A stretch of DNA of 64,000 nt from NCBI GenBank assembly GCA_903958395.1, contig CAJBSZ010000384.1, positions 3,156 through 67,155 of the forward strand, in the 5' to 3' direction. This stretch comes from an uncultured bacterium. GTDB lineage: Bacteria > Verrucomicrobiota > Kiritimatiellia > CAIKKV01 > CAITUY01. Under the pieces are notes generated by a model. It ran no database searches and was not told the DNA's origin. It was given only the letters and a program-made list of their open reading frames with translations. This document shows, in pieces, positions 1 to 64,000 of this stretch. The translations under genes were made by a program, and so were the position numbers. Every line of letters begins with the position of its first letter. Position 1 is the first letter of the stretch.

Positions 1-3
1 GCG

Positions 4-693
4 GTGCAACTTGATTTGTGGGGTGGCGCTGAAGATCAGTTCCTTGACCTGAACGAGGCCGAGGAAATACTCCGGCAGTTGCGCAAGGATGATCCCGCTG
101 AATTTGAACGGGTCGCGAATTTGCGGGATGGTATCAGGACCGCGCGCGGCGATATTGACCGTGGCATGTTTGTGTTCTGCCAGGCGGGCCGGTTCCAGCA
201 ACTGTTTCAGTTGAATGAAAAGGGCGAGATTATTTCAAGAGATGTGCCTAAGGTGCTGGGGCGGGTAAAGTGTTCGCCTGAAGCGAAGGCTGCACCGCTA
301 CCTGCCGATTACAATCATGCCGTGATGGCTGTTCAGAGTCAGTTTGCCGAGGAAGTTCGGCATCGGGAGGCGGAGCGGTCCCATGTGTTCAACCTGACCC
401 ACGGTCAACTCTATGTCATGCGGGAATTGAGACTTCTCTTTGATTTATCAAAGGACGAGGAGGTTAGGCGGCAGGTCAACATCCTGGAGAAGGCCTTCCG
501 CGGCAGTCTGACGGGGGCGGTCAAGAAGGAGCTGAACCAGTTGCGGCGGAACGGTGTCACCGGCGAATCCCTCCTGAAATCATTGATCCAGATTTATAAC
601 CAGCATGCCCTCAAGGATGCCGGAGGTCGGCGAACTCTGGATAGCGATGAATCAATCGTCCCCCGCATCATCTGTAGTGAGGGTTTTGTTTAA
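4..693 (+). CDS. C-terminal fragment of a larger protein (5' end outside window); function unknown, charged and helical, possibly a helicase-associated C-terminal domain
   Basis: ORF is open from the window edge with no start codon; no motif I can assign; ends convergent with the next gene. Confidence 0.35.
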   Translation: MQLDLWGGAEDQFLDLNEAEEILRQLRKDDPAEFERVANLRDGIRTARGDIDRGMFVFCQAGRFQQLFQLNEKGEIISRDVPKVLGRVKCSPEAKAAPLPADYNHAVMAVQSQFAEEVRHREAERSHVFNLTHGQLYVMRELRLLFDLSKDEEVRRQVNILEKAFRGSLTGAVKKELNQLRRNGVTGESLLKSLIQIYNQHALKDAGGRRTLDSDESIVPRIICSEGFV

Positions 694-1601
694 GGCGTCA
701 GCATAGCCGCGGCCAGGATGCCGGCTGCTTCGGTGGCCGGGCAATGAAGTTTGAGGGCGACGTTCCGGTCGTCGCGGGAGATTTCGCTTAAGCTGGCCAA
801 TTTGGCGAGGGGGCTGTCGCTGTCGCTCAGGTTTGCGGCGACGATGAGGCCGTTCAGAACCTGGTGAATCTGGAGGGCGGAATCGGATGAAATAGCCTTG
901 AGCAGGATCGTGCCGTCCACCATTCCCGACTTTTCGAAAAGCTGCAGGGTCGCGGTGTCGGTGCTTTTCAGGATCATGGCCTTGATGGGGTCTGTGTTGG
1001 AGCCTGCGTAACCCTTGGTTACGGCGGTGAAGAAGGCGCCATCCCGGACGGTTTGCATGGGGAGGACAACCGCCCGGCCTGTTGCGAGGCTCGGCTTGGC
1101 ACCACCGAGTGTGGCGGTGGCGTCGAGAATCGAGCTTTCGTCCGAGGCCAGGATCAGCAGGCGTGTGGTGTAAAAGCAGGCCCAGAGCGGGCGTCCTGTG
1201 GATTTATCCATCCAGGTTTGAAGGTTCAGTTTTCCGTAGGTTTTGGTCGCGTACTTCGGATAGGTGCTGAACTGCTGGGTGATGGTTTTGGAATTGAGCG
1301 ACCCGCTGATCAAGGCGGTTCCCCGGTTTCCTGTGACCTCACGACCATACAAGGTAATGGCGGTCAGATCTTTCAAAGGATCCACCCCCAGCAGGGTGCG
1401 ATAATGATTCAGCAGGGTTTGGAACGATTTGGCTCCGTTCCTGCCGTTCACCAGGAGCCGGCAGGTTTGTGACGGGGCAAACTGCTCCATGTCCAGGTGG
1501 ATTACCCATTTAGAATCCCCCGCAACCTGAGTCTTTGGCAGGGGAGCCGCCTGAAGGCTCAAGCCCGCTACCAGAATCAGGGTGATGAGGGCCGTTTTCA
1601 T
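690..1601 (-). CDS. secreted hypothetical protein (N-terminal signal peptide)
   Basis: 303 aa; N-terminus MKTALITLILVAGLSLQAAP is typical of a Sec signal peptide; no recognisable catalytic motif. Confidence 0.5.
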   Translation of the reverse strand: MKTALITLILVAGLSLQAAPLPKTQVAGDSKWVIHLDMEQFAPSQTCRLLVNGRNGAKSFQTLLNHYRTLLGVDPLKDLTAITLYGREVTGNRGTALISGSLNSKTITQQFSTYPKYATKTYGKLNLQTWMDKSTGRPLWACFYTTRLLILASDESSILDATATLGGAKPSLATGRAVVLPMQTVRDGAFFTAVTKGYAGSNTDPIKAMILKSTDTATLQLFEKSGMVDGTILLKAISSDSALQIHQVLNGLIVAANLSDSDSPLAKLASLSEISRDDRNVALKLHCPATEAAGILAAAMLTP

Positions 1602-1603
1602 GG

Positions 1604-4600
1604 TTACATCCCGGGATTCATAATGGGGAAATCGCCCATGGCTGATTTTTTTGCCGGGGGGACGAGTGCCTTGAAGGGCTCGGCCTCGCGCAGGGGCGCG
1701 AACCGGGGATCCTCGCGAAGCAGGCTTCGGGCGACTTCGCCTCCCACTTCAATGGCCCGTTTCATCGAGGCAAAAGCCTCCTGCGGCTTGTTGAGGATCA
1801 ATTGGGTGTAGGCAAGGTCAATCCAGCTTTTGAAGGCGTTGGGGTCGCGGGCCAGGTATTTTTGAAGAGCATACACGCGCAGATCCCATCGTTTGTTGGC
1901 CTCAAAAAACTTTGAGACAGCCAGGCAGGCTTCCGGCGGCAGGGTAGGGCTATCCACCAGGCTACGGGTCAGGCCCTGGAACTGTCCCTCCATTCCCAGC
2001 TTCAAGTAGACTCCAGCGAGTTCCATGGCGCGTCCGAAATCGAGTTTGCCCTTGCCCATTTCCACTTCGAGTTCCTTGCGGCGGGCATTGTCCTGGGTGG
2101 AGCCCCGGATGGCGGACAGGAAGTTTGCCGCATTCCGATTGTAGGGATCCAGAACCAGGTATTCCTCCATGACTTTTCCCGCCTCTTCAAAACGCTGCTG
2201 ACGCATGTAGAGATCGGAAAGGCGGAAGCAGGCCTCCGGACTTTCGGGGCAGAGTTCGCGCGATTGCTTGAACGCGTATTCGGCTTCGCCGATCATTCCC
2301 CGTGCGGCGTAAAGCCCGGCAATGGCTGAACGCATCTTGGAGAAAGATTTTTTGGCGTCCGAGTTACGGCGGAATTCCTCGCGAGCCAGGAATTCTTTGG
2401 TCAGCTTATCCCAGTAGGTGCGGTCGCGCGCCACAATCTCGTTCCAGAGTTTGGGGTTTTCCTGGGGCGAGGGAACGGGATCCTTCTCGATTTTCATGAT
2501 CACGCCGAAGGGGGTCAAGAAGCCGTACATCCAGGGGATGACATAGCTTTCCTCGATGTAGAACGAATGCTTGTCCTTGTTTTTGTCGAAAATCCAGCGG
2601 GCCAGGATGCCGTTGATGGTCATCACGCCACCGACGCCCTGGACGCTGACGCGTCCGTTCTCGATCTTGATGTCGGCGCTGGCGGGGATCTTGCCGGTCT
2701 GCACATCGCGCACGTATTCCTGGAATGCCCGGTTGTTGTCCTCGCCGCTGGGGATGTAGATCGGCTGGATCGGATAGGTGTGGTCGCGATGCAGCAGTTT
2801 CTGGAACGGGCCGTCATTTTTTGGCCGCGAATAGTCGTAATGATCGCGGATATAACTCATGTAGGTGTTGTCGGCCAACGCGTTCTGAGTGATGATATAC
2901 ACATCCGACCGGTCGAAATCCTTGTCGCGGAAGCGATCCTTGGGTGCCACGCGGCTTTCGCAGAAGATCATGTAGGTGGGCACAAAACGGCCCGGATCGG
3001 TGCCGCCATAGAGCACGGCGTCCTTCTCCATGTCGGGATACCCATTGCCCGGCTTGAACATCAGGTAGCCGAAGAGATAGCCGAAATCATGTCCGCGCAG
3101 ATTGCAGAGCGAGAGGTTTTGTTTCCAGGTGACCAGGGGGATGGCCAGAAGGGCGATGCAGGCGAGGCGGACAATCCAGCCGCCCAGGACTTTCTTTTTC
3201 CAGGCCAGGATGCTGAAGAGCACCGCGATGCCGTAGCTGATGAGCATGGCGTAGAATCCGTGGGCGGGGGCAAAGAACTTGATGTTGATCTCCTGGTCCT
3301 GCCGGTCCAATTTCGGGTTGATGATCGACAGGAGGCCCAGGCTGGAGATCAGGAAGGCGACCCAGACGAACATCATCCAGGAGCGTCCGCGGGGCTTGAC
3401 CCGTGTCCAGAAGTACAGGATGACGACCGGGGTGACCAGGCCCAGCAGAGTCAGGGGAAGAGAGTACTGGTTGACCAGCGCCTCGATGAAGAGTTTGATC
3501 TTGAGAAAGAATTCCTGGCTGAAAAAGTTAGCGGTATTGATTTTTTCGTACTGGCCGCGCGTCACGGCGTGGACAAAACCTTCTTTGGTTGCGGCATATC
3601 CCCAATTCATGGGCGGATTGGTCCAGGCGGCAAGGGGCATATAAATGTAGACCGAGACGCCGGCCATGAACATGCCTGCTGCCGTCATGGCACGGCGGGT
3701 TTCCCACCAGGTTGTCCGCGAGGCGATAATCAGTCCGGCGATGCCCAGCACTCCCGAGGCGATGCCCTGCCAGAAGGTGGCGCTGGCTGTCATGGCATTG
3801 GTATTGGGGGTGGTCAGCCAGGCCCAGATGATCAGTCCGACCATGATGCTCAGCAATCCGGCGATCCCCAGTTCCGCGAAACTCGACTGGGTTCGCATAA
3901 ACAGGCTGAACTTGTTCTGGGTGGAAGGTTTTCCCTTCAGGGTGGCCAGGAATTGATCGAGACCAACCAGGAAGACGCCGACGCCGAAGGGAATGGCCAT
4001 GACGGCGATGGTCTGGTGGTTGGAAAGGCTCAGGCCGAAAATGAGCAGCATGACATACAGGAATCCGCGGCGATGGGGTTGAACCATCCAGGCGAAGAAG
4101 ATGCAACTGGTGAGAATGAAGGAAAAGACGTTGAGCACACGCATTTCTGAAACACAGGCCCAGAGCCAGACGCCCCGGTTGAAGCCGAAGAGCAGGGCGC
4201 ATGCCGCGCCAATGAATAGGGCCATCCAGTGCTGGAGTTTTTCGTCAAGTGAATCGCTCCAGGGCAGGGAATGCAGGAGCAGTCGAAGGCTCCGGGTCAT
4301 GATGATGGTCATCACCCCGACGGTTAAGGCTCCGGTGACGACCGAGAGTAAGCCCATGCGCCAGGCGGGATTGCCGAAGGGGACGATGAAATGGCTCCAG
4401 AGATAGCCCATAAGCGCCCAGAGCGGGTAGCCGGGAGGATGGGGAACCCCGAAGGAGAAGGCGCCGGTCACCAGCTCACCGGAGTCCTGCAGGGTGACTT
4501 CAGGGGCCATGTAGTAGAAGAAGGCCAATCCCGAAACCAGGGTGGTGATCAGTGCCGCCAACCAGTCCTCTGGCTTGAAGAAATGCCGGAGGCTTTCGGT

Positions 4601-4675
4601 CGGTTCTGCCGAGCAATCCATGGACAAATCGACGGGACTAGTGTTTTTTAACGCGTCATTGGTATTCGATGCCAT
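1604..4675 (-). CDS. DUF2723-family polytopic membrane protein with C-terminal TPR repeats (PMT/GT39-like glycosyltransferase fold)
   Basis: 1023 aa; N-terminal ~600 aa has many TM helices and a YGGTDPGRF-type motif; C-terminal ~350 aa is TPR-like. Confidence 0.6.
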   Translation of the reverse strand: MASNTNDALKNTSPVDLSMDCSAEPTESLRHFFKPEDWLAALITTLVSGLAFFYYMAPEVTLQDSGELVTGAFSFGVPHPPGYPLWALMGYLWSHFIVPFGNPAWRMGLLSVVTGALTVGVMTIIMTRSLRLLLHSLPWSDSLDEKLQHWMALFIGAACALLFGFNRGVWLWACVSEMRVLNVFSFILTSCIFFAWMVQPHRRGFLYVMLLIFGLSLSNHQTIAVMAIPFGVGVFLVGLDQFLATLKGKPSTQNKFSLFMRTQSSFAELGIAGLLSIMVGLIIWAWLTTPNTNAMTASATFWQGIASGVLGIAGLIIASRTTWWETRRAMTAAGMFMAGVSVYIYMPLAAWTNPPMNWGYAATKEGFVHAVTRGQYEKINTANFFSQEFFLKIKLFIEALVNQYSLPLTLLGLVTPVVILYFWTRVKPRGRSWMMFVWVAFLISSLGLLSIINPKLDRQDQEINIKFFAPAHGFYAMLISYGIAVLFSILAWKKKVLGGWIVRLACIALLAIPLVTWKQNLSLCNLRGHDFGYLFGYLMFKPGNGYPDMEKDAVLYGGTDPGRFVPTYMIFCESRVAPKDRFRDKDFDRSDVYIITQNALADNTYMSYIRDHYDYSRPKNDGPFQKLLHRDHTYPIQPIYIPSGEDNNRAFQEYVRDVQTGKIPASADIKIENGRVSVQGVGGVMTINGILARWIFDKNKDKHSFYIEESYVIPWMYGFLTPFGVIMKIEKDPVPSPQENPKLWNEIVARDRTYWDKLTKEFLAREEFRRNSDAKKSFSKMRSAIAGLYAARGMIGEAEYAFKQSRELCPESPEACFRLSDLYMRQQRFEEAGKVMEEYLVLDPYNRNAANFLSAIRGSTQDNARRKELEVEMGKGKLDFGRAMELAGVYLKLGMEGQFQGLTRSLVDSPTLPPEACLAVSKFFEANKRWDLRVYALQKYLARDPNAFKSWIDLAYTQLILNKPQEAFASMKRAIEVGGEVARSLLREDPRFAPLREAEPFKALVPPAKKSAMGDFPIMNPGM

Positions 4676-4768
4676 CAGAATCCTCTTCCTTCAAATGGGT
4701 GACAATCAAACATGAACTTCCAAATCTAGCAGATGAGGTTGAATTTGACGATACTTTATGAAGGGGGC

Positions 4769-4805
4769 AAAAAAAATACGGAAACCAGTCTTTCGACTGA
4801 TTTCC
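4769..4805 (-). terminator. rho-independent terminator downstream of the RRM-protein gene
   Basis: On the minus strand, hairpin GGAAATCAGTC-GAAA-GACTGGTTTCC (10/11 bp) followed by TATTTTTTTT. Confidence 0.6.
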
Positions 4806-4831
4806 GCATCAGGAATTAACCTTGTGGAGGA

Positions 4832-5245
4832 CTACCGACGTCCACCGCCGCCGCCGCCGAAACCGCCACGGCTACCGCCGCCACGATCTCCGCCGGGGCC
4901 GCCGCGTCCGCCGCGATCACCGCCACGTCCGCCGCCGCCGAAGCCGCCACGGTCGCCGCCGCCGAAGCCGCCACCACCACCACCGCCAACACGCGGGGCC
5001 GGAGGACGCGCTTCGTTCACGGTCATGGCGCGACCTTCCAGGTCCTGGCCGTTCGTGGCCGCAATGGCCGCTGCTGCTTCCGCATCGGTGCTCATCTCGA
5101 CAAAGCCGAAGCCCTTGCCGCGACCGGTCATCCGGTCAATGATCACGTCCGCCGATTCCACCTTGCCGTACGCGGAAAACAACTGTGAAAGTGTTTCGCT
5201 CGTAACGCCGTAGCTCAGGTTGCCAACATACAGTTTCTTACCCAT
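4832..5245 (-). CDS. RNA-binding protein with one RRM domain and a glycine/arginine-rich (RGG) tail
   Basis: RNP1-like KGFGFVEM and RNP2-like LYVGNL motifs; C-terminal GGGFGGGDRGG repeats; GAGGAG RBS upstream. The overlapping + strand proline-rich ORF 4758..5213 is its mirror artefact. Confidence 0.85.
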   Translation of the reverse strand: MGKKLYVGNLSYGVTSETLSQLFSAYGKVESADVIIDRMTGRGKGFGFVEMSTDAEAAAAIAATNGQDLEGRAMTVNEARPPAPRVGGGGGGGFGGGDRGGFGGGGRGGDRGGRGGPGGDRGGGSRGGFGGGGGGRR

Positions 5246-5521
5246 CTTCGATCTCCTCTTTTTGAGGACTAACGGATCCGTTCTTTTGCTTTCTGGCTCC
5301 TATGGAAAGGGGTTCAACTCGAACCCATTTAAGGAGGATGATCGAAATATGTCGGGCTCCCTGATTGCTTTCGCAACACTGGCCGGCTCCTTCGACTACC
5401 AACTTACGCGGCTAGGATACTGTTTTCCTTGCGAAAAGTGCAATACTTATGATGTTTGAGTCACGCGAAGAATTCTCACCCCTGAATCGATTCAGATGGC
5501 GTTGTCTGGGTTCAGGCGGCC

Positions 5522-6661
5522 TTATCTTTTTATAGATTTCGTGATCTGATACCCGCGCCGGTGCAGGATTTCGGCATTTCCGAAAAGGGATTGCATCAAT
5601 TCGGCATTACGGGTGGCGTTTTTGGCCACAATATAGGCGCGGCCCCCGGGTTTCAGGGTTTGGAAGGCGGTGCGGATAAAGAAGTCTGATATTTTATCGT
5701 GTGAATAGTAGGGGGGATTGCCGACAAACAGGGTGAACCGGTTTTCATCGGAAAGTCCTTCGTCGCTTAAGATCACCCTAAACCGGGTCAACCCGTTGGC
5801 TTTGCAATTTTCCTCTGTTATGGCCGTGGCCCGGGAATGGGAGTCGATGAAGACCACTTCGGCGCTTGGCTGGTTGACCGCCAGCGAGATCCCGACGCTT
5901 CCGCACCCGCAGCCCAGGTCGAGGATGATGTCGCCCGGTAGTGTGGCGGCGGTCTCGGCGAGCGCCTGGGCACCTTCATCCACGCGGCGATGTGCAAACA
6001 CGCCCGGTCGAGTCGCCAGGAGTGCCCCCCGGCCATTCGGGATGGTCATGGTGAATTCAGCCCGGTAGTCGCGGGTTTTCTTCAAGTCCTGTTTCTTCCG
6101 GCTGATGAGCAGGGTGGAGGTCTGGTCGCTTCCGCGAAGGGAGCAGGTTCCAAAGGATTTTTTCATGTGTTCCATGAGCCAGGGAATTTTCTCTTCGGCC
6201 GTCACCAGACAGGCCCCGCCCCTTTTCAAGGCCTGGTGGGCTTGTTGAAGTTGATCCAGGATCAATTCGTCGGACAGGGATCCTTTCGAAATCTGGAGAC
6301 AGACCGCATCGAAGTGATCCCGTTCAGGGATGTCCGGCTCGCAGCGGGCGGTGACCGAGGTGAAGGGATTCCGGGCGAGGTTCCGTTCAATGGCGTGATG
6401 ATGATACAGATCCAGCGAGGAGGCGATCACCTTGAGTTCCGGGTGGACGCGGCTGGCGATCATGCCCAGGACCCCCGTTCGATTCCCGAGGACCAGTAGG
6501 GAGGCGGGCGCGGGGGAAAGCGGCAGCGCCTTGATGAGATGGGTCTCGGTGGGATGCAGTCCCGAGCGCGAAATAACATCGTACCGGCTTTCGAGAAAGG
6601 TCTCTGAAATCGAGGCGAAGGCATCCAATGGGTCGGTTATCCTGATAATCATGGCGCGCAT
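5522..6661 (-). CDS. class I SAM-dependent rRNA (guanine-N2) methyltransferase, RsmC/RlmG family
   Basis: Two-domain architecture; C-terminal MTase has LDLGCGCGSVG (SAM-binding GxGxG) and a GNPPYY (NPPY) motif. Confidence 0.65.
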   Translation of the reverse strand: MRAMIIRITDPLDAFASISETFLESRYDVISRSGLHPTETHLIKALPLSPAPASLLVLGNRTGVLGMIASRVHPELKVIASSLDLYHHHAIERNLARNPFTSVTARCEPDIPERDHFDAVCLQISKGSLSDELILDQLQQAHQALKRGGACLVTAEEKIPWLMEHMKKSFGTCSLRGSDQTSTLLISRKKQDLKKTRDYRAEFTMTIPNGRGALLATRPGVFAHRRVDEGAQALAETAATLPGDIILDLGCGCGSVGISLAVNQPSAEVVFIDSHSRATAITEENCKANGLTRFRVILSDEGLSDENRFTLFVGNPPYYSHDKISDFFIRTAFQTLKPGGRAYIVAKNATRNAELMQSLFGNAEILHRRGYQITKSIKR

Positions 6662-6724
6662 TATAATGCGGCCTCCGGTGGTGCGCTATTGTTTTCCGCC
6701 ACGCCTGTGTGTAGTCTAGCCGAC

Positions 6725-7486
6725 ATGACGAACGAACCAGAAATTGTCTATGGACGCCAGCCGGTCTGCGAGTTGCTCAAGGCGGGCCGGCGTGAGGTGA
6801 AGCGATTGTTGATGGCGAACAATGTGCGGCAGTCGGCTGCCGCCATTGTGCAATTCCTTAAATTAGCCGAAAAACGAGGACTGGCAGTCCAACCCGTGGC
6901 TCTATTTGAATTAGATCGGATGTGCCGGAGCGGCAATCACCAGGGAATCGCCGCCGTGGTGGCGGATTATCCCTATGCGGAGTTGTCCGACATTCTGGAG
7001 GGCGCGTTTGAGCGCAAATTGCCGCCTCTGCTTCTATTGGTGGATCATGTCCAGGATCCGCAAAACCTGGGCTCCATGCTCCGGTCGGCGGATGCCGCCG
7101 GCGTTAATGGGGTTGTGATTCCGCGTCATCGTGCCGCCTCGGTGACCCCGGCGGTGGTGCGAGCCTCGGCCGGGGCGGCCGAGCATGTTCAGGTGGCGCA
7201 GGTCGTAAACCTGCATCAGGCCATGCTGGCGCTGAAGGAGCAGGGGGTCCGGCTGGTCGGTCTGGAGGGTTCCAGCACCGCCACCCCTTACGAGGAGGCT
7301 GATTTGACCGGGCCCATCGGCGTGGTGGTGGGGAGCGAGGAGGAAGGGCTTGGCAAGCTGATCCGGGAGACCTGCGATGCCGTAATCCGGCTGCCCATGC
7401 GAGGGCGGGTGGGCTCGTTAAACGCCGCCGTCGCCGCCGCGATCGCCTTGTTTGAAGTCCGGCGGTGCCAGGTGGCCGGGGCCTGA
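6725..7486 (+). CDS. rlmB: 23S rRNA (guanosine-2'-O)-methyltransferase RlmB (SpoU/TrmH family)
   Basis: IVYGRQPVCELL N-terminal substrate-binding domain plus a SpoU MTase core (GSEEEGL, LPMRGRVGSLNAAVAAAIALFE); start moved to the second in-frame Met. Confidence 0.8.
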   Translation: MTNEPEIVYGRQPVCELLKAGRREVKRLLMANNVRQSAAAIVQFLKLAEKRGLAVQPVALFELDRMCRSGNHQGIAAVVADYPYAELSDILEGAFERKLPPLLLLVDHVQDPQNLGSMLRSADAAGVNGVVIPRHRAASVTPAVVRASAGAAEHVQVAQVVNLHQAMLALKEQGVRLVGLEGSSTATPYEEADLTGPIGVVVGSEEEGLGKLIRETCDAVIRLPMRGRVGSLNAAVAAAIALFEVRRCQVAGA

Positions 7487-7580
7487 GACCGGCCTGCGGT
7501 TGGCGCGAAGTCTTTTGTTGAGGAGGAGCCCGCGTGGTGGCATACTGCCCACCCATTTCAACCCGGAATAAGGATGTTTC

Positions 7581-8441
7581 ATGAATAAAATATTGGACAG
7601 GACACAGTTGTCTGACGACGTTTATATGATGCGCCTGGACGCCCCGTATATTGCCCGTGAGCGGTTGCCCGGACAGTTCGTCATTCTCCAGCTCGACAAT
7701 GAGTTCGGCGAGCGGATACCCCTGACCATCGCGGATGCCGATCCCCTTGAAGGCTCCATTACCATCATCTTTCAGGCGGTCGGAAAAACGACTCATAATC
7801 TGGCTGACAAGCAGGTCGGCGAATCCGTCCAGAGCGTTCTCGGCCCGCTCGGTCAGCCAACCCACATTGAGAAATTCGGGACGGTGGTTTGTGTCGGAGG
7901 CGGTATCGGGGTGGCCCCCCTGCATCCGATTGTCAAGGGGATGAAGGCCGCCGGGAACCGGATCATTGTGATCGTGGGTGCCCGGACGAAGGGCCTGGTG
8001 ATCATGGAGGAGCAGATGCGCGCCCTGGCCGATGAGTTCATCATTTGCACCGATGATGGATCCCTGGGGCGCAAGGCGCTGGTAACGGAACCCCTGAAGG
8101 AGGTTTGCGGCCGGATCCCGAAGCCCGACATGGTGGTGGCGATCGGGCCGCCAATCATGATGAAATTCTGTGCGGAGGCGACTCGTCCTTTTGGAGTCCA
8201 CACCCTGGTGTCGTTGAATACCATTATGATTGACGGTACCGGGATGTGCGGCGGTTGCCGGGTGACGGTCGGTGGGCAGACGAAATTTGTCTGTGTGGAT
8301 GGCCCTGAGTTCGATGGGCACCAGGTGGACTTTGACAACATGATGCAGCGTTTGAAGGCCTACCGGAAACATGAGGATCACGCCCATAAACAATGTCATT
8401 TGGATGCTGAACTTCGCTCCAAGGAGAGTATTACCCCATGA
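7581..8441 (+). CDS. nfnA: NfnA/SudB-like ferredoxin-NADP+ reductase small subunit (FAD-binding plus C-terminal 2Fe-2S)
   Basis: PyrK-like fold motifs (RLPGQF, GGGIGVAPL) and C-terminal GMCGGCRV cysteine cluster; translationally coupled to the next gene. Confidence 0.75.
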   Translation: MNKILDRTQLSDDVYMMRLDAPYIARERLPGQFVILQLDNEFGERIPLTIADADPLEGSITIIFQAVGKTTHNLADKQVGESVQSVLGPLGQPTHIEKFGTVVCVGGGIGVAPLHPIVKGMKAAGNRIIVIVGARTKGLVIMEEQMRALADEFIICTDDGSLGRKALVTEPLKEVCGRIPKPDMVVAIGPPIMMKFCAEATRPFGVHTLVSLNTIMIDGTGMCGGCRVTVGGQTKFVCVDGPEFDGHQVDFDNMMQRLKAYRKHEDHAHKQCHLDAELRSKESITP

Positions 8442-9925
8442 GCCACTCATCCCCTGAAGCCCTGGCGGCACAAGCCTGTCAGGAACTGGACGATTTGTTG
8501 AAGCGGACGACGCCCCTGACACCCAAGGAGCGTATTGCCATCACCGCCCAGGAGATGCCCACCCAGGATCCCGCCATCCGGCGGCGGAATGTCCAGGAAG
8601 TGGCTTTGGGGTACACGCCCGAGCAGGCGCGATTGGAGTCCCTGCGCTGTCTGCAATGCCGGAATGCCCCCTGTGTGCAGGGATGTCCGGTCCGGATTGA
8701 CATTCCCGGATTTCTAAAGGCGGCGGCGGACGGGGATTTTCAAGGTGCCTCCACGATTATCAGGAAGAACAGCCTGTTGCCGGCAGTATGCGGCCGGGTG
8801 TGTCCGCAGGAAACCCAGTGCCAGGAGCATTGTACTGTGGGGAAGGCCCTGAAAAGCGTGGATAAGGCGGTTTCCATCGGGCGGGTCGAGCGGTTTGTCG
8901 CTGACCTTGAGCGGGAGACGGGTGGAGCCGTGGCGCCGACGATCAAGCCGGCGACCGGAAAAAAGGTGGCGGTGATCGGTACCGGGCCGGCCAGCATTAC
9001 GGTGGCGGCGGATGTGCGGCGCGAGGGACATCAGGTGGTGATGTTTGAAGCCTTCCACAAGCCCGGAGGCGTCCTGGTGTACGGGATTCCTGAATTCCGG
9101 CTGCCCAAGGCGATTGTGCAGAAGGAAATTGATGCGTTGACAGGAATGGGTGTGGAGCTCAAAACAAACTTTGTCATCGGGCGCACTCGAAAGTTGAAGG
9201 CCCTGATCGAGGAGGATGGGTTTGACGCCGTGTTCATCGGAACCGGGGCCGGGCTGCCCAAGTTCATGAATATCGAGGGGGAAAACCTGGTCGGTGTTTT
9301 TTCAGCCAATGAGTACCTGACCCGGGCGAACCTGATGAAGGCCTATGACTTTGATCGGTCCGACACCCCGATTTCGCGGCCCGGTCGGGTGGCGGTGCTG
9401 GGCGGCGGCAATGTGGCCATGGACGCGGCGCGGACCGCGGTGCGCCTCGGGGCGGAGGAAGTGCATATCATCTACCGGCGTACGGAAGTTGAAATGCCGG
9501 CCCGAATCGAGGAACTTGCGCATGCCAAGGAGGAGGGGGTGATCTTCCACCTGCTTGAAAACGCCAAGCGCCTGATTGGGGATAAGGACGGCTGCGTCAC
9601 GGCGCTGGAATGTCTTCGGTACGAACTGGGCGAGCCGGATGCCTCCGGCAGGCGGCGGCCGGTGGAAGTCAAGGGAAGCGAATTTATCCGCGAGATCGAT
9701 GCGGTGATCGTGGCAATCGGAAATGATTCCAATCCGCTGATTCCCCGCACGACCGACGGGCTGCAGACGACTAAGTGGGGCAACATCATTGTGGATGAAA
9801 CCGGGAAGACGTCGATTGACCGGGTCTATGCCGGCGGGGATATTGTCCTGGGCGCGGCCACGGTTATCCTAGCGATGGGCGAGGGACGTCGCGCGGCGGC
9901 TTCCATTAATGAGCGCTTAAAATAA
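8438..9925 (+). CDS. nfnB: NfnB/GltD-like NADPH-dependent oxidoreductase (glutamate synthase small-subunit homolog)
   Basis: N-terminal CLQCRNAPC...CPVRIDIPGF and CGRVCPQETQCQEHC iron-sulfur motifs, then two Rossmann dinucleotide sites (KVAVIGTGPA, RVAVLGGGNVAMD). Confidence 0.75.
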   Translation: MSHSSPEALAAQACQELDDLLKRTTPLTPKERIAITAQEMPTQDPAIRRRNVQEVALGYTPEQARLESLRCLQCRNAPCVQGCPVRIDIPGFLKAAADGDFQGASTIIRKNSLLPAVCGRVCPQETQCQEHCTVGKALKSVDKAVSIGRVERFVADLERETGGAVAPTIKPATGKKVAVIGTGPASITVAADVRREGHQVVMFEAFHKPGGVLVYGIPEFRLPKAIVQKEIDALTGMGVELKTNFVIGRTRKLKALIEEDGFDAVFIGTGAGLPKFMNIEGENLVGVFSANEYLTRANLMKAYDFDRSDTPISRPGRVAVLGGGNVAMDAARTAVRLGAEEVHIIYRRTEVEMPARIEELAHAKEEGVIFHLLENAKRLIGDKDGCVTALECLRYELGEPDASGRRRPVEVKGSEFIREIDAVIVAIGNDSNPLIPRTTDGLQTTKWGNIIVDETGKTSIDRVYAGGDIVLGAATVILAMGEGRRAAASINERLK

Positions 9926-10572
9926 TGGAAATTCCCATGAAGCCGTCCTTGCAGCGTTTTTTGCGGAACAAACTGATATCCGGTCTGTTTTTTCTGGTTC
10001 CCGTCTGGGTCACCTATGTGGTTGTCAAGGCCGCGTTCAATGCCATGGCCTCGGTGTTGCAGCCGCTGGTTGTCCTGCTCCCGTGGGAACTTCCGAACTG
10101 GGTGACGGTGGTCATTTCCATTGTGGCCTTCTTGCTTCTCGTCCTGCTGGTGGGGATTGTGGCTGGCCGCGTGGTGGGGCAACGGTTGCTCGGGTACGGG
10201 GAGTCCCTCATTCTGCGTATTCCGGTTATTAAGACCATCTATTCGGCGGCCAAACAGGTGGTGGATGCGGTCTCACTTCCGAATCACAAGACGTTCAAGT
10301 CCGTTGTTGTGGTGGAGTATCCCATGCCGGGAATCAAGACCATCGGGTTTCTGACAGGAACCACGACGGATCAGGATGGAAAGAAATGGGGGCGTGTTTT
10401 CATCCCGATGTCACCGCTTCCCACCTCCGGGTTTCTGCATCTGGTCCCGATTGGCGATGTCCGCGTCACGGACATGGCGGTTGAGGATGCCTTTAAGATG
10501 CTGATTTCGGGCGGCTTTATTGCGCCGGAGACGCTGGTGACCCGTCCGTTTTCCGAGGAAAGCAGACTCTAG
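9925..10572 (+). CDS. DUF502-family membrane protein
   Basis: N-terminal FFLVPVWVTYVV and two TM helices characteristic of DUF502. Confidence 0.65.
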   Translation: MEIPMKPSLQRFLRNKLISGLFFLVPVWVTYVVVKAAFNAMASVLQPLVVLLPWELPNWVTVVISIVAFLLLVLLVGIVAGRVVGQRLLGYGESLILRIPVIKTIYSAAKQVVDAVSLPNHKTFKSVVVVEYPMPGIKTIGFLTGTTTDQDGKKWGRVFIPMSPLPTSGFLHLVPIGDVRVTDMAVEDAFKMLISGGFIAPETLVTRPFSEESRL

Positions 10573-11159
10573 AACTTCACTTTGGGTGCCTGGCCTTCGG
10601 CGGGCGACTCCAGTTCAAACAGGGTGGCTGCGGCAAACCCGAAGCTATTGGCGATCACGACATTGGGGAAGGTTTCCCGGGCCGTGTTGTACACCATCAC
10701 GGAGTCATTATAGGCCTGCCGGGCGAATGAGATCTTGTTTTCCGTAGAGGTTAATTCCTCGCTCAGTTGCATCATGTTCTGATTCGCCTTCAGATCCGGA
10801 TAGGCCTCGGCCACCATCATCAGCCGGCCCAGGACTCCAGCCATCTGGCCTTCTGCCTTCATCAGGCCCTGCATGGCCAGGGCATCTTCCGGGTTTGCGG
10901 CGGCTTTCTGGTTTGCGGCATACGCCTGGTTCCGGGCGGAGATCACGGCTTCAAGGGTTTCGCGCTCGTGTTTGATATAGCCCTTGGCGGTTTCCACGAG
11001 ATTTGGAATCAAGTCATACCGCCGCTTGAGTTGCACGTCAATTTGGGAAAACGCGTTTTTGAAGCGGTTGCGAAGGGCGACCAGCCGGTTATAGATGCTG
11101 ATCACCATCAAAACCACCACCACCAGCACCGCGACCACCACCAGCATAAATTTATTCAT
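10569..11159 (-). CDS. lemA: LemA-family protein
   Basis: TM anchor then YNRLVALRN...RRYDLIPNLVETAKGY LemA signature; start set at MNKFMLVVV, preceded by a GAGGGAG RBS. Confidence 0.75.
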   Translation of the reverse strand: MNKFMLVVVAVLVVVVLMVISIYNRLVALRNRFKNAFSQIDVQLKRRYDLIPNLVETAKGYIKHERETLEAVISARNQAYAANQKAAANPEDALAMQGLMKAEGQMAGVLGRLMMVAEAYPDLKANQNMMQLSEELTSTENKISFARQAYNDSVMVYNTARETFPNVVIANSFGFAAATLFELESPAEGQAPKVKF

Positions 11160-11384
11160 GTTGCTATTCTCCCTCAGGGTTAAAGGACCTAACCATTGGA
11201 CGTGTTTATAGCCGGTTTCGGGGAGGCGGGGCAATAGGTAAATAAGAAGCTTTTTTGCTTGCGCCGCAAGGGGTTATTCGAGACTATCCCCGATTCTTAG
11301 TCGGGGGGGGGGAGGTTTTTTCGGGGGTGTCCCTGAGCCTTTTCGCCCGTGTAACTGAGTCAATAACAACAAGATAAGTATTGT

Positions 11385-13145
11385 ATGGCTAAAAAGCACA
11401 AGAAGAGCACTGCGCCAGCGGTTGTCGAAGACGCCGAAAGAGCCCAGATGTCTCAGATGTACGAAGAAACCCTCAAAACGTTCGCTGAAGGCTCGATCAT
11501 TCCCGGCAAAGTTCTGGAAATCCGGGGTGACGGCGTCCTCGTGGATATTGGTTATAAATCCGAGGGTATGATCCACGCGAGTGAATTTCCGGATATTTCC
11601 GTTGTCAAACCCGGCGATATTTTCAATGTCCTGCTCGAGGGGATTGAGGATGATGAAGGCCTGGTGATGCTCAGCAAGAGTCGCGCCGAGCAGCAGGAGC
11701 GTTGGAATGTGGTCCTTGAAACCTACAAGGAAGGCTCCATCGTCAATGGCAATGTGCACAGCCGCGTCAAGGGTGGCTTCATTGTGGATGTGGGCGGCAT
11801 TGAATCGTTCCTTCCCGGCTCCCAGGTGGATGTCTCCCCCGTGCACGATCCCGATGCGCTGGTGGGCAAGACGCTTGAGTTCAAGATTATCAAGATCAAT
11901 GACGACCGCCGCAATATCGTGCTGTCGCGCCGCGAACTGATGGAAGACCGTCGCCGCGACCGCAAGCGCGAGTTGTTGACCGAGATCAAGGTGGGTCAGG
12001 TTCGCAAGGGTATGATCAAGAATATCACCGACTTCGGTGTGTTCGTGGATCTCGACGGAATGGACGGACTGTTGCATATCACCGATATGAGCTGGGGCCG
12101 CATCAACCACCCGACCGAGATGGTCAAGGTGGGCGAGGAGCTCGAGGTCGTCATCCTGGATGTCAATATGGATAAGGAGCGCGTTTCGCTTGGGCTCAAG
12201 CAGCGCAGCACCAATCCGTGGGACAACATCGGGGCCAAGTACCCGGTCGGCAGCCGTTTGCGGGGCAAGGTGGTCAACCTGGTTCCCTACGGCGCGTTCG
12301 TCGAAATCGAGCAGGGCGTCGAGGGCCTGGTGCATGTGTCGGAAATTTCCTGGACCAAGCGCATTGCCCGCGCCTCCGATGTCCTGGCCACCGGCCAGGA
12401 AGTGGATGTCGTGGTGCTCAATGTCAACAAGGAAGAGCAGAAGATCGCGCTGGGTATCCGCCAGACCGAGGAAAATCCCTGGGACGGCGTTCGCATGCGT
12501 TATCCGCTCGGAGCCCGCGTGTCCGGCAAGGTTCGCAACCTGACCTCGTACGGCGCCTTTGTGGAGCTGGAAGAGGGGATTGACGGCATGGTTCATGTGT
12601 CTGACATGTCCTGGACCCGCAAGGTCAACCATCCTTCCGAGATCATGAAGAAGGGTGATGAGGTTTCCGCCGTGGTCCTGGAAGTGGATCCCGACAACCA
12701 ACGCATCAGCCTCGGCATGAAGCAGGCTCAGGAGGATCCGTGGTCCACGATCGCGGCCCGTCTGAAGATTGGCCAGATGGTCAAGGGCAAGGTCACCAAG
12801 CTGGCGTCCTTCGGCGCCTTCGTGGAGATCGAGGAGGGCATTGACGGCCTGGTTCACATCTCACAGATCAGCGATGATCGCGTGGAGAAGGTGAAGGACG
12901 TGCTGAAGGTCGGCCAGGAAGTTCAGGCCCGCATTGTTCGTATTGATCAGATGGATCGCAAGATCGGTCTGAGCATCAAGGCGGCGAGCGTGTCGGATGA
13001 GGAATTTGTCGTGAAAGACGAGATGCTCGAAGGGCTGCGCCCGGGCGAGGATCTTGTGGATCTGGCCGGGGCCTTTGACGCCGCTTTCGGTGCCAAGGAT
13101 GAGGAATGGCATCCGGGCGACAAGTCCGGCGGCAGAGACAAGTAA
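11385..13145 (+). CDS. rpsA: 30S ribosomal protein S1
   Basis: Six consecutive S1 domains (repeated G.V..I...GAFV..EG..GL.H.S) over 586 aa. Confidence 0.95.
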   Translation: MAKKHKKSTAPAVVEDAERAQMSQMYEETLKTFAEGSIIPGKVLEIRGDGVLVDIGYKSEGMIHASEFPDISVVKPGDIFNVLLEGIEDDEGLVMLSKSRAEQQERWNVVLETYKEGSIVNGNVHSRVKGGFIVDVGGIESFLPGSQVDVSPVHDPDALVGKTLEFKIIKINDDRRNIVLSRRELMEDRRRDRKRELLTEIKVGQVRKGMIKNITDFGVFVDLDGMDGLLHITDMSWGRINHPTEMVKVGEELEVVILDVNMDKERVSLGLKQRSTNPWDNIGAKYPVGSRLRGKVVNLVPYGAFVEIEQGVEGLVHVSEISWTKRIARASDVLATGQEVDVVVLNVNKEEQKIALGIRQTEENPWDGVRMRYPLGARVSGKVRNLTSYGAFVELEEGIDGMVHVSDMSWTRKVNHPSEIMKKGDEVSAVVLEVDPDNQRISLGMKQAQEDPWSTIAARLKIGQMVKGKVTKLASFGAFVEIEEGIDGLVHISQISDDRVEKVKDVLKVGQEVQARIVRIDQMDRKIGLSIKAASVSDEEFVVKDEMLEGLRPGEDLVDLAGAFDAAFGAKDEEWHPGDKSGGRDK

Positions 13146-13166
13146 TCCCTGTCAGGCAATAACGGG

Positions 13167-13207
13167 ACGAGGCGCGCCGGATCACCAACGGAGCGCCTCG
13201 TTTTTTT
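13167..13207 (+). terminator. rho-independent terminator after rpsA
   Basis: CGAGGCGC stem, 17-nt loop, GCGCCTCG, then a T8 run. Confidence 0.6.
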
Positions 13208-13242
13208 TCGCCGCAGTGCGGCTAGGGAATGGGGAGTAATTT

Positions 13243-14511
13243 ATGGCCAATATCATTGAAACGCTCAAGGAGCGGGGGCTGTTCGACAATGTGACCAGCC
13301 CTGATCTGCTGAAACAGGTTGAATCGCCGACGACGGTCTATGCCGGCTTCGACCCGACCTCCAGCAGTCTGCAGGTGGGGAACTTTGTCACCATCATGGG
13401 GTTGGCCCACTTCCAGCGGGCCGGGCACCCGGTGATCGCCCTCGCGGGCGGCGCCACCGGTATGATCGGCGATCCGTCAGGAAAGTCCAGTGAACGGAAT
13501 CTTCAGTCGCACGAGGAGGTCGAGCGCAATCTGGTGGGCGTAAAGGAGAATCTGTCGCGCTTCCTGGATTTTGACTCTAAAACCGCACCGGCGAAGATCG
13601 TGAACAACCATGATTGGATGGGGCGGTTCAGCTACATCGAATTTCTCCGTGATGTCGGCAAGCACTTTCGCATGGGCACCATGCTGGGCAAGGAAAGCGT
13701 GCGGGCCCGTATGGAAAGTGAAGCCGGCATGAGCTATTGCGAATTCAGCTACCAGTTGATTCAGGCTTATGATTTCCTGCATCTGTGGGACAAGGAGGGT
13801 TGCAAACTCCAGATCGGGGGATCCGATCAGTGGGGGAACATCACGGCGGGGGTCGACCTGATCCGCAGGCTCCGGGGTGGCGAAGCCTTTGGTATGACCT
13901 TCCCCATCATCTGCGACAGTAGCGGTCAGAAGTTCGGCAAGACCGCCGGAAACGCAGTCTATTTGGATCACAACCGCACCTCGTATTATGATTTCTACCA
14001 GTTTTTCATCCGGACGGAGGACGCGGATGTGATCCGTTTCCTAAAGATCTTCACCTTCCTTCCGATGGCGCAGATCGAGGAGATGGCGCGGGAGATGGCT
14101 TCCGCGCCCGAGAAGCGGCTGGCCCAGAAAATTCTCGCTGAGGAGATGACCCGCACGATTCACGGTGCCCAGGGGGTGGCCATTGCCCAACGCGCCAGTG
14201 AGGTCCTGTTTGGAGGCTCCATGGAGGGAATGAAGGCCGATGACCTCATCAAGGTCTTTGCGAATGTGCCCTCCCGCGAAATGCCCCTGGATTCGGTCCG
14301 GGGCGCCGGGTTCCTGGATGTGGCCGTGGCGGCGGGTCTGTGCAAGAGCAAGGGCGAGGCCCGCCGGTTGGTGACCGAGGGTGGATTCTACATCAATAAT
14401 ATCCGCATCACGGATCACGCAGGAAAGATCTCAGGCGAGTTGCTGGTCGATGGCCGGATTTTGGTGATGCGGGCCGGAAAAAAGAATTACTGTCTGGTTA
14501 AGGTGACCTAA
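13243..14511 (+). CDS. tyrS: tyrosine--tRNA ligase
   Basis: Class I HIGH-like region (FDPTSSSLQVGN) and KMSKS-like KFGKT; C-terminal S4-like domain; 422 aa. Confidence 0.95.
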   Translation: MANIIETLKERGLFDNVTSPDLLKQVESPTTVYAGFDPTSSSLQVGNFVTIMGLAHFQRAGHPVIALAGGATGMIGDPSGKSSERNLQSHEEVERNLVGVKENLSRFLDFDSKTAPAKIVNNHDWMGRFSYIEFLRDVGKHFRMGTMLGKESVRARMESEAGMSYCEFSYQLIQAYDFLHLWDKEGCKLQIGGSDQWGNITAGVDLIRRLRGGEAFGMTFPIICDSSGQKFGKTAGNAVYLDHNRTSYYDFYQFFIRTEDADVIRFLKIFTFLPMAQIEEMAREMASAPEKRLAQKILAEEMTRTIHGAQGVAIAQRASEVLFGGSMEGMKADDLIKVFANVPSREMPLDSVRGAGFLDVAVAAGLCKSKGEARRLVTEGGFYINNIRITDHAGKISGELLVDGRILVMRAGKKNYCLVKVT

Positions 14512-14677
14512 CCCGCTTGTGGAGACGCAGTCGTCAAGCATAAAGCGCCCTTACAAGTCGCCTTCGCCCATGCCGAGGCCTTGGTACGCGCCAAATCACA
14601 CATGAAATAGCCTTTGTTGCCTATGTCGACATTTGGCCGGATATGGCAGTCTTCCGTTTTTGAAAGGGGAAGTTCAT

Positions 14678-15781
14678 ATGATGGCTTTGAACTTGAGGGA
14701 GAATCTTCTGAGCCTTTACCGGCGCCAGGGATATCTGCACGCTCCTGTTGGAATGCACTTGTGTCCTTCGCTGGAGGAGGAGTTCCGCCGCCGCTATCCC
14801 GGGTTTAAGGGGGATTATCTGGACTTCTTCCAGGCGCCCTATCGGATCATCTACGATCCGGGTTTTGCGTGGAACTTCGACGAGGTCTGGCGCATCCCGG
14901 GCCGGGATCACATGGACTGGCACCGGTTCTATCCGGATGGTTTTAAGTACAAGGTCAAGTTCGACGGGTGGGGGACGGCCCACGAGGATAATCCCGATTC
15001 CAAACACATGACCCGGATGCATCACCCGTTGCGAAATGCCACCAGCATCGCGGAGCTCGAGACCTATCCCTGGCCGGATTTCAAGGCGATGGATTTCAGT
15101 TACCTGAAAAGCAAGGTGGATGAAATTCAGACGCGCAACCTCGCTGTGTTTGTCTGGGCGGAGTGCACCGTTTGGGAAACATCCTGGTACCTGAGAGGGA
15201 TGGATAACCTTTTCGTGGACATGGCATCGGAGGATCCCATGGCCACCTATCTCCTGGACAAGGTGACGGAGTTGGCCTGCTTCCGGGCGGCCAGGTTCGC
15301 CGAGGCCGGGGTGGATATCCTCGGACTCGGGGATGATATCGGGATGCAAAGCACGATCATGATGTCGGAAGACATGTACAGGACCTGGCTCAAGCCGCGG
15401 CTGGCCAGGGTGATCGCCGCCGCAAAGTCGGTCAAACCCGATCTGCTCGTGAGCTATCATTCGTGCGGTTATGTGGCGCCGTACATCCCCGACCTGATTG
15501 AGGTCGGGGTGGATATTCTCAATCCGGTCCAGCCGGAATGCATGGACTTCGCCGACATCCATGCCCGTTTCGGCGACAGGCTTTCCTTCAATGGTACACT
15601 GGGCACGCAACAGCTCATGCCGTTCGGGACACCGGACCAGATCAAGGCCGAAGTGCGCCGGAATCTCGGGATTGCCGGGGCGAAGGGTGGGTTGTTCTGC
15701 TGTCCCACGCATATGCTTGAACCCGAGGTTCCGTGGGAGAACATCGAGGCCTATGTCCAGGCGTGCAAGGAGTATCAATAA
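14678..15781 (+). CDS. uroporphyrinogen decarboxylase (URO-D) family protein, MtaA/CmuA-like methyltransferase fold
   Basis: C-terminal half resembles the URO-D/MtaA TIM-barrel; GGGGAAG RBS before ATGATG at 14678. Called in preference to the antisense 404-aa ORF 14621..15835, which has no motifs. Confidence 0.55.
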   Translation: MMALNLRENLLSLYRRQGYLHAPVGMHLCPSLEEEFRRRYPGFKGDYLDFFQAPYRIIYDPGFAWNFDEVWRIPGRDHMDWHRFYPDGFKYKVKFDGWGTAHEDNPDSKHMTRMHHPLRNATSIAELETYPWPDFKAMDFSYLKSKVDEIQTRNLAVFVWAECTVWETSWYLRGMDNLFVDMASEDPMATYLLDKVTELACFRAARFAEAGVDILGLGDDIGMQSTIMMSEDMYRTWLKPRLARVIAAAKSVKPDLLVSYHSCGYVAPYIPDLIEVGVDILNPVQPECMDFADIHARFGDRLSFNGTLGTQQLMPFGTPDQIKAEVRRNLGIAGAKGGLFCCPTHMLEPEVPWENIEAYVQACKEYQ

Positions 15782-15884
15782 GGGAGGCAGGGGATATATC
15801 ACCCGCCTCGAAAGCACGGTTTCGATCCAGTACAAAATTTCGGGAGTGGTGAGCCTTGGGATGAATCCGTAGAGTTTAGCTTAT

Positions 15885-16748
15885 TCAGGGTGGCATCCGG
15901 GTGAGGAAACGGGTTCGGAAGGCGCGCGGGGAATAGCCGGTGATCTTCTTGAACATCCGTGAGAAGTGGAATTCATCGCAGATACCGAGCCGGTCGGCAA
16001 TTTCGGCATGCGTCAGGCGGGTGCCGCAGAGGAGTGTGCTGGCGCGATCGGCCAACAGGGTCTGGTGGTATTGCATGGGGGATTGACCGGCAAGTCTCGC
16101 GAAACGGCGTCGGAAGGTGTCGTAGGATACGCCAAGTATTCTGGCGATGGCTCGGAAATCGATGCGTCCGCCGTCATTTTTCGCGATCAACGCGTAGGCC
16201 CGTTCCCTCCATTCCACCTCGTCATCGCCGACGCGCAGACGAGATTGGTGGGCGAGGATATCGGCCAGCAGGAGTTGCAGGCGGCTGATATCGGAGAGGG
16301 AGCTCTGATGGGAAGGGACGGCGCGGATATCCACGACTTCCTGAAACCGTTTCAACCACAGGTAATCGGGTGCGAGTCTGAAGAACTCGCAATCCTTGTC
16401 GAGCAGGTGTGTTTTGCGCCACACATCGAAGACCGGCCCCTCGAAGACGATGTAGTATTCGTTCCAGCCTCCGCAGTTATGGCGCAGGGGGCCGTAATGA
16501 TGTGGAACCCCGGGGCGCAGCAGGAACGCGTCGCCGCCACCGAGTTCGCGCCGGTTGCCGCTGGCATCCCGTAACAGGCCCCGGCCCTTGAAGAGGTAGA
16601 CGAGTGCGTAGTACTTCAGTGTCCTCAGGGCGTGGATGGGTGGTGTCTGTTTTCCGTGTGATTCGCCCACCATGACGATTCGCCCCAGCGGACAGCCATG
16701 CCTGAAGCTGAAGACGAAATCCATGTTGGTTGTGGGAGACTCCTTCAT
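15885..16748 (-). CDS. AraC-family transcriptional regulator
   Basis: N-terminal cupin-like effector domain and C-terminal double HTH (ARILGVSYDTFRRRF...FHFSRMFKKITGYSPRAFR); convergent with the URO-D-family gene. Confidence 0.75.
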   Translation of the reverse strand: MKESPTTNMDFVFSFRHGCPLGRIVMVGESHGKQTPPIHALRTLKYYALVYLFKGRGLLRDASGNRRELGGGDAFLLRPGVPHHYGPLRHNCGGWNEYYIVFEGPVFDVWRKTHLLDKDCEFFRLAPDYLWLKRFQEVVDIRAVPSHQSSLSDISRLQLLLADILAHQSRLRVGDDEVEWRERAYALIAKNDGGRIDFRAIARILGVSYDTFRRRFARLAGQSPMQYHQTLLADRASTLLCGTRLTHAEIADRLGICDEFHFSRMFKKITGYSPRAFRTRFLTRMPP

Positions 16749-16894
16749 TGATTCGGCATTTAGTGCTGTATTGTTCCAGTTTGGTCAAGGGCAAAGCTCC
16801 AGTCCCTGGCCTGCATTAAGATGCGGTTGTTCTGGATTTGGGGTATTCCGGACTCGACGCATGTTGCGGAAATGCGTATCCTGATTGCCCTTAT

Positions 16895-19735
16895 ATGAGC
16901 CACGATCACATCATCATAGCCGGAGCCCGTGAGCATAACCTCCAGAACATCACGGTAAAAATTCCCCGCAACAGTCTGACGGTTATTACCGGATTGAGCG
17001 GTTCAGGAAAGTCCTCGCTGGCGTTTGACACCCTTTTTGCCGAGGGGCAGCGCCGCTATGTGGAGAGCTTGTCGGCCTATGTGCGACAGTTCCTGAACCA
17101 GATGCAGAAACCCGATGTGGACTATGTGGAGGGGCTTTCCCCCGCCATTTCAATCGAACAGCGTACGGCGGGATCCAATCCCCGGTCCATCGTCGCCACC
17201 ACAACAGAGATTCACGACTACCTCCGGCTGTTGTATGCCAATGTCGGGCATCCGCATTGCCCGCATTGCGGAAAGCCCGTGTCGGGCCAGTCCGCAGAGG
17301 GTATTGTCGGGCAGATCCTTCAGCATCCGGCCCGAACGAAGGTCGCGGTGCTGGCGCCTCTGCTTCGGAGCAAGAAGGGGCTGCATGAGGCCGTTTTTGA
17401 GAAGGTCCGCAAGCAGGGTTTTGTCCGGGTCCGGGTGGATGGGGATCTGGTTGAGTTGGACAAGATTCCCGCCCTGAACAAAAAAACCGCGCACAATGTT
17501 GATGTGGTGGTGGATCGCCTGGTGATCACCGACAAGATCCGGTCGAGGTTGACCGATTCGGTGGAGCTGGCCCTGAAAGAGGGCGGTGGGGTTCTGATTG
17601 TTTTATTTCAGGCGGATACGGAAACGGCGTGGACGGAAAAACTGTATTCCGAGAAGCATGCGTGTCCGGATTGCGGGGTGAGTTTTGAAAAGCTTACCGC
17701 GCGGCATTTCTCGTTCAATAGTCCCTATGGTGCCTGTCCCGACTGCTCCGGACTGGGTAGTAAACTGGTGTTCGATGAGAGCCTCGTCGTGCCCAATCCG
17801 GAACTCTCGATCGAGGACGGAGCCATTCCTCCCTGGCGGCGCGGGGGGCGCCGGTTGATCCTGTATTACAAGGCACTGCTTCGGGCCGTTGCCAAACAGT
17901 GTGAATTCAGCCTGGAGACGCCCTTCAAGGATCTTCCGGCGGATATGCGCCGTCTTCTCCTGCATGGCTCGGGCGACAAGGACATGACCTTCGGGTACTG
18001 GCGGGGCGGGGCGTTCCGGAAGTACGAAAAACCATTTGAGGGAGTGCTTCCGAATCTGGCCCGGCGCTACACGGAGACCGATAGTGACTTCACCCGGCAA
18101 CGGTTGCGTGATTATATGAGCAAGCAATCCTGCCCGACCTGCAAAGGGGCCCGGTTGCGTCCGGAAATTCTCTCCTGCACGGTTTCTGGGCAGTCCATTG
18201 TGGATCTGACACGCCTGTCGGTCCGCAATGCGCTGTCCTTTCTCCGGACCCTGGTTCTCTCGGAACAGGAAGGGAAGATTGCCGGCGAGGTCATCAAGGA
18301 GATCCGGGAGCGGCTCCAATTCCTGGCGGATGTAGGTCTGGATTATCTGACGCTGGATCGGGAAAGCGGGTCATTGTCGGGCGGCGAGGCCCAGCGGATC
18401 CGGTTGGCGACCCAGATCGGGTCACGACTGGTCGGCGTCCTGTATGTGCTGGATGAACCCAGTATCGGGCTTCATTACCGGGATAACGAGCGGCTGATCA
18501 ACACCCTGAAGCAGCTTCGCGATCTGGGCAACACGGTGGTGGTGGTGGAGCATGATGAGGAGACGATCCGGGCGGCGGACTGCGTCATTGATCTCGGGCC
18601 GGGGGCGGGGCGTCATGGAGGACAGGTGATCCACCAGGGAACGGTGCCGCAATTGCTGGTGAACCGGCAGTCGCTCACGGCCAAGTATCTGAACGGAGAA
18701 CTGGTCATTCAAGTGCCGCCAACCCGCAAGGCGCCGGGTTCGGACTGGCTCCAGTTGGTCGGGTGCACCGAAAACAATCTGAAGAACCTGAATGCCAAAA
18801 TTCCCCTGGGTCTTTTTGTGTGCGTGACGGGGGTATCCGGGAGCGGGAAGAGCACGCTGGTGGATGATATCCTGCGCCGTGCCCTGTTCCGGAAAATCTA
18901 CGGATCGCGTGACCTTCCCGGCGCCCATCGGAAGTTGCTGGGCGCGGACAAGCTGGACAAGGTGATTGTGATCGATCAATCCCCGATCGGGCGGACGCCC
19001 CGCAGCAATCCCTCCACCTACACCGGGGCCTTTGCTCCGATCCGGGATTTGTTCGCCGCCCTCCCGGTATCGAAGGTCCGGGGTTACGGGCCGGGTCGAT
19101 TCAGCTTTAATGTAAAAGGCGGACGGTGCGAGGCGTGCAAGGGCGATGGAATCATACGCCTGGAAATGCATTTTCTCCCGGATGTCTATGTGACCTGCGA
19201 GCAGTGCGGCGGCTTGCGCTACAACAAGGAGACGCTGGAAGTTCATTACGCGGGCAGGAGTATTGCCGAGGTGCTGAACCTGACCATCGATGAGGCGCTG
19301 GACTGCTTTAAAAATATTCCCGCGATCGAGCGGAAACTGCGCACCTTGTCGGAAGTCGGTCTCGGCTACATTCAGCTGGGCCAGTCGGCCACGACGCTGT
19401 CGGGCGGCGAGGCCCAGCGTATGAAGCTGGCTTCGGAGCTCAGTCGACAGGCGACGGGGAAGACCCTTTATCTTCTGGATGAGCCCACGACCGGGCTTCA
19501 TTTTGCCGATATTGAGCGGCTTTTGAATGTCATTGAACGGCTGAGGGATGCCGGGAATTCCGTTTTAGTGATCGAGCATAACCTGGATGTCATCAAGCGG
19601 TGCGATTACATGATTGATCTGGGGCCGGAAGGCGGGGATGATGGGGGACGGATTATCGCCGTGGGCACTCCGGAAGAAGTGATCCGGTGCGAGGCGTCCC
19701 ATACCGGACAGGCTTTGCGGAAACATATGGAATGA
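16895..19735 (+). CDS. uvrA: excinuclease ABC subunit A
   Basis: N-terminus [57 protein letters not shown] is near-identical to the UvrA consensus; two ABC ATPase modules and zinc-finger Cys pairs; 946 aa. Confidence 0.95.
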
Positions 19736-22230
19736 AAGACATAAGACTCATTTTGATCCTGGGGTGGTTGGCGGCCGGGACCGGTCTGGCGGGAGAGCCT
19801 GCCGTGGATCCCTTGACGGTGGCCCGGGTTGCGCTGGAAGACGGGTTATATGATCTGGCTCAGCGCCAGGCCGAAACCATTTTGAAGGAGAACAAGGGGT
19901 CCGCCCCGAACCGGGGCGAGGCCATGGTTCTTCTGGCGCGGGCGCTTCACGGTCAGCACCGGTTCAAAGACATGATCCAGAGCCTTGATGAGATGGGGGT
20001 GAGGACGCCCACGGTCCAGCCCGGTGCCCTGGTGTACTGGCATGCCGTGGCGCAGTATGAGGCGGGAAACGTGGGGGCGGCTTTTTCTGAAATACGCGGA
20101 TTCCCTTCCCGATTTCCCGGTAGCGACCTCATTCCCCCGGCCGCCCGGCTGGAAGCCTGGTGCAATCTCAAGGAGGGGCGGAGTGAAGCGGCCCTGGCTG
20201 TCTTTGAACACTATGACCGCCAGTTCGGGAATACCGGGGAGGGGGCCGCGAACCTTCTGGATTGGGGACAAGCCCTGCTTGCGGCCGGCAATGCCGCCGG
20301 GGCGCGGGAAGTTTTGGATCGGCTGGTCAAGCGAACGCCTGCAACATCCACTGTTCAGGACGGGAGGCTGTGGCTGGCCAAGGCGCTGGTGGCCGACGGG
20401 AAGTGGGAGGCGGCCTGGAACCTCCTGAACCTGATGGCCAATGATCCCGCGATGCGACAGGATCGTCGTGCGCTGGCCTGGATGAATTTGAGCGAGGTGA
20501 ACGCGATTCAAAGCAATCTTGAAGCGGCCGTGACCTCCGCGGCCCGAAGCGTGGAGCTCGCCCCCACTCAATATTTGAAGAATCGTGGCCAGGCCTTGTG
20601 GGGGCGTTGGTTGTTGAGGCAGGGTAAACTCGCCGCAGGCGAGGCGATGCTCCGTCCGGTGATTGCCCAGTTGACGGATGACCCTCTTTCAAGCGTCCTG
20701 CAGTTGGAGCTGGCCGGGACCTGCCATGCCATGAACCAACCTCAAAAGGCGGCGGAAGAATACCAATATTACCTTGAGACCTTCACGGATCCGGCGGGTC
20801 GGCTTCAGGCCTTTCGCGGACGGGGTCTTGCCCTGTGGGCCCTGCAGCGGTACGCCGAGGCTTCCGTGATGTTCGATAAGGCGGCAGGACTGGTTTCCGA
20901 TCCGGCGAGCCGTGAATCGCTCCTGGTCAAATCTGCTGATGCGCTGTTTGCCAATTCCCAGTACAAGCTTGCCGGGGCCGCCTATGAGCGCATTCTGGCC
21001 GCGTTTCCCGCCGGGATACTGACCACGCAGGTGTTGTTTCAATACGGGGAAAGCCTGGCCCGTCAATCGCAATGGGGCCCTGCCGAGGAACGATTCAGGG
21101 AGTTGATTCGTCGTTATCCCGACAGTCCGCTGGCCGAACGGGCGTTGCTGCGGATTGCGGAACTCAAGGAGGAGCAGGGGCCCTCCTCGATGCGGGCGGC
21201 CTTGGCGGCCTATTCGGATGTGATGTCCATCTACCCCGCCGGTGCCTTGTTTCCGGAAGCCCTTCACCGTCATGGCCTGGTGGCTTATCAGATTGGTGAG
21301 ATTGACACCGCGCTCAAGGATTTTACCCGGGTCGTCACTGATTTTCCGACCAATCGCGTGGCGCCACAGGCTTATTTTATGCGAGGGTGGGCGCTTTATA
21401 TGCGCGGCCAGGAGGCGGAGTCGCTGAAGGTCTGTAAGGCGTTTGTCGAGAGTTATCCGGACAGCGAATGGACGCCCGGCGTGATATTCTGGATCGGGGA
21501 ATACGCCTATAATCACGGACACTATGCCGAGGCCGAAACTCAGTTCATTAAACTTGCAGAAAAGGCACCCAAGGATGCCTTGGCGGAAAAAGCGTTGATC
21601 TGGGCAGGGCGCTCCGCCATGAAGCAGAAGGAGTATCTGCGGGCCGTCGATATTTTCTCCCGGATGGCCCGCGCCTATCCCGGCAGTGAGCACATGGCCG
21701 AGGCCCGCTTCCTTCAGGGGGATTCCTTGAGCGAACTGGGCGAGTTCTCGCGGGCGATCCTGGTGTTTGACGACCTGATCGCCAGGTTTCCCAACAGCAC
21801 CCTGGTCAGCGCCGCCTGGGGGCGACGGGGCGATTGCCAGTTTACGCTGGGCGCCACGGATGCCCGGCGATATGACGAGGCGGTGTCCTCCTACCGTTCT
21901 GTGGCGCGGAGCCCGGGAACGACGTTTGATCTGGAGCTTCAGGCGGAGTATAAGATCGGGCGATGCTATGATAAGTTGGGTCGACGGGCCGAGGCCCTGG
22001 AGCAGTATTATACCCGGGTGGTGGTCCGGTATCTGGCTGGAAAAGGGTCAGTCCCGGAGGCGCTCTGGTTCACCAAGGCGGCTTTTTCAGCAGCGGATAT
22101 TTTGGAATTGGAAAAAAATTGGAAGCGCGCCGTCAAGGTGCTGGAGCGCGTGGTGGATGCGCGGGTTCCGGCCAGCGGTGACGCCCGCAAGCGGATTGAA
22201 CAGATCCGGGCCGAGCATTGGGTCTGGTGA
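19732..22230 (+). CDS. secreted TPR-repeat protein, first gene of a TPR-exbB-exbD-tonB cluster
   Basis: Signal peptide [21 protein letters not shown]; ~830 aa of TPR-like repeats; ATGA overlap with the uvrA stop codon. Confidence 0.65.
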   Translation: MKDIRLILILGWLAAGTGLAGEPAVDPLTVARVALEDGLYDLAQRQAETILKENKGSAPNRGEAMVLLARALHGQHRFKDMIQSLDEMGVRTPTVQPGALVYWHAVAQYEAGNVGAAFSEIRGFPSRFPGSDLIPPAARLEAWCNLKEGRSEAALAVFEHYDRQFGNTGEGAANLLDWGQALLAAGNAAGAREVLDRLVKRTPATSTVQDGRLWLAKALVADGKWEAAWNLLNLMANDPAMRQDRRALAWMNLSEVNAIQSNLEAAVTSAARSVELAPTQYLKNRGQALWGRWLLRQGKLAAGEAMLRPVIAQLTDDPLSSVLQLELAGTCHAMNQPQKAAEEYQYYLETFTDPAGRLQAFRGRGLALWALQRYAEASVMFDKAAGLVSDPASRESLLVKSADALFANSQYKLAGAAYERILAAFPAGILTTQVLFQYGESLARQSQWGPAEERFRELIRRYPDSPLAERALLRIAELKEEQGPSSMRAALAAYSDVMSIYPAGALFPEALHRHGLVAYQIGEIDTALKDFTRVVTDFPTNRVAPQAYFMRGWALYMRGQEAESLKVCKAFVESYPDSEWTPGVIFWIGEYAYNHGHYAEAETQFIKLAEKAPKDALAEKALIWAGRSAMKQKEYLRAVDIFSRMARAYPGSEHMAEARFLQGDSLSELGEFSRAILVFDDLIARFPNSTLVSAAWGRRGDCQFTLGATDARRYDEAVSSYRSVARSPGTTFDLELQAEYKIGRCYDKLGRRAEALEQYYTRVVVRYLAGKGSVPEALWFTKAAFSAADILELEKNWKRAVKVLERVVDARVPASGDARKRIEQIRAEHWVW

Positions 22231-22240
22231 GAGGTGGCTT

Positions 22241-22885
22241 ATGTTTGAACTGTTACGACAAGGGGGATTGATTGCATGGATCATCATGGGATGCGGCCTG
22301 GCCGCCCTGATCCTTTTTTTGGAACGGCTCCTGAGCCTGCACCGGGCCCGGATCAAGTCGGAGGACTTCATCGCTGGAATTTGCAACAATCTTCGGCGCG
22401 GTAATGTGACTGAGGCCCTCGCCATCTGTGATGACACCCCCGGTCCGGTGGCGGTCATTGTGCGGGCCGCCATCCTGAACCGGCAGGCGGACAAGGAATC
22501 CATTCGTACGGCCATTGAGAATGCCGGCCGGACGGAAATTTCCCGAATGGAGCGACGCTTGTCCCTCCTGGCGACCGTGGCGCAGGTGGCGCCGATCTTC
22601 GGGCTGCTGGGAACCGTTCTGGGGCTGATCAAGTCCCTTCAGGCGATGAAGCTGGCCGCACCCCTGGTTCAGCCGGTGGATGTGATGTCCGGCCTGATGC
22701 AGGCGCTGGTGACGACGGCGGTCGGGTTGGCGGTGGCGGCTCCCTGTTACATCGCCTTCAGTTTCCTGGTCGGGAAAGTGGAGAAGATTGTGATTGATAT
22801 GGAGCGATCGGCGTCCGACCTCATCGCCTTTATGGCGGGAACCCCGATTGTTCGCGATGAACCGGTTCCGGAGAAGGACGAATGA
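22241..22885 (+). CDS. exbB: MotA/TolQ/ExbB proton-channel family protein
   Basis: Three TM helices and the signature VAQVAPIFGLLGTVLGLI; GAGGTGG RBS. Confidence 0.8.
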   Translation: MFELLRQGGLIAWIIMGCGLAALILFLERLLSLHRARIKSEDFIAGICNNLRRGNVTEALAICDDTPGPVAVIVRAAILNRQADKESIRTAIENAGRTEISRMERRLSLLATVAQVAPIFGLLGTVLGLIKSLQAMKLAAPLVQPVDVMSGLMQALVTTAVGLAVAAPCYIAFSFLVGKVEKIVIDMERSASDLIAFMAGTPIVRDEPVPEKDE

Positions 22886-23382
22886 TCAAGCGCGAAACGC
22901 CCAAGACGATCGGATGGACGGTGCAGGGCTTCCGGCATTACCGGCCCGTGAGCCGCCTGGATCAGGGGCTTGTGACGGCGGTGCCCTGGGTAAGTTTTGT
23001 CCTGCTGGTCTCGGCTTACCTGTATTTTCTCGCCCCGAACGTGCTGCAGCCCGGGGTGGTGATTCAGCTTCCCGAATTATCCTTCACCGACGGTCGCCAT
23101 TATGGCCATACCCTGGCGGTGCTGTCTTTGCCGATGGCGGGACGATCCGACCGGGACGAGATCTTTTTCTTTGATGATCAACGCTATCTGGGCCGGGAAG
23201 CGTCCGAAATGGATGCCCTGCGTTCGGCCCTGGCCACGGCGTGGAGCCAGAAGGCGAATCTGCCGCTGATGATCGAGGCGGATCGCCTGGTGCGGCACGA
23301 CACGATTGTAAAACTGTTTGATATGGCCTCGGAAGCCGGGTTCCGCGAAGTGAACCTGGCAACGCGCCCCCCGGAAAGGTGA
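22882..23382 (+). CDS. exbD: ExbD/TolR biopolymer transport protein
   Basis: Single N-terminal TM plus periplasmic ExbD domain; translationally coupled to exbB. Confidence 0.8.
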   Translation: MIKRETPKTIGWTVQGFRHYRPVSRLDQGLVTAVPWVSFVLLVSAYLYFLAPNVLQPGVVIQLPELSFTDGRHYGHTLAVLSLPMAGRSDRDEIFFFDDQRYLGREASEMDALRSALATAWSQKANLPLMIEADRLVRHDTIVKLFDMASEAGFREVNLATRPPER

Positions 23383-24137
23383 TGGTTGTGCCCAATCCCT
23401 ATGTCATTCCGATGCCGTGGAAAAACCTGATGCTGGTGTTTGTGGGCGGACTGGCGTTGTGGATCCTTCCCTGGCTGGCATGGCCGAGAGGGGCGATGTC
23501 GTCCGGGCGCGATCCCCTGCGCAAGCCGCCGGTGTTCCGGTATCTCAGGACGATTCAGGGGGTGGATGGCTCTGCCTGGTCACCCGTATTGATGCCATTG
23601 CCGACGGCGGATGGATTTAGTAAAAAGGCAGCTGTTGATGTGATGGCGCAGAAGAGCCCGGGATTGGTATTGAAGCCACGGGAACGGGAGCCTCTGTATT
23701 TGGAGATGAAGGCGGCGGCCGCGCCCTCCTTGACCGGAGCCGGAATGGCGTCCCTGGAGTCCCCCGGGTTTGAGCCGGATCGCCTTCAGCCTGTTGTTTT
23801 TTCAGGTGGGTCGGCAGCGAAGCGACCGGGCTTCCAAATCGAGATCGGGAACGGGTTGAAGGCCCGGAATTTTGAAGCGCCGGGAGTGCGCGGGATGACG
23901 ATTCCCGAGGATGGGTTGACCGAAATTTCCGCAATGGCATCGGTGGGGATTGATCGGAAGGGCGTCGTGGTGCATGTATTGCTGGAGCAGCCCAGCGGCA
24001 TCGCGGCCTTGGATTCCGCCTTCGTGAGGGGGTTGCGGGCCGGGCGGGGGAATTGGGGTGAGGGTCCGGGCGAGGGGCATGTCAGGATCGTTTTTTGGAA
24101 ACATGACCAAGGAGAGGAAGAGCAACATGGAGATTAA
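23379..24137 (+). CDS. TonB-family energy transducer-like protein (membrane-anchored, TonB-like C-terminal domain)
   Basis: N-terminal TM (MLVFVGGLALWILPWLAW), Pro-containing linker, C-terminal GVVVHVLLEQPSGIAALDSAFVRGLRAG...HVRIVFWK resembling the TonB C-terminal domain. Confidence 0.5.
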   Translation: MMVVPNPYVIPMPWKNLMLVFVGGLALWILPWLAWPRGAMSSGRDPLRKPPVFRYLRTIQGVDGSAWSPVLMPLPTADGFSKKAAVDVMAQKSPGLVLKPREREPLYLEMKAAAAPSLTGAGMASLESPGFEPDRLQPVVFSGGSAAKRPGFQIEIGNGLKARNFEAPGVRGMTIPEDGLTEISAMASVGIDRKGVVVHVLLEQPSGIAALDSAFVRGLRAGRGNWGEGPGEGHVRIVFWKHDQGEEEQHGD

Positions 24138-25425
24138 AATTGAAAAATGGGCTCCAGATAAGCCGAACAGCGTTGTCGCTTCATTCCTCAAGAGGCCTGC
24201 GTTCGATCCCGTCGCCGAAACGACTGCCCGTGAAACCCTGGAGACGATCCGGCTCAATGGCGATATCGCCGTTCTGAAGTACATCGAAGACTATGACGGA
24301 GTATCACTTAAGGTGTCCGATCTTCGGGTTACCCAGGCGGAACTGGCGGAAGCGCGCGATACGGTGGATCCCCAGTTCCGCAACGCCGCCCGTGAAGTCT
24401 ATAAGCGGGTGATGACCTTTTCCCGGGCCGGCATGAAAAAAGACTGGAAGATTTTCAGTCCCAAGGGCGGCGAACTGGGCGAACAGTTTGTCCCGTTCGA
24501 CCGGGTGGGGGTGTATATCCCCGGTGGACAGGCTCCGCTCGTGTCATCAGTTTTTATGACCGTAACCCTGGCCAAGGTGGCAGGTGTTCAGGAAATCGTG
24601 GTGTGTACCCCCTCGGACAGCACCGGGCGGGTGAATCCCTACATTCTCTTTGCGCTGGAGATGGCGGGCGCCACGGAAATCTACCGGGTGGGTGGCATTC
24701 AGGCGATCGGCATGATGGCCTACGGCACCAAAACGGTGCGCAAGGTTCAGAAGATTGTGGGACCCGGCGGCGCCTATGTCACGGCGGCCAAGAAACTGGT
24801 CTATGGGGATGTGGCCCTGGATCTGGTGGCCGGGCCGAGTGAAATAGCGATCCTGGCGGATGAAACCGCGCCGGCCGAGTGTGTGGCCGCAGATTTGTTG
24901 TCACAGGCCGAGCATGGGACCGGTCACGAGAAGGCCCTTCTGGTAACCAACTCGGCCGTACTGGCCAACAAAGTGTGTGATCAGCTCCTGAAACAGGCCG
25001 GGACCCTCGGGCGCAGGCAGGCGATTCTCAAGGTGTTGGAGAAGGGGACTCTGATGGTCGTGGTGAACACGATCGGAGATGGAATGGAACTGTGCAACCA
25101 GTTTGCCCCCGAGCATCTTGAGATCATGGTGCGTGAGCCGCGAAACTGGCTGCGGAAGGTGCGTGCCGCAGGAGCCGTGTTTGTCGGGGTCTGGACACCC
25201 GAGTCGGCCGGCGATTTTGTGGCCGGGCCCAGTCATGTCCTGCCCACGGGGGGGACGGCGGCGATGTATTCCGGGCTGACGGTGGATGATTTCCGGAGGC
25301 GGACCAGTTTCATGGCCTTTACCCGCGCCGACCTGCAGGAGACCCTGCCGGTGATTGAGGCGTTTGGACGGGTGGAGGGGTTGGATGCCCACGCGCGAGC
25401 CGCCCGGATGAGGTTTGAAGTGTGA
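24127..25425 (+). CDS. hisD: histidinol dehydrogenase
   Basis: HisD-wide similarity (GGIQAIGMMAYGT, SQAEHG, FAPEHLEI); AAGGAG RBS 12 nt upstream of ATG 24127. Confidence 0.9.
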   Translation: MEIKIEKWAPDKPNSVVASFLKRPAFDPVAETTARETLETIRLNGDIAVLKYIEDYDGVSLKVSDLRVTQAELAEARDTVDPQFRNAAREVYKRVMTFSRAGMKKDWKIFSPKGGELGEQFVPFDRVGVYIPGGQAPLVSSVFMTVTLAKVAGVQEIVVCTPSDSTGRVNPYILFALEMAGATEIYRVGGIQAIGMMAYGTKTVRKVQKIVGPGGAYVTAAKKLVYGDVALDLVAGPSEIAILADETAPAECVAADLLSQAEHGTGHEKALLVTNSAVLANKVCDQLLKQAGTLGRRQAILKVLEKGTLMVVVNTIGDGMELCNQFAPEHLEIMVREPRNWLRKVRAAGAVFVGVWTPESAGDFVAGPSHVLPTGGTAAMYSGLTVDDFRRRTSFMAFTRADLQETLPVIEAFGRVEGLDAHARAARMRFEV

Positions 25426-26468
25426 TGAATAATCTATTGATCAGGAAATCAGTCCGGACCCTGGAGGCCTATACGCCGGGCGAACAGCTCCGGCGGCCGG
25501 GGTTGATCAAGTTGAATACAAACGAAAATCCCTATCCGCCCTCGCCCTGGGTGGCGGAGGCCCTGACCGCGTTGCCGGCTGAGACGTTGCGGCTTTATCC
25601 CGATCCCGCAAGCACCGGGTTGAGGCAGGTGATTGCCGACCTTCATGAGGTGGGACTGGATCAGGTTTTTGCCGGAAACGGTTCGGATGAAATTCTGGCG
25701 CTGTGTACCCGGGCCTTTGTGGAGGATGACGGAACCATCGGCTATTTCATGCCGTCCTACTCGCTGTACCCGGTGTTGGCGGCGATCCGTGCGGTGCCGG
25801 GCGTGGCGTGCCCACTGACGGATTCTTTCGAGTGGCCCGCCCGTGATCCGGAGCCGGCTTCCCTGTTTTTTCTGGCGAACCCGAATGCGCCAACCAGTAT
25901 GCTGTTCCCCAAAGCCAAAGTCAGCGCCTTCTGCAGGCGTTTTTCAGGCGTGGTATTGGTGGATGAGGCGTATGTGGATTTCGCCCGGGAGAGTTGCCTG
26001 GATCTGGCGAAAACCATGCCGAATGTGCTGGTTATGCGCACGCTGTCAAAATCCTATTCGCTGGCCGGGATCCGCTGCGGGTATGTGGTGGGGCCTGAAC
26101 CGCTGATTTCCGCCCTGTTCAAGATCAAGGATTCCTACAACCTGAACCGGCTGACCCAGGTTGCCGCCACAGCGGCACTCAAGGACCAGACTACCATGCG
26201 CGACAATGCGGAGCGGATCAAGGCGACCCGGGACCGGCTCGCTTCAGAATTAGAACGGCTTGGATTCACGGTTTGCCCCTCGGCGGCGAATTTTCTTTGG
26301 GCAAAACCCGCCCGCAAAACCGCCCGCGTTCTGTTTGAGGCGTTGAAGGCTGAGGGAATCCTGATCCGGCATTTCCCCGGCGAGCGGACGGGTGACCATG
26401 TGCGCATCACGGTGGGAACGGATGAGGATGTGGATCGGTTGTTACAGGTTCTGGGAGGATTGATATGA
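25422..26468 (+). CDS. hisC: histidinol-phosphate aminotransferase
   Basis: Class II aminotransferase fold with PLP-lysine region TLSKSYSLAGIRCGY. Confidence 0.9.
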   Translation: MMNNLLIRKSVRTLEAYTPGEQLRRPGLIKLNTNENPYPPSPWVAEALTALPAETLRLYPDPASTGLRQVIADLHEVGLDQVFAGNGSDEILALCTRAFVEDDGTIGYFMPSYSLYPVLAAIRAVPGVACPLTDSFEWPARDPEPASLFFLANPNAPTSMLFPKAKVSAFCRRFSGVVLVDEAYVDFARESCLDLAKTMPNVLVMRTLSKSYSLAGIRCGYVVGPEPLISALFKIKDSYNLNRLTQVAATAALKDQTTMRDNAERIKATRDRLASELERLGFTVCPSAANFLWAKPARKTARVLFEALKAEGILIRHFPGERTGDHVRITVGTDEDVDRLLQVLGGLI

Positions 26469-27055
26469 AAAAACGGACGGCAACGGTGGCGCGCAAGACG
26501 CGTGAGACGGATATCAAGGTGGCCTTGACGATTGACGGGACAGGCGTCAGCAGCGTGGAAACAGGAATGCCCTTTCTGAACCACATGCTGGAGCTTTTTT
26601 CAAAGCATTCCCTGATGGACCTGACGGTAAAGGCAACGGGCGACCTGGAGGTGGATTATCACCACACGGTCGAGGATCTCGGCCTTGTGCTGGGAGATGC
26701 CCTTGACCAGGCGCTGGGAGATCGGAAAGGGATTGTCCGGTACGGATGGTCCTACATTCCGATGGATGACGCGCTCAGCCGGGCCGTGGTGGATCTGGGT
26801 GGCCGGCCCTACTTGGTCTATGAGGTGGCCAACCGAACCCGGAAGATCCGGGATTTCAACCTGATCCTGATTCGGGAATTCTTTCAGGCCTTTACCGTGA
26901 AAGCCCGTCTGAATCTTCATATTGCCCAACTTTACGGCCAGGAACCCCATCACGCCTACGAGGCTATTTTCAAGGCCGTGGCGCGGGCACTGGGCGAAGC
27001 CTGTCGCAAGGATTCCCGTGTTCAAGGCGTGCCGTCAAGTAAAGGGGCCATTTGA
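26465..27055 (+). CDS. hisB: imidazoleglycerol-phosphate dehydratase
   Basis: IGPD signature RKTRETDI...HHTVEDLGLVLGDAL...HHAYEAIFKAVARAL. Confidence 0.9.
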   Translation: MKKRTATVARKTRETDIKVALTIDGTGVSSVETGMPFLNHMLELFSKHSLMDLTVKATGDLEVDYHHTVEDLGLVLGDALDQALGDRKGIVRYGWSYIPMDDALSRAVVDLGGRPYLVYEVANRTRKIRDFNLILIREFFQAFTVKARLNLHIAQLYGQEPHHAYEAIFKAVARALGEACRKDSRVQGVPSSKGAI

Positions 27056-27071
27056 GGTATCGGGTCAGACC

Positions 27072-27797
27072 ATGATGAAACTCTATCCGGCGATTGATTT
27101 AAAGGGCGGCCAGTGCGTCCGGTTGCGGCAGGGCCGCGCTGACGCCGTGACCGTGTATTCGAATGATCCCGTGGCGATGGCCCGGCACTGGGCGGATGCC
27201 GGTGGGGATTGGCTTCATGTGGTGGACTTGGACGGCGCTTTTGCCGGACATCCCGTCCATCATGATGTGGTGCGGGAGATCGTTGCCGCCATCCCGATAC
27301 CGGTTGAGTTCGGCGGAGGGCTCCGTACCGATGAGGATATCCAACTCATGTTGGAGACGGGGGTGCGGCGCGTGGTGCTGGGGACGCGGGCCTGTGCCGA
27401 CCCTGATGCCCTCGCGGCCTTGGTGAAGCAGTTCGGGGATCGCCTGGCCGTCGGAATTGATGCGCGTAACGGCCGGGTTCAGGTCAAAGGCTGGGTCGAG
27501 ACGACGGATACCCTTGCCGTGGATCTGGCCCGGCGGGTCTCGGATCTGGGAGTGAGCACAATTATCTACACGGATACCGCCACGGATGGGATGCTGACCG
27601 GGCCCAATATCGAGGGCGTTCGTGTGCTCTGCAACGCGGTCAAGGCGAAGGTTATCGCCTCCGGCGGAATTTCAACCTGCCGGGATATTGCCGCATTGGC
27701 CGCATTGAATCTTCCTAATCTGGATGGAGTCATTGTGGGGAAGGCGCTGTATGAGGGCGCGGTCACCATTCCCGGTATGAAGGCGGCCCTGGCATAA
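27072..27797 (+). CDS. hisA: ProFAR isomerase HisA
   Basis: LYPAIDLKGGQCVRL...VVDLDGA...GGGLRT...VVLGT HisA TIM-barrel motifs. Confidence 0.85.
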   Translation: MMKLYPAIDLKGGQCVRLRQGRADAVTVYSNDPVAMARHWADAGGDWLHVVDLDGAFAGHPVHHDVVREIVAAIPIPVEFGGGLRTDEDIQLMLETGVRRVVLGTRACADPDALAALVKQFGDRLAVGIDARNGRVQVKGWVETTDTLAVDLARRVSDLGVSTIIYTDTATDGMLTGPNIEGVRVLCNAVKAKVIASGGISTCRDIAALAALNLPNLDGVIVGKALYEGAVTIPGMKAALA

Positions 27798-27807
27798 AGG
27801 AGACAGC

Positions 27808-28542
27808 ATGAATCTTCGGGGAAAGACGGCATTGGTCACGGGCGGGGCGGTTCGGATCGGGAAAGCGGTCTGTGAAGCCCTTGCCGCAGAAGGTTGCCAT
27901 GTAGTTATCCATTGCAGTCGTTCTGTCCAGGCGGCCGAACAGCTTGCCCGGAGGCTGCGAGGGCTTGAGGTCAAGGCCTGGGTGGTGAAGGAGGCGATCG
28001 ACTCCGAGTCGGATTGCCGGTCGTTGATGGCCGATGCGTTGAAGCAGGCAGGGTCACTGGATATTCTGGTGAACAATGCGGCTGTATTTCATAAAACCCG
28101 GCTGAAAGCCGTGACGGAACAAAAACTCAAGATGGAGTTCGGGATCAATCTGTTTGCCCCCATCCTGTTGACGCGGTTGTTTGCCGAGCAGGCCGAAAAG
28201 GGAGCGGTGGTCAATCTTCTGGATCGCCGGATCAAAGCCAATGATGTGGACTGCCTTCCCTATTCGCTGTCAAAAAAAGCCCTGGCGTCCTTCACGGAGG
28301 AGGCGGCACTGGCGCTGGCCCCTGACATCACCATGAATGCGGTGGCGCCGGGTCCGGTTCTTCCGCCTCCGGGAAAAGGCGCGCCGTATCTTCATGAGCG
28401 TGCCGGTCTGATTCCCCTCAAGTGCCGTATTACCCCGCACGATATTGCCGCAGGCGTTGTCCAGCTTCTCAAACTCGAGGGCGTGACCGGGCAGACCTTG
28501 TTTATGGACGGGGGTCAGCATCTGCTGGGTAACGGAGTTTGA
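27808..28542 (+). CDS. SDR-family short-chain dehydrogenase/reductase
   Basis: TGGAVRIG Rossmann motif, NNAA and Yx3K-type active-site region. Confidence 0.75.
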   Translation: MNLRGKTALVTGGAVRIGKAVCEALAAEGCHVVIHCSRSVQAAEQLARRLRGLEVKAWVVKEAIDSESDCRSLMADALKQAGSLDILVNNAAVFHKTRLKAVTEQKLKMEFGINLFAPILLTRLFAEQAEKGAVVNLLDRRIKANDVDCLPYSLSKKALASFTEEAALALAPDITMNAVAPGPVLPPPGKGAPYLHERAGLIPLKCRITPHDIAAGVVQLLKLEGVTGQTLFMDGGQHLLGNGV

Positions 28543-28587
28543 CAAGAGGCTGTCCGGGTGCGAAAATACTGGCTTTAAGGAATAAGT

Positions 28588-29952
28588 GTGGAACCTGTCA
28601 TTGTTCAACGATCTGATCATACCCTGAGTCGCCAGAATATCAGTCCGGAGGCATTAAAAGTGCTTTATGGGCTCAAGGAAGCGGACTACGTTGCCTATAT
28701 TGCCGGGGGAGGGGTGCGGGATCTTCTTCTGGGTCGAACGCCCAAGGATTTCGATGTGGTTACCGATGCGACCCCCAATGAGCTGAGGCGCATTTTCCGT
28801 AATTGCCGTCTGATCGGCCGCCGGTTCCGGCTCGCCCATGTTTTTTTCGGACGCGACAAGATTATCGAGGTGGCCACATTCCGGGCCAATATGCCGCCCG
28901 AACCCTCTGATCCGTCTGATTTCCCGGAATCGTCGGACACGTCCGATTCGTCCGATGAGCCTGCCCAGCCGGGTCAGTTTGAAAGCCACCACCATGTGCG
29001 CCGTGATGATGGCATGATTGTGCGCGACAATCTTTTCGGCACCCCCGAGGAGGATGCGCTCCGCCGGGATTTCACCATCAATGCGCTGTTCTACAATATC
29101 CGGGATTACTCCGTGATCGACTACGTGGGCGGGCTTGAGGATCTCCAGAAGCGGGTGATCCGGTTTATCGGGGATCCCGGGGTTCGATGCGTGGAAGATC
29201 CGGTTCGTATGATCCGGGCTGTCCGTTTTGCCGCGATGCTGGATTTTGACTTTGAGCCCGCCACGTCGGCGGCGATCCGGGAGCACCACGCGAACCTGGC
29301 GCTGGCAAACCGGTCACGGCTGTACGAGGAAGTTCAGAAGCTGTTTTTCTGCAAGGCCGCCCAGCAGGCCTATGAGCTGCTTCGTGAATTCGGTCTCTTT
29401 GGCATGCTGTTTCCGGAACTCGGTTCCTGGTTGGGGCCCAGCACGGGGACCCCCGAGTGTCTGCGGATCAGTCAGGCTCTCAAGCAGGTTGATGAATGGC
29501 GGCAGGCGGGCCGTGAGGTGTCGCCGGCTCTTTTGTTTGCGCTCATGTTCGGCGGCATGCACGAGGCCAGGGCCGGTGAATTGACCGAACAGGGTCAGCA
29601 CAAGGGCTTGGCGTTGCATTCGGTGACGATGGAGCATTTTGGCGGGCTTACCGAACGGGTTCAGGTTCCCAAGACTGTGCGGTACCGGACGGCTGAAATC
29701 CTGGCTTCCCAGCCGCGGTTGACGGCCGATGGCGGCCGGCGTGCCCGTCCTCTCGCCACGCGAGATTTTTTCCCCGAAGCGGTGGCGTATCTTGAATTTA
29801 TGGTGCGCCTGACCGGTGACCATCGCGCAGCGCTTGAACAGGCCCAGGCTATTGAATGGGATCCCCGCCAGTCCCGTTACGGTGACGATGGCGATCAGCG
29901 GCGTCGCCCACGCCGCCGCAGAAGAGGTCCCCCGGCTTCCGGACAGTCCTGA
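28588..29952 (+). CDS. pcnB: poly(A) polymerase I (tRNA nucleotidyltransferase/PAP family), GTG start
   Basis: GGGVRDLLLGRTPKDFDVVTDATPNELRRIFRNCRLIGRRFRLAHVFFG closely matches the PcnB head domain; has an acidic Ser/Asp-rich insertion. Confidence 0.88.
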   Translation: MEPVIVQRSDHTLSRQNISPEALKVLYGLKEADYVAYIAGGGVRDLLLGRTPKDFDVVTDATPNELRRIFRNCRLIGRRFRLAHVFFGRDKIIEVATFRANMPPEPSDPSDFPESSDTSDSSDEPAQPGQFESHHHVRRDDGMIVRDNLFGTPEEDALRRDFTINALFYNIRDYSVIDYVGGLEDLQKRVIRFIGDPGVRCVEDPVRMIRAVRFAAMLDFDFEPATSAAIREHHANLALANRSRLYEEVQKLFFCKAAQQAYELLREFGLFGMLFPELGSWLGPSTGTPECLRISQALKQVDEWRQAGREVSPALLFALMFGGMHEARAGELTEQGQHKGLALHSVTMEHFGGLTERVQVPKTVRYRTAEILASQPRLTADGGRRARPLATRDFFPEAVAYLEFMVRLTGDHRAALEQAQAIEWDPRQSRYGDDGDQRRRPRRRRRGPPASGQS

Positions 29953-29956
29953 GGGT

Positions 29957-30820
29957 TTACCCGTAAAGGGCTTTTTTCAGGGCGTCCCGCATTACCTCGA
30001 CCGCAGCTGGTTTCCCAGTCCAGATGGTGAAGGCCTCAGCGCCCTGGTGAAGCAACATCCCCAGTCCATTGGATGTTCGGGCACCGCCTGAAGCGGCGGC
30101 CTGGGTGAAGCAGGTGACCGGCCGGTTGTACACGAGATCAAAGGCCAATTGTCCGCTCCGGAAGGCGGACGGGGGAAGGGGACAGATATCCTCGGGTTTC
30201 ATGCCCACGGGGGAGGCTTGGATAATGAGATCGGCCTCAGGCGTGCGGTTGGCCCATTCGCCCGCTGTGGCGCCCGCCCACTCGACCTTGACCGAAGGCG
30301 ACAGGGTGGCGATATCACGGCTGACGGCTCTGCAGCGGGCTTCATCAATATCGGCGAGGAGTAGCCTTGAGGCGCCTTCGCTGGCGGCTGTAATCGCCAC
30401 CGCACGGCCGGCCCCGCCGCATCCCATTACGAACAGGGTTTTTCCGGTGACGGAGAAATCAAAAGCTTCATTCACGGCGGTCAAAAACCCTTTTCCATCA
30501 GTGTTGTGTCCGCGCAAGCCTGTGGCGGTGAACTCAACGGTATTCACGGCGCCAAGCCTGCTGGCAGACGGGGCGAGGTCGCTCAACCCCTTGAAGGCGG
30601 TTTCTTTCAGGGGCACGGTGAGGTTGACGCCGCGGAACCCCATGGTTTTCATGCTGGCCAGAACGGTTAGTAGTGCTTCGGGAGCCACATCGAACGCCAG
30701 GTAAAGGGCGTCCAGCCCCAGGGATTGGAATGCGGCATTGTGCATGACCGGCGAAAGGGTATGACCGATGGGGTGCCCCAGCACGGCGAAGGGAAGGGTA
30801 TGTCCGCTCAGCGCTTTCAT
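29957..30820 (-). CDS. aroE: shikimate dehydrogenase
   Basis: VLGHPIGHTLSPVMHNAAF...GVNLTVPLKE and GCGGAGRA NADP-binding motif. Confidence 0.9.
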   Translation of the reverse strand: MKALSGHTLPFAVLGHPIGHTLSPVMHNAAFQSLGLDALYLAFDVAPEALLTVLASMKTMGFRGVNLTVPLKETAFKGLSDLAPSASRLGAVNTVEFTATGLRGHNTDGKGFLTAVNEAFDFSVTGKTLFVMGCGGAGRAVAITAASEGASRLLLADIDEARCRAVSRDIATLSPSVKVEWAGATAGEWANRTPEADLIIQASPVGMKPEDICPLPPSAFRSGQLAFDLVYNRPVTCFTQAAASGGARTSNGLGMLLHQGAEAFTIWTGKPAAVEVMRDALKKALYG

Positions 30821-32385
30821 AAGGCTGGCCCCGGGTCACGTTTTGTTTTCTCGTGGGCGGCCCGGTTGAAGAGGAACCGGTTTACGCAGGACAGGTAAGC
30901 CCGGGTTCCGGCCTCGACGATATCGGTGCTGGCGGCCTTGGCGCTGATGATGTCATCGCCGAAGGCAACGCGCAGGGTGACTTCCCCCATGGCGTCCTTG
31001 CCGACGGAAATAGCCTGCAGCGAGAAGTCAATCAGCTGGCCCTTGACCTGGGTGATGCGGTCAATGGTTTTGAGCGCCGCATCCACAGGCCCATCGCCGC
31101 ACCCCGCGTCCTGGAAGACCTCGGTTCCGCGTTTCAGGCGGAGGGTGGCGGTGGGAACGGTTTCAGTGCCTGCCGAGACATGCAGGTAATCCAGGATAAA
31201 GGCGTTTTCAATCACATCCATCTGGTCGCGCACGATGGCCAGCAGGTCATCCTCGTAGATGTTCTTTTTCTTGTCGGCCAGTTCGATGAACCGGTTATAC
31301 GCGTTCTCGATTTCGGAATCCGTCAGCTTCATGCCCATTTTGGCGAGTTTGTCGCGGAAAGCGTGGCGGCCGGAGTGCTTGCCGAGAACGAGATCGGTTC
31401 CCTCAATTCCAATGTCTTCGGGACGCATGATTTCATAGGTCGTCCGTTCCTTGAGGATGCCGTCCTGATGAACGCCGGACTCATGGGCGAAGGCGTTGGC
31501 GCCCACGATGGCCTTGTTGCGTTGCACGATCATGCCCGTCATGCGGCTGACCATGCGGCTGACGCGGAAGATTTCGCGTGTTTCCACATTCGTACGGAGG
31601 GTGAAGTAGTCCTGGCGCGTGCGGATGGCCATGACGATTTCCTCCAGCGAGGTGTTGCCGGCGCGCTCGCCAAGTCCATTGATGGTGCATTCAACCTGGC
31701 GTGCCCCGGCCCGGACGGCGGCCAGTGAGTTGGCCACCGCCATGCCGAGATCGTTGTGGCAGTGGACCGAAATGATGACGCCTGGAACCCGGGCTTTCAC
31801 GCGTTCGGCGATAGTGCCGATCATGATGCCGTACTCGGCCGGGATGGCGTACCCGACGGTGTCCGGAATGTTGAGGGTAGTCGCGCCTGCTTCCGCCACG
31901 GCGGTGTAGAGTTCAATGAGATAGCCGAGGTCGGAGCGGGTGGTGTCCTGGGCGGAATACTCGACATCATCCGTGAAGGTGCGTGCAAATTTCACCGCAT
32001 GAACCGAGCGCTCAAGATTCTGGGCGCGGGTCATCTTCAGGATTTTATCCAGATGGATATCGCTGCCCGAGCTGAAGGTGTGGATTCGTCTTTTGGCGGC
32101 CGGAGCAATGGCCTTGCCCGCCCTCTCGATGTCCTTTTCAATGGTACGGGCGAGGGCGGCAATGGTCGGGCCCTTGATGCTTTCGGCAATCGCGTGTACG
32201 GCATCGAAGTCATCGGGCGAGGCGATGGGGAACCCGGCCTCAATCACATCCACTTTGAGGGCCGCAAGGGCGTGGGCGATTTCCAGTTTTTCCCGGCGGT
32301 TCAGGCTGCAGCCCGGAGCCTGCTCGCCGTCTCGGAGCGTGGTGTCGAAGATGATGACGCGATCCTGGTCTTTTTTTGGTGTCAT
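30817..32385 (-). CDS. leuA: 2-isopropylmalate synthase
   Basis: DTTLRDGEQAPG...HCHNDLGMAVAN HMGL-like motifs plus C-terminal LeuA dimerisation/regulatory domain; start trimmed to MTPKK. Confidence 0.88.
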   Translation of the reverse strand: MTPKKDQDRVIIFDTTLRDGEQAPGCSLNRREKLEIAHALAALKVDVIEAGFPIASPDDFDAVHAIAESIKGPTIAALARTIEKDIERAGKAIAPAAKRRIHTFSSGSDIHLDKILKMTRAQNLERSVHAVKFARTFTDDVEYSAQDTTRSDLGYLIELYTAVAEAGATTLNIPDTVGYAIPAEYGIMIGTIAERVKARVPGVIISVHCHNDLGMAVANSLAAVRAGARQVECTINGLGERAGNTSLEEIVMAIRTRQDYFTLRTNVETREIFRVSRMVSRMTGMIVQRNKAIVGANAFAHESGVHQDGILKERTTYEIMRPEDIGIEGTDLVLGKHSGRHAFRDKLAKMGMKLTDSEIENAYNRFIELADKKKNIYEDDLLAIVRDQMDVIENAFILDYLHVSAGTETVPTATLRLKRGTEVFQDAGCGDGPVDAALKTIDRITQVKGQLIDFSLQAISVGKDAMGEVTLRVAFGDDIISAKAASTDIVEAGTRAYLSCVNRFLFNRAAHEKTKRDPGPAL

Positions 32386-32392
32386 GACGTCC

Positions 32393-32887
32393 TCACTCTT
32401 TTCCCATGGCGATGACTCCTGACCGGGAGACATCCAGAATCTTGAAGGGGGCCACCAGTTTCAGGAAATCGGCGACATGCTGCTGTTCCCCGACCAGTTG
32501 GATGACCATGGAGTCGTTCTGGACGGACACGACCTTGCCTCCGAACACATCGGCCAGCTCAATGATTTCAGAGCGGTTTTTCCGGGTGGCGGCGATCTTG
32601 ACCAGGATGCATTCCCGGTTCAGGAAGGACTCCCGGGTCAGATCCGTTACCGAGATGACGTCCACCTGCTTGTTGAGCTGTTTGGTGACCTGCTCCAGGA
32701 CGCGGTCATCACCCGGAACCTGCATGGTCATACGGGAGATGGTCGGGTCCTGGGTGGGGCCGACATTGAGGCTTTCAATGTTGTAGCCGCGGCCCGAGAT
32801 CAGGCCGACCACGCGCGACAGCACGCCGGGTTCATTGTCCACAAGAGCGGTTATGGTATGTCGTCGTATTGAAGTGTTGTTGCTCAT
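32393..32887 (-). CDS. ilvN: acetolactate synthase small (regulatory) subunit
   Basis: ACT domain (HTITALVDNEPGVLSRVVGLISGRGYNIESL) plus C-terminal domain; start at MSNNTSI. Confidence 0.9.
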   Translation of the reverse strand: MSNNTSIRRHTITALVDNEPGVLSRVVGLISGRGYNIESLNVGPTQDPTISRMTMQVPGDDRVLEQVTKQLNKQVDVISVTDLTRESFLNRECILVKIAATRKNRSEIIELADVFGGKVVSVQNDSMVIQLVGEQQHVADFLKLVAPFKILDVSRSGVIAMGKE

Positions 32888-32901
32888 CGTCATCCTTTCT
32901 T

Positions 32902-34620
32902 TCACGCCAGGCCTTGGACCATTTCAGACAGGGAGGCGCCCGGGGGCACCATTGGATACACATTATCATCCGGCTTGGTGATGCATTCAATCACCACCGG
33001 CCGTTTCATGGCCAGTGCCTTACGGAGGGCGGGGGCCACCTCGCGTTTTTCGGCTACGCGCAGACCGGCGGCGCCATGGGCTTCCGCCATTTTCACAAAA
33101 TCCGGCAGATACCCCGGGGGTTTATCCCTGAGTTTTTCGTTCCGGGCGCGGAGGTTCTGGTCCAGCCGGACGGCGGAATATTCCTTTTTGTAGAACATCT
33201 CCTGCCATTGCCGGACCATGCCCAGATAGCCGTTGTTCATGATGACCACCACGATGGGCAGGTCATGTTCGACCGCGACCACGAGTTCCTGGAAGTTCAT
33301 CTGGATGCTACCGTCGCCGGAAATGGCGATGACATTGCGGTCGCGGCAACCCGCCTTGGCGCCGATGGCGGCGGGCAGGCCGAAGCCCATGGTGCCCAGG
33401 CCGCCGGACGAGATGAACGAGCGCGGCTGGGTGTACTTGAAGAAGTGGGCCGCCCACATCTGGTGTTGTCCGACATCGGTGGTGATGATGGCGTCGCCCT
33501 TGGTCACCTCGTAGATTTGCTCAATGGCGTACTGGGCCAGAATGCGAGGCTCCCTGGTGTCGTAGATGAATGGCGCTTCTTTTTGCCAGCCGTGAACCTG
33601 TGTCAGCCATTCTTTTCTCGCCTGGGTCTCAATCTGGGGAATGAGTTCCTTGAGAATGGACTTGGCGTGTCCCACGACCGGGATATCGACGCGAACGCTT
33701 TTGGCGATGGCCGAGGGATCGATATCGATATGGGCGATGATGGCATTCGGTGCGAATTCCGAGACTTTCCCGGTCACGCGGTCGTCAAACCGGGCGCCGA
33801 CGGAAATCAGGAGATCGCAAGTGCTGATGGCCCGGTTTGCGGCCACGCTACCATGCATGCCCGGCATGCGGAGCGCCAGGGGATCGGTATCCGGGAATCC
33901 ACCCAGTCCGAGCAGGGTTGTGGTGACGGGGATTTTAGCCTTGCGCGCGAGGGTGGCGAGTTCAGCCGACGCGCCTGCGGCAATGACGCCGGCGCCAGCG
34001 AGAATCACCGGCTTGCGGGACGCATTGATGGCTGCGGCCAACTTGGCGATCTGCCTGGAATTGCCCTCATAGACCGGTTTGTAGCCCCTGCGTTCAGGCT
34101 TTCCGGAGAACGTGGCGCTGGTCGTCTGGCGTTGAATATCCTTGGGGATATCCACGAGTACGGGGCCGGGTCGCCCGGTTGTGGCGATTTCAAAGGCTTC
34201 GGCAATGATGCGGGGCAGATCGTCCACATTCTTCACCAGATAGTTATGTTTGGTAACCGCCCGGGTGATGCCGACGGTATCGGCTTCCTGGAAGGCGTCG
34301 TTCCCGATCATGTGGGAGGGGACCTGCCCGGCAATGCAGACGACAGGAATTCCGTCCATATTGGCGGTGGCCAGGCCTGTGACGGCGTTGGTGGCGCCCG
34401 GGCCGGAGGTCACGATACAGCAGCCGGGTTTGCCTGTGGCGCGGGCGTAACCGTCGGCCATATGGGTGGCGCCCTGCTCGTGGCGGACCAGGAAAAATTC
34501 AAGGGGGGCGCGCGCCAGTTCGTCGAAAAGATCCAGGACGGTTCCGCCAGGAAGACCGAACAGGGTTTTCACTCCCGCATCCTTCAGGGCATCAATTGTA
34601 CATTTCGCACCGCTTCTCAT
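32902..34620 (-). CDS. ilvB: acetolactate synthase large (catalytic) subunit
   Basis: ThDP enzyme with GGxxxDLFD, FAD-binding region and GDGSIQMNFQEL ThDP motif; 572 aa. Confidence 0.92.
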   Translation of the reverse strand: MRSGAKCTIDALKDAGVKTLFGLPGGTVLDLFDELARAPLEFFLVRHEQGATHMADGYARATGKPGCCIVTSGPGATNAVTGLATANMDGIPVVCIAGQVPSHMIGNDAFQEADTVGITRAVTKHNYLVKNVDDLPRIIAEAFEIATTGRPGPVLVDIPKDIQRQTTSATFSGKPERRGYKPVYEGNSRQIAKLAAAINASRKPVILAGAGVIAAGASAELATLARKAKIPVTTTLLGLGGFPDTDPLALRMPGMHGSVAANRAISTCDLLISVGARFDDRVTGKVSEFAPNAIIAHIDIDPSAIAKSVRVDIPVVGHAKSILKELIPQIETQARKEWLTQVHGWQKEAPFIYDTREPRILAQYAIEQIYEVTKGDAIITTDVGQHQMWAAHFFKYTQPRSFISSGGLGTMGFGLPAAIGAKAGCRDRNVIAISGDGSIQMNFQELVVAVEHDLPIVVVIMNNGYLGMVRQWQEMFYKKEYSAVRLDQNLRARNEKLRDKPPGYLPDFVKMAEAHGAAGLRVAEKREVAPALRKALAMKRPVVIECITKPDDNVYPMVPPGASLSEMVQGLA

Positions 34621-34663
34621 GGTTCACTCTCCTCTTCTGAATCGTGGCATTATAGTTATATAA

Positions 34664-34806
34664 ACGAAAAAACCCACCGCTTTTTGCGGTGGGTATTCTT
34701 TGCGTCGGTTATGTATCCTGTCAGATACAAACCTCCCACCGCAAGGCGCCTACCAATACCAAGCTGAGGGTATTCCGACTGAATGCGATGGGACTAATTG
34801 TTTTCA
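34664..34806 (-). promoter_or_regulatory. candidate leader-peptide transcription attenuator upstream of ilvB
   Basis: 28-codon minus-strand ORF MKTISPIAFSRNTLSLVLVGALRWEVCI (34806..34720) with an LSLVLV run. Three-segment RNA switch: A GCGGTGGG inside the ORF, B CCCACCGC, C GCGGTGGG followed by TTTTTT, 45 nt upstream of the ilvB ATG. Confidence 0.5.
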
Positions 34807-34955
34807 TCTGTCAATACAGTGCCAGAACGAGGGGTATCCCGTCAATCCTGTTTTTGGCAGGGGACGCGGCCTGAGTGAAACGGTTCTTCGTCATTTTCAG
34901 TACCATTGTGCAACAGGGGTTGTGTGACCGTGGCAACCTGATGTACTGTCCAGCA

Positions 34956-36617
34956 ATGAATGGCGACAAATACCTTGTGATCGGGCACCGGAATCCTGAT
35001 ACGGACTCCGTCTGTGCGGCCTATGCGTACGCGCAACTCAAGAACGAGCTGGCCGGGAAAGAAGTTGCCATTCCCTTGCGGTGCGGTCCGCTGACGCAGC
35101 AGGCCGAATATGTGTTTAATCGGGCCGGTGTGGAGCCGCCGGTATTTGTTAAAGACGTGTATCCGCTGGTGGCCGACGTTATGACCTCCCATTGCGAGAC
35201 GGCGTCTCTCGATTCCCCTCTGGCGGACGTCATTCATATCCTGGATGAGCGTCATGTGCATAATATGCCCGTCGTTTCGGAGGGGGGGCGATATGAGGGA
35301 ATCATCAGTGAGCACGAACTCGTGAAGCTGCTCGCGGGCTCCGGGCAGGGCCGTACACGGATGTTCTTTTCGGTGGAGAACGTCGTGAAGGTAATGGGTG
35401 GACGTCTCCTGTACCGGGGTCAGAAAAATTCACAAGAAGTCTCGGTGATGATTGGGGCCATGCCGCTGGAGGGATTCTCCCGGCGTGTGGCCAAGCTGGA
35501 TCCCGCGTCCACTTTGCTCATCGTGGGTAACCGGCCCGATCTGATTGCGCATGCCATCGAACGGAGGGTGGAAGTCCTGATCGTTACCGGCATGGGGGAG
35601 AACGACAGCCCCGCCCTGTCTGCGGGATCGCTTCCGGGCTGGATCATCTGCTCTCCCCATGACACCTTGGAGACCTATCGCCGGCTGATGCTTAGCACGC
35701 CGGTACGGAAGGTGATGAGTTCCCTGGCGAAAACCCTGTCTCCTGAGGCGCATCTCGGCGAAGCCAAAGCGATTTTTCGTTCGTCGAGCCAGCGCGGAAT
35801 TCCCGTACTTGAGGGGGATCGACTGATCGGCATTCTAACCCGGTCCGACCTTCTGAAAACGATTCGGAAGCGCTTGATTCTCGTTGATCACAATGAACTG
35901 GATCAGGCGGTGGAGGGGGCCGAGGAGGCGGAATTGTGCGAAATCATTGATCATCACCGGTTCGGAGGGATTGTCACAACGCATCCCATTCACGTCTATG
36001 CCCGCCCGGTGGGAAGTTCTTGCACGCTGATTCAGCAGTTATTTGAGCGCGCCGGGAAGAGCCCCGCGCCGGAGACCGCTTTTCTGATGATGTGCTCGAT
36101 TGTTTGTGACACGGTTGCGCTTAAGTCACCGACCGCCACGGCGGAGGATGAGGTGGCCCTTGAGGCGTTGTCGCGGCTGGCGGGATTCGACTGGCGATCG
36201 GTCGCCAAAGATATTTTCTCAAAAACCTGCGCGCTTAATTCGCGTTCCGCAGCGGAGCTGGTTTCCGTGGATCTCAAACTCTACAACGAATTCGGGGTGA
36301 GCTTCGGGATTGGCCAGATTGAGACCACTGACTTGAGCGAAGTAAACGAGAGTCTTGCCTCCTTGCGCGAAGAACTGCAGCGCGTGCGGATCGAAAAGGG
36401 GTTGATGTGGCTGATGCTGATGGTGTCGGATATTATCCACTCGGAGAGCGTACTGGTTTCAAGTGGCTTTGGACGAGCCGAAGAGGCCCTCATTTACCAC
36501 CGGACCCCCGAAGGGATGTTCCGACTCCCCGGCGTGTTATCACGAAAAAAGCAACTCCTGCCTGAAGTTCTGCGCGTGTTGAGCGAAACCACCTCCTCCG
36601 CCCGGCGTCAGCCCTGA
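34956..36617 (+). CDS. CBS-domain family II (DHH/DHHA2) inorganic pyrophosphatase
   Basis: N-terminal DHH motif (VIGHRNPDTDSVCAA), inserted CBS pair/DRTGG region, VDHHR DHHA2-type motifs; start at the third in-frame Met. Confidence 0.72.
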   Translation: MNGDKYLVIGHRNPDTDSVCAAYAYAQLKNELAGKEVAIPLRCGPLTQQAEYVFNRAGVEPPVFVKDVYPLVADVMTSHCETASLDSPLADVIHILDERHVHNMPVVSEGGRYEGIISEHELVKLLAGSGQGRTRMFFSVENVVKVMGGRLLYRGQKNSQEVSVMIGAMPLEGFSRRVAKLDPASTLLIVGNRPDLIAHAIERRVEVLIVTGMGENDSPALSAGSLPGWIICSPHDTLETYRRLMLSTPVRKVMSSLAKTLSPEAHLGEAKAIFRSSSQRGIPVLEGDRLIGILTRSDLLKTIRKRLILVDHNELDQAVEGAEEAELCEIIDHHRFGGIVTTHPIHVYARPVGSSCTLIQQLFERAGKSPAPETAFLMMCSIVCDTVALKSPTATAEDEVALEALSRLAGFDWRSVAKDIFSKTCALNSRSAAELVSVDLKLYNEFGVSFGIGQIETTDLSEVNESLASLREELQRVRIEKGLMWLMLMVSDIIHSESVLVSSGFGRAEEALIYHRTPEGMFRLPGVLSRKKQLLPEVLRVLSETTSSARRQP

Positions 36618-36626
36618 GCTGCTGAA

Positions 36627-38795
36627 TTACCGGTACAGCGCGGTCTGGGGGCGATCGGTGAGGATGTTATAATGGCGCATGGCGAGCTTCCACCAGGGGG
36701 AGAGCTGGGCCTCGGGAAGTTGCCAGATTCGGTTATGGAGTTCGGCTACGGCCTGGGCGTTGAGCAGCAGCGCCATTTGTTCGCGGCGGGTGAGGTCGTC
36801 CGGCCCCTTGGTCAGAAGCCGGTCGGCCAGATCGCGAAGATACCGGTTGAGGGGGCGCGGGGTTCTGCGGTGCCGGATTAATGAGCCGTGGGCGGCATTG
36901 AGGTAGGGATCCAGAAGCACTTGCATCAGCCCGTAGTGGGGCGCGATCCATGCCTGTGGCGCCAGATGCCGGTGGGTGGCTTCAAGATTTTTTTCAAGAT
37001 GGGTGACCACGGAAGGGGGGTGGCTTTCAGCGGGTATGATGAAAATTTTCATGCGCCGGAGTCGCTTTCCAACGGAGGGCATGCTGAGCAGCGCCGAGAT
37101 GGGGATGGAGCCCATCAGGCCGAAGGTTACCGGGCTCAGCCACCAGAAAAAGGCGGGATTGATTCTCAGCGCAATCATGGCCCAGACCACGCCGACGGCT
37201 GTCTGCCCGGCATGGGCCCGGATCACGCCGCCCCAGTCGACCGTGCTGCCGGCATCCCGCGACTGGGGATTCCAGGGCACGTCACTCCCGGCCATGATTT
37301 CCGTGACGAAGCGGGTGTTGAAACACATCTGAACCGGCGCCAGCAGGATGGAGAAAAGATGTTCAAGGCAAAATCCGATCATTAATCGAACTGCTCCCCC
37401 GAAGGCCTTGCGCCGTTCCCGGTTAAAAACCGCCAGTAGCACGGCCAGGATTTTTGGCAGGGTCAGCATGACGATGGTGATCAGGAATAGGAGCAAAGCC
37501 AGGCGCCCGCCCCCAATGTCCAGGAACGAGGACAGGCCGATGTCGGAATCGAACCGCGGCGGCGCTCCTGCAGCCCAGTAGAGTTGACATTGGATGGTGC
37601 CGAGGATCATGAAGATGAACCAGAGGGGGGAGGCAAGGTAAGACAGGACGCCGAGGGCGAGGTGGAGCCGGTTGATGGGGCGGAAGCCCTTGGCTGAGAG
37701 CAGCCAGCTGTGCTGCAGATTGCCGCGGCACCAGCGCCGGTCTCGGCAGGCATGATCCACCAGGGTGGGCGGGAGATTTTCGTAGCTGCCGCCCAGTTCG
37801 TAGGCCATCCATACTTCATAATTTGCACGGCGCATCAGGGCCGCTTCGACATAGTCGTGGCTCATAAATCGGCTACCCCCGCCACCGGACGAGGCCCGCA
37901 GGGTCGGCAGTGCGCAGTGATCAATGAAAGGCGCCACCCGGATGATGGCGTTGTGGCCCCAGAAGTTTCCGCTTCCCGCCTGCCAGTAATTCAGGCCCGC
38001 CTGGAAGACCGGGCCGTAGAGAACTCCTGAGAATTGCATCAGCCGGGCAAAGAAAGTCTGTCCCTGTATGGGGGACGGCACGGTCTGAATAATGCCGGCC
38101 GTGGGGTTCGCCTCCATCATCTGGACCATGCGTGCCAGGGTGTTGCCCTCCATCAGGCTGTCGGCATCAAGGACCACCATATAGCGGTACTTGCGGCCCC
38201 AGCGGCGCAGGAAATCGCTGATGTTTCCGCTTTTCCGGTTCAGGGCGATATTGCGCTTGCGGTAGAAGATCCGGCCGAATCCCTTGACCTGCTTGCACAG
38301 GTCGATCCAGGCGACTTCCTCCTCGATCCATTTGTTGGGATTATTGGAGTCGCTGAGGATGAAGATATCGAACCGCTCGATGTAGCCGGTGCGTACGAGA
38401 TCCAGGTAAATGGTCCGGATTCCCTCGTAGACCCGGCTTACATCCTCGTTGTAAATCGGGATGGCGATGGCCGTGGCGGGGAGTGTGGCCATTTCGGGAA
38501 GGGTGGCGGGCAGCGTGCGCGAGATGCTGCAGGGGTTTTTTCGCCGTAACAGAATGAAGAATCCGAAGACAGCCTGCGTGAATCCCAGTGTCACCATGCC
38601 GAAGAGGGGGACGAAGAGGATCAGCATGGCGATTTCAATGCCATCAAGGCCGCCGCGCCAGAGAATGTCAGCCATGACCCAGGTGGCTAGACCGGTCAGG
38701 GTCAGCACCACGGTAAAGAAGAAGGCCTGGCGGGTGCCCGAGTGCCGGAGGCGACCCAGTTTGACGACGTTTGGGGGTTGGCCTGAATTTGTCAT
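36627..38795 (-). CDS. opgH: osmoregulated periplasmic glucan glucosyltransferase OpgH/MdoH (GT2)
   Basis: Multi-TM GT2 with VVLDADS, QTVP and RWCRGNLQH motifs typical of MdoH; 722 aa. Confidence 0.85.
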   Translation of the reverse strand: MTNSGQPPNVVKLGRLRHSGTRQAFFFTVVLTLTGLATWVMADILWRGGLDGIEIAMLILFVPLFGMVTLGFTQAVFGFFILLRRKNPCSISRTLPATLPEMATLPATAIAIPIYNEDVSRVYEGIRTIYLDLVRTGYIERFDIFILSDSNNPNKWIEEEVAWIDLCKQVKGFGRIFYRKRNIALNRKSGNISDFLRRWGRKYRYMVVLDADSLMEGNTLARMVQMMEANPTAGIIQTVPSPIQGQTFFARLMQFSGVLYGPVFQAGLNYWQAGSGNFWGHNAIIRVAPFIDHCALPTLRASSGGGGSRFMSHDYVEAALMRRANYEVWMAYELGGSYENLPPTLVDHACRDRRWCRGNLQHSWLLSAKGFRPINRLHLALGVLSYLASPLWFIFMILGTIQCQLYWAAGAPPRFDSDIGLSSFLDIGGGRLALLLFLITIVMLTLPKILAVLLAVFNRERRKAFGGAVRLMIGFCLEHLFSILLAPVQMCFNTRFVTEIMAGSDVPWNPQSRDAGSTVDWGGVIRAHAGQTAVGVVWAMIALRINPAFFWWLSPVTFGLMGSIPISALLSMPSVGKRLRRMKIFIIPAESHPPSVVTHLEKNLEATHRHLAPQAWIAPHYGLMQVLLDPYLNAAHGSLIRHRRTPRPLNRYLRDLADRLLTKGPDDLTRREQMALLLNAQAVAELHNRIWQLPEAQLSPWWKLAMRHYNILTDRPQTALYR

Positions 38796-39394
38796 CGGCG
38801 TGTGTACCAGAAAAGAAAAACAAGTCCGGCGCTGATTAAGAGCCAGAGAAACAGGGTTCGCAGGATGGGAAACCGGTCGAACGTCTCCCGGGCCGAATCC
38901 GCCAGATCAGGAATCAAGCCCCGATCCAGGGGGCGGGGGACCATGCTGCTGACTTCCAGTTCCGGACCGGTTTTGACAAGCCGGGCATGCAGGGTTTCGG
39001 AAAAGCCGGGAGGCGACAGCTGGGGGTTGAGAAAGGCATTTGGCCAGCGCATAGGCGCATCGCACAGGTAGAGTGCCAGATACCCCTCGGGCAAGGTGTA
39101 AGGACGTTCGTCGGAGCGTGGCGGAAGCAGGCCGCTCATCCATTGCGTGATCAGGCGTCTCGCTTCGTCAATGGCAAGTGTAGCCAGATGAACGGACGGG
39201 CTGCCTTCCGATGTGGCATTGCGTTTTTCGATGGCGCGCTGAAGGATCACGGCGGCCAGCCGGGCACGATGGAGGCGACTGGCCACCCGGCAGGCGCGGA
39301 GATAGTTTTCGACCTTTTCAAAGGCCTCATCCCATTCCGCGGCCATGACCGGATCCCATGCCGGTAATGTTATGGCATCCAGAGGTAAGTCCAT
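38792..39394 (-). CDS. hypothetical tail-anchored membrane protein between opgG and opgH
   Basis: 200 aa; soluble N-terminal domain plus C-terminal TM (LFLWLLISAGLVFLFW); overlaps opgG by 25 nt and opgH by 4 nt. Confidence 0.45.
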   Translation of the reverse strand: MDLPLDAITLPAWDPVMAAEWDEAFEKVENYLRACRVASRLHRARLAAVILQRAIEKRNATSEGSPSVHLATLAIDEARRLITQWMSGLLPPRSDERPYTLPEGYLALYLCDAPMRWPNAFLNPQLSPPGFSETLHARLVKTGPELEVSSMVPRPLDRGLIPDLADSARETFDRFPILRTLFLWLLISAGLVFLFWYTRR

Positions 39395-40899
39395 GTTTCT
39401 GTCGCGGTCACGCCGTTTTTGTTGAGCAGGGCACGAAGATCTACGCTGGCTTCATTTTCATTGGCAATTACATCAAAGGCAATGCGCCAGGTGCGGGTAT
39501 CGGGGCTGTATTCAGAGGATAACGAGAGGGGGATGATTTTGCCCCGTGTCACGGTGACCTGGGGTTCGATTTTGACGCCGGAAGCGACCTCCTGGGCCAG
39601 GGACGCCCAGGCATAATCGATCACAAACTTGCGGGCCCTATGCATATTGATGGAACCCGTGCGCATCCCGACGGTGCGGCCGAGGTCGGGGAGCGAGGGA
39701 TGCTCTCCGAGCCATCGGATCTGGTAGGCAAAATCGGCCACAGCCCCGACGGTGAGGACGCGCTCCGGCTCCCAGAAGACGACAATGTTATCCTGAAATT
39801 CCGTCCCGGTGGGGAGTTCCAGAAGTTTGACCCGGCCTTTTCCCCAGTCGCCCTGCGGGCAGATCCAGGCGGAGGGGCGTCGGTGATAGTTCGCCTCGAG
39901 ATCCTGATAGGCCGTGTAGGTGCGTTCGCGCTGGAACAGGCCAAATCCCTTCGGATTGATATCCTCGTATGAGTTCAGGCGAACTCGCCCGTCATTTTCA
40001 AGGGGGCGCCAGAGCCACTCGTTTTTTCCGTTTTGCATGAGCAGGCCATCGGAATCATGAACCTCGGGCCGGTAGTCGTCGAACCGGCGGGTCCCGTTTT
40101 TGCCGAACCAGAACATGCTGGTCAGCGGGGCAAAGCCATAGTGGGTCAGGTTGGTCCGGGCGATGACGGCCACGCGTGCCTCCATGACCGTTTCCTTGCC
40201 GGGCTTGATAACGAACGATGACACCCCTGTAAGGCTGGGGCTGTCAAACAGGCCGATCACCTGGATCTGGTTGCCCTGGATGCCCGGCCTGAAAATCCAC
40301 ATATCCTTGAAAATGGGGAATTCTTCCGGGCTTTCCCCGCCGCAATTGATGGTGATGGCGCGTGCGGAGAGGCCATAGAGCAGGCTGGCGGGCAGGGCTC
40401 GGAAATAGGTTGAGCCAAGGAATACAGCGAGTTCATCAAGATATTCAGGAGTGTTTAGCGGATAGTGGATCCGGAGTCCTGAAAATTTGAGATGCCGCAA
40501 ATCCATCCATCCCAATTTGTTGGCCCCAAAATCATAGAGATCCGAGTCATAGGGGAACTCCTTAACATCGTCGCCATCGACAAGATAGTATCCGATCTGA
40601 TCTCGATTCAGGCCGCCCGGGTGGAAAAACTGGAGTTGAAAGGGGAGTCGCTCCCGACGCCAGACCGATTCCTTCGGGTTATAACGGATATCCCGGAGCT
40701 GGTCGTAATTCAACTCACTGAGCCTGGCGGGGAGGGGGCGCCGGTCATCGACAAAAGGTTTGGCCGCCATTTCCCGGGCAAGGCCAAGAATGGTATCGAA
40801 ATTAGGGGCAGGCGTATTGTTTCTAGCGGGAGCGAGGCGGGGAAGGATAATCAAGGTCAGGAGACAGACGATCAGAACCTTTGAAATATCACGCTTCAA
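39370..40899 (-). CDS. opgG: periplasmic glucan biosynthesis protein OpgG/MdoG (or OpgD)
   Basis: Signal peptide plus the MdoG fold over 509 aa (FFHPGG, FWF, HDSDGL). Confidence 0.82.
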   Translation of the reverse strand: MKRDISKVLIVCLLTLIILPRLAPARNNTPAPNFDTILGLAREMAAKPFVDDRRPLPARLSELNYDQLRDIRYNPKESVWRRERLPFQLQFFHPGGLNRDQIGYYLVDGDDVKEFPYDSDLYDFGANKLGWMDLRHLKFSGLRIHYPLNTPEYLDELAVFLGSTYFRALPASLLYGLSARAITINCGGESPEEFPIFKDMWIFRPGIQGNQIQVIGLFDSPSLTGVSSFVIKPGKETVMEARVAVIARTNLTHYGFAPLTSMFWFGKNGTRRFDDYRPEVHDSDGLLMQNGKNEWLWRPLENDGRVRLNSYEDINPKGFGLFQRERTYTAYQDLEANYHRRPSAWICPQGDWGKGRVKLLELPTGTEFQDNIVVFWEPERVLTVGAVADFAYQIRWLGEHPSLPDLGRTVGMRTGSINMHRARKFVIDYAWASLAQEVASGVKIEPQVTVTRGKIIPLSLSSEYSPDTRTWRIAFDVIANENEASVDLRALLNKNGVTATETWTYLWMP

Positions 40900-41064
40900 G
40901 TTAAGCCTCCGTGAGTGCTTCAGTTATAAAATCAAACCATGCTGCCGTAAACCATACAGTCATGTGTCTTTTTGTATATCGCATCGAAGGGTGCTGTACA
41001 AGGAGGAATGATTTTTGGAGCAACCAGTGCTTGTGTGAAGAGGGTGGGCATGGTAGTTTCCGCC

Positions 41065-41141
41065 TCTTTCCTATACGGGGTGTAGCGCAGCCTGGTAGCG
41101 CGCCAGCCTTGGGCGTTGGAAGTCGTGGGTTCAAATCCCAC
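41065..41141 (+). tRNA. tRNA-Pro (anticodon UGG)
   Basis: Hand-folded cloverleaf: acceptor CGGGGTG/CGCCCCG, D-arm GCGC-AGCCTGGTA-GCGC, anticodon stem CCAGC/GTTGG with loop CTTGGGC (U33, TGG at 34-36), T-arm GTGGG-TTCAAAT-CCCAC, encoded CCA. Confidence 0.9.
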
Positions 41142-41198
41142 CGCCCCGACCAACTTAAAGCCCGGAGTCTGAAACCTTTAAATGAAAGGAGTTTGATC

Positions 41199-41546
41199 AT
41201 GCCTCTTGTTAAGATCTCGTCCTCGGTTGAATTACCCGCCGACAAGCGGACCCTTTTCCTGGCCGCCGTTTCCTCGGCGGTGTCGGACGTGACCGGCAAG
41301 CCCGAACGCTATATGATGGTGACCTGCGAGTCCAGTTCGTTCCTGCTGGACGGCAAGGGCGGCCCGGCCGCGTATGTCGATGTCCGGGCCATCGGCGGCC
41401 TAACCCCCCCGATCAATGCGAAACTCTCCGCCCGGTTGTGTGACCTGCTGCTGACGTGGATGACTATCCCCGGCGACCGGGTCTACCTGACCTTTACCGA
41501 CCTGCCCGCCACGCATTGGGGACACAAGGGAGCCACCTTCGGGTGA
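41199..41546 (+). CDS. MIF-family (macrophage migration inhibitory factor-like) tautomerase
   Basis: 115 aa beginning MPLVKI (catalytic Pro-1 after Met removal); size and N-terminus match MIF/4-OT-like tautomerases; AAAGGA RBS. Confidence 0.55.
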   Translation: MPLVKISSSVELPADKRTLFLAAVSSAVSDVTGKPERYMMVTCESSSFLLDGKGGPAAYVDVRAIGGLTPPINAKLSARLCDLLLTWMTIPGDRVYLTFTDLPATHWGHKGATFG

Positions 41547-41557
41547 GGCCTGATATC

Positions 41558-42427
41558 ATGCAAAAAACACTCCGGAATTTTGTTCTATCGGTGACCGTCA
41601 AACAGCACGGGGCGGAATTGTGCGGACTCAAGGCCGCCGATGGCACGGAATACATGTGGCAGGCAGATCCCGCTGTCTGGCCACGCCATGCCCCGCTTCT
41701 GTTTCCCATCGTGGGGAAGCTGGTTCAGGGGTGGTATTTGTATGACGGGAAAAAGTATGAGATCACGACGCCGCACGGGTTTGCCCGGGATACGGACTTC
41801 GAACTCGTGGCCGCCACCGAGTCCACTCTGTCGTACCGCCTTCAGGCGACGAAGGAAACCCGGAAGCAGTACCCGTTTGATTTTACGCTGCTCCGCCACT
41901 ACCGCCTGTTGGAGGCCGGGGTAGAGGTCACCACCGAGGTGACCAATTCCGGTGCTGTGGTGATGCCGTTTTCGATCGGGGAGCATCCTGCGTTTTCCCT
42001 GAAATGGGGCGCGGGTGACAAGGTGGAGGACTACGCCCTGCAGTTTGAAAAGCCGGAACGGCTGGTTGCCCATTTGCTCGATGCCAACGGGTTGTTATCT
42101 GATCAATCCGAGCGCCTTCTCTCGAACCAGCGTGTACTTCCGCTACGCAGTAATATGTTTGACCGGGATGCCCTGATATTTCTCAAGTTGAATTCGCGCA
42201 GCATCAGCCTGTGTTCCCGCCGCCATGCGCGTCGGGTGACTGTAGAATTCTCGGGCTATCCGAGTCTCGGTATTTGGGCCAAGCCCGTCGCTCCGTTTGT
42301 GTGTATTGAGCCGTGGTACGGCTATGCCGACCCCGCCACCCATAACGGTGAACTGCTCCAAAAACCCGGCATCATCCTGTTGGAGCCTGGGAAAACCTTC
42401 ACCTGCACCTGGCGCATCGAAATCTGA
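41558..42427 (+). CDS. aldose 1-epimerase (galactose mutarotase-like) family protein
   Basis: 290 aa beta-sandwich mutarotase-like pattern (PLLFPIVG, conserved His/Glu positions); start set to MQKTL. Confidence 0.6.
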   Translation: MQKTLRNFVLSVTVKQHGAELCGLKAADGTEYMWQADPAVWPRHAPLLFPIVGKLVQGWYLYDGKKYEITTPHGFARDTDFELVAATESTLSYRLQATKETRKQYPFDFTLLRHYRLLEAGVEVTTEVTNSGAVVMPFSIGEHPAFSLKWGAGDKVEDYALQFEKPERLVAHLLDANGLLSDQSERLLSNQRVLPLRSNMFDRDALIFLKLNSRSISLCSRRHARRVTVEFSGYPSLGIWAKPVAPFVCIEPWYGYADPATHNGELLQKPGIILLEPGKTFTCTWRIEI

Positions 42428-43261
42428 TTATCTCTGGAATTCGCGGGGATCGAGGGGTTGGATCGTAAAATCGGGTTTCCAGTGGGGTGAGTGGCTGTAG
42501 AAAGTCATCGCGTTGTCGAAGGTCAGTCTCTGGATATCGGCCTCGGGAACGTTGTCCTGCCGGAGTTGCGCTACAACCTTGATCAGGCTGAGTGGGTCGG
42601 AAACACCCCAGTCGGCGGAACCATTGACGATCATGCGCTCGCTGCCGTATTGGCGGATGATGGCGGAGACCCGCTCCGGATTGAGTTTGGAGATCGGGTA
42701 GACCGTCATGCCGCAATAACAGCCGCTCGCCCGCGACAGGGCAATGGTCTCCTCCGTGTTGTGGTCAATCACCACGAGGTCAGGGCTGATTCCCTCCGCC
42801 TTCACGATGTCCAGGGTGCGGTGCGTCCCTCGCAGTTTGTCCCCATGGGGCAGGTGAACGATCACTGGCATCCGGCGTTCATGGGCGATGTGGAGTTGCC
42901 GGGTAAAGGCCTTCTCCTCATTGACCGTGATGGCGTTGAATCCGATTTCGCCGAGCGCGACGCAGCGGGGGTGGTCGAGGTAGGGGGCCAGGCCGTCAAT
43001 GACTTCCTTCGCCAGGGCAAGGTCTTCCGTCTCCTTCGGGTTCAGCGAAACGGCACTGAAATGATCAATGCCGAACCGGCGGGCCCGGACGGTCTCGAAT
43101 TCAAGGATCAGGTTGAAATAATCAAAGAAGGTTCCGGCGTACCGGCGGTTGCAGCCCATCCAGAATGAGGGTTCTACGCAAGCCCGGATCCCCGCCTTGT
43201 ACAAGGCCACATAGTCATCCGTTGTCCGCGAATACATATGTATATGAGGTTCAATGATCAT
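42428..43261 (-). CDS. TatD-related metal-dependent hydrolase (amidohydrolase superfamily)
   Basis: EPHIH N-terminus, GEIGFN, HLPH and IDH metal-ligand motifs of TatD-like TIM-barrel hydrolases. Confidence 0.6.
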   Translation of the reverse strand: MIIEPHIHMYSRTTDDYVALYKAGIRACVEPSFWMGCNRRYAGTFFDYFNLILEFETVRARRFGIDHFSAVSLNPKETEDLALAKEVIDGLAPYLDHPRCVALGEIGFNAITVNEEKAFTRQLHIAHERRMPVIVHLPHGDKLRGTHRTLDIVKAEGISPDLVVIDHNTEETIALSRASGCYCGMTVYPISKLNPERVSAIIRQYGSERMIVNGSADWGVSDPLSLIKVVAQLRQDNVPEADIQRLTFDNAMTFYSHSPHWKPDFTIQPLDPREFQR

Positions 43262-43270
43262 GGGAGGCTC

Positions 43271-44311
43271 CTATTTGTGAAAGTTGATCCGTGGATCGAT
43301 GAGAATATAGCAGAAATCGGAAATCAGGTTACCGAGAAGACCGAGAATGGACGTGAGGGCGAGGATGCCCATGAAAACGGGGTAGTCGCGACCGACAATC
43401 GCTTCCAGGCTGAGTCGACCCATCCCGGGAATTTCAAAGATCTGTTCGATAATCACCGACCCTGCGAACATGACGCTGAGGATCCCCCCGATCCCGGTGG
43501 CGATGGGAATCAGGGCGTTGCGCAAAGCATGGCCCCAGATGGCACGCCGGGCGGAGCCGCCCTTGGCCAGCACGGTGCGCAGATAGTCCTTGCCGATCTG
43601 CTCCAAAAGGGAATTCTTCATCAGGAGCGTCAGCACCGCAAAGTCGCCGATGACGTAACATAGCACCGGTAGCGCCATGTGCGAGGCAATATCGCCCATC
43701 TGGCCCCAGGCCGAGAGGGTGGCATAGTTTTCGGAATGGAATCCGGATAGGGGCAGAACATCCCACAGGCTGTCGACTGTCCCGCAAAACAGCATCTTAA
43801 GCACCATGCCCAGCGCCAGGGCCGGAATGGCGTAGCCGGTCAGGATGACCACGCTTGAGGCCATGTCGAACTTGCCCCCGTTTCGCAACGCCTTGGTGAT
43901 GCCCAGCGGAATGCAGATGAGGTAACTTAGCACAATTCCGGTGAGTCCGAAAATGAGGGAGACAGGGAACCGTTCCCGGATGAGTTGCCAGGCGGTTTTG
44001 TTGGGATATTTGAAGGAGTCCTGGCGCATGCCGAGCCGGTCGTGGGCGAGCCATTTCCAGTATCGCGTGAGGAATGGCTTGTCGAACCCGAAATGCTTTT
44101 CCAGTGCCTTCCGCTGCTCTGTAGAAATGGTGCCCGAGGCGCCGCCGGTCAGTTTTCCTTCGCCGCCGCCCATCCCCTTCATCTGCATGATGGCCTGTTC
44201 CACCGGACCGCCCGGAACGACCTGGACCAGGCCATAGCACACCAGGGTGATCCCGATAAAGGTCGGAATCACCAGGAGCAGGCGCCGGATAAAGTAGGTG
44301 AGTCGATCCAT
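43271..44311 (-). CDS. ABC transporter permease, OppB/DppB/YejB family
   Basis: Six TM helices and the EAA-like loop ...DYLRTVLAKGGSARRAIWGHALRNALIP...; no partner SBP/ATPase genes adjacent. Confidence 0.8.
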   Translation of the reverse strand: MDRLTYFIRRLLLVIPTFIGITLVCYGLVQVVPGGPVEQAIMQMKGMGGGEGKLTGGASGTISTEQRKALEKHFGFDKPFLTRYWKWLAHDRLGMRQDSFKYPNKTAWQLIRERFPVSLIFGLTGIVLSYLICIPLGITKALRNGGKFDMASSVVILTGYAIPALALGMVLKMLFCGTVDSLWDVLPLSGFHSENYATLSAWGQMGDIASHMALPVLCYVIGDFAVLTLLMKNSLLEQIGKDYLRTVLAKGGSARRAIWGHALRNALIPIATGIGGILSVMFAGSVIIEQIFEIPGMGRLSLEAIVGRDYPVFMGILALTSILGLLGNLISDFCYILIDPRINFHK

Positions 44312-44436
44312 GATAACTCGCAAAAGAGAGTATTAACTATCATGTCCGTGTTGCGCGCGGCAACGACATTCACGCCGTCTTCGTTCTTGAATTCGCTTCA
44401 GGCTTCAGGCATTGTCCGGCTAAACAGAAAGGACTA

Positions 44437-45519
44437 ATGGATATGAATAAGTTTCTTCCCGGCCTGGCTGCCTTACTTCTTCTCCTCTCGAATGCCACAG
44501 TGCTTGCAGGGCCGAAACTGGAGATTTCAAACGACAGCTACCTGCAGGTTGGAGCCCTTGGCCAGTTTCAGGCCACCTATACTGACGGCGCTGCCGACCA
44601 AACCGACTTCTTCCTCCGCCGCGCCCGCGTCATTCTTTCCGGTCAGATGATGGATGGCGTCCAGTTCTTCCTCGAAACCGACAGTCCGAACGCCGGTAAG
44701 GCGGGGGCCCCGGATGCAGAAGTGGATATCCAGGATGCGTTTATCGACCTGCGCCTGCCCGGTTGCAGCAACCACTGGTTTAAAGCGGGGCTTATCCTGT
44801 TGCCTTTCTCGCTTGAAAACCGCTCGGGCGCGAGTTCGCTTCTCGGGAATGACTACAATTCCGAAGTCATCAAGCTGCCCAACACCTTTGTCTGGCGCGA
44901 TTACGGCGCGGAGTTTCATGGCAGCCTGGCCAATAAGAAATTCGGTTACGTCGCCGGGGTCTATGACGGCTACGATACCGAAGGCAGCACTAAGAATCCT
45001 GAAGCGGATTTTCGCTACACCGCCCATGTGTGCGCCGGGATCATCGGTGAGGTTGAAACCGGGTGGTTCTACAACCAGAACCGCATCGGCAAGAAACTCA
45101 CCTATCTCACTCTCGGAGCCGGCATGGACCGGCAGGATGAGGCCTCCGTGCTTGCCATTAAGGCGACTCCCACCGTTCCCGCCTCCTCGAGGATTGTCGA
45201 CTCGGAAGCCTTTGTGCTGGACCTGCAGTCCGGTTATGAGGTGGATGACTGGGGCGTTATCCTGAACGCCGCCTGGTATACCTGGGATAACATTGTCTTC
45301 GAAGGCGACACGATGTTTGCCGAGAGCGGTGTCTGGATCGGCAAGACCATGCTGACGGGCAAATATTCGTTCCAGGATCCCGATGCCGGCGCCACGACCG
45401 AGGACTATACCCTTGGCCTGCACCATTTCCTCAAGGGCCACACTGTCCGGGGCGGTGTGGAATACCGGTGGGGCGATAGCGCCGACCAGATCCTGGCCAG
45501 CCTGCAATTCCTGTTGTAA
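44437..45519 (+). CDS. putative outer-membrane beta-barrel porin
   Basis: Signal peptide (LAALLLLLSNATVLAG), alternating amphipathic beta-strand pattern, aromatic-rich C-terminus. Confidence 0.45.
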   Translation: MDMNKFLPGLAALLLLLSNATVLAGPKLEISNDSYLQVGALGQFQATYTDGAADQTDFFLRRARVILSGQMMDGVQFFLETDSPNAGKAGAPDAEVDIQDAFIDLRLPGCSNHWFKAGLILLPFSLENRSGASSLLGNDYNSEVIKLPNTFVWRDYGAEFHGSLANKKFGYVAGVYDGYDTEGSTKNPEADFRYTAHVCAGIIGEVETGWFYNQNRIGKKLTYLTLGAGMDRQDEASVLAIKATPTVPASSRIVDSEAFVLDLQSGYEVDDWGVILNAAWYTWDNIVFEGDTMFAESGVWIGKTMLTGKYSFQDPDAGATTEDYTLGLHHFLKGHTVRGGVEYRWGDSADQILASLQFLL

Positions 45520-45560
45520 CACCCCCTCGTGTCATATATCTGGACTATTGCGAGACTATC

Positions 45561-46331
45561 CTAAAAACTGGGATTGGGGATGCTGCTGATGACCCCGGTC
45601 CCGGTATCCCACAGAAGCAAGTCCGGCGCCGACAGGGTGTCGGCGCAAAGAAAACGGGTTTTTTTCACCATCCGGTCATGCCGGATATGGAAGTGGCCAA
45701 ATACCCAGAGAGCGGGCCGGGTCTCCAGATGGTGCCATAGCCGGGAAAGCTCCATATCCCCGCAGTCATGCTCAGGGCCCGGATCGAACCCCGCGCCATG
45801 GACATGTACGGCCAGGTCGGCGGCAAACTCAGGATTCCCCCGGATCCCCACTCCGATATCCGCAGGACACGAGTGTGTGACGATCATCACGGGGTGTTCG
45901 TGATTGAACAGTTTTGTGGCGCGGGCGCGTTCGTGAACCATGATGAAATTGGCGATATTGCGGAACCAGTGCCGGTATTGAGCCCGATCCACATGCAGTG
46001 CGCCCCCGAGAAATCCCACCATCACGCCGTCCAACTGTATGATTGACGCCCGCGGTTGGAAATGAAGACTATACTGCTCCCGCCATCGTTCAGGCTCGCC
46101 GGCCTTCTCCATCTGGTGAAGCCACGCGTGGTCGTCGTGGTTACCGTCGATGGCATACACCGGAACCGGAAGGCGTCCCCCTGAAAACCCGCCGGCGAAC
46201 AAGGAGGAAAAAAATCCAAAATCGCCCGCCTGGATCACGGCGCCGATGCCATGCTGGTCCCGGATAAGGGCAAGCCTTGCCGCCATCTCCGCGTGAGCGC
46301 CATGGACATCACCTAAGAGGAGGACTTTCAT
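45561..46331 (-). CDS. calcineurin-like metallophosphoesterase
   Basis: GDVHG...GDFG...GNHD...HFH metal-binding motif series; overlaps the upstream sensor gene stop by 4 nt. Confidence 0.72.
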   Translation of the reverse strand: MKVLLLGDVHGAHAEMAARLALIRDQHGIGAVIQAGDFGFFSSLFAGGFSGGRLPVPVYAIDGNHDDHAWLHQMEKAGEPERWREQYSLHFQPRASIIQLDGVMVGFLGGALHVDRAQYRHWFRNIANFIMVHERARATKLFNHEHPVMIVTHSCPADIGVGIRGNPEFAADLAVHVHGAGFDPGPEHDCGDMELSRLWHHLETRPALWVFGHFHIRHDRMVKKTRFLCADTLSAPDLLLWDTGTGVISSIPNPSF

Positions 46332-48508
46332 AGGCTCCGGGTGAAATCAAGGCGGATCCGGGATTGGAAGACGCCGATCTGCTCGAAAATCTTCCGCAAG
46401 GCCGCCTGCTCGATCTCCGTGAGTTCTGCGGGATTCACATGATTGTCCGGGTGCTGACCCGCGGCCAGTTGGACGGCCTGATGGCGCAGCCGCCACACGG
46501 ACAGCATCTCAAATGCGGTCACCAGTTCCGCCGCGCTGGCCGGTTGCAACACTCCGGCTGCGGACAGGAGCCCGATGCGATCCAGCGTTCCAATTGCCGG
46601 AACGGCATGGCGCAAGGCATACACCCGGGCGAAATTGACGATCGGAACCAGGCCGCTTTTGATGTCGAAGGTTTCCGGATGGCTCCCGCCGGACTCCACC
46701 ACGATCTTGCCGAAGAACCCGATGGGCGGCTTGAATTCCAGGGTGCTGCGGGCCAGGTTGAAGAAAAAGGTCTCATGGGATCCGATATCGCGGAGAACAT
46801 GAAGCCTTAATTCCTCTGAAAGCGACTCATCGCCCGCGACATGCCTGAAGTCGAATACGATGTTCACGGCCTGAAGCGCCTCCGCCGTGCTGTTTTCGAC
46901 CCAGTCGTCAAACAGACGCCGCCACTGGCTGAGTGGGCGGCACCATTTTGGATTCCGGGCCATGACATCGCCCCGGCAATAGGCATAGCCTGCGGCCTGA
47001 AGTCCGTCGCAGATCCGTGTGGCCAGGGCTTTGAAATAGGCCTCGCAGGCTGCTTTGGTTTCCGGGGCAGGATCAGCATAGACCAGGGCGTTGTCCTGGT
47101 CGGTGGCGAGCGTCTGCTCCCGCCGACCGGTGCTTCCCAGTGCAAGAATTGCGTACGGCGTCGGAGCCGGACCGAGGTCCCGCCCGGCCATGGCGATCAG
47201 CCGGATCGTGACCGCATCGCACAGGGCTGAGAGAAAACCGGTGATATGACCCGCCCTGGCGCCGGCCACCAGAAGCAGGCGGACTGAGGCGGAGGCCTTG
47301 GCGCACAGCCGTTGAATATCCTCCAGCGTCCCGGCTTCCCGGACCTGCCCGATCAGGAGCGGCAGGTTTCGGCCTTCGTCCTTTAAGAGCTCCTCAGTCC
47401 CGGAAGCGTCAATCAAGGCGAGTAAGGTTCCGAATGTTGGAGCCGCCTCAAAACCTGCCACTTTGAGATATTCGCGGATACTGACCAGCAAGCCGGTTTT
47501 TCCGCCCACGGATACGGCAGACACCGCCAGAGCCACGGGCAAGGTTTTGTTGTCTTTTCCAAGCATCAAGGCATCGAAACGGGCCACGCCCCGGCCTTTT
47601 TCCAGCCATTCAATCAGCGAGGCTGAGCCGGGATGCCCGCGGACCAGTAACTCCAGGACAGGCCGCTCCCGGCAGGAGGCCTCATCCAGGCCCAACAGCG
47701 CCAGGGCAGGCTTGTTGCAGAACAGAACGCGCTGGTCAGCCACCAGCAGAATTCCTTCCGATGCGGACTCCACCAGCAACCGGTACCGGGCCTCGGATTC
47801 CCGCAGGTCCTGCTCCGCCTGACGCCGCCGTCGTTCGATGTCGTAACTCTGGCGGCCGATGACGAACAGGAGCACAGCCAGTGCGGCGGCGATGGCCAGG
47901 GACAGCCGGGTCAGCCGTCCGGTCAAACGCCGGGTTTCTGCCCGCACATCGTCCAGATAGACGCCCGTTCCGATAATCCAGCCCCATGGCGCGTACAGCT
48001 TCACAAACGAGAGCTTGGGTTCGATCCGCTCCGGATCATCCTTCCATTGCCATTGGTAGGAGGCGTAGCCTTCCCCCCGGGTCCGGGCGATGTTGACAAA
48101 CTTCACAAACACCGGGTCGCCAGCCGCATCGCGATATCCGGAGACATCCTTTCCATTCAGTTCCGCCCGGTAGGGGTGCATGACCATGACCGGGCGCAGA
48201 TCGGTTATCCAGAAGTAGTCCTTGCCCTCGCTGCCATAGCGGAGGTGACGGATTTCCGTCAGGGCAAGTTGCTGGGCCTGTTCGCGGGACAGCGTGCCGG
48301 ACTGTTCCTGGCGTCCACATTCCGAAAGGATGCCCCATGCCGCGACCGTGAGTTCCCGGATCATTTCCTTCTTCCGGTCGGTGATTGAAGTTTCAACCGT
48401 TGGTGTGACAATTCCGAAGATTGCCAGGACAAAAAGAAGCAGCACCAGGATGGCGGGAGAGACAATGCCCAGTCCGAACTGACGCCAGCTGTAATGTGGG
48501 TGAGCCAT
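46328..48508 (-). CDS. membrane sensor: sCache_2 periplasmic domain - TM - PAS - GlnD-like nucleotidyltransferase (DUF294 + DUF294_C)
   Basis: TM1, sCache_2 signature (DYFWITD...HPY...GYASYQWQWK...KLSFVKLYAPWGWIIGTGVYLDD), TM2, PAS (EARYRLLVESASEGILLVADQ), pol-beta NTase motif GSTGRREQTLATDQDNAL and helical substrate-binding tail. Confidence 0.65.
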   Translation of the reverse strand: MAHPHYSWRQFGLGIVSPAILVLLLFVLAIFGIVTPTVETSITDRKKEMIRELTVAAWGILSECGRQEQSGTLSREQAQQLALTEIRHLRYGSEGKDYFWITDLRPVMVMHPYRAELNGKDVSGYRDAAGDPVFVKFVNIARTRGEGYASYQWQWKDDPERIEPKLSFVKLYAPWGWIIGTGVYLDDVRAETRRLTGRLTRLSLAIAAALAVLLFVIGRQSYDIERRRRQAEQDLRESEARYRLLVESASEGILLVADQRVLFCNKPALALLGLDEASCRERPVLELLVRGHPGSASLIEWLEKGRGVARFDALMLGKDNKTLPVALAVSAVSVGGKTGLLVSIREYLKVAGFEAAPTFGTLLALIDASGTEELLKDEGRNLPLLIGQVREAGTLEDIQRLCAKASASVRLLLVAGARAGHITGFLSALCDAVTIRLIAMAGRDLGPAPTPYAILALGSTGRREQTLATDQDNALVYADPAPETKAACEAYFKALATRICDGLQAAGYAYCRGDVMARNPKWCRPLSQWRRLFDDWVENSTAEALQAVNIVFDFRHVAGDESLSEELRLHVLRDIGSHETFFFNLARSTLEFKPPIGFFGKIVVESGGSHPETFDIKSGLVPIVNFARVYALRHAVPAIGTLDRIGLLSAAGVLQPASAAELVTAFEMLSVWRLRHQAVQLAAGQHPDNHVNPAELTEIEQAALRKIFEQIGVFQSRIRLDFTRSL

Positions 48509-48538
48509 GCTTCGGCTTATAGCACCCGAATCCCCCGC

Positions 48539-48568
48539 TTGACAAGTCTCCCCTCCTTATTGATAAGG
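48539..48568 (+). promoter_or_regulatory. candidate sigma70-like promoter (TTGACA-N17-GATAAG) overlapping a 6-2-6 inverted repeat CCTTATtgATAAGG in the sensor/actP divergent intergenic region
   Basis: Read directly; the inverted repeat lies at 48555..48568 over the putative -10 region. Confidence 0.3.
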
Positions 48569-48606
48569 TATGGCCCTTAAATTTAGTAACAACCCAGGAG
48601 AAGACT

Positions 48607-48855
48607 ATGAGCGACCCGGACATTTCCTCAGCCCCACCGCCACTTACGGGCATGCGACGAAAGGTGCTGGTCAACTTTGGCCTTTTTGCCCTCTTTTTCT
48701 TCTTCTATCTTGGCGCGGCCGTAGTGCAGACGCCCTCCTGCAAGGACATTGCCGCCCGGCAGGTGTTTGGAATGCCGTTCGGGTTGCTTCTCTCGCTGAT
48801 GATTTTCCCGGTGTCGTGGCTGTTGATTGTAATCTGGTTCAAAAAGGCGCGGTGA
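48607..48855 (+). CDS. DUF485-family small membrane protein (YjcH-like ActP partner)
   Basis: 82 aa, two TM helices, immediately upstream of actP as in E. coli yjcH-actP. Confidence 0.75.
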   Translation: MSDPDISSAPPPLTGMRRKVLVNFGLFALFFFFYLGAAVVQTPSCKDIAARQVFGMPFGLLLSLMIFPVSWLLIVIWFKKAR

Positions 48856-48860
48856 TCCCC

Positions 48861-50564
48861 ATGTTTAATACACTCCCTGCATTTCTTGCTTCACCTGTTT
48901 TCGCCGTGGCCGCCCCGGATGCCCTCAAGGGCAGCACCCTCGACACGGGTATTGTCATCGGTTTTATCATGTTCTTTGTGGTGGCGAGTATTGTCATCAC
49001 GTGGTGGACCAGTCGCTCCACCAAGTCCGCCAGTGATTTTTACGTGGCCGGGAAAGGGGTTCCCTGGGTCCAGGTGGGCATTGCCATGGTGGGAAGCTAT
49101 CTTTCCGCTGCAAGTTTCCTGGGCTGTGCAGGCGACATCGGGGTGTTCGGGATCGACTCGATCTGGCTCTCCATCGGCTTCTTCGGCGGGTACATGGCCG
49201 TGTTGCTGCTGATTGCCGGTCCCTTGCGCAATGTGGGTTCCTATACGGTGGCGGGAGCCCTGTACCGCCGCTTTCCCGATGACCGTGTCAAGCTGGCGGT
49301 GATGGTCTGTACCATCGTGATTTCCACCTTCTACCTGGTGCCCCAGATGCTGGGTGCCGGATTGTTGTTCGAAATGCTGCTGGGCTGGAATTTTGTCTGG
49401 GTGACTGTCGGGCTCGGCGTCTTGATGAGTGTCTACATCATCTTTGGCGGCATGAAGTCTACCCTTTACAACCAGGTCATCCAGGCGGTGTTTCTCTGGA
49501 TTGCCATGGTGGTGCTGACGGTGATGGCCTATTTCGTCGTGGGTCATGGCTCATTTTCGGGGATTCTGCAGAGCGCCTATGAGACGGTGCCCCCCATGCT
49601 TGCTGGCAAGAATCCGGAAGCGGTGAAAGCGATTGCCGGGTTGTCTGCGGAGCAGGCCATTACGGCCGTTCGTCAGGTAATGCCCGCGGCGGATAGCGTC
49701 ATGTCCATTGGCGTCAAGACCGACAGTACGCTGGCCATGATCAGCACTGTCATCGCGCTGGTATTTGGAACGGCGGGACTGCCGCATATCCTGATCATGT
49801 TCTTTACCGTCCCCAGCGCGCGGGCGGCGAAGAAGAGCGTGACGCTCTGCATCGTGGCGTTGGGCATCTTCTACTTGTGCGCAATAATTCTCGGCTTCCT
49901 GCTTTTCCCCGCCATCTATCCCAAGCTGGTGGGTTGGATTGCGCAGGGAGCGACCGGGGTCGGATTGGCCAAGAATATGGCCGTTCTCGAGATCAGTCAG
50001 ATGGTTGGCGGTCCCTGGTTGATGGCCATCGGCGCGGCCGGTGCCGTTGCGGCGATTTTGTCCACCGCCGCCGGGCTGATGATCACTGTGGCCTCTTCCA
50101 TCAGTCATGACCTCTATAAGGTCTACATCAATCGGAATGCCACCGAGAAACAGGAACTCGGGATTGCCAAGGTCACCACCCTGGTGATGTCTGCCGTTGC
50201 GGTTTCTTTGGCGGTCCTCCTGAAAAACGAAAATATTGCCTGGCTGGTGATGCTGGCCTTTGGCATTGCCGCCAGCGCCATCTTCCCGGCTATGCTGGCC
50301 ACCCTGTGGTGGAAGCGGACGACCCGGCAGGCCGTGATTGGCAGTATCCTGACTGGACTGGCCGTGTCCGTGTTATTCATCGTCCTGTTGTTCATCAAGG
50401 GAGTCAAATACAAGTTTCTCGGGTTGCCGGTGGCGGGCGGGCCGGGCCTCTTCGGGGTCAGCGCCTCATTTATCGTGCTCTTCGTTGTCAGTCTTGTGAC
50501 GAAGGATACCGGCAAGGATCCGGATCAGTTCCTGGCATTGGCTCACAAGCCCGACGTAGATTGA
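48861..50564 (+). CDS. actP: cation/acetate (monocarboxylate) symporter, SSS family
   Basis: About 13 TM; SSS signatures (DFYVAGKGVPW, GGMKST); start at MFNTLP, 6 nt after the DUF485 stop. Confidence 0.82.
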   Translation: MFNTLPAFLASPVFAVAAPDALKGSTLDTGIVIGFIMFFVVASIVITWWTSRSTKSASDFYVAGKGVPWVQVGIAMVGSYLSAASFLGCAGDIGVFGIDSIWLSIGFFGGYMAVLLLIAGPLRNVGSYTVAGALYRRFPDDRVKLAVMVCTIVISTFYLVPQMLGAGLLFEMLLGWNFVWVTVGLGVLMSVYIIFGGMKSTLYNQVIQAVFLWIAMVVLTVMAYFVVGHGSFSGILQSAYETVPPMLAGKNPEAVKAIAGLSAEQAITAVRQVMPAADSVMSIGVKTDSTLAMISTVIALVFGTAGLPHILIMFFTVPSARAAKKSVTLCIVALGIFYLCAIILGFLLFPAIYPKLVGWIAQGATGVGLAKNMAVLEISQMVGGPWLMAIGAAGAVAAILSTAAGLMITVASSISHDLYKVYINRNATEKQELGIAKVTTLVMSAVAVSLAVLLKNENIAWLVMLAFGIAASAIFPAMLATLWWKRTTRQAVIGSILTGLAVSVLFIVLLFIKGVKYKFLGLPVAGGPGLFGVSASFIVLFVVSLVTKDTGKDPDQFLALAHKPDVD

Positions 50565-50566
50565 AT

Positions 50567-51868
50567 TTAATGGCTCAGCCCGTTCTGAAGCAGAAAGACG
50601 GCAATACCGGAAAAATATCCGAGTGCGGCCAGGCCGCCGATTTTTTTCGCATACCAGAAGAAGTGAATTTTCTCCAGTCCCATGGCGGCCACGCCTGCGG
50701 CTGAGCCGATAATGAGAATCGATCCGCCGGTGCCGGCGCAGTAGGACATGAAGCCCCAGAGAAAACTGTCAGGCGGGTAGGTTGCCAGGTCGTACATTCC
50801 CATGGAGGCGGCAACCAGAGGAACGTTATCGACCACCGCGCTGGCAAGGCCGATCAAGGTGACGATGATGTCCTGGCGACCGACCGTCCGGTCGAGCCAC
50901 CCGGCGAGGGAGGCGAGAATGTGCGTATGTTCCAGAGTGGCCACGGCCAGAAGGATGCCCACAAAGAAGACGATGCAACTCATGTCGATGCGTTTCAGCG
51001 CCGCCGTCAGGGTGAGGTGCAGCTTGAATTCGTCCTTTTTGTTGCGGTGAAGCAACTCTCCCACCAGCCAGAGAATGCCCAGGCCAAAGAGGATTCCCAT
51101 AAACGGGGGCAGATGAGTCACCGACTTGAACAGGGGCACCGCGACCAGGGTCCCGATGCCCAGGCAGAAGATAAAGGTTCGCTCAAAGGGGGTTGTCTGC
51201 ATGAGGCTGTCACTGGCGCTGCTTTTCGGGGGTACGACCAGTTTGCCGCGGAGGGTGAAGGTCAACAGGATCAACGGCACCACAAGGCAGGCCAGGGAGG
51301 GGAGGAAAACGCCTTTCATGATATTGAGTGTGGTGATCTGGCCGCCGATCCACAGCATGGTTGTGGTGACATCGCCAATGGGGGTCCAGGCTCCGCCGGC
51401 ATTGGCGGCAATGACAATGATGCCGGCAAAAAAGAGGCGGTCATCATGCCGGTCGAGCAGTCGTTTCATGAGGGAGATCATGACGATGGTGGTCGTCAGG
51501 TTATCGAGAATCGAACTCAGGAAAAAGCTGACAAATCCCACCAGCCAGAGCAATGAGGTGAGTTTAGCGGTCTTGATTCGCGAGGTGATGACATAAAAAC
51601 CGTTATGGGCATCGATCACCTCGACAATCGTCATGGCTCCCATCAGGAAGAAGACGATCTGGGCCGTGGCCGCCACGGATTCATTCAAATTGTGCTTTAC
51701 GGCCTCGTGATCACCGGTCATCAGGGCATAGAGTGTCCAGAGGAGCCCGGCGCCGATAAGTGCGGAAGCCGTTTTATTAACCTTGAGTGGGTGCTCAAGC
51801 GCAATGGCGGTATAGGCCAGAATAAATACGATAATCAGTGCTGTAATCATCCGGTCACGATATCGCAC
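50567..51868 (-). CDS. nhaD: NhaD/ArsB-superfamily Na+/H+ antiporter
   Basis: 433 aa, ~11 TM, NhaD-like repeat architecture. Confidence 0.7.
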   Translation of the reverse strand: MRYRDRMITALIIVFILAYTAIALEHPLKVNKTASALIGAGLLWTLYALMTGDHEAVKHNLNESVAATAQIVFFLMGAMTIVEVIDAHNGFYVITSRIKTAKLTSLLWLVGFVSFFLSSILDNLTTTIVMISLMKRLLDRHDDRLFFAGIIVIAANAGGAWTPIGDVTTTMLWIGGQITTLNIMKGVFLPSLACLVVPLILLTFTLRGKLVVPPKSSASDSLMQTTPFERTFIFCLGIGTLVAVPLFKSVTHLPPFMGILFGLGILWLVGELLHRNKKDEFKLHLTLTAALKRIDMSCIVFFVGILLAVATLEHTHILASLAGWLDRTVGRQDIIVTLIGLASAVVDNVPLVAASMGMYDLATYPPDSFLWGFMSYCAGTGGSILIIGSAAGVAAMGLEKIHFFWYAKKIGGLAALGYFSGIAVFLLQNGLSH

Positions 51869-51909
51869 TTCGTCTTGAGAAGGAAATAGTAATTATTGGG
51901 GCGCATTAT

Positions 51910-51941
51910 TCTGGATTCTGTACTCTGGATTCTGTATTCTG
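51910..51941 (+). repeat. 2.3-copy 14-bp tandem direct repeat (TCTGGATTCTGTAY) abutting the PSP1 start codon
   Basis: Read directly: TCTGGATTCTGTAC TCTGGATTCTGTAT TCTG then ATG. Confidence 0.6.
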
Positions 51942-52790
51942 ATGGGCGTGTACCGTTCTCTAACCATTCATCTTGAAGATGATTCGCTGATTCAGGCTGT
52001 GAGTCCGGCTGAATTAGCCATTCATCGGGGTGATTTTTGCGTGGTGGAGTGTCAGCGGGTGCCTGAATTCGGGCAGGTGGTTCAGTTGGCGGATCAGGAG
52101 GGAGCCCTCCCGCAGCGTGGCGCGGCACCGGTTGTCCTGCGCCGGGCGACCTTGCAGGATCAGGCCCGGGCGCGGGAAAACTCGTTGACCGGGCGCATGG
52201 CCTCCAAGACGGTTCATAAACGGGTTGATGAACAGAAACTTCCCCTTCGCCTGCTTCATGTGCGCTACAGTTTTGACCGGTCTATTCTCCACGTGACGTT
52301 CACGGCGGAGGAGCGTATCGAGTATACCGAATTTGTCAGATCATTGGCCGGTGAATTACAGGCGCGTATCGAGATGAAATTCCTTGGCGTCCGGGATGTC
52401 GCCCGGTTGGTGGGCGGCATGGGAGTCTGCGGTCGGTCGATCTGCTGCAAGTCATGGCTCAAGGATTTCGAGGGGGTGAGCGTTAAAATGGCCAAGACCC
52501 AGCGGCTGACACTCAATCCGACCACGATCAGCGGAATGTGCGGACGGTTGAAGTGCTGTCTGAAATACGAGTTCGACAGCTATCGCCAGATGGGGGAATC
52601 CCTTCCCCGTGACGGTGCGCCCGTACGGTGCGGGGATGGGTGTGGGTGTGTTTGGGACAAGGATATCATGGGGCAGCGGGTGAAGGTGCGTCTGGAGGAT
52701 GGGCGGATACTGGATTATCCCGCTGACGAGGTTCAGTCGATTCCTGAGTCCTTTCCCAGGAATGGAAGAAAACAGGAGATACAGGAATGA
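51942..52790 (+). CDS. PSP1 C-terminal domain protein (RicT/YaaT-like)
   Basis: Conserved PSP1 core LHVTFTAEERIEYTEFVRSLAGELQARIEMKFLGVRDVARLVGGMGVCGRSICCKSWL...GMCGRLKCCLKYE. Confidence 0.72.
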   Translation: MGVYRSLTIHLEDDSLIQAVSPAELAIHRGDFCVVECQRVPEFGQVVQLADQEGALPQRGAAPVVLRRATLQDQARARENSLTGRMASKTVHKRVDEQKLPLRLLHVRYSFDRSILHVTFTAEERIEYTEFVRSLAGELQARIEMKFLGVRDVARLVGGMGVCGRSICCKSWLKDFEGVSVKMAKTQRLTLNPTTISGMCGRLKCCLKYEFDSYRQMGESLPRDGAPVRCGDGCGCVWDKDIMGQRVKVRLEDGRILDYPADEVQSIPESFPRNGRKQEIQE

Positions 52791-53698
52791 AGCCGGTTCA
52801 ATTAGTCGTGGTCGGGTCGATCGGGTTGGATACCATTGAAACTCCGCATGCCCGGAAGTCAGAGATTCTCGGGGGCTCGGTCAGCTATGCCTGCGCCGGT
52901 GCCTCGTTTTTCGCCACTACCGGAATGGTGGGGGTGGTCGGCGCGGATTTTCCGGAACCCTGCGTGGACGTCTACCGTCAGTTCGGGATTGATCTGAAGG
53001 GGCTACAGAAGGCGCCGGGTAAAACCTTCCGCTGGTCCGGCGTCTATGAACAGGACATGAATAACCGCCGGACCCTTGCCACGGATCTCAATGTCCTGGG
53101 GACATTCATGCCTGAACTTCCGGATGACTACACCCGGGCACCGTTTCTATTCCTGGCCAACATTTCGCCCGAATTGCAGCTTCATGTCCTGTCCCAGGTC
53201 AAGTCACCCAAGTTCGTTGTGGCCGACACGATGGATCTCTGGATCAATATTGCCCGCAAGCCCCTGATGGAGGTCATCAGCGCGGTCGATCTGCTGACGC
53301 TCAACGAATCCGAGGCGCGACTGTTGTCCGGTGAGAACAACCTGATCAAGGCGGCCCGGATGATTCTGGGCTGCGGACCCAAGTATGTCATCATCAAGAA
53401 GGGCGAACACGGGGCGATGCTGTTCTCGAAATCAGGGATGTTCATCGTGCACGCCTATCCGCTGGAAGTGGTCCATGATCCCACTGGCGCCGGGGACACC
53501 TTTGCCGGCGGATTCATGGGTGCCTTGAGCGAGCGCGGGGATGTAAATGAGGCGGCTATCCGCAAGGCCATGAGTTACGGCAGCGTCGTGGCGTCCTTCG
53601 GCGTGGAGGATTTCAGTCTGGCCCGCCTTCAGAATTTGTCGCGAAGCGATATTGAACAGCGGCATGAGGCATTCCGGGCATTGACCCATCTGGGCTAG
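52787..53698 (+). CDS. PfkB-family carbohydrate/nucleoside kinase
   Basis: Ribokinase-like fold with the C-terminal DPTGAGDTFAGGF anion-hole motif. Confidence 0.75.
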   Translation: MKPVQLVVVGSIGLDTIETPHARKSEILGGSVSYACAGASFFATTGMVGVVGADFPEPCVDVYRQFGIDLKGLQKAPGKTFRWSGVYEQDMNNRRTLATDLNVLGTFMPELPDDYTRAPFLFLANISPELQLHVLSQVKSPKFVVADTMDLWINIARKPLMEVISAVDLLTLNESEARLLSGENNLIKAARMILGCGPKYVIIKKGEHGAMLFSKSGMFIVHAYPLEVVHDPTGAGDTFAGGFMGALSERGDVNEAAIRKAMSYGSVVASFGVEDFSLARLQNLSRSDIEQRHEAFRALTHLG

Positions 53699-53767
53699 AA
53701 AGTCCCGGCGCCTCCGGATTTTTCATGGACAATAACTATCGGGAGGACTATAAATATTTGCTCATAC

Positions 53768-53783
53768 CGTTAATTTCTTAACG
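53768..53783 (+). promoter_or_regulatory. candidate Rex operator upstream of the first hydrogenase operon
   Basis: Perfect 6-4-6 palindrome CGTTAAtttcTTAACG, 20 nt upstream of the hydC1 ATG; resembles the TTGTTAA-N4-TTAACAA Rex box class. Confidence 0.5.
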
Positions 53784-53803
53784 AAATATCGAGGAGCACG
53801 ACG

Positions 53804-54352
53804 ATGGCAGAATCTAAACATCTGTGTGACTGTCAACAGCAGGTTGATGAAGTCAAATGTCTTAAACGCCTGGATGTCGTCATCAAGGAATATCGGGAAA
53901 AGCCCGGGGCATTGATTCCTGTGCTCCAGATCGCCCAGGGGCTGTTCGGCTATCTTCCGGAAGTGGCGCTCAAGCGGATCAGTCTCGGCCTGGACAAATC
54001 CTACAGTGAAGTGGCCGGGGTGGTCGGGTTCTACTCGTTTTTTTCCACCGTTCCACGGGGCCGCAATCTGATCCGGGTCTGCCTGGGGACGGCGTGCTAT
54101 GTTCGTGGGGGCAAACAGGTGCTTGAGGCCATCAAGAAGCATCTGGGCATTGATGTGGGGCAGACCACGCCCGACAAACTTTTTTCGCTCGAGGTGGCCC
54201 GGTGTTTCGGCGCCTGTGGACTGGCCCCCGCCATCACCGTGAATGACGATGTCCATCAGCGGGTCAAGTCCGCGAAGGTGCATGAGATCATTAATTCCTA
54301 CAGGAAAGTTCCAAAAGGCAAGGCGGCCAGGCAGAAGAGGGTGAAGTCATGA
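53804..54352 (+). CDS. hydC: NuoE-like [2Fe-2S] thioredoxin-fold subunit (HydC/HndA type)
   Basis: IPVLQIAQ...CLGTACYVRGG...CFGACGLAP NuoE cysteine pattern; GAGGAG RBS. Confidence 0.85.
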   Translation: MAESKHLCDCQQQVDEVKCLKRLDVVIKEYREKPGALIPVLQIAQGLFGYLPEVALKRISLGLDKSYSEVAGVVGFYSFFSTVPRGRNLIRVCLGTACYVRGGKQVLEAIKKHLGIDVGQTTPDKLFSLEVARCFGACGLAPAITVNDDVHQRVKSAKVHEIINSYRKVPKGKAARQKRVKS

Positions 54353-57300
54353 CAGCACACAGGAAGATCGCAACCCCGGCCGCCCTGAAGGCTTTGGCGG
54401 CTGAATACAAAATCAAAGTTGAAGGCCGGATCCAGACCGGCGGTAAGGCACCCTCCGGAAAGATCAAGCATCATGTCCTCGTCTGTACCGGCGGCGGATG
54501 CATTGCATCGGGTGCGCTCGATGTCAAGGCCGCGCTGGAACAGGAAATCAAGCGGCTTGGCCTGGCTTCCCAGGTGAAGGTGTTTGCTACCGGGTGCCTG
54601 GGTCCCTGTGCGGTTGGTCCCGTGGTCGTGGTCTATCCCGAAGGGACATTCTACGAGAATCTCACGCCGAAGCGCGCGGTCCGGATTGCCCGGGAACACC
54701 TGAAGAAAGGGAAGATTGTGGAGGAGTTTGTCCACAAGAAGGAGCCCTTCCAAACCCCCGTGCCGGCCATGAAGGACATCGAGTTCCTGAACAAGCAGAC
54801 CAAGATCGTCCTGCGCAATTGCGGCATCATCGATCCCCTCAGTATTGAGGAGTATATCGGGCGCGACGGGTATCTGGCGTTGGCCAAAGTCCTGACCACG
54901 ATGAAGCCCGACGAGGTCATTGAGACCATTAAACAATCCGGCCTGCGCGGGCGGGGCGGGGCGGGGTTCCCAACATGGATGAAGTGGAGCCTGACCCGTA
55001 AGGCGGCGGGCGGTGAGAAGTACATGCTCTGCAACGCCGATGAGGGCGATCCCGGAGCGTTCATGGATCGTAGCGTGCTGGAGGGCGACCCCCACAGCGT
55101 GATCGAGGCCATGGTTATCGGCGCCTATGCGGTGGGCGCGTCAAAGGGGTTTGTGTATTGCCGTGCGGAATATCCGTTGGCGGTGGAACGGTTGACCAAA
55201 GCCATTGAAAGCGCCCGGGAGTCCGGCTTTCTGGGGAACGCCATTTTCGGATCGGATTTTAATTTTGACCTTGAAATCCGAATGGGAGCAGGCGCTTTTG
55301 TCTGCGGCGAGGAAACCGCGCTCATGACCTCCATCGAGGGGCAGCGCGGCGAGCCGCGCCCGCGTCCCCCCTTCCCGGCGAACAAGGGACTCTGGGGCAA
55401 GCCCAGCGTTTTAAATAATGTGGAAACCTATGCCTCCATCCCTGCCATTATCAATCGGGGGGCGGACTGGTTTGCCTCGTACGGAACCGGGAAGAGCAAG
55501 GGGACCAAGGTGTTCGCGCTGGCTGGTGCCGTGACCATGACGGGGCTGGTGGAAGTGCCGGTCGGAACCCCGCTCGGCGAGATCATCTATGATATCGGGG
55601 GCGGCATCCCCAACGGGAAGAAGTTCAAGGCGGCCCAGATTGGCGGGCCCTCAGGCGGGTGTATTCCGCGCCAGCACCTTAATGTGCCGGTGGACTATGA
55701 ATCCCTGGCGGAGCTCGGCGCGATCATGGGATCCGGCGGCTTGATCGTCATGGATGAGGACACCTGCATGGTGGATGTGGCCCGTTATTTCCTGGATTTT
55801 GTTCAGGATGAGTCGTGTGGAAAGTGCGTGCCCTGCCGCGTGGGCACCAAGCGAATGCTCGAGATTCTTGACCGGATTTGCGAGGGCCATGGCGAGATGG
55901 AGGATATCGATCGCCTGATCTCGCTGGGACACCAGATCCGCGACACGGCTCTGTGCGGACTCGGTCAGACGGCCGCCAATCCGGTTCTTTCGACGATCCG
56001 GCATTTCCGGAACGAGTACGAGGCGCATATCCGGCAGAAGCATTGCGAAGCCGGGATTTGCCCCGGGCTGGTTCGGGCTCCCTGCCAGAGCGCCTGTCCC
56101 GCCCATGTGGATGTTCCGGGATTTGTATCGCTGGTTGGCGAGAAACGGTATTCCGAAGCGTTAAAACTGCATCGTGAGCGCAATCCGTTTGCCTCGGTTT
56201 GTGCCCGGGTCTGTTTCCATACCTGTGAGGATAAGTGCCGCCGGGCCTCGCTCGATGATTCCGTTTCGATCCGGGGCATCAAGCGCTACATGGTGGATCA
56301 GGAGCTCAAGCCCCTGATTCCCGCCGTCCGGGAGAACAAGGAAAATGCGAAGCGCAAGGTGGCGATCATCGGTGCCGGTCCGGCAGGCTTGTCCTGCGCC
56401 TATTTTCTGGCCCGGCTGGGGTATCAGCCGAAGGTCTTCGAGGCGGAACCGCGGCCCGGGGGCATGCTGGTGCAGACCATTCCGGCCTACCGGTTACCGC
56501 GTGAGTTGCTGGCCCGGGAAATCCGGATGATTGAGCGGATGGGGGTGGAGATCAAGACGGGTAAGAAACTCGGTCGCGACTTTACCCTGGAGTCCCTCAA
56601 GAATCAGGGCTATGACGCCGTCTTTGTGGGCGTTGGTGCACCGGATGGAGTTCGTGTGGAGATGCCGGGCAGTGACGCCCGGGGCGTGGTTGAATCCATT
56701 GCCTTCCTGCGCGAATATAATCTCCGGGGGTCCGTCAAGGTGGGCAAGAAGGTGATCGTGGTCGGTGGCGGTAATGCGGCGATTGACGCCGCCCGGACCG
56801 CGCTGCGCCTGGGCGCGGCGGTGACGGTGGTGTACCGGCGCACCGAAGCAGAAATGCCGGCTTATGCCGAGGAAATCGAGCAGGCCCGCCAGGAGGGGGT
56901 TATTCTGCAGACGCTGACTGCGCCCGAGGAAATCATCGTCAAGAACGGTTCCGTGGCTGGGATGCGCTGCCGCCGGATGAAGCTGGGCGAGTTTGACCGG
57001 TCCGGCCGTCGCCGCCCGGAAGGGAGCGGGGAGGAACTGGTGCTGGATGCCGACCAGGTCATTTTGGCCATCGGCCAGACACTGGATGCCAAAAAGGTGA
57101 TTGGCGATCTTCCTGTTGAATTGATCGGGAAGAGCCAGATCATGGCGGAGGCCCTGACGGGAAAAACGAGCGTTCCCTGGCTCTTTGCCGGTGGCGATGC
57201 CGCCGTGGGCCCGTCGTCCGTCGTGGAGGCCGTGGCGTCCGGCGAGCGCGCGGCGGTCGGGATGGATGCGTACCTGACGGGTGAATCGCACGCCTTCTGG

Positions 57301-57522
57301 CGGGTCGAGGCGGTCGTGGAGACCGGGTTTGATCCCGATGCCGATCCCCGGATGGATCCCCGTGGCACGCTGGTGCTGTTGCCGGCGGAACGGCGGACAA
57401 ATAACTTTGATGAAGTGGAGCAATCCTGGTCGGAGACTGAGGCCGTGCGACAGGCCCGCCGGTGTCTCCGGTGTGATTACAGGGCGAAGGAAGAAAGCGA
57501 GAGTGTGCCATGCCGAAAGTGA
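54349..57522 (+). CDS. fusion protein: N-terminal [2Fe-2S] thioredoxin-like domain + NuoF-like FMN/NADH-binding core + C-terminal GltD/NfnB-like NADPH:FAD oxidoreductase module
   Basis: Residues 1-120 HndB-like 2Fe-2S (VCTGGGC...CLGPC); 130-560 NuoF (GLRGRGGAGFPT FMN site, ESCGKCVPCRVG 4Fe-4S); 560-1057 GltD (CEAGICPG...CQSACPAHVD, CARVCFHTCEDKC, VAIIGAGPAGLSCAYF, VIVVGGGNAAIDAA). Continuous 1057-aa ORF. Confidence 0.85.
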   Translation: MTAHRKIATPAALKALAAEYKIKVEGRIQTGGKAPSGKIKHHVLVCTGGGCIASGALDVKAALEQEIKRLGLASQVKVFATGCLGPCAVGPVVVVYPEGTFYENLTPKRAVRIAREHLKKGKIVEEFVHKKEPFQTPVPAMKDIEFLNKQTKIVLRNCGIIDPLSIEEYIGRDGYLALAKVLTTMKPDEVIETIKQSGLRGRGGAGFPTWMKWSLTRKAAGGEKYMLCNADEGDPGAFMDRSVLEGDPHSVIEAMVIGAYAVGASKGFVYCRAEYPLAVERLTKAIESARESGFLGNAIFGSDFNFDLEIRMGAGAFVCGEETALMTSIEGQRGEPRPRPPFPANKGLWGKPSVLNNVETYASIPAIINRGADWFASYGTGKSKGTKVFALAGAVTMTGLVEVPVGTPLGEIIYDIGGGIPNGKKFKAAQIGGPSGGCIPRQHLNVPVDYESLAELGAIMGSGGLIVMDEDTCMVDVARYFLDFVQDESCGKCVPCRVGTKRMLEILDRICEGHGEMEDIDRLISLGHQIRDTALCGLGQTAANPVLSTIRHFRNEYEAHIRQKHCEAGICPGLVRAPCQSACPAHVDVPGFVSLVGEKRYSEALKLHRERNPFASVCARVCFHTCEDKCRRASLDDSVSIRGIKRYMVDQELKPLIPAVRENKENAKRKVAIIGAGPAGLSCAYFLARLGYQPKVFEAEPRPGGMLVQTIPAYRLPRELLAREIRMIERMGVEIKTGKKLGRDFTLESLKNQGYDAVFVGVGAPDGVRVEMPGSDARGVVESIAFLREYNLRGSVKVGKKVIVVGGGNAAIDAARTALRLGAAVTVVYRRTEAEMPAYAEEIEQARQEGVILQTLTAPEEIIVKNGSVAGMRCRRMKLGEFDRSGRRRPEGSGEELVLDADQVILAIGQTLDAKKVIGDLPVELIGKSQIMAEALTGKTSVPWLFAGGDAAVGPSSVVEAVASGERAAVGMDAYLTGESHAFWRVEAVVETGFDPDADPRMDPRGTLVLLPAERRTNNFDEVEQSWSETEAVRQARRCLRCDYRAKEESESVPCRK

Positions 57523-59282
57523 CCATAGATGGGACTTCAGTGGAGGTTCCCGAGGGGACCTCGATTCTCAATGCGGCAAAATTGGTTGGGGTCAGGATTC
57601 CGACGTTATGTCACATGGAGGACATTCATGCCATCGGGGCCTGCCGCGTTTGCGTGGTGGAAGTGGAGGGGGCCAAAACCCTCGCCGCCTCTTGTGTCAT
57701 GCCGGTGTTCGACGGAATGAAAATCTCGACCCACACCAAACGGGTTCGTGAGGCGCGGCGGACGGTGGTGGAGTTATTGTTGTCCGAGCATAATGGCGAT
57801 TGCCAGGTGTGTGACCGCAATAACGACTGTGAACTTCAGGCTCTGGCCCATGAACTCGACATCAAGTCGATCCGGTTCGAAGGCGTCAAAACCGCAGCGG
57901 GTTTGGATACGAGCACGCCGGGTGTGGTTCGTGACAACGGCAAGTGCATCAAATGCCGGCGGTGTGTGGCGGTATGCGGGCAGATCCAGTCGGTGGGGGC
58001 ACTTTTCCCGCAGTTCCGTGGCTTTAAAACCGTGATCGGTCCCGCGTTCGGCGCGGATCTCGAGACGGTGGCCTGTGTCCAGTGCGGACAATGCGCGGCG
58101 GTGTGCCCCGTGGGGGCCATTTCCGAAAAAAGCCATATCTCGGAGGTGTGGAAGGCGCTGGACGACAAATCCAAGACCGTGGTGGTTCAGGTGGCACCGG
58201 CGGTGCGCGCTTCATTGGGTGAATGTTTCGGGATGGAACCCGGTACCCTGGTGACGGGCAAAATGGTGGCGGCCTTGCGGCGGCTCGGTTTTTCAGCGGT
58301 GTTCGACACCAATTTCACCGCCGATCTGACCATCATCGAGGAAGGACACGAGCTGTTGCATCGCCTGACGCTGGCGGTCAAGGATAAGAAGCCCGTGGCC
58401 CTGCCTCAGTTCACCAGTTGTTCGCCCGGCTGGATCCGCTACATGGAGTATTTCTATCCCGAAATGCTGCCGTACCTTTCCTCCTGCAAATCGCCCCAGC
58501 AGATGTTTGGCGCGCTGGCGAAGACCTATTGGGCCGGGAAAGTCGGAAAGAAGGCGGAGGACATCGTTGTGGTTTCCGTGATGCCGTGCCATGCCAAGAA
58601 ATCCGAATCCGAGCGGCCGGAGATGAATGACAGCGGTGTGCGGGATGTGGATGTGGCACTGACCACCCGTGAGTTGGGCCGGATGATCAAGGAGGCGGGA
58701 ATCGACTTCACTATGCTTCCGGAAGAGGGAATGGATTCCCTCATGGGAGCCTCAACCGGTGCGGCGGATATTTTCGCCAATAGCGGCGGGGTGATGGAAG
58801 CGGCGCTTCGGACCGTGTGGGAAGTGGTTACCGGACGGGAGTTGCCGTTCCTAAATCTCCATGTGCCGCCCCTGATGGGATTGAGCGGGATCAAACAAGC
58901 GGAAGCGACACTCACCGGTACGCTTCCGGCGTGGTCCTTCCTGGAGGGAGTCACCGTCAAGGTGGCGGTGGCGTCCAGCCTCAGCAATGCCAAGGTGCTG
59001 GTGGACAAGATCAAGACGGGCGAAGTGTCGTATCACTTCGTGGAAATCATGACGTGCCCCGGCGGCTGCATCGGCGGGGGCGGCCAGCCTCGCAAGACGA
59101 CCAACGAAATCCGGCAGAAGCGAATCAACGCCATCTACCGGGAGGATGAGGGGAAGAAACTCCGGAAATCGCACGAGAACCCGGAGGTTCTTAAGATCTA
59201 CGCGGAGTTTCTGGGTGAACCCCTCGGCAAAGTCTCCCATCACCTCCTTCATACGGAATATGGTGCCCGGCAACGGGTCTAA
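57510..59282 (+). CDS. hydA: [FeFe]-hydrogenase catalytic subunit (M3-type, group A bifurcating-like) with atypical L1 motif
   Basis: N-terminal 2Fe-2S plus 2x CxxCxxCxxxCP; H-cluster motifs L2 VMPCHAKKSE and L3 EIMTCPGGCIGGGGQP present; L1 is FTSCSPGW (Ser codon TCG at 58422-58424). Confidence 0.9.
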   Translation: MPKVTIDGTSVEVPEGTSILNAAKLVGVRIPTLCHMEDIHAIGACRVCVVEVEGAKTLAASCVMPVFDGMKISTHTKRVREARRTVVELLLSEHNGDCQVCDRNNDCELQALAHELDIKSIRFEGVKTAAGLDTSTPGVVRDNGKCIKCRRCVAVCGQIQSVGALFPQFRGFKTVIGPAFGADLETVACVQCGQCAAVCPVGAISEKSHISEVWKALDDKSKTVVVQVAPAVRASLGECFGMEPGTLVTGKMVAALRRLGFSAVFDTNFTADLTIIEEGHELLHRLTLAVKDKKPVALPQFTSCSPGWIRYMEYFYPEMLPYLSSCKSPQQMFGALAKTYWAGKVGKKAEDIVVVSVMPCHAKKSESERPEMNDSGVRDVDVALTTRELGRMIKEAGIDFTMLPEEGMDSLMGASTGAADIFANSGGVMEAALRTVWEVVTGRELPFLNLHVPPLMGLSGIKQAEATLTGTLPAWSFLEGVTVKVAVASSLSNAKVLVDKIKTGEVSYHFVEIMTCPGGCIGGGGQPRKTTNEIRQKRINAIYREDEGKKLRKSHENPEVLKIYAEFLGEPLGKVSHHLLHTEYGARQRV

Positions 59283-59296
59283 TCCCATGAGGGTGG

Positions 59297-59337
59297 GGAC
59301 GGCTCTCCGAGCCGTCCGGGGCGGCCTCGGAGAGGCC
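59297..59337 (+). terminator. two GC-rich hairpins after hydA (terminator-like; weak T-tract)
   Basis: GGACGGCTC-tcc-GAGCCGTCC (9 bp) and GGCCTC-gga-GAGGCC (6 bp); no strong U-run follows. Confidence 0.35.
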
Positions 59338-59398
59338 TCCCTGCCCTGAAGGAGGAATCAAAGTCGGATAATTCTCTACATCAGAATTTTGTCTAAAA

Positions 59399-59414
59399 TG
59401 TTAAAACTTTAACG
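59399..59414 (+). promoter_or_regulatory. candidate Rex operator upstream of rex (autoregulation)
   Basis: TGTTAAaactTTAACG, a 6-4-6 inverted repeat with one mismatch to the palindrome, 64 nt upstream of the rex ATG. Confidence 0.5.
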
Positions 59415-59477
59415 TTAAACATTTGACAGAGCTTGGGGCGATGGTGTAAACGTCTTTCCTTTCAAAAAAGGCCCCTT

Positions 59478-60125
59478 ATGAACACTGAAGACATGACCCG
59501 CTTAAAAATTCCGGTGGCGGTGGTTCGGCGGATGCCGAAATACCTGACCCAGGCCCAATACTTGCGTCAGGAAGGGGTGCAGTGGGTATCGTCGTTGTCC
59601 CTGGCCGAGGCGTTGGGCCTGACAAGTTCCACCGTGCGGCAGGATCTTTCACACATTGATTTTCAAGGGGTTTCCAAGCGCGGGTATTCAACCGTGGGCC
59701 TTGAGGCTGCTCTCGCCCGGACCCTCGGGGTTGACCATGACATCACCTGCATCCTGGTCGGTGCCGGAAACCTGGGCCGGGCCCTTGCCCTGCATGAGGG
59801 ATTCGGGCGGCAGGGCTTCAAGATTGTTGGCGTGTTTGACAGTTCTCCCGCCGTTGTGGGGAAAAAGGTCGGGCATTTTATTGTCCGGCCCATGGCGGAT
59901 CTGGTCGCCGTGGTGGCGCAGCAGAAAGTGGAGATCGGCATCCTGTCCGTTCCGCACGAGGCGGCACAGGCCGTGGCCGACCAGTTGATTTTGTCGCGAG
60001 TGCGCGGGTTGTTGAACCTGACCACCGCGCATCTCCGGACGCCGGCGGCGGTACCGGTGGTGGATACCCGCGTTTTGTCGAGTTTAAGGGAATTGGCCTA
60101 TTCGGTGAGGAGCCGGCAGGTATAG
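59478..60125 (+). CDS. rex: redox-sensing transcriptional repressor Rex
   Basis: N-terminal winged helix (RRMPKYL...LGLTSSTVRQDLSHI) and C-terminal Rossmann NADH-binding domain (ILVGAGNLGRAL). Confidence 0.85.
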   Translation: MNTEDMTRLKIPVAVVRRMPKYLTQAQYLRQEGVQWVSSLSLAEALGLTSSTVRQDLSHIDFQGVSKRGYSTVGLEAALARTLGVDHDITCILVGAGNLGRALALHEGFGRQGFKIVGVFDSSPAVVGKKVGHFIVRPMADLVAVVAQQKVEIGILSVPHEAAQAVADQLILSRVRGLLNLTTAHLRTPAAVPVVDTRVLSSLRELAYSVRSRQV

Positions 60126-60175
60126 GATTGAAAAGGGGTTCAGGGTTCGGGGTTGTAGTGCTTTAGAAAGGAATC

Positions 60176-62095
60176 ATGATGAGTAATCCAATGGAGCAGT
60201 TGCTTGAACGGCGCGAAAATGCCGAAAAACGACTTCGCCGGGAGAAATTTAACGCCAAGGTTCGTATCACGGTGGGATCCGCCACCTGTGAGAATGCGGC
60301 CGGGGCGCCTGACGTTTTCAAGAAGATTGAGGAATTGATCAGGAAGCACGGCTTGAAGGATGTTACCCTGAGCCGCGTGGGTTGTACCGGCCGGTGCGAC
60401 ATGGAGCCGGTGGTGACGGTGTTCAGCCAGCGAACCACTCCTGTGAAATACATCGCCATGACGCCCGACAAGGTGGAGAAGGTGTTCGACTCGCATGTCC
60501 TGAAGGCGATTCCGCTCAAGGCTCTGGCGATGCCCGTCGGGGTCGTTCAGGATACGGATTTCACCGAGGAGAAGCTCTGGGCGGATGCGAGACTCACGGA
60601 CCGGTTTTCGTCCGTTTTCGGTGATGTTCACTTTTTTGGCAAGCAGATGCGCATGACGCTGCGCAACTGCGGCGTGATTGACCCCGAGGACATGGATGAA
60701 TATCTCATGGTTCGCGGCTACCAGGCGGCGGTGAAGGTCCTCACCGAGATGACGCCCAATGATGTGGTCAATACCGTCATTAAGTCGGGCCTGCGTGGTC
60801 GCGGCGGCGGCGGGTTTTCAACGGGGGTTAAATGGAATTTCGCCCTCGCCCAGAAGAACGAGGAGAAGTACATCGTCTGCAATGCAGACGAGGGGGATCC
60901 CGGTGCGTTCATGGATCGCAGCACCATCGAGGGTGATCCCCACACCGTGATTGAGGGCATGATCATCGGAGGCTATGCGATTGGCGCCCGGGTGGGTTAT
61001 GTGTACATTCGGGCCGAGTATCCCCTCGCCATCAAGCGGCTGGAGCTCGCTATTGCGGCGGCCCGCCAGGCGGGGTTCCTCGGAACCGGAATTTTTGGAA
61101 CGAACTGGGATTTTGACATCGAGATCCGGCTCGGCGCAGGCGCATTTGTGTGCGGCGAGGAAACCGCCCTGATCCGGTCGATCGAAGGGGAACGCGGCAT
61201 GCCGCGGCCCCGTCCGCCGTATCCCGCCGCGTCGGGGTTGTGGGGCAAGCCCACGGTGATCAACAATGTTGAAACCTTTGCCAACATCCCCGTGGTGATT
61301 CTGGATGGGCCCGAATGGTTTTCGTCCATCGGTACGGCCAAGAGCAAGGGAACCAAGGTCTTCGCCCTGGCCGGAAAAGTCTGCAACACAGGCCTGGTTG
61401 AAGTGCCCATGGGCACAACGCTGCGGGATGTGGTGTACGGAGTCGGCGGCGGCATTCGCGACGGAAAGAAATTCAAGGCGGTCCAGACGGGCGGCCCCGC
61501 GGGCGGCTGCCTGCCCGAATCGTACCTCGACACCCCGGTGGACTATGAGTCGTTGACGGCGGCCGGCTCGATGATGGGCAGCGGTGGCATGATCGTGATC
61601 GACGAGGATTCCTGCATGGTGGACGTGGCCCGGTTCTTCCTGGATTTCACCCAGGACGAGTCCTGCGGAAAATGTACCCCGTGCCGGGAGGGGACCAAGC
61701 GCATGCTGGAAATCCTGCAGCGCATCACCTCGGGGCGTGGGGTTGAAGGCGATATCGAGAAGTTGCTGCGTCTGGGCGACACGATCAAGCGAACGTCGTT
61801 GTGCGGCCTGGGTCAGGCATCGCCGAATCCGGTGATCAGCACGATCAAGCATTTCCGTGACGAATATGAGGCGCATATCCGCGAGAAGCGGTGCCCGGCG
61901 GGTGTCTGCGCGGGGCTCCTCACCTTTTCGATCATTGCGGAGAAGTGCATCGGGTGCGGGGCCTGCAAGCGCAAGTGTCCCGTTCCCTGTATCGCGGGGA
62001 AGCCGAAGGAAGTTCATGAAATTGATCAGGCCCGCTGTATCAAGTGCGGGCAGTGTTTTGAGGCATGCAAGTTTGACGCAGTGAAGAGGAGCTAG
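60176..62095 (+). CDS. hydB: bifurcating [FeFe]-hydrogenase NuoF-like subunit HydB (2Fe-2S Trx-like + FMN/NADH core + C-terminal 2x[4Fe-4S])
   Basis: GLRGRGGGGFSTGVKW FMN motif, ESCGKCTPCREG, C-terminal CIGCGACKRKCP and CIKCGQCFEAC ferredoxin motifs. Confidence 0.9.
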   Translation: MMSNPMEQLLERRENAEKRLRREKFNAKVRITVGSATCENAAGAPDVFKKIEELIRKHGLKDVTLSRVGCTGRCDMEPVVTVFSQRTTPVKYIAMTPDKVEKVFDSHVLKAIPLKALAMPVGVVQDTDFTEEKLWADARLTDRFSSVFGDVHFFGKQMRMTLRNCGVIDPEDMDEYLMVRGYQAAVKVLTEMTPNDVVNTVIKSGLRGRGGGGFSTGVKWNFALAQKNEEKYIVCNADEGDPGAFMDRSTIEGDPHTVIEGMIIGGYAIGARVGYVYIRAEYPLAIKRLELAIAAARQAGFLGTGIFGTNWDFDIEIRLGAGAFVCGEETALIRSIEGERGMPRPRPPYPAASGLWGKPTVINNVETFANIPVVILDGPEWFSSIGTAKSKGTKVFALAGKVCNTGLVEVPMGTTLRDVVYGVGGGIRDGKKFKAVQTGGPAGGCLPESYLDTPVDYESLTAAGSMMGSGGMIVIDEDSCMVDVARFFLDFTQDESCGKCTPCREGTKRMLEILQRITSGRGVEGDIEKLLRLGDTIKRTSLCGLGQASPNPVISTIKHFRDEYEAHIREKRCPAGVCAGLLTFSIIAEKCIGCGACKRKCPVPCIAGKPKEVHEIDQARCIKCGQCFEACKFDAVKRS

Positions 62096-62097
62096 TC

Positions 62098-63858
62098 ATG
62101 ACAACAGAAAAAAAAGTAACGCTGTGGATTGACGGCGTCAAGGTGACGGTGCCTGAAAAGACCACCATTCTCCAGGCGGCCGACTCAATCAATATCAATG
62201 TTCCCAGCCTGTGCTATCACCCCGACCTGAGCGTGATTGGCGCCTGCCGGGTTTGCGTGGTGGAGGTCGACGGGCAACGCAATCCGGTGGCTTCCTGCTC
62301 GTATCCGGTGGCCGAGGGAATGAAGGTCAAGACCTCCTCGCCCCTGCTGCGGCGCCTCCGTCGTGATGTCGTTGAGCTGATCCTGGACAATCATCCCCAG
62401 GATTGCCAGTCGTGCGTGCGGAACGGAACCTGCGAGTTGCAGAAGCTGGCCTACGATCTGGGGGTCCGGGAACGCCTGTTCGAGGGCGAACGCAAGCGCT
62501 TTCCCGTGGACACTTCGTCCCCGGTGCACCGCAATCCCGAGAAGTGCATCTTGTGCGGCCGCTGTGTGCGGGTTTGTGATGAGGTGCAGGGCGTTCATAA
62601 TCTGAGCGTCCAGCACCGCGGTTTCCATAATGTCGTGGCTCCGGCGCATGACTGCAAGATGATTGATTCCGTTTGTATTCATTGCGGGCAGTGCGTCAAC
62701 GTCTGCCCCACAGCCGCCTTCACGGAGCAGGATGCCACGGAGTCGGTGTTCGAGGCCTTGTCGAACCCGGATCTTCATGTCGTGGTTCACACCGCGCCGG
62801 CGATCCGGGCTACGATCGGCGAGGGGTTCGGGTTCCGGCCGGGCACGCCGGTGACTGGAAAGCTGGTCACGGCACTGCGTATGGCCGGCTTTCACAAGGT
62901 GTTCGACACGAATTTCGGAGCCGACCTCACGATCATCGAGGAGTCCACGGAGTTTCTGAGCCGGGTCCAGAAAAAAGAACGGCTCCCGTTGATCACATCC
63001 TGTTCGCCCGGGTGGGTGAATTTCATGGAGCGCTTTTATCCGGAGCTGATTCCCCTGACCTCTACCTGCAAGTCGCCGATGAGCATGCTATCGACGCTTC
63101 TGAAAACCTACTACGCCCAGCAGATGGGAGTGGATCCCGAGAAAATCTTTGTGGTGGCGGTGATGCCCTGTACGGCCAAGAAGTTCGAGGCGAAACGCTC
63201 CGAGCACATGGCGCCGTGGGGCAAACCCTATACGGATGCGGTGCTGACCACCCGGGAACTGGTCTGGATGCTGAAGTGTCTCGGTGTGGATTTTCATAAT
63301 CTTGAGGACAGTGCCTTTGACTCCCCGCTCGGAGTCTCCTCGGGTGCGGCGGATATCTTCGGCGCGACAGGCGGCGTCATGGAGGCGGCTTTGCGTACGG
63401 CCTACGAGAAGATTACCGGGCAGGAGCTGGAAGCCCTTGATTTCGAGACGGTTCGCGGGGTGGAGGGCGTCAAGGAGACGTCGATCCAGATCAATGGCCT
63501 GACCATCAATATCGGCGTGGCCAATGGTCTCCAGAACGCCAAGAACCTGCTGGACCGCGTCGCCAGCGGCGAGAAGCAATACCACATCATCGAGATTATG
63601 GCGTGTCCGGGCGGTTGCGTGGCCGGTGGCGGGCAACCCTATCCGCCCCGCGGTATGCATGTGCTGGACCCGGAGTTGGGTCGATTGCGGGCCAAGGCGC
63701 TCTACTCGATTGACGGCAGCAAGTCGCTGCGGAAATCGCATGAGAATCCCGCCATCGAACTGTTGTATGAGAATTTCCTGGGCGCGCCGAACAGTCATCT
63801 GTGCCATGAGTTGCTGCATACCCATTATGAACCCAAGACCCCGCGAGGTGTGAAATGA
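62098..63858 (+). CDS. hydA: [FeFe]-hydrogenase catalytic subunit, second paralog, same atypical L1
   Basis: Same architecture as the first hydA; L1 ITSCSPGW (Ser TCG at 63004-63006), L2 VMPCTAKKFE, L3 EIMACPGGCVAGGGQP. Confidence 0.9.
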   Translation: MTTEKKVTLWIDGVKVTVPEKTTILQAADSININVPSLCYHPDLSVIGACRVCVVEVDGQRNPVASCSYPVAEGMKVKTSSPLLRRLRRDVVELILDNHPQDCQSCVRNGTCELQKLAYDLGVRERLFEGERKRFPVDTSSPVHRNPEKCILCGRCVRVCDEVQGVHNLSVQHRGFHNVVAPAHDCKMIDSVCIHCGQCVNVCPTAAFTEQDATESVFEALSNPDLHVVVHTAPAIRATIGEGFGFRPGTPVTGKLVTALRMAGFHKVFDTNFGADLTIIEESTEFLSRVQKKERLPLITSCSPGWVNFMERFYPELIPLTSTCKSPMSMLSTLLKTYYAQQMGVDPEKIFVVAVMPCTAKKFEAKRSEHMAPWGKPYTDAVLTTRELVWMLKCLGVDFHNLEDSAFDSPLGVSSGAADIFGATGGVMEAALRTAYEKITGQELEALDFETVRGVEGVKETSIQINGLTINIGVANGLQNAKNLLDRVASGEKQYHIIEIMACPGGCVAGGGQPYPPRGMHVLDPELGRLRAKALYSIDGSKSLRKSHENPAIELLYENFLGAPNSHLCHELLHTHYEPKTPRGVK

Positions 63859-64000
63859 AGAACGAACTGCTTCAAAAGGAAATAGACAAGGCGATGGCTC
63901 TCCTGCCCGAGCCGGTGGTGCGCTACATTCAGGACTGTGCGAAGAAAAAAAACCCGAACAGCCATCTGATTTCGGTGCTTCACAAGGTTCAGGAACACTT
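63855..64000 (+). CDS. hydC: NuoE-like subunit HydC, 5' fragment (runs off window end)
   Basis: ATGA overlap with the hydA stop; translation MKNELLQKEIDKAMALLPEPVVRYIQDCAKKKNPNSHLISVLHKVQEH matches the NuoE N-terminus. Confidence 0.7.
   Translation, partial: MKNELLQKEIDKAMALLPEPVVRYIQDCAKKKNPNSHLISVLHKVQEH

Follow-up and report, generated by a model that had tools for sequence, protein, structure and literature searches.

Serine at the position of a cubane-ligating cysteine in the L1 motif of two paralogous [FeFe] hydrogenase subunits: a known and widespread natural variant

Introduction

Does a serine in the L1 motif of an [FeFe] hydrogenase mark an altered enzyme, and which of the two L1 cysteines does it replace? 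The question is raised by a 64,000-nucleotide stretch of DNA (the window) from an uncultured PVC-group/Verrucomicrobiota-like bacterium, which encodes two paralogous catalytic subunits, HydA-1 and HydA-2, both reading TSCSPGW at L1 (also termed P1). The commonest form of this motif is xTSCCPxx; in CpI its two cysteines are, in order, C299, which serves as proton relay, and C300, a ligand of the [4Fe-4S]H cubane of the H-cluster (bioRxiv 10.1101/2023.06.23.541094). The original prediction for this locus had assigned the canonical TSCCPxW in the same way, and had regarded the serine as unusual and as bound to alter catalysis, whether through ligation by the serine oxygen or through a shift of register. 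We find the L1 serine to be a known natural variant, widespread and benign-looking in function, and not a new one: alignments have recorded the exchange since 2013 or earlier, and in 2023 it was seen in a solved active enzyme.

Results

H-cluster motifs and domain architecture of HydA-1 and HydA-2

The L1 motif of HydA-1 (58413..58433, + strand) is read in frame from ACC AGT TGT TCG CCC GGC TGG as T302-S-C-S305-P-G-W308, the TCG codon of Ser305 lying at 58422..58424. In HydA-2 the same heptapeptide (62995..63015, + strand; T300-S-C-S303-P-G-W306) is encoded in frame by ACA TCC TGT TCG CCC GGG TGG and Ser303 is again specified by TCG (63004..63006), a codon from which TGY is reached only via two substitutions. 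L2 and L3 are intact in both paralogues. L2 is MPCHAKKSE in HydA-1 (58581..58607, + strand), with the cluster ligand Cys360 and the Lys and Glu of the motif, and MPCTAKKFE in HydA-2 (63163..63189, + strand). L3 of HydA-1, EIMTCPGGCIGGGGQP (59043..59090, + strand), has two cluster cysteines, one of them bridging to the di-iron site; the corresponding element of HydA-2 is EIMACPGGCVAGGGQP (63592..63639, + strand). The sequence bears out the original prediction on each of these points, including the distance of the serine codon from a cysteine codon and the intact state of L2 and L3.

HydA-1 (57510..59282, + strand, 590 aa) is identified by Pfam, NCBIfam and PDB matches as an M3-type [FeFe] hydrogenase catalytic subunit, with the layout 2Fe-2S, His-ligated 4Fe-4S, two 4Fe-4S, H-domain and a small-subunit-like C-terminus. 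HydA-2 (62098..63858, + strand, 586 aa) is a paralogue with the same domain architecture according to Pfam, NCBIfam and BLASTP. Pfam detects the full M3 set in both proteins, namely Fer2_4, NADH-G_4Fe-4S_3, two Fer4, Fe_hyd_lg_C (PF02906, 7e-94 in both) and Fe_hyd_SSU (PF02256, 5e-25 and 4e-22). The two proteins score 501 and 503 bits against the group A model TIGR02512 (cutoff 406) and 870.5 (HydA-1) and 837.1 bits (HydA-2) against NCBIfam NF040763 [NADH-dependent [FeFe] hydrogenase, group A6; curated cutoff 765]. They are only 48% identical to each other (BLASTP), so we regard them as old paralogues and not as products of a recent duplication.

The serine occupies the position of the cubane ligand

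Both window proteins were aligned by MAFFT with CpI, the HydA1 subunits of T. kivui and A. woodii and about 155 database homologues. Ser305 of HydA-1 and Ser303 of HydA-2 share a column with CpI C300, T. kivui Cys299 and A. woodii Ser301, and the preceding cysteines (Cys304 in HydA-1, Cys302 in HydA-2) line up with CpI C299. The alignment yields Ser301 for A. woodii and Cys299 for T. kivui, in exact agreement with the numbering of the primary paper, and this validates the register. One of the two canonical L1 cysteines is absent, as had been predicted; it is the equivalent of C300, and that of C299 is kept. Beyond C299 itself, the residues retained in both paralogues are, in CpI numbering, E279, E282, R286, S319, M353, C355, K358, E361, M497, C499 and C503. 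Together with C299 they include every one of the five positions of the proton-transfer pathway C299-E279-S319-E282-R286 (defined in bioRxiv 10.1101/2023.06.23.541094). The positions that make up the ligand set of [4Fe-4S]H are thus filled in both paralogues by three cysteines (one from L2, two from L3) and the L1 serine, where the classical set has four cysteines.

Comparison with characterised hydrogenases

Among characterised enzymes, the nearest relative that shares this motif is HydA1 of the A. woodii HydABC(D) complex (PDB-ids: 7Q4V, 7Q4W, 8A5E). It reads ITSCSPGW, an L1 identical to that of both paralogues, shares 51% identity with HydA-1 and 48.5% with HydA-2, has the same domain architecture and is identical to both in L2, L3 and the proton pathway. 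The hosts differ, A. woodii being an acetogenic Firmicute. In the A. woodii enzyme Ser301 replaces a Cys ligand of the A1 cluster and was modelled as a ligand; the infrared signature of the H-cluster is apparently unaffected, with typical Hox, HoxH and Hhyd states in FTIR, and the enzyme is an active bidirectional bifurcating hydrogenase whose activities are similar to those of the TSCCP enzyme of T. kivui (Katsyv et al., 2023). Ligation by Ser301 was asserted from the cryo-EM maps, without further spectroscopy of the cubane, and the natural Ser ligand was remarked upon without an explanation of its tolerance (Katsyv et al., 2023). Since TSCSPGW is found in a solved and characterised electron-bifurcating enzyme, the motif is an ordinary one in the window paralogues, and the view that the serine must alter catalysis is not supported.

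A PDB sequence search with HydA-1 gives two nearly equal top matches, 8a6t_A (1.5e-181) and 7q4v_A (8.6e-181). The first and best of these, HydA1 of T. kivui HydABC (PDB-ids: 8A6T, 8BEW; about 51% identity), has the same architecture and function class, but it carries the canonical FTSCCPSW and an all-Cys cubane. CpI and CrHydA1, the prototypical group A1 enzymes, share the H-domain fold, L2, L3, the proton pathway and the relay Cys with the window paralogues (CpI is 41-42% identical to the window HydA proteins); they differ in having TSCCPGW and in being monomeric and ferredoxin-dependent. Another natural variation of the P1 loop is seen in the TSCCCP hydrogenases of group B2 (M2a), such as CpIII, MeII and ToHydA, although there an extra Cys is inserted, no ligand is replaced, and the proteins belong to another phylogenetic group with another architecture.

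In CrHydA1 an engineered Cys-to-Ser exchange at this ligand (C115S in the numbering of Kertess et al., 2017; C170S in standard numbering) destroys both cluster occupancy and activity. We take C115 to be the second of the two adjacent cysteines, since Cys114 is called its neighbour. The inactive variant was 'particularly surprising' to its authors in view of the natural serines (Kertess et al., 2017), and it follows that Ser ligation is not tolerated by every scaffold. The lasting contrast is that the engineered serine is dead in CrHydA1, yet about one-fifth of natural sequences, including a highly active bifurcating enzyme, carry Ser.

Proposed arrangement at the [4Fe-4S] subcluster

The reading that we favour, with a probability of roughly 0.8, is that the register of L1 is unchanged and that the enzymes are normal and active. 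The retained cysteine (Cys304 in HydA-1, Cys302 in HydA-2) would be the proton relay beside the azadithiolate bridge, and Ser305 or Ser303 would replace the first Cys ligand of the [4Fe-4S] subcluster, presumably binding iron via its oxygen as the hydroxyl or the alkoxide. This oxygen would be the fourth ligand of [4Fe-4S]H, the remaining three being the usual cysteines of L2 and L3. By analogy with A. woodii HydABC, the H-cluster would assemble normally and the enzyme would turn over H2 reversibly. The sequence, homology, conservation and equivalence of positions come from the present analysis; Ser ligation and normal spectroscopy and activity come from the literature on a homologue of about 50% identity, and it is from this A. 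woodii protein that we infer both for HydA-1 and HydA-2.

Variants of the relay cysteine (C299/C169) lose nearly all activity. It is therefore hard to see how the A. woodii enzyme could be normally active had it lost its relay Cys, and the strict conservation of E279, S319, E282 and R286 in both window paralogues speaks for continued use of the relay Cys. These points bear on the second of the two options in the original prediction, a shift of register that puts Ser in place of the relay Cys. After such a shift the lone L1 Cys would ligate the [4Fe-4S] cluster, the serine would be a bystander, and the relay would be lost or taken over by the Ser hydroxyl, water or the like. The shift would receive some help from the suggestion that a neighbouring Cys could substitute in an Ala variant of CrHydA1 (Kertess et al.), and from the Gly at +2, which is present in 21 of 22 TSCSP sequences as against 37% of TSCCP sequences and could add flexibility to the loop. 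Cryo-EM maps such as those of the A. woodii complex may be unable to tell an O ligand from an S ligand, but the authors of the structure model Ser301 as the ligand and the enzyme combines normal activity with the normal Hox/HoxH/Hhyd pattern. We consider the shift unlikely. Ligation by Ser-O, the first option, fits both Ser301 of A. woodii and the C300 column of the alignment, and the shift is the less supported of the two.

Gene neighbourhood

The HydA genes lie in two clusters, HydC, HydB-1 and HydA-1 in cluster 1 and HydB-2 and HydA-2 in cluster 2, the latter with no separate HydC gene adjacent. HydC (53804..54352, + strand) is a NuoE-like thioredoxin-type [2Fe-2S] subunit (Pfam 2Fe-2S_thioredx, 1.7e-47), for which every match to the NuoE/HoxE-like models of NCBIfam is below the curated cutoff. 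Upstream (5') of 53804 the window contains unrelated transporters, a PfkB kinase and similar genes; its GC content is 58.6%.

HydB-1 (54349..57522, + strand, 1057 aa) is shown by Pfam and the PDB search to consist of a NuoF-like FMN/NAD(H) core with GGPSGG and a C-terminal GltD-like module (two 4Fe-4S, FAD, NAD(P)H). The Pfam domains are Complex1_51K, NADH_4Fe-4S, Fer4_20 and Pyr_redox_2; in the PDB, residues 40-577 match 7t2r_B and 7q4v_B, and residues 573-1046 match 9bov_A, 8oh5_C and 9n5u_A. Of 80 related loci, 64 contain a similarly long HydB (at least 900 aa) with a GltD-type GxGxxG, which lies immediately 5' of the HydA-1 orthologue in those listed. We found no literature on a HydB-GltD fusion.

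Between the two clusters is a gene for a Rex-like redox-sensing repressor (59433..60125, + strand; Pfam Put_DNA-bind_N and CoA_binding), which scores 191 bits against the NCBIfam Rex model NF003995 (cutoff 126). HydB-2 (60176..62095, + strand, 639 aa) resembles, by Pfam and PDB search, the NuoF-like HydB that is the partner of HydA1 in A. woodii; the best PDB match, 7q4v_B (4e-237), covers the full length (residues 34-638). It is laid out as an N-terminal thioredoxin-like 2Fe-2S domain, a NuoF core with GGPAGG and a C-terminal domain with two 4Fe-4S clusters.

Each cluster has the feature by which a HydABC-type (Bfu) hydrogenase is recognised, an adjacent NuoF-like HydB together with a NuoE-like subunit or domain. 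Neither is a copy of the A. woodii arrangement. In cluster 1, HydB-1 has the GltD-like NAD(P)H/FAD module where the C-terminal ferredoxin domain stands in A. woodii, whereas cluster 2 lacks the adjacent HydC gene and HydB-2 has GGPAGG, not GGPSG. GGPSG in HydB is a feature of bifurcating enzymes (Losey, 2020). As a proxy for bifurcation it gives a mixed result: HydB-1 has GGPSGG but is without the C-terminal ferredoxin-type domain, and HydB-2 has GGPAGG but keeps its 2x[4Fe-4S] domain. Both HydA genes probably code for working catalytic subunits of group A [FeFe] hydrogenases of the multimeric, pyridine-nucleotide-linked kind (HydABC type; group A6), within the common natural TSCSPGW subclass.

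Some variants of the H-cluster motifs, for example those of the group C/D sensory enzymes, combine an altered L1 with low activity. By this precedent the serine could mark a degenerate, non-catalytic or purely regulatory (sensory-like) homologue, and some of the representatives near HydA-2 discussed below do have a strongly degraded L1, such as SSSSPAW or VSNSEGI. In the window paralogues, however, every other ligand and pathway residue is intact, the genes belong to HydC-HydB-HydA and HydB-HydA operons, no PAS or kinase domain is found in HydA-1 or HydA-2, and A. woodii HydA1, with the same motif, belongs to a fully active enzyme. The trimeric hydrogenases of Melainabacteria, described as having 'TSCSPGW rather than TSCCPAW', additionally lack one L3 Cys (Di Rienzi et al., 2013, eLife, PMC3787301), and here too the window paralogues differ, as they keep it. 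A degenerate or sensory role is very improbable for HydA-1 and HydA-2. For annotation practice, TSCSPGW should be read as no sign of a defective or exotic hydrogenase.

Frequency and conservation of the L1 serine

Ser at this position was reported in about 20% of putative hydrogenase sequences (Kertess et al., 2017), a figure for which these authors cite Winkler, Esselborn and Happe (2013). Around HydA-2 we obtain a similar value: of the 50%-identity representatives, 1.84 billion in all, the 150 best for HydA-2 include 128 with an intact C-x-P core at the aligned column, and these divide into 22 with C-S-P and 106 with C-C-P (22/128, 17%). TSCSPxW is therefore widespread, and it occurs in a characterised active group A enzyme; this is the outcome of the broad HydA alignment that the original prediction had proposed as a check and had named as the one that would count against it, and its view of the feature as unusual has to be given up. 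With the same exchange in the active A. woodii enzyme and in some 17-20% of the family, a strict four-Cys definition of the ligand set is too narrow. A full-text literature search for TSCSP returned Di Rienzi et al. (2013) as the sole relevant match, the remainder being mostly unrelated acronyms, and in the review of Morra (2022) and in Losey (2020) we found no statement on the HydA L1 motif or its Ser.

Closer to HydA-1 the serine is nearly invariant. TSCSPGW is present in 119 of the 120 best HydA-1 homologues, down to 70% identity. In 80 orthologous loci from species-representative genomes, 77 have [T/S]SCSPGW and three TSCCP[A/S]W. The phyla represented include Verrucomicrobiota, Kiritimatiellia, Lentisphaerae/Victivallales, Fibrobacterota, Planctomycetota, Hydrogenedentota, Spirochaetota, Bacteroidota, Myxococcota and Actinomycetota MAGs, among others. 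In operon type the three Cys-bearing loci (L030, L043 and L076) are no different from the Ser loci, and the Ser and Cys states thus interchange within one orthologous group. The Ser codons of the HydA genes in the 80 loci and the window are TCG (61), TCT (13), TCC (8), TCA (4) and AGC (1). All four TCN codons and AGC are thus in use while the residue stays the same, a pattern of synonymous turnover under selection for Ser; judged from these counts and codons, strong purifying selection acts on the L1 serine.

The same data refute both an error of sequencing or assembly and a recent chance mutation. Neither has anything in its favour beyond its a priori possibility, and the original prediction had rightly thought a sequencing error improbable. 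The codon is the same in two independent paralogues of 48% identity, the motif recurs in the 119 homologues and 77 loci above, and the site varies synonymously.

In a rough neighbour-joining tree without support values, which is a guide and not a basis for counting Cys/Ser switches, most TSCSP sequences, both window paralogues and A. woodii HydA1 fall in one clade in which TSCCP forms are interspersed. Further isolated TSCSP sequences lie outside this main clade.

Co-varying positions and a possible tuning role

At several positions near L1 and L3, residue frequencies in the Ser set of the alignment depart from those in the Cys set, namely at G302, F296 (to I), V496 (to I), A498 and V304 (to I); these differences are confounded by phylogeny and serve only as a lead. 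In the literature we found no explanation for why Ser is tolerated or preferred in natural scaffolds, and no measurement of its effect on cluster potential, bias or O2 sensitivity in natural TSCSP enzymes. It is conceivable, though we hold it doubtful, that the Ser ligand is an adaptive tuning device that lowers, or shifts in some other way, the potential or valence distribution of [4Fe-4S]H, selected in pyridine-nucleotide-linked multimeric hydrogenases and dependent on co-adapted second-sphere residues. The second-sphere set would comprise the Gly at +2, Ile for Phe at -4, and Ile or Thr around the L3 Cys. Tuning of this kind, if true, would explain why Cys-to-Ser kills CrHydA1 but not these enzymes, and the 77:3 split of Ser and Cys in one orthologous operon type would be a natural experiment on catalytic bias. 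Independently of that explanation, the HydA-1 orthologous group, with 77 Ser and three Cys members that have the same operon partners, is a handy panel for relating an O-ligand to potential, bias and O2 sensitivity.

Two minor observations concern the orthologous loci themselves. In some loci from Spirochaetota and Hydrogenedentota the tblastn matches span about 2540 nt; an insertion in HydA was considered and rejected, as the second HSP lies in a downstream kinase-like ORF of about 680 aa (L037 and L025 inspected). The loci closest to the window are from uncultured PVC-group/Verrucomicrobiota MAGs (L001-L005, 96-97% protein identity), and the tandem two-cluster arrangement recurs in these closest relatives.

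Architecture of the two hydrogenase clusters

HydB-1 (54349..57522, + strand) is a 1057-aa fusion protein in which a NuoE-like 2Fe-2S domain is followed by a NuoF/BfuB core carrying GGPSGG and then by a GltD-like module composed of Fer4_20 and Pyr_redox_2. This module occupies the place of the C-terminal ferredoxin domain of Acetobacterium woodii HydB, the partner of the TSCSPGW-bearing HydA1 in the bifurcating HydABC, and resembles the NADPH-binding parts of the Stn/Nfn-Bfu ‘A’ subunits (9bov_A, 8oh5_C, 9n5u_A). Among the 80 related loci, drawn from species genomes of many phyla, 64 encode a similarly long HydB (at least 900 aa) with a GltD-type GxGxxG motif; in the loci whose genes were listed, its gene immediately precedes that of the HydA-1 ortholog. 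The broad recurrence of the long form suggests an enzyme type, made up of GltD-fused HydB and HydA, that links H2, NAD(H) and NADP(H) and is widespread; a literature search found no description of such a HydB-GltD fusion enzyme.

The second cluster, Rex - hydB-2 - hydA-2 (59433..63858, + strand), has no separate hydC gene adjoining it, and the tandem layout of the two clusters is kept in L001, L002, L005, L006, L007, L009, L010 and L013 of the related loci. HydB-2 has the complete architecture of A. woodii HydB (match to 7q4v_B, 4e-237). However, it carries GGPAGG at the position of GGPSG, which is reported for all putative bifurcating beta subunits (Losey et al., 2020). Given this substitution, the enzyme may be dimeric, non-bifurcating and NADH-dependent, like Syntrophus aciditrophicus HydAB. 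A Rex gene immediately precedes hydB-2 - hydA-2, which suggests NADH/NAD+-responsive regulation.

Serine and cysteine forms of L1

Three HydA-1 orthologs, from Sedimentisphaerales, Verrucomicrobiota and Kapabacteria MAGs, carry the canonical motif, TSCCP[A/S]W (L030, 5998..7761; L043, 5983..7761; L076, 5971..7737). They belong to the same hydB::gltD operon type as HydA-1 and are natural Cys counterparts inside an otherwise Ser-bearing orthologous group.

Residue frequencies of TSCSP and TSCCP sequences, compared in the alignment at CpI columns 296, 302, 304, 496 and 498, are unequal around L1 and L3. Gly at +2 is present in 95% of TSCSP but 37% of TSCCP sequences, and Ile is commoner in the Ser set both in place of Phe at -4 and in place of Val before the L3 Met. 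Co-adaptation of second-sphere residues to the Ser ligand may underlie these alignment differences, or they may simply stem from shared ancestry.

Other HydA-related sequences

Loci of Spirochaetota and Hydrogenedentota have, right after hydA, an ORF of ~680 aa (L037, 7785..9830; L025, 7774..9807), with similar cases in L032, L034, L038, L045, L053 and L058. Its C-terminus is histidine-kinase-like and it gives rise to an extra tblastn HSP to HydA; the product may be a hydrogenase-related sensor kinase. Seven stretches of a database representative protein of 4122 aa (P0121) match HydA, and seven L2 and six L3 motifs occur in it. This protein is probably an artefact, of concatenation or of gene calling, or else a tandem-fused hydrogenase array.
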